Origin: Thermococcus sp. JdFR-02
Lineage (GTDB): Archaea; Methanobacteriota_B; Thermococci; Thermococcales; Thermococcaceae
Reading direction: 5' to 3'
DNA length: 14,292 nt
Assembly: GCA_002009975.1 (NCBI GenBank)
Contig: MTLP01000029.1
Span: 1-14,292, forward strand
Positions 1-14,292 of this stretch are shown here, piece after piece. The translations under genes and the position numbers were made by a program. The notes under the pieces were generated by a model. That model worked only from the letters and a program-made list of their open reading frames with translations. It ran no database searches and was not told the DNA's origin. Position 1 is the stretch's first letter, and each line of letters starts with the position of its first letter.

Positions 1-103
1 GAAGGGTTTCCGACCGCTTTAGCCTGCCGCTCCCAATTGCCCGAGGTTCTTGCCCCGAAGTAGGGGCTGGACATTTGACAGGCAGACCAACCTACGCACG
101 GCT
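1..103 (-). ncRNA. Putative GC-rich structured RNA or leader (family not identified; truncated at the window edge)
   Basis: GC-rich island in an AT-rich background. Nested stems pair 21-28 with 81-88, 38-42 with 69-73, and 52-56 with 63-67. The mismatches are G-U wobbles only on the minus strand. A TATA-like TTTACATA (126-133, minus) lies about 23 nt upstream. Confidence 0.5.
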
Positions 104-181
104 CTATAATAATGCTTCTTCTAATTATGTAAATTTGACAGCTTAGGATTCTATTAAAAGCCTAATGAAATTAAAAGAGAG

Positions 182-679
182 TCAGAGGATTTCTACCTCT
201 TTCTTAAGAATTTCATCCGGTTTAATAACGCTTATCCCAGTTTTTCCTCCTAAAACTTCAATCCTTACTATCCACTTAGGGTTTGTTAGGTCAACTTTCG
301 CATTTATCTCATCTTTAATCTTTGCTCCTAATTCAATTTCAATCTCTTTGCTTGATCTAATCCAGTTTCCCCTTCTTCTACACCTAACTGCAAAGCTGTC
401 TCCTTCATTAATTCTTGCTCTCGCTAGCTTGAATGCCTCCTCAATTATAATCTCCTTTTTACTTTTCACAATCTTTTCGATTGGTATTACTTTAAAAATT
501 GCAGTTGTTTCAAATTCTTTTAAAGACTTCAGGGCTTCTTCTTTTGTTACTTTGCTCCTTACAAGCAACACCCCTTTCCATCTAAGCCTCTTAATCTTTG
601 CGTCACCTAACGCCCACTCAAGCTCTAATGATGCATCACCTTCTCTACCAACGGGTGTCGTTACAAGTAGCGTGACCAT
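182..679 (-). CDS. Stand-alone THUMP-domain RNA-binding protein (archaeal Tan1-like)
   Basis: THUMP signatures SFAVRCRRRG, EIEIELG and KVDLTNPKWIVRIEV. The start was moved to ATG 679 because GGAGGTGAT lies just upstream of it. Confidence 0.85.
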   Translation of the reverse strand: MVTLLVTTPVGREGDASLELEWALGDAKIKRLRWKGVLLVRSKVTKEEALKSLKEFETTAIFKVIPIEKIVKSKKEIIIEEAFKLARARINEGDSFAVRCRRRGNWIRSSKEIEIELGAKIKDEINAKVDLTNPKWIVRIEVLGGKTGISVIKPDEILKKEVEIL

Positions 680-700
680 TATCATCACCTCCTTTTCAAT

Positions 701-720
701 GGGCAAGCTTTTATATCTCC
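701..720. promoter_or_regulatory. Candidate bidirectional TATA element for the divergent THUMP and ATPase genes
   Basis: CTTTTATAT on + reads ATATAAAAG on -. It sits in the 72-bp gap, roughly 30-35 nt from both start codons. Confidence 0.5.
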
Positions 721-751
721 TATGTTTTAGAATTTAAATTTGGTGAGTAAA

Positions 752-1963
752 ATGGAAAATGAAGGAATCCCACTAAAAGTTTATCCCTCTACCTCTTATG
801 AAGTATATGGTCTTTCAAAAAATCCCTTTGGAGAACTTGCAAGTGAAGGAATCGAAGATATAGAGAGCATACACGTTTACCAAGAGGTTGATATGAAGAT
901 TTCTATGATATTATCGGAGGTTATTGGAAACAGATCTTCAATTGCCTTTTCATTAGTTGGACCTCTTGGAATGGGAAAAACTCAACGTTTAAAGAGTATC
1001 ACCAAAGCAATAGGCGAGAGGAGAGGTAAAGCCATTTATGTTAAAGTTGACACAAATGATATATTGAAGATTACCCGTGACATGTTCAATTCATTAAAAC
1101 CTCCAAAAAGCAAAACTGCAATTTTTTTCGAGAATCTTTCCAAGAAGCTTGGTTTTATAGATCAGCTCGAAAAGATGCTCACATCTGTAGAAGAGTATAA
1201 ATCAAGAGATATAGCGGAATTATTAACAAAAGAACTTAGCAAGTATTCATATTGTGCCATTCTCTTAGATGAGCTTGAAAATATGCAAACAGCAAAAGAA
1301 CATGAAAAAATCCAGTTTTTTGAAATGTTGAGACATTTTATAAGTCACATGCCTCAGGGATGTGTTTTTGCTTTTGCGTGTGTCCCAGAGGCTTATGAAG
1401 AGTACACTAAGATCTTCCCGGCTTTCTTTATGAGACTGCATTATGAATTTAGGCTTAGACCAATGAGCTTGGAGGAGACATTTGAACTTATTAAAAAGAG
1501 GTTAAATAGAGTTAGAATTAGAGATACAACTGATCCACTCTATCCCTTTACTGAGGAAGCAATAAAACTTATCCATGACTTAGGTAAAGGAAATCCGAGG
1601 CAAATATTGAGATTATTACATTATGTTTTGAGTGAAGCCAGTAAGCATAAATTCGATCCAATTGACGATTATGTTGTAACAACAATCCTTGAAGAGCCTA
1701 AAAGTTTAGATGAATACCTCACAAGAATTCCTAAGGATTACAGAGACTTAGTTGAGATTATAGTATTTGAGTTCAATGGAGGACCAATAAGCTATATTCA
1801 AGTTGCAAAAGAAGCTAAAAAACCGGGAGTTCAAGTTTACGAGCATTTGGAGGAGCTAATAAGACTCGGATTTTTAATTGGAGATCCAAAAGGAAATTAC
1901 AAAGTGCCTGACTATGTGAGAAAGTTTCTCGAAGAAGAAAGAAAAGAGGAGGGCGAAGAGTGA
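752..1963 (+). CDS. AAA+ P-loop ATPase with probable C-terminal winged-helix domain, function unknown
   Basis: Walker A GPLGMGKT, Walker B ILLDELE, AAA+ lid FTEEAIKLIHDLGKGNPRQIL and an HTH-like C-terminus. The GGTGA RBS at 742-746 favours ATG 752. Confidence 0.8.
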   Translation: MENEGIPLKVYPSTSYEVYGLSKNPFGELASEGIEDIESIHVYQEVDMKISMILSEVIGNRSSIAFSLVGPLGMGKTQRLKSITKAIGERRGKAIYVKVDTNDILKITRDMFNSLKPPKSKTAIFFENLSKKLGFIDQLEKMLTSVEEYKSRDIAELLTKELSKYSYCAILLDELENMQTAKEHEKIQFFEMLRHFISHMPQGCVFAFACVPEAYEEYTKIFPAFFMRLHYEFRLRPMSLEETFELIKKRLNRVRIRDTTDPLYPFTEEAIKLIHDLGKGNPRQILRLLHYVLSEASKHKFDPIDDYVVTTILEEPKSLDEYLTRIPKDYRDLVEIIVFEFNGGPISYIQVAKEAKKPGVQVYEHLEELIRLGFLIGDPKGNYKVPDYVRKFLEEERKEEGEE

Positions 1964-2493
1964 ATTATGAAGGTCATGTTCTGGGAGGCATCTTGACGTA
2001 TCCTATTGCTGTTTTAATAGCCTCTCTTCTCAAATCTTACTTGAATCTTCCTTTTGAGCTTACTTTTGTATCAATGACACTTGGATATGGATTCTATGTT
2101 TTGGGGAGTGATTTACCTGATATGGATCATCCAGACGCTCTGATTCACAAGGGAGCAAAACCAATTGTCTCTGTTGGCATAGGCAGCTTTGTCTTTTTAA
2201 GAGCTAGAGATTTTTCAAACTTTACAGAATTTTGGTGGGCAAACTTGACTATAGCTTGGCTAATTTCTGCAGTGGTAGCATTTGGGGCTTGGTATGGTTT
2301 TTCAGCTGTGATGCCCAAGCATAGGGGTATTATTCATACTTTGACCTTTGCCCTGATCTATGGGTTGATAGTATTTTTAGGCGTTAGATACGGTTTATCT
2401 TTAAAATTTGGTGAAGCACTATTTATCTCATTAGCGGCTTTTTCAGGATACACATTGCATCTAATCTCTGATAGGCACATAAAGTTAATTTAA
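1960..2493 (+). CDS. Membrane-bound metal-dependent hydrolase (YdjM-like family)
   Basis: Motifs GH near the N-terminus, GSDLPDMDH, HRGIIH and LHLISD, plus several hydrophobic helices. GTGA start/stop overlap with the ATPase gene. Confidence 0.85.
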   Translation: MNYEGHVLGGILTYPIAVLIASLLKSYLNLPFELTFVSMTLGYGFYVLGSDLPDMDHPDALIHKGAKPIVSVGIGSFVFLRARDFSNFTEFWWANLTIAWLISAVVAFGAWYGFSAVMPKHRGIIHTLTFALIYGLIVFLGVRYGLSLKFGEALFISLAAFSGYTLHLISDRHIKLI

Positions 2494-2558
2494 TACACAA
2501 TCTTGCCCCATAATGTTTATAAATGTTTTAGGGGCACCTAAAACAAGAGGTGAGTGAG

Positions 2559-3554
2559 ATGTTTAGTTTGACGGGATTTACGAAAAGTGGAAAAGATGAA
2601 AATAGGATTAGGGATGTCATTATTATTGGAGCAGGACCAGCAGGATACACTGCTGCAATTTATGCGGCAAGGTACGGGTTAGATGTTGACATAATAAGCA
2701 AAGATCTTGGGGGACAAATAGCTATCACGGATTTAATTGAGAACTATCCTGGCTTCCCAGATGGAATAAGTGGTCAAGAATTAGCGACAAGAATGTATGA
2801 GCAAGTTAAAAAACTTAACGTTGATGTTATCTTTGACGAGGTTATAAAAATTGAACCAACAGAGTGCCCTTACTACGAAGGTCCGTGTCAGTTTAAAATT
2901 ATAACAAAAAACGGCAAAGAGTATAGAACAAGAACGGTCATCATAGCTGCTGGAGCAGAACCAAGAAAGCTCCATGTTCCTGGAGAAAAAGAGTTTACTG
3001 GGAGAGGCGTTAGTTATTGTGCAACTTGTGATGGCCCGCTGTTTGTAGGAAAGGAAGTCATAGTGGTTGGTGGAGGAAATACTGCTTTGCAAGAGGCATT
3101 GTTTTTGAAGAAAATCGGTGTTAAAGTTACATTGGTTCATAGAAGGGACCAATTTAGGGCAGACAAAATTCTCCAAGATAGATTAAAAGAATCAGGAATT
3201 CCAGTTATATTAGGCACTGTAGTTACGGAGATAAGGGGAAAAGATAAAGTTGAAAGCGTTGTCTTAAAGAATCTAAGGACAAGTGAAGTAGTGGAGAAAA
3301 AAGTGGATGGTGTCTTTATTTTCATTGGATATGAGCCAAAAACAGACTTCATTAAGCATTTTGGAATAACCGATGAGCATGGATACGTTGTTGTTGATAG
3401 AATGATGCGCACAAAGATTCCGGGAATATTTGCGGCAGGTGACATTACGAATGGAGTAAAGCAAGCTATCGTTGCTGCTGGTGAAGGTGCAGTGGCTGCA
3501 ACCTCTGTAAAGGAATTCATTGAAGAATGGCAAAACAACATAATCATGCAATGA
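2559..3554 (+). CDS. trxB: Thioredoxin-disulfide reductase
   Basis: FAD motif GAGPAG, active site GRGVSYCATCDG, GGGNTA, HRRDQFRA (NADPH type) and GIFAAGD. The GAGGTGA RBS favours ATG 2559; TTTATAAA lies at about 2517-2523. Confidence 0.95.
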   Translation: MFSLTGFTKSGKDENRIRDVIIIGAGPAGYTAAIYAARYGLDVDIISKDLGGQIAITDLIENYPGFPDGISGQELATRMYEQVKKLNVDVIFDEVIKIEPTECPYYEGPCQFKIITKNGKEYRTRTVIIAAGAEPRKLHVPGEKEFTGRGVSYCATCDGPLFVGKEVIVVGGGNTALQEALFLKKIGVKVTLVHRRDQFRADKILQDRLKESGIPVILGTVVTEIRGKDKVESVVLKNLRTSEVVEKKVDGVFIFIGYEPKTDFIKHFGITDEHGYVVVDRMMRTKIPGIFAAGDITNGVKQAIVAAGEGAVAATSVKEFIEEWQNNIIMQ

Positions 3555-3662
3555 GTTTTCTCTTCTTAATTTAATTCTTGAATTATTTCCATATGTCATT
3601 GAAGGACTTCAGCTTTTTCTTATTTCCTTCGAAACTTTTTCGAGCAAACTTGTTCATTGATG

Positions 3663-3679
3663 AGCATAAAATTATATAG
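3663..3679 (+). promoter_or_regulatory. BRE/TATA promoter of the aminotransferase gene
   Basis: GCATAAAA followed by TTATATAG about 35 nt before the ATG; GGTGAGG RBS. Confidence 0.6.
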
Positions 3680-3712
3680 CGTTAGAACCCTCTTCTCTTT
3701 TGGTGAGGCAAA

Positions 3713-5050
3713 ATGGTGAAGAAACCAGTTGTTAAAGAACTGCCAGGACCAAAGGCTAGGGAAGTCATAGAAAGAAACTTTGAGCTTTTGGCAGTTACGA
3801 CCCAGGATCCAGAAGCTCTACCAATAGTTATTGACAGAGGAGAAGGTGTTATGGTTTATGATGTTGATGGAAACAGCTTCTATGACTTTGGTAGTGGAGT
3901 TGGTGTTCTAAACGTTGGGCATGCTCATCCAAGAGTCATTGAAGCAATTAAGAGGCAAGCTGAGAGATTTACACACTTTGCATTAAACGACTTTTTCTAT
4001 GAAAATGCTGTAATTCTAGCTCAAAAGCTTGCTGAAGTTACTCCCGGTGATTTTCCAAAGAAAGTTGTTTACCAAAACAGTGGTGCAGAGGCAAATGAAG
4101 TTATGATGAAGCTCGTTAAATATGGAACTGGAAGAAAGAGGTTTATAGCTTTCTATCATGCATTCCATGGAAGAACCCAGGCTGTTTTGAGCTTAACCGC
4201 TAGCAAATGGGTTCAACAAGAGAGATTCTTCCCAACCATGCCAGGTGTTGAGCACATTCCCTATCCAAACCCCTATAGAAATCCATGGCACATTGATGGT
4301 TATGCTGATCCAAAGGAGTTGATAAATAGAGTCCTTGAGTTCCTCGAGGATTATGTATTCAAGCATGTTCCACCAGAGGAAGTTGGAGCAATAGTTTTTG
4401 AGCCAATCCAAGGTGAAGGCGGTTACGTAGTTCCACCAAGAGACTTCTTTAAGGAGCTGAAGAAATTAGCAGATAAGTATGGTATTCTCTTAGCAGATGA
4501 TGAGGTTCAAATGGGCGTTGGAAGGACAGGAAAGTTCTGGGCAATTGAGCACTTTGGAATTGCACCAGACACAATCCAATTTGGTAAAGCAATTGGAGGA
4601 GGAATTCCATTGGCTGGTGTTGTTCATAGAGCAGACATAACATTTGACAAGCCAGGAAGACATGCTTCAACCTTTGGTGGAAATCCAGTAGCAATTGAAG
4701 CAGCTTTGCAAGTAGTTGAGATAGTTAAGGAGATATTACCACATGTCCAGGAGGTTGGTGATTACCTACACAAGAGGCTCAAGGAGCTTGAGGAGAAGTA
4801 TGAAGTCATCGGCGATGCAAGAGGTCTTGGCTTAGCTCAAGCTGTTGAATTTGTTAAAAGTAAGGATACAAAAGAGAAGAACCAGGAGGTTAGAAACAAA
4901 GTTGTTGCAGAAGCTGCAAAGAGAGGTCTTATTTTGCTAGGCTGTGGAGACAACTCACTGAGATTTATACCTCCATTAATTGTCACAAAAGAGGAAATTG
5001 ACGTTGCAATGGAGATATTTGAAGAGGCTTTAAAAGCTGCTTTGAAGTGA
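3713..5050 (+). CDS. Class III PLP-dependent aminotransferase (probable ornithine/lysine omega-aminotransferase)
   Basis: Motifs [41 protein letters not shown] (PLP lysine) and HASTFGGNP. Substrate is inferred from recalled similarity to Thermococcales ornithine aminotransferases. Confidence 0.85.
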
Positions 5051-5075
5051 TCCTTCTCTTTTTTGTTATTCTTCA
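5051..5075 (+). terminator. Oligo-T/pyrimidine-rich archaeal terminator
   Basis: TCCTTCTCTTTTTTTGTT directly after the stop codon. Confidence 0.55.
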
Positions 5076-5149
5076 CATCTTAGGGCAAAACTTTTAAGCA
5101 ATTATTTCAAGTTTTAACTTGAAATATATATAAAGTTGGGGGTGATAAT

Positions 5150-5758
5150 ATGGAAGATCCAATGCTAACTGTAGCTCCTTATGCAAAGTGGATTTTGCTC
5201 TTAGCTGTAATTATTTACTTTGCTTATGTGTTTGTGTTAAAAAAGCAAGAGTTTAAAAAAGCTCAAGTTGTGGCAATCTCTGCAATAATGACTGCATTAG
5301 TAGCAGTTGCAACCATAATAATACAAATTCCAACTCCACCTACAAGGGGATATATAAATCTTGGAGACACAATGGTCATGCTTAGCGGTGTTCTATTTGG
5401 TCCATTAGTGGGAGCATTTGCTGGTGGCTTTGGTTCTGCATTAGCAGATGCAATAACTGGTTACGCCCATTGGGCTCCGTTTACACTGATAATTAAGGGA
5501 ATTGAAGGATTGGTTGTTGGATACATAGCCTACAAGAGAAAAGACTTCACCTCAATACTTCTGGCAACAATATTTGGTGGCTTTTTAATGGTCTTTGGAT
5601 ACTTTATGGTAGAGTATTTCTTCTATGGGTTTGGTGCAGCGACTGTAGAAGTTCCAGGAAACATGTTACAAGCTGTAAGTGGAGTCATCATTGGCGGAGG
5701 TTTGGGATACATAATAAAGAAAAGATATCCAGAGATAATATCCTTGGTACAATCTTAA
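5150..5758 (+). CDS. ECF transporter substrate-binding S-component (vitamin or precursor; substrate uncertain)
   Basis: [12 protein letters not shown] helix with Axxx[33 protein letters not shown] and [10 protein letters not shown]; multiple TM helices; GGGGTGAT RBS. Confidence 0.85.
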
Positions 5759-6417
5759 GCCTTTTTTCCTTCTACAATTTTTACACCGCTTGATGTTCCT
5801 ATTCTGTTTGCACCAGCTTCAATCATTGCAATTGCTTTCTCATATGTTCTTATCCCACCAGCAGCTTTAACCCCAAGTTTATCACCAACGACATTCCTCA
5901 TAAGTCTAACATCCTCTACTGTTGCTCCTTCACTTCCAAAGCCTGTTGATGTCTTCACGAAATCAGCTCCAGCTTCCATTGCTAATTTGCAGGCAATCTC
6001 TTTTTCTTCATTTGTTAAATAGCATGTCTCGATTATCACCTTAACAATTGCACCCTTTTCATGAGCAACTTTAACGACTTCTGCAATATCCTTTTTTACA
6101 TACTCATAGTCCTTGTCTTTCAAAGCCCCTATGTTTATCACCACGTCAAGCTCATCTGCCCCATCTTCAAGGGCTTTTTTTGCCTCAAATACCTTAACCT
6201 CAGTTGGTGTTGCTCCTAATGGGAAGCCTATAACAGAAGCAACTTTTATGTCTGTCTCTTTGAGTTGTTCCTTTGCCAGTTTTACTCTATAAGGATTAAC
6301 ACAGACTGCATAAAAATTATGCTCTTTTGCCTCTTCACAAAGCTTAATTATATCCTCCTTCGTTGCATAAGGCTTCAAATTGGTGTGATCAATGTATCTG
6401 GCAATATCAATTTCCAT
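5755..6417 (-). CDS. deoC: Deoxyribose-phosphate aldolase
   Basis: Motifs [46 protein letters not shown] and RIGTSSG. ATG 6417 is preferred after the GGTGGTG RBS. Confidence 0.96.
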
Positions 6418-6528
6418 CTGCACCACCAAGAATTAACTATCTTTTTGGATATTTAGGGCTTTTCCTTCTATTCCACAGTTTCCCATTGATAGTTTATTAA
6501 AACTTCAAAAATAGTTTAAGGTGAAAAA

Positions 6529-7707
6529 TCAAAGCCTCTTCTTTAAAAGAGGCACTAAAGCTAGAAGCAATATAAATGTCGGTCCGCAAACTGTTGTCCG
6601 TGGAGGAGTTTTTGTTGTCGTAGTGCTAAGAATGAGTGTTCCATTGGGAAGCTTGTATCTCATGGGCTCCCTGATGCACTTAAGAAGCTTTGGATTTTTG
6701 CTTTCGTCATAAGGGATCCAAGCAAAGCTTCCGTCTTTGCCCTCATACCAGCCTATGTGCGAGTTGTAGCCGGCTTTTCCTCTTTCAGCAACCTTCACAA
6801 TCTCTTCAATATCTCTATCATCTATATTTATTATTCCATTTTCTTTGAGCCATTCAAGTTCAACTCTCAAGGCTTCTTTGAAGTTGAATGTATAAGGATC
6901 AACTACGCCTTCTGGCATATTGATAACTTTCTTATCAAACTTCACGTTTTCTAAAGCACAGCTCATTCCCAATACTGAGAACAGTTCTTTTATTTCTGCT
7001 TTTTTGTCCTCGGTTAATTCTTTTCCATAAATTGTAATGTAAACCTCTGCTTGGGGCATCTTTATGACTTTGCTTGGGTCAATTCCATGCTTTTTCAAAC
7101 ATCTCTCAAATGCATCATTTGGTTTCCAAATGCAGATTCCATTAACACATCCACAGCTTGTGAGCTTTAAACAATCATACCATTCTTCATAGATACAGAT
7201 TGAAGCAACTTTCTTCGCTTCCTCCTTTGTTGTACATATCTCTCCAGAGCAGCCGCCAGTAGCACAATCAGAATCTTTTGAACATTCACTCCCTTTTTGA
7301 GGTGTTATTTGAATTAAGATGTTTCTTTTTCTAAAGGCGTATTTTCCTTCGACTTTCCATCCAAGTTCTTTTGCTTTCTCGATATTGCTTTCAGGGATTA
7401 TCATTGATGTTGTAAACCTTGCAGAGAAGATAATTGAGCTCCAGCTCTTTGGTGGGATTTCAATCCTCAAGTGCAAGCTTTCGTCTTCCCAGAGCATAAC
7501 TGCTACTCTTTCATCATAATGAGAACGATAGACTATTTTTCCATCAATAATTTCAACATTCTCTGCATTTTTGAGTAGCTCAAGGTTATAGGCAATTTCA
7601 GGCTTGTTAAAGTAAACTTCAACAGCTAGAATATCGACTGGAGAGAAACAAGCCTCAGCTAACGGCATTATCATAAGTAGAATTATCAAAACAAATACTT
7701 TTTTCAT
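6529..7707 (-). CDS. Secreted Cys-cluster (heavy-Cys) surface protein with CGP-CTERM sorting signal
   Basis: Signal peptide MKKVFVLIILLMIMPLAEA, Cys cluster CSKDSDCATGGCSGEIC...CLKLTSCGCVNGIC, Thr-rich linker, and C-terminal VCGP + TM helix + KKRL. The GGTGA RBS favours ATG 7707. Confidence 0.88.
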   Translation of the reverse strand: MKKVFVLIILLMIMPLAEACFSPVDILAVEVYFNKPEIAYNLELLKNAENVEIIDGKIVYRSHYDERVAVMLWEDESLHLRIEIPPKSWSSIIFSARFTTSMIIPESNIEKAKELGWKVEGKYAFRKRNILIQITPQKGSECSKDSDCATGGCSGEICTTKEEAKKVASICIYEEWYDCLKLTSCGCVNGICIWKPNDAFERCLKKHGIDPSKVIKMPQAEVYITIYGKELTEDKKAEIKELFSVLGMSCALENVKFDKKVINMPEGVVDPYTFNFKEALRVELEWLKENGIINIDDRDIEEIVKVAERGKAGYNSHIGWYEGKDGSFAWIPYDESKNPKLLKCIREPMRYKLPNGTLILSTTTTKTPPRTTVCGPTFILLLALVPLLKKRL

Positions 7708-7830
7708 TTCTTTCACCATAATTACTTTCGCTTTTCTCTTATTTATCTCCATCTACAGCTTCAAATGAGTTTGAAGTGTTGCTGACAATTATAGAAAATT
7801 TTGTCTAAAGGAAAGCTTAATCTTCCAGTA

Positions 7831-7865
7831 TCGCCAAAGTTAAATACTCGCCAAAACCTTTAAGT
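7831..7865 (+). promoter_or_regulatory. eno promoter: two tandem BRE/TATA-like units
   Basis: TCGCCAAAGTTAAATA at 7831-7846 and TCGCCAAAACCTTTAAG at 7848-7864. Confidence 0.55.
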
Positions 7866-7890
7866 TTTAGTGTTGAATACCACTTGAAAA

Positions 7891-7907
7891 TATCACTCGA
7901 GGTGAAC
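7891..7907 (+). promoter_or_regulatory. Thermococcales glycolytic motif (TGM), TrmBL1/Tgr operator
   Basis: TATCAC-TCGAG-GTGAAC matches TATCAC-N5-GTGATA at 10 of 12 positions. It lies downstream of the TATA box and overlaps the RBS, which is the repression geometry. Confidence 0.8.
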
Positions 7908-7910
7908 AAG

Positions 7911-9203
7911 ATGGAGAGTCCATTTGAAATTACTGCCATAGTTGCAAGAGAAATTTTAGACTCAAGAGGAAACCCAACGGTTGAAGTTGATGTTTACACG
8001 CCAGTATCTATGGGAAGAGCAGCTGTGCCAAGCGGCGCTTCTACCGGCACACACGAAGCTTTGGAGCTTAGAGATGGGGGAAAGAGATTCCATGGCAAAG
8101 GTGTTAGAAGAGCTGTTGAGAATATAAACAAAATCATTGCACCAGAGCTTATTGGAATGGATGTTACTCTGCAAAGGGATATTGATATGCTAATGCTAGA
8201 GCTTGATGGAACTGAGAATAAGTCTAACTTAGGTGCAAATGCTATTTTAGGAGTTTCTTTAGCAGTTGCAAAGGCTGCAGCAAACACTTTAGGATTGCCA
8301 CTTTACCAATACATTGGAGGAGCAAATGCTTATGTTTTGCCTGTTCCACTAAGCAACGTCATTAATGGTGGAGCTCACGCTGGAAATGATTTGGATTTTC
8401 AAGAGTTCATGTTAATGCCAGTTGGTGCTAAAAGCTTTAGAGAAGCAATCCAAATGATAAGTGAGACGTATCACACCTTAAAGAAAGTCCTTATTGAGAA
8501 ATATGGAAAGTTAGCTGTAAATGTTGGGGATGAAGGTGGTTTTGCTCCACCAATGAAGGAAGTTAGCGAACCTTTAGATGCATTGGTTAAAGCTATCGAA
8601 GAGAGCGGTTACAAAGTTGGTGATGAAATAGCTTTCGCTTTAGATGCTGCTTCAAGCGAATTCTACAATGCTGAGATTAGGAAATATGTTGTTGGTGGAA
8701 AAGAATATACAAGGGAAGAACTAATTGACTTCTATAAAGAGCTGACCAATACCTATCCAATCCTCTCAATTGAAGATCCCCTCTATGAAGAAGACTTTGA
8801 AGGCTTTGCAATGATTACAAAGGAGCTTGGCAAGAAGGTTCAAATAGTTGGTGATGATTTGTTTGTCACAAACGTGAAAAGACTAAGGCAAGGAATTGAA
8901 ATTGGTGCTGCAAACGCTTTGTTGCTTAAAGTCAACCAAATTGGAACATTAAGCGAAGCTTTAGACGCAGCTTACTTATCATTTAGGGCTGGATATGGAG
9001 TGGTCGTTTCACACAGAAGTGGAGAAACCGAAGATTCAACTATTGCAGATATTGCAGTGGCAATTAATGCTGGACAAATTAAAACAGGAGCACCAGCAAG
9101 AAGCGATAGAAACGCTAAGTACAACCAACTCCTAAGAATTGAGGAAGAGTTAGGCGGAGTCGCAAAGTACGCTGGAAAGAAGTTTAGGAATCCATTCCTG
9201 TGA
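7911..9203 (+). CDS. eno: Enolase
   Basis: Motifs [50 protein letters not shown] and [22 protein letters not shown] precedes ATG 7911. Confidence 0.98.
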
Positions 9204-9210
9204 AGGCTTT

Positions 9211-9831
9211 CTATTTCCAAATTTTATTTTTGACTTCCCAAAATAGCTCATCCTCACCAAGTTTGTCTTTTAATTCTCTAAAATTCTCTTTTAATCTTGG
9301 AAGTTTTGACTTAGCCCTATTTAACATGGTGTTTCCTAAGTTCACTGTAAATTTCAAATATTCGTCGCTAACTAAAATTTTTCCATCTTTTCCCAGAGGG
9401 GTCGTTAAATACTCTGTTCCATTAATCTCAACTAAAACTTTCCCACTGTTTACTGCTTTGAAAGTTGTGTACTTAAATCCAGAGAAGAGTCCAATTTCGT
9501 GTATTCTTTTAGCAATTTCAAAATTTTCGGCAACTATGTGGAGTATTGGCGGTTGAGACTTTAAAAATAGGAAACCTTCTTTGGCAAATTTTAAACTTTG
9601 CTTTGCTTCCTCAAATGTTATTGGGAAGTGCTTCTTTAAAAGCCATCTGCTTAGGGGTTTTGCTCCCAAATAAGGCTCTTCTAAAATTCCAATCCTTCCA
9701 GAACAAGAGCTTGTTGTGTAAATGCCTCTAATTGAGTTGATTATCATGAGGAGCTCTATTATATCTTCATCAACCTTTTGCTCTCTCATTGCGGTAAAAA
9801 GACTAATGAGAGCTTCTCTCTTGGCTTTCAT
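9211..9831 (-). CDS. taw3: tRNA-Phe wyosine-derivative N4-methyltransferase (TYW3/Taw3 family)
   Basis: Motifs VDEDI, YTTSSCSGRI, PPILHI and SGFKYT; GAGGTGG RBS. Confidence 0.92.
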   Translation of the reverse strand: MKAKREALISLFTAMREQKVDEDIIELLMIINSIRGIYTTSSCSGRIGILEEPYLGAKPLSRWLLKKHFPITFEEAKQSLKFAKEGFLFLKSQPPILHIVAENFEIAKRIHEIGLFSGFKYTTFKAVNSGKVLVEINGTEYLTTPLGKDGKILVSDEYLKFTVNLGNTMLNRAKSKLPRLKENFRELKDKLGEDELFWEVKNKIWK

Positions 9832-9928
9832 AATTTAGCCACCTCTCAGTGTCTTTTTACCTCTCGTTACCATTTTCCTTCAGTTTCTACGAATTTTAAG
9901 CTTTAAGTTTTTCGTTTTTTCAATAATT

Positions 9929-9947
9929 GGCGAAAACTTTATAAATG
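9929..9947 (+). promoter_or_regulatory. BRE/TATA promoter of tRNA-His
   Basis: GGCGAAAAC followed by TTTATAAA, about 27 nt upstream of the tRNA. A divergent CGAAAAACTTAAAG on the minus strand (9901-9914) could serve taw3. Confidence 0.75.
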
Positions 9948-9972
9948 CATATCTAAAACTAACTTCGGGCAT

Positions 9973-10050
9973 GGCCGGGGTGGTGTAGCCTGGTCAGCAC
10001 AGGGGACTGTGGATCCCCTAGCCCGGGTTCAAATCCCGGCCCCGGCCCCA
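9973..10050 (+). tRNA. tRNA-His (GUG), intronless, with encoded G-1 and CCA
   Basis: Acceptor stem GCCGGGG/CCCCGGC, anticodon arm GGGGA-CTGTGGA-TCCCC, T arm CCGGG-TTCAAAT-CCCGG, discriminator C followed by CCA, and G at -1 (9973). Confidence 0.98.
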
Positions 10051-10170
10051 GAAAAGAGCTTCTTTAAAATTGTATGTAAAATTACGTCATTCTTGACTAA
10101 CTTGCTTTTTCTAAATTTTTCAGAGATTATTGAGGAAAGTACTATCCAAACCAAAAAATAAATAGCAAAA

Positions 10171-11337
10171 TTAGATTATTTTTTCTCCATTTAGGTATAC
10201 AGAGTCTATATGTAATTCTTTGTCTAAAATCACCAAATCTGCTGAATAACCTGGTAGCACTGCTCCAATCCTTGGAATTTCAACAGATTTTGCTGGATTA
10301 TATGTCATAGTTCTAATCGCATCCTTTAAAGGAACTCCAATTTTGACAAGATTCCTTAAAGCTCTATCCATGGTGAGAGTACTTCCTGCGAGAGTTCCAT
10401 CTTTTAGTCTGCAGATTCCATCTCTAACGATTACCTTCAATCCTCCTAGCAAGTACTCTCCATCCGGAAGCTCTGTTGCAATTATTGAATCCGTAATTGT
10501 AACAATCCTCTCCACTCCTGCATGTTTCCACGTGAAGTGAATTATTTGAGGCGAGATATGTATGAGGTCACATATAAGCTCGAGATATACTTGGGGGCTT
10601 TCAAGGGCAGCAACGATGATACCAGGGTTTCTATGGTTAATGGGTCTCATAGCATTGTACAGATGGCTTGCTCTATTAGCCCCAGCATATATAGCCGCTT
10701 TTGCTTCGTCATAAGTTGCGTTTGTATGTCCCAATGATACATATATCCCAAGAGTCCGTGCATACTGGGTAAACTCTAATGCCCCATCAAGCTCCGGAGC
10801 TATCGTTATCGTTTTTATATTCCCTTCAGAAGCTTTCCAATATTCTTTAAGCTCTTGAATATTGGGAAGACGGATAAACTCTGGATTTTGGGCTCCTTTT
10901 TTTTCCTTACTTATATAAGGTCCTTCTAAATGGAGTCCCCCAATCTTTGCTCCTATAGATAAACTTTTTTGATAATTGATTGCATTTTTTACTCCCTTAG
11001 CTGCAGTCAAAAGAACTTCATGGGATGCAGTCACGGTAGTAGGAAGGAAAAAAGTTACGCCATGCATTAAATATCTTTCGCTCATCTTAATTAATGCCTC
11101 TTCAACTTCCTGCTCTGAACCATCCATGGCACTGTATGTAACATCAAACCCTCCTATTCCGTGAGTGTGTATATCAATGAACCCTGGAGCGATTATCTTG
11201 CCCTCCAAATCTTCTCCACTTGAATTCTTCCCGACATACACCTTTTTTATAATCCCATTTTCAATTTCAACAGTTCCTGGAAAGATCTCTTCAAAGGGTG
11301 TTATTATTCTAGCATTCGTTAGAACTAGTCTTGTCAT
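10171..11337 (-). CDS. nagA: N-acetylglucosamine-6-phosphate deacetylase
   Basis: Motifs APGFIDIHTHG, FLPTTVT, HLEGPYIS..KKGAQ, TIAPE, SLGHTNA, SHLYNAM, DLIH, ITDS (catalytic Asp) and TLAGSTLTM. Confidence 0.95.
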   Translation of the reverse strand: MTRLVLTNARIITPFEEIFPGTVEIENGIIKKVYVGKNSSGEDLEGKIIAPGFIDIHTHGIGGFDVTYSAMDGSEQEVEEALIKMSERYLMHGVTFFLPTTVTASHEVLLTAAKGVKNAINYQKSLSIGAKIGGLHLEGPYISKEKKGAQNPEFIRLPNIQELKEYWKASEGNIKTITIAPELDGALEFTQYARTLGIYVSLGHTNATYDEAKAAIYAGANRASHLYNAMRPINHRNPGIIVAALESPQVYLELICDLIHISPQIIHFTWKHAGVERIVTITDSIIATELPDGEYLLGGLKVIVRDGICRLKDGTLAGSTLTMDRALRNLVKIGVPLKDAIRTMTYNPAKSVEIPRIGAVLPGYSADLVILDKELHIDSVYLNGEKII

Positions 11338-11351
11338 CTTCTCATCTCTCC

Positions 11352-12089
11352 TTACAAGTATTTTAAGCGGGCTTTGTATTTTTTAATGACCTTTATGTTA
11401 TGCTCTTGAGCTCCCGGTAGATGAGCACTTAAAAACACTGGAGGCTCAACTTCTCTTTCAACTAGTATTTTGATTGCCAACGTAACAATTGTTTGAGCAA
11501 TAAATGCCACAACAATGGTGGATACTGGAAAGACTTTCATTTTAAATCCAGGGATCTCTAATGCAGCATCTCCTCTAGGCACTTTGTTGTCTATAACTAT
11601 ATCTGCAACTTCAAAAAGCCTTTTGTGATACTTGTTTTTTGGTGTTAAACTCTTGGAGTATTCAACTGAAGTTATGGCTATAACTTGGCATCCAAGGGAT
11701 TTAGCATTCATAGCAACTTCGACCGGGAATACATTAACTCCCGAACTCGAGACAATCATCACAACATCTCCTTCCTGGACTCCCATCGCTTTTAATACTA
11801 TCTCAGCGTATCCCTCGACATGTTCCATTTCTGTAGACTTTAAAGCTCCATGATAAACATTTATATCGGTATTCATTATTGGATTTACAGGAACGAGACC
11901 TCCAGCTCTGTAAGAGAGTTCTTCACCGATTATTGCTGAATGACCTGCTCCAATTACATGCAAGACTCCCCCTTTTTCCAAAGAGTGAGCCAGTACTTGA
12001 GCTGCCTTTTCAATGTTCTCTCCTTCTTCATCCTTTACCCTTTTTAATAAGGAATTAACAACCGAATATGCCTCTTCCAAAACGTTCAT
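11352..12089 (-). CDS. Single-SIS-domain sugar-phosphate enzyme (UPF0309/NagS-like)
   Basis: Motifs GAGHS, YRAGGL, SSSGVN, PVEVA, ITSVEYS, DIVIDNKVPRGDA and PPVFLS; GAGGTGAG RBS. Confidence 0.8.
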   Translation of the reverse strand: MNVLEEAYSVVNSLLKRVKDEEGENIEKAAQVLAHSLEKGGVLHVIGAGHSAIIGEELSYRAGGLVPVNPIMNTDINVYHGALKSTEMEHVEGYAEIVLKAMGVQEGDVVMIVSSSGVNVFPVEVAMNAKSLGCQVIAITSVEYSKSLTPKNKYHKRLFEVADIVIDNKVPRGDAALEIPGFKMKVFPVSTIVVAFIAQTIVTLAIKILVEREVEPPVFLSAHLPGAQEHNIKVIKKYKARLKYL

Positions 12090-12126
12090 AACAACTCACC
12101 TCACGGACACAGGTGAAATTTACATA

Positions 12127-13836
12127 TCACCCCACAACCGCTTTAGATAACCCTTTAGGATTATCTACTGGGGTTTTCCTATAAATACCAAGCCAAAAGG
12201 AGAGTAGCTGGATAAATGTTGTTACATGAAATATGTAAGGCATGTTACGTTGTTTAATATCTACTAGAACTGTGTTCTCAGAACTTTCTAATGTTTCCCT
12301 TAGCTCTGGAATCTCTCCAATTACAATTAATTTGCCAACATCTTTATAGAACTTGTCAATCTTTTGAATTAGTCTTTCTTTTGCAGCTTTCTCAAGTGGC
12401 AGTATTAGGATGTTATACATTTCAGAAGATGTTAATGCTAGAGGACCATGGAGATACTCTTCAAGCTCTAGAGCCTCTGCATGGGAATATGCTGTTTCCT
12501 TCAGTTTAAGTGCTCCTTCTATCGCTATGGGGTAACTCAATCCTGCCGAGATTATATAGCCTCTATTTAACTTCTGAATGCTCTTTGCAACTGCTTTAGC
12601 TTTTTTCTCGTAGTTAGGTAGCACATTTTTAATTTCATCAGCAATAGTTGACAATTGATGAAGTAGTTCTTCGGATTCTTCATTGCTGATTAAGCCAAGC
12701 TCTCTCCGAACATTCAAAGATAATGAATACAGGACTGCTAATGTTCCAGTGAAACTTTTTGTTGCTGGAATTGCAAGCTCTGGTCCAGCTAATATTGGCA
12801 AAACAACGTTAGAATACTTGGAAACCTTACTAAGGGGGTTATTTGTAATCGAAATAACCCTAATTCCTTTCTTTTTACTTTCTTCCACTGTTTCGACTAT
12901 ACTCCATGTATCTCCAGATTGGGTTATTGCTATTATTACATCTCCTTCTTTAATGTGGGCAAGTTTATACATTCTAAATTCAAAGACCGAAATCGGAATT
13001 ATATTTAGTTCAGGAAGCAAATATTGGAATTCAAGTCCAGCATTTAGTGAAGAACCACTACCTATCACGTAAATTCTTTCAGATTCTTGGATTAATTTAG
13101 TTGCTACTCTCATTTTGGGATGATATCTAAACGAATATATCCTTTTCAGGAGATATGGTATTTCGTAAATCTCTTGGATCATGGAATATTTACAAGATGA
13201 AGTGCTTACGAGAGTCTCATTGCTTCTAGGAGATATTTGTTGTTTATGCATCCAAACTGCTAGAGAATTTGAAGAGACCTCATAAATTTTTTCATGAAAT
13301 CTAAGCAAGATATCTTTTACTGTAGTTAAGAGCAATGTGTCATCGACTTGAGTTAAAAAAATTGGACGATAATTAGAAAAAGCAAACACTATTTCAGAGC
13401 TTCCTTTCCTACAATAACCGATTAAAGAAAAGGAACCGCTCTCTCTCTGCAAGACATCGCTAAGGGAGTTAAACAATTCACTACTCAAAAGCTTCTCGGT
13501 GAAAACTCTAACAAGTTTTTGAAACAGAACCTCTGGTAAACTTTCTGGAACACCTTCAATTGATACGATAAGGGTATCTTCAATTTTTTCAGTCATAAAT
13601 ATCGAGTTAGCACCAGTTTCATATCTGTTCGCATTTAGGATGATGTTTTTTGGAATGAAATATTTAGAATTTATTTCTTTACACAAATGGTTTGTGTTAA
13701 TACTTCTATGGACACTAGAATGTCCGTGATTCCAAATAACTGTCTCATAATTTATTTGATATGTTGTTAGGAATTCACAACATTTTGAAATTACCTTTTT
13801 AGAGGCTCCAAAGATTAAGATCATATTACCAAACAT
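12127..13836 (-). CDS. GlmS-like double-SIS protein with degenerate glutaminase domain; probable glucosamine-6-phosphate deaminase/isomerase
   Basis: The C-terminal part has GSGSS, TQSGDT, AGPELAIPATKSF, EGALKLKETAYSHAE, HGPLA and DNPKGLSKAV. The N-terminus is MFG rather than MCG. Confidence 0.75.
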   Translation of the reverse strand: MFGNMILIFGASKKVISKCCEFLTTYQINYETVIWNHGHSSVHRSINTNHLCKEINSKYFIPKNIILNANRYETGANSIFMTEKIEDTLIVSIEGVPESLPEVLFQKLVRVFTEKLLSSELFNSLSDVLQRESGSFSLIGYCRKGSSEIVFAFSNYRPIFLTQVDDTLLLTTVKDILLRFHEKIYEVSSNSLAVWMHKQQISPRSNETLVSTSSCKYSMIQEIYEIPYLLKRIYSFRYHPKMRVATKLIQESERIYVIGSGSSLNAGLEFQYLLPELNIIPISVFEFRMYKLAHIKEGDVIIAITQSGDTWSIVETVEESKKKGIRVISITNNPLSKVSKYSNVVLPILAGPELAIPATKSFTGTLAVLYSLSLNVRRELGLISNEESEELLHQLSTIADEIKNVLPNYEKKAKAVAKSIQKLNRGYIISAGLSYPIAIEGALKLKETAYSHAEALELEEYLHGPLALTSSEMYNILILPLEKAAKERLIQKIDKFYKDVGKLIVIGEIPELRETLESSENTVLVDIKQRNMPYIFHVTTFIQLLSFWLGIYRKTPVDNPKGLSKAVVG

Positions 13837-13864
13837 TTCTCATCCCATGAAAGTTAAGTAGGTT

Positions 13865-14137
13865 TCATTTATCCTCTAATGGAAAAACATTCTCTAAAAG
13901 GTGCACTATTTCTTTTAGTGCTTCATTTTCATCTTCTCCTTTTATTCTTAGAATAATTTCATCTCCATAATCAACCCCTAGAGCTAAAATCTGGAGAATA
14001 TTCTTTGCATTTGCAAGCCTTTCATTTTTAATAACTGATATGTCTGATTTAAACTTCTTAGCAGTTTCGACAAATATTGCTGCAGGTCTTGCATGAAGAC
14101 CACTTTTGTTCTTTATTACAAGCTTCTTTTCGATCAT
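13865..14137 (-). CDS. ptsH: PTS phosphocarrier protein HPr
   Basis: GLHARPAA motif, with His at exactly position 15 from ATG 14137. Also NAKNIL..LALGV..GDEI and GEDE.EA; 90 aa; AGGTGAT RBS. Confidence 0.95.
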   Translation of the reverse strand: MIEKKLVIKNKSGLHARPAAIFVETAKKFKSDISVIKNERLANAKNILQILALGVDYGDEIILRIKGEDENEALKEIVHLLENVFPLEDK

Positions 14138-14205
14138 CTTAATCACCTAATGAAGACTCCGAACTTGAAGTGTTAAGTCACAACCATTACATTGTTTTGG
14201 GGCTT

Positions 14206-14224
14206 TGTTTATATATTTTTTGGT
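14206..14224 (-). promoter_or_regulatory. Candidate BRE/TATA promoter of the ptsH operon
   Basis: Minus strand reads ACCAAAAAATATATAAACA, about 70 nt upstream of the HPr start. Confidence 0.5.
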
Positions 14225-14292
14225 GATTGGGTGGTTTTTGTTTGTCTGTTTGCCGTATAAAGTTCGTATAAGTCTCTATTCTCAAAATAGAC

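What the first reader, a model, noticed from the sequence alone, without database searches (positions are those of the whole stretch)
10171..14137. Bacterial-type PTS-linked amino-sugar catabolic operon (ptsH, glmS-like, nagS-like, nagA) in a Thermococcales-type archaeon
Seen: four co-oriented genes with 14-37 bp gaps, headed by an HPr with intact His15. Established: PTS is rare in Archaea (mainly haloarchaea, plus Thermofilum pendens, where I recall it neighbours nagA). The characterised Thermococcus chitin route deacetylates unphosphorylated sugars (Dac, GlmA, ADP-dependent kinase, GlmD). NagA needs GlcNAc-6-phosphate, which is what a PTS delivers. Inference: a PEP-driven route HexNAc -> HexNAc-6P -> GlcN-6P -> Fru-6P that bypasses the ADP-dependent kinase.
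Basis: partly seen in the sequence, partly recalled or inferred. Interest (0 to 1): 0.85.

Follow-up and report, generated by a model that had tools for sequence, protein, structure and literature searches.

The report
Complete amino-sugar PTS island, Thermococcales archaeon
The four genes are the right-hand arm of a complete, roughly 10-kb sugar phosphotransferase (PTS) island in a hyperthermophilic archaeon, which most likely imports an N-acetyl amino sugar, perhaps bacterial cell-wall muramic acid, and turns it into fructose-6-phosphate.

Summary
HPr (His15), a GlmS-like protein, a UPF0309/NagS-family SIS protein and NagA lie co-oriented on the minus strand with gaps of 28, 37 and 14 bp.

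The refutation test fails. Enzyme I, two EIIA, EIIB and an ascorbate-family EIIC are in the same genome. They sit on two other contigs whose ends overlap the window's end through a perfect 123-bp inverted repeat. The same order is contiguous in two related genomes.

EI is over cut-off in 14 of 97 genomes of the family. The EIIC branches inside a Thermoprotei clade, so it probably came from Crenarchaeota rather than directly from bacteria.

All eight archaeal locus-linked GlmS-like copies examined lack the glutaminase Cys1 but keep the isomerase residues. The genome has no NagB or GlmD, so this protein is the likely GlcN-6P deaminase.

The SIS protein keeps NagS's four essential residues. In a sampled crenarchaeal order it is in 14 of 15 genomes with AnmK, and canonical MurQ is in 0 of 151. 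I therefore favour a MurQ-like role (about 0.4).

A conserved Orc1/Cdc6 paralogue in the island is predicted to dock on EIIA.

No biochemical or expression evidence exists. I found no paper on this.

The parts
13865..14137 (-). ptsH: HPr phosphocarrier, 90 aa from the ATG at 14137. His15 is present; residue 46 is Asn.
   Evidence: PF00381 104 bits; TIGR01003 97.9 bits against a cut-off of 47.9; sequence. It is the only HPr in the genome.
12127..13836 (-). GlmS-like protein, 569 aa, without the Cys1 nucleophile (it starts MFGNM). The N-terminal domain is degenerate and the isomerase domain is intact. Candidate GlcN-6P deaminase.
   Evidence: The K-x-K-E, H-G-P and C-terminal LSKAV motifs align with E. 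coli GlmS 1moq (residue numbers recalled). No NagB or GlmD elsewhere in the genome.
11352..12089 (-). SIS_2 / UPF0309 protein, 245 aa, of the NagS family. Candidate MurQ-like eliminase/hydratase, or a GlcNAc-6P dehydratase.
   Evidence: NF002805 289.6 bits against 135. (3cvj 160.6 bits; NagS 9eol 156.5 bits). H50, R61, E89 and D174 are invariant in 15 homologues.
10171..11337 (-). nagA: N-acetylglucosamine-6-phosphate deacetylase, 388 aa.
   Evidence: TIGR00221 326.6 bits against a cut-off of 225.65. Adjacent to the SIS gene in 6 of 6 non-PTS Thermococcaceae loci examined.
14192..14292 (.). The first 101 nt of a perfect 123-nt inverted repeat. The other 22 nt lie on contig C40. The second arm is at the end of contig C10, upstream of EIIC.
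   Evidence: In run X1 the 123-nt repeat unitig has depth 201, against 90-96 for the segment between the arms.
14208..14215 (-). TATA-box-like element (TATATAAA on the coding strand), about 70 nt upstream of the ptsH ATG and inside the repeat. An identical copy therefore precedes EIIC.
   Evidence: Promoter function is inferred, not tested.
10153..10170 (-). T-rich tract directly after the nagA stop codon. Candidate archaeal terminator and end of the operon.
   Evidence: Read. Inference only.

Best explanation
The four genes are one arm of a single island of about 10 kb: EIIB<-EIIC<- [123-nt repeat] Orc1/Cdc6-like-> EIIA-> EI-> <-EIIA [repeat] HPr-> GlmS-like-> SIS-> NagA->. The repeat split it over three contigs.

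Inferred mechanism: PEP -> EI(His179) -> HPr(His15) -> EIIA(His in GVALPHARP) -> EIIB(Cys in ILTVCGVGQGSS). The ascorbate-family EIIC then imports an N-acetyl amino sugar and phosphorylates it at C6. NagA removes the acetyl group. The Cys1-less GlmS paralogue deaminates and isomerises GlcN-6P to Fru-6P plus ammonia. This bypasses the ADP-dependent kinase route.

I give this backbone about 0.75.

For the SIS protein I favour, at about 0.4, a MurQ-like step before NagA. It would eliminate a 3-O substituent (D-lactate from MurNAc-6P) and rehydrate the product to GlcNAc-6P. The island would then scavenge bacterial cell-wall sugar.

The EIIC, at least, reached the Thermococcaceae from Desulfurococcales-like Crenarchaeota.
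For: Completeness and linkage:
- EI, two EIIA, EIIB and EIIC are in the genome.
- The right ends of C10 and C28 share 101 nt, and both ends of C40 overlap them by 79 nt. No other contig shares these ends.
- The same order is contiguous in G081 and G090. Identity to G000: EIIC 89-90%, NagA 78-85%, SIS 80-87%, EI 61-64%.
- C40 is held at 100% identity in the four runs laid, all of which hold part of the window.
- The phosphorelay motifs are intact (what the motifs mean is recalled).

Deaminase:
- The Thermococcaceae-type island copies (5 examined: G000, L020, L021, L022 and the 4.6-kb contig L043, whose record calls it a Thermotogaceae MAG) start MF/MI/ML. The crenarchaeal copies (3 examined) start MG. 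The genome's true GlmS starts MCGI.
- The isomerase-domain columns are invariant.
- No NagB is found. GlmD hits stay far below cut-off.

NagA: over the equivalog cut-off.

SIS-NagA pairing:
- Adjacent in 6 of 6 non-PTS Thermococcaceae loci examined.
- NagA lies in 21 of 80 SIS loci and an Asc-type EIIC in 23 of 80. Many loci are truncated, so these are lower bounds.

MurQ-like reading:
- In 151 sampled genomes of one crenarchaeal order, AnmK is in 15 and UPF0309 in 32.
- 14 of the 15 AnmK genomes have UPF0309, and in 9 the two genes lie within 6 kb of each other.
- Canonical MurQ is in 0 of 151 at E<=1e-20. It is over cut-off in none of G000, G081, G090, G097 and G098.
- One such locus (L098) reads HPr, EI, EIIA, EIIC, EIIB, GlmS-like, NagA, AnmK, a protein whose best match is PBP4B (163 bits, below its cut-off of 385), SIS and a GH84 GlcNAcase. 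Its AnmK passes NF007148 (430 against 387).
- NagS is reported as related to MurQ (PMC12680351, passages).

Origin: in the EIIC tree of 23 rows, the Thermococcaceae clade (100/99) is sister to a Desulfurococcus MAG (100/99), inside a Thermoprotei clade (100/100).
Against: - There is no expression or biochemical evidence. No RNA run holds the stretch.
- The substrate of this EIIC subfamily is unknown. Its solved relative UlaA carries ascorbate.
- NagS itself dehydrates GlcNAc-6P. Its homologues at 26-36% identity were inactive on GlcNAc-6P (PMC12680351, passages). The window protein is about 38% identical by my hand count, so homology does not fix its activity.
- NagS's four essential residues are also invariant in Bacillota homologues that sit in a quite different context: PTE in 16 and a creatininase-family protein in 18 of 80 loci, without NagA. 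They therefore say nothing about substrate.
- G000 has no AnmK, GH84 or M14 gene. The link to murein rests on other genomes, which are related to one another and so are not independent.
- AnmK-family kinases may act on other anhydro-sugars.
- G075 has the soluble genes but no Asc-type EIIC.
- The tree root is a midpoint only, and its rows were chosen because they carried names.
- EI of the crenarchaeal loci is only 35-42% identical, so the parts of the island may have different histories.
Confidence: 0.72

Rival explanations
1. This is a plain GlcNAc (or GlcNAc-oligomer) PTS. GlcNAc-6P goes straight to NagA and the deaminase. The SIS protein is a true NagS-type GlcNAc-6P dehydratase and forms a side branch or a metabolic checkpoint, as in Streptomyces.
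For: The window protein scores 156.5 bits against NagS (9eol). H53, R64, E94 and D179 are all conserved (by eye). NagS and NagA are functionally coupled in Streptomyces (PMC12680351, abstract and passages). G000 itself has no AnmK or other murein gene.
Against: The paper finds NagS orthologues only in Streptomycetaceae. It found three homologues at 26-36% identity inactive. In Streptomyces the NagS and NagA products are toxic, which is an odd core for a conserved catabolic pair. The co-occurrence with AnmK where MurQ is not found would have no explanation.
Confidence: 0.25
2. The SIS protein interconverts HexNAc-6P epimers through the 2,3-ene intermediate (ManNAc-6P to GlcNAc-6P, like NanE). 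The PTS would then import ManNAc or a related HexNAc.
For: NagS binds GlcNAc-6P and ManNAc-6P and dehydrates both to the same product (PMC12680351, passages). The SIS-NagA pair is tightly conserved.
Against: Reversible hydration has not been shown. No sialic-acid or ManNAc genes were seen in any locus examined. This reading does not explain the AnmK link.
Confidence: 0.1
3. The PTS carries ascorbate or another acid that is not an amino sugar, and it merely lies beside an unrelated amino-sugar operon. Alternatively the relay is regulatory or vestigial.
For: The EIIC passes a model named 'PTS ascorbate transporter subunit IIC' and matches UlaA. G075 keeps the soluble genes without EIIC. One further genome (G091, 75% complete) has an island-type EI with an in-frame stop.
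Against: No ascorbate-catabolic genes were seen in the island. All its ORFs are accounted for. The two outward operons share an identical 123-nt upstream region. Asc-type EIIC recurs beside this SIS family in 23 of 80 loci from Archaea and Bacteria. EIIC is 89-90% identical across three genera.
Confidence: 0.08
4. This is an assembly or binning artefact: a bacterial contig wrongly placed in an archaeal genome.
For: All five runs that hold the stretch are metagenomes. Several contigs of G000 have 42-49% G+C against about 37.5% for the rest.
Against: The window carries Thermococcales-type housekeeping genes on the same contig. The island is contiguous inside a 1.96-Mb single-contig genome and a 484-kb contig of two related genomes. 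The nearest homologues carry Thermococcus names.
Confidence: 0.02

Closest known systems
E. coli MurP-MurQ-NagA-NagB route for N-acetylmuramic acid, with AnmK feeding in anhydro-MurNAc (recalled; not read here)
   Same: The logic is the same: a PTS delivers the 6-phosphate, a SIS-fold enzyme acts on it, NagA deacetylates, and a deaminase gives Fru-6P. In a crenarchaeal relative the locus also holds AnmK and a protein whose best (sub-cut-off) match is PBP4B. As I recall, pbp4B lies beside murQP in E. coli.
   Different: The EIIC is of the Asc family, not the Glc family. The SIS enzyme is UPF0309/NagS-family and scores only 23-34 bits on MurQ models. The deaminase is a Cys1-less GlmS paralogue, not NagB. 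The host is an archaeon. The substrate is unproven.
Streptomyces coelicolor NagS (SCO4393; PDB 9eol), a GlcNAc-6P dehydratase
   Same: Same family: 156.5 bits and about 38% identity by my hand count. The four essential residues are kept. It is linked to NagA.
   Different: The paper finds orthologues only in Streptomycetaceae and found distant homologues inactive (PMC12680351, passages). Here the gene sits in a PTS operon. The residue equivalent to N228 is His.
UlaABC (SgaTBA) L-ascorbate PTS of E. coli and Pasteurella (PDB 4rp8, 5zov)
   Same: EIIC, EIIB and EIIA all belong to these families.
   Different: There are no ascorbate-6-P lactonase, decarboxylase or epimerase genes. The neighbours are amino-sugar enzymes.
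Thermococcus kodakarensis chitin route (Dac, GlmA, ADP-dependent kinase, GlmD) (recalled)
   Same: It ends in GlcN-6P -> Fru-6P through an enzyme related to the GlmS isomerase domain.
   Different: Phosphorylation here would be PEP/PTS-driven. Deacetylation would be at the 6-phosphate level by NagA. G000 has no GlmD equivalog.
Haloarchaeal fructose PTS (Pickl et al. 2012 and Cai et al. 2014, as cited in PMC8100219)
   Same: It is an archaeal PTS with EI, HPr and EIIABC.
   Different: It is fructose-type (PF02378 EIIC, PfkB, DeoR/GlpR). Such a locus also exists in other Thermococcaceae (L024), but it is a different system from this island.

Membership tests
PTS (complete phosphorelay) | Enzyme I with N-terminal, mobile His and PEP-binding domains | tested here: met
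   TIGR01417 488.5 bits against 341.7. PF05524, PF00391 and PF02896 are all present. The TSH motif has its His at residue 179.
PTS (complete phosphorelay) | HPr with the His15 phosphorylation site | tested here: met
   PF00381 104 bits. His is at residue 15 counted from the ATG at 14137.
PTS (complete phosphorelay) | EIIA, EIIB and membrane EIIC of one family | tested here: met
   Two PF00359 proteins at 114 and 121 bits. PF02302 at 45.3 bits. PF03611 at 335.8 bits and NF006919 at 446 bits against 380. The conserved His and Cys motifs were seen (what the motifs mean is recalled).
PTS (complete phosphorelay) | PEP-dependent phosphorylation of a sugar | not testable with these tools
   Needs an enzyme assay.
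NagA (GlcNAc-6P deacetylase) | Score over the equivalog cut-off | tested here: met
   TIGR00221 326.6 bits against 225.65, full length. Metal ligands were not checked.
GlmS (glutamine--fructose-6-P amidotransferase) | N-terminal nucleophile Cys1 and an intact class-II glutaminase domain | tested here: not met
   The protein starts MFGNM. No GATase Pfam hit. NF001484 231.5 bits against 381 and TIGR01135 216.7 bits against 418. The domain also has deletions relative to the genome's true GlmS.
GlmS (glutamine--fructose-6-P amidotransferase) | Isomerase-domain catalytic residues (E. coli K485, E488, H504, K603; numbers recalled) | tested here: met
   They align and are invariant columns.
GlmD / NagB-II (SIS-type GlcN-6P deaminases) | Score over the equivalog cut-off | tested here: not met
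   NF041128 54.9 bits against 580. NF046059 103.3 bits against 430. It may work like them but is not a member.
NagS (GlcNAc-6P dehydratase, UPF0309) | Family homology and the four residues essential in NagS (H53, R64, E94, D179) | tested here: met
   NF002805 289.6 bits against 135. 9eol 156.5 bits. The equivalent columns are invariant in 15 sequences.
NagS (GlcNAc-6P dehydratase, UPF0309) | Orthology and dehydratase activity on GlcNAc-6P | tested here: inconclusive
   About 38% identity, which lies between the active homologue (65.5%) and the inactive ones (26-36%) of PMC12680351. Activity is not testable here.
MurQ (MurNAc-6P etherase) | Score over the equivalog cut-off | tested here: not met
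   TIGR00274 23.1 bits against 302 and NF003915 33.7 bits against 168. The claim is 'may work like MurQ', not membership.
Orc1/Cdc6 | AAA+ domain with Walker A and B motifs plus a C-terminal winged helix; score over cut-off | tested here: met
   TIGR02928 234 bits against 181.3 and PF09079. GPPGTGKT and FVFDEID were seen. It is 27% identical to the genome's canonical copy. A role at a replication origin was not tested.

The most novel reading that the evidence does not exclude
The Orc1/Cdc6 paralogue inside the island is not a replication initiator here. It is a PTS-responsive transcription factor. A C-terminal tail (residues 412-425) is found only in the four island copies. This tail docks on the phosphorylation face of the co-transcribed EIIA, around His71. 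The phosphorylation state of EIIA would thus report sugar supply to an AAA+/winged-helix protein. That protein would act on the identical promoter regions in the two 123-nt repeat arms, where a conserved 14-nt motif lies at their inner edges. It would be an archaeal stand-in for the bacterial PRD or LevR-type PTS regulators.
Probability: 0.3. Interest if true: 0.85.

Novelty: new variant of a known kind. Interest (0 to 1): 0.66.

Why it matters
PTS-dependent sugar uptake has been characterised in Archaea only in haloarchaea (as cited in PMC8100219, passage). Six full-text searches found nothing on a Thermococcales PTS.

This island gives a complete and apparently functional PEP-driven relay in hyperthermophiles whose glycolysis is built on ADP-dependent kinases. 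The same island occurs in related genomes, and the nearest homologues carry the names of Thermococcus strains, so it may be testable in culture.

Three further testable ideas come out of it:
1. The UPF0309/NagS family may replace MurQ in Archaea, which would make bacterial murein a food for hyperthermophilic archaea.
2. A GlmS paralogue that has lost its nucleophile may serve as a catabolic deaminase.
3. An Orc1/Cdc6 paralogue may have been recruited as a PTS-linked regulator.

Tried and rejected
- Integration at tRNA-His. The tRNA lies 120 bp beyond nagA. I found no direct repeat of 11 nt or more between the two island borders and no second tRNA-His fragment in the genome. The island is not beside a tRNA in L020-L022, and G000's flanking genes are absent from those loci. 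Rejected as unsupported.

- A loop residue as a substrate marker. NagS N228 is His in the window protein. However, this varies within the NagA-linked group, so I dropped it.

- RNA evidence. No RNA holder is listed for the stretch.

- Contigs laid on C40. None of the listed pieces spans the repeat into a named flank, so the orientation of the middle segment stays open. Parts of C40 have no cover in X2-X4, which proves nothing.

- Literature. Searches found no paper on a Thermococcales PTS. The Thermofilum pendens genome paper is not held. Supplements were not opened.

- The sigma-70 promoter scan was not used, because it does not apply to Archaea.

- Structure prediction and fold search were not used. 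Sequence matches to solved structures were enough.

- The seventh SIS-positive, EI-negative genome (G087; 40% identity; 61% complete) was not examined.

- L057 was left out of the EIIC tree because of an internal stop.

Full report
**Observation.** The window is one whole contig (G000:C28) of a 2.36-Mb, 44-contig genome of the family that holds the Thermococcus-named relatives. On its minus strand lie four genes:
- HPr (13865-14137);
- a 569-aa GlmS-like protein (12127-13836);
- a 245-aa SIS_2/UPF0309 protein (11352-12089);
- NagA (10171-11337).

The gaps are 28, 37 and 14 bp. HPr, the SIS protein and NagA pass curated cut-offs. The GlmS-like protein does not. HPr has His15, and Asn at position 46. 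The rest of the contig holds archaeal housekeeping genes, including a CGP-CTERM protein and Taw3. A tRNA-His lies 120 bp beyond nagA.

**Is there a PTS?** Yes.
- EI scores 488.5 bits, over its cut-off, on contig C40.
- C40 is 4561 bp and reads: Orc1/Cdc6-like, EIIA, EI, and a second EIIA on the other strand.
- An Asc/Gat-family EIIC and an EIIB close contig C10.
- No PF02378-type EIIC is found.
- The right ends of C10 and C28 share 101 identical nt. Both ends of C40 overlap them by 79 nt, in inverted orientation. No other contig shares these ends.

The only layout that fits is C10 - repeat - C40 - repeat - reverse of C28, with a perfect 123-nt inverted repeat. Three checks agree:
- The same order is contiguous in G081 and G090.
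- G090 has a perfect 122-nt repeat at the same two places.
- In run X1 the 123-nt unitig has about twice the depth of the segment between the arms.

The island is therefore EIIB<-EIIC<- | Orc1-like-> EIIA-> EI-> <-EIIA | HPr-> GlmS-like-> SIS-> NagA->. The relay motifs are intact.

**The repeat.** Each arm starts about 55 nt upstream of ptsH and about 22 nt upstream of EIIC, and it contains a TATA-like box. The two outward operons therefore share one upstream sequence. The arms are identical within G000 and within G090, but the two genomes' repeats match only in part (local alignment score 77 over about 120 nt). That pattern points to gene conversion or inversion. G081 keeps only a 25-nt remnant. 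A 14-nt motif lies at the inner edge of both arms in G000 and G081, and of one arm, exactly, in G090.

**Distribution and origin.**
- EI is over cut-off in 14 of 97 genomes of the family (11 of 79 good-quality ones).
- Six of these loci were examined by tblastn. Three are island-type (L020, L021, L022) and three are of a second type. One of the second type, annotated with Pfam, is a fructose PTS with DeoR and PfkB.
- G075 has the soluble island genes in another order and no Asc-type EIIC.
- Named nearest homologues of EIIC: Thermococcus sp. EP1 91%, a Desulfurococcus MAG 75%, Thermosphaera 70%, Infirmifilum 69%, then Asgard and Thermoflexus 55% and Thermoanaerobacter about 50%.
- For EI the series is Thermococcus names at 60-65%, the Desulfurococcus MAG at 54%, and then a drop to 42%.
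- In an EIIC tree of 23 rows, the Thermococcaceae clade lies inside a Thermoprotei clade with full support. The tree is midpoint-rooted and its rows were chosen for having names.
- SIS and NagA of the island are closer to the non-PTS Thermococcaceae copies (51-64% and 56-58%) than to those of the crenarchaeal PTS loci (42-51% and 43-49%). The island may therefore be a mosaic.

**The GlmS-like protein.** The genome's true GlmS (C1) starts MCGI. The five Thermococcaceae-type island copies examined (G000, L020, L021, L022 and the contig L043, whose record calls it a Thermotogaceae MAG) start MF, MI or ML. The three crenarchaeal copies examined start MG. The Thermococcaceae copies have also lost a block of about 15-20 residues from the glutaminase domain. 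The phosphate-binding and catalytic columns of the isomerase domain are invariant. G000 has no NagB and no GlmD equivalog. The inference is that this protein is the GlcN-6P deaminase.

**The SIS protein.** Its best solved relatives are 3cvj and NagS 9eol. NagS's four essential residues are kept, but they are kept in all 15 homologues aligned, whatever their context. NagS dehydrates GlcNAc-6P, and three distant homologues were inactive (PMC12680351, abstract and passages). The gene contexts are as follows:
- In 6 of 6 non-PTS Thermococcaceae loci examined, SIS and NagA are adjacent. They sit in a cluster with an SBP_bac_5 binding protein, a 348-aa SIS deaminase-like protein, glycosidase-like proteins, an M14 peptidase and a GNAT.
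- Among 80 loci from other genomes, NagA is in 21 and an Asc-type EIIC in 23, with both in 5. PTE is in 16 and a creatininase-family protein in 18; this is the Bacillota type, which lacks NagA.
- In a Desulfurococcales locus (L098) the PTS, GlmS-like protein, NagA, AnmK, a protein whose best match is PBP4B (below cut-off), SIS and a GH84 enzyme lie together.
- Across 151 sampled genomes of that order, AnmK is in 15 and UPF0309 in 32. UPF0309 is in 14 of the 15 AnmK genomes, and MurQ is in none.

AnmK makes MurNAc-6P, and MurQ is the only enzyme known to me that degrades it (recalled). A NagS-like enzyme catalyses the second half of the MurQ reaction in reverse (inference from the paper's description). 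I therefore favour a MurQ-like role at about 0.4. The genomes are related to each other, AnmK specificity is assumed, and G000 has no AnmK.

**The Orc1/Cdc6 paralogue.**
- It is present in all four Thermococcaceae islands and on the 4.6-kb contig L043.
- It ends 6 bp before EIIA.
- It is more conserved than EI or HPr: mean column identity is 85% over four copies.
- It is 27% identical to the canonical Orc1, with an unmatched tail.
- Relatives at 37-59% identity in five other genomes, two of them on second contigs, stop matching at residues 403-409.
- Complex prediction, on my own 4-row alignments, supports binding but does not show it. The score is 0.70 (runs 0.70, 0.00, 0.72) and the best of 3 controls is 0.00. 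This mark was reached by 58 of 80 solved complexes and 2 of 110 mismatched pairs; these counts hold only roughly here. The runs agree in at least 25% of their contacts, and the partner's pLDDT is at least 82.
- The interface pairs the tail (412-425) and residues 329-340 with EIIA residues 53-73, which include His71.

This is the basis of the novel case.

**Verdict.** The system is a new variant of a known kind. The genes are named in public annotation, but I found no paper on them.

Noticed in passing
window 14192-14292, with G000:C10 77462-77562 and both ends of C40 (L004 1-101, 4461-4561): A perfect 123-nt inverted repeat brackets the 4.3-kb Orc1-EIIA-EI-EIIA segment. G090 has its own perfect 122-nt pair that only partly matches G000's (local alignment score 77 over about 120 nt). 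This looks like concerted evolution, and the segment may invert.
   Followed up: partly
L024 9340-14917 (G015); also L023 and L025: A second, different PTS in other Thermococcaceae: DeoR regulator, PfkB kinase, EIIA_2, fused EIIB-EIIC (PF02378), HPr and EI. It is a fructose-type locus like the haloarchaeal one.
   Followed up: partly
L041 500-15400 (G008); the same set in L037-L040 and L042: The SIS-NagA pair, without any PTS, sits in a conserved cluster with an SBP_bac_5 binding protein, a 348-aa SIS deaminase-like protein, a 916-aa glycosidase-like protein, a ceramidase-like protein, an M14 peptidase, a GNAT, an AsnC-type regulator, a GFO/IDH/MocA oxidoreductase, a xylose-isomerase-like TIM-barrel protein and a GHL10 protein.
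   Followed up: partly
L073 2782-10732 and 15 similar Bacillota loci: In Bacillota the same SIS family sits with a PRD regulator, two EIIA, EIIB, an Asc-type EIIC, a phosphotriesterase-family protein, a creatininase-family protein and sometimes a KDGP aldolase, but no NagA. The substrate is unknown.
   Followed up: partly
L043 (4580-bp contig; its record title calls it a Thermotogaceae MAG): It carries HPr, GlmS-like, SIS, NagA and the Orc1-like gene at 50-82% identity to G000, in the G075 order. It is either mis-binned Thermococcus DNA or a transfer. An EI at 60% identity is likewise named as from a Spirochaetaceae MAG.
   Followed up: no
G075 (L021) and G091:C70: G075 keeps HPr, GlmS-like, SIS, NagA, Orc1-like, EIIA and EI but has no Asc-type EIIC in a complete genome. 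G091 has an island-type EI with an in-frame TAA. Both look like partial or decaying islands.
   Followed up: partly
G000 contigs C18, C22, C24-C26, C29, C32, C35, C37, C38, C42-C44: Their G+C is 41-49%, against about 37.5% for the rest. C25 and C22 carry further Orc1/Cdc6 genes. They may be plasmids, viruses or contamination.
   Followed up: no
L144 284-2679 (G001:C7) and G000:C10 75173-75709: The TrpY-family regulator that borders the island in G000 has a 46%-identical homologue lying beside a 50%-identical Orc1-like gene in a genome of another genus.
   Followed up: no
L057 1604-2890; L048 1-784: The EIIC of one Desulfurococcaceae MAG has an internal stop. In a Thermoprotei MAG the EIIC match is split into pieces.
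   Followed up: no
window 9974-10050: A tRNA-His (GTG) lies on the plus strand, 120 bp beyond nagA. No att-like repeats were found.
   Followed up: yes
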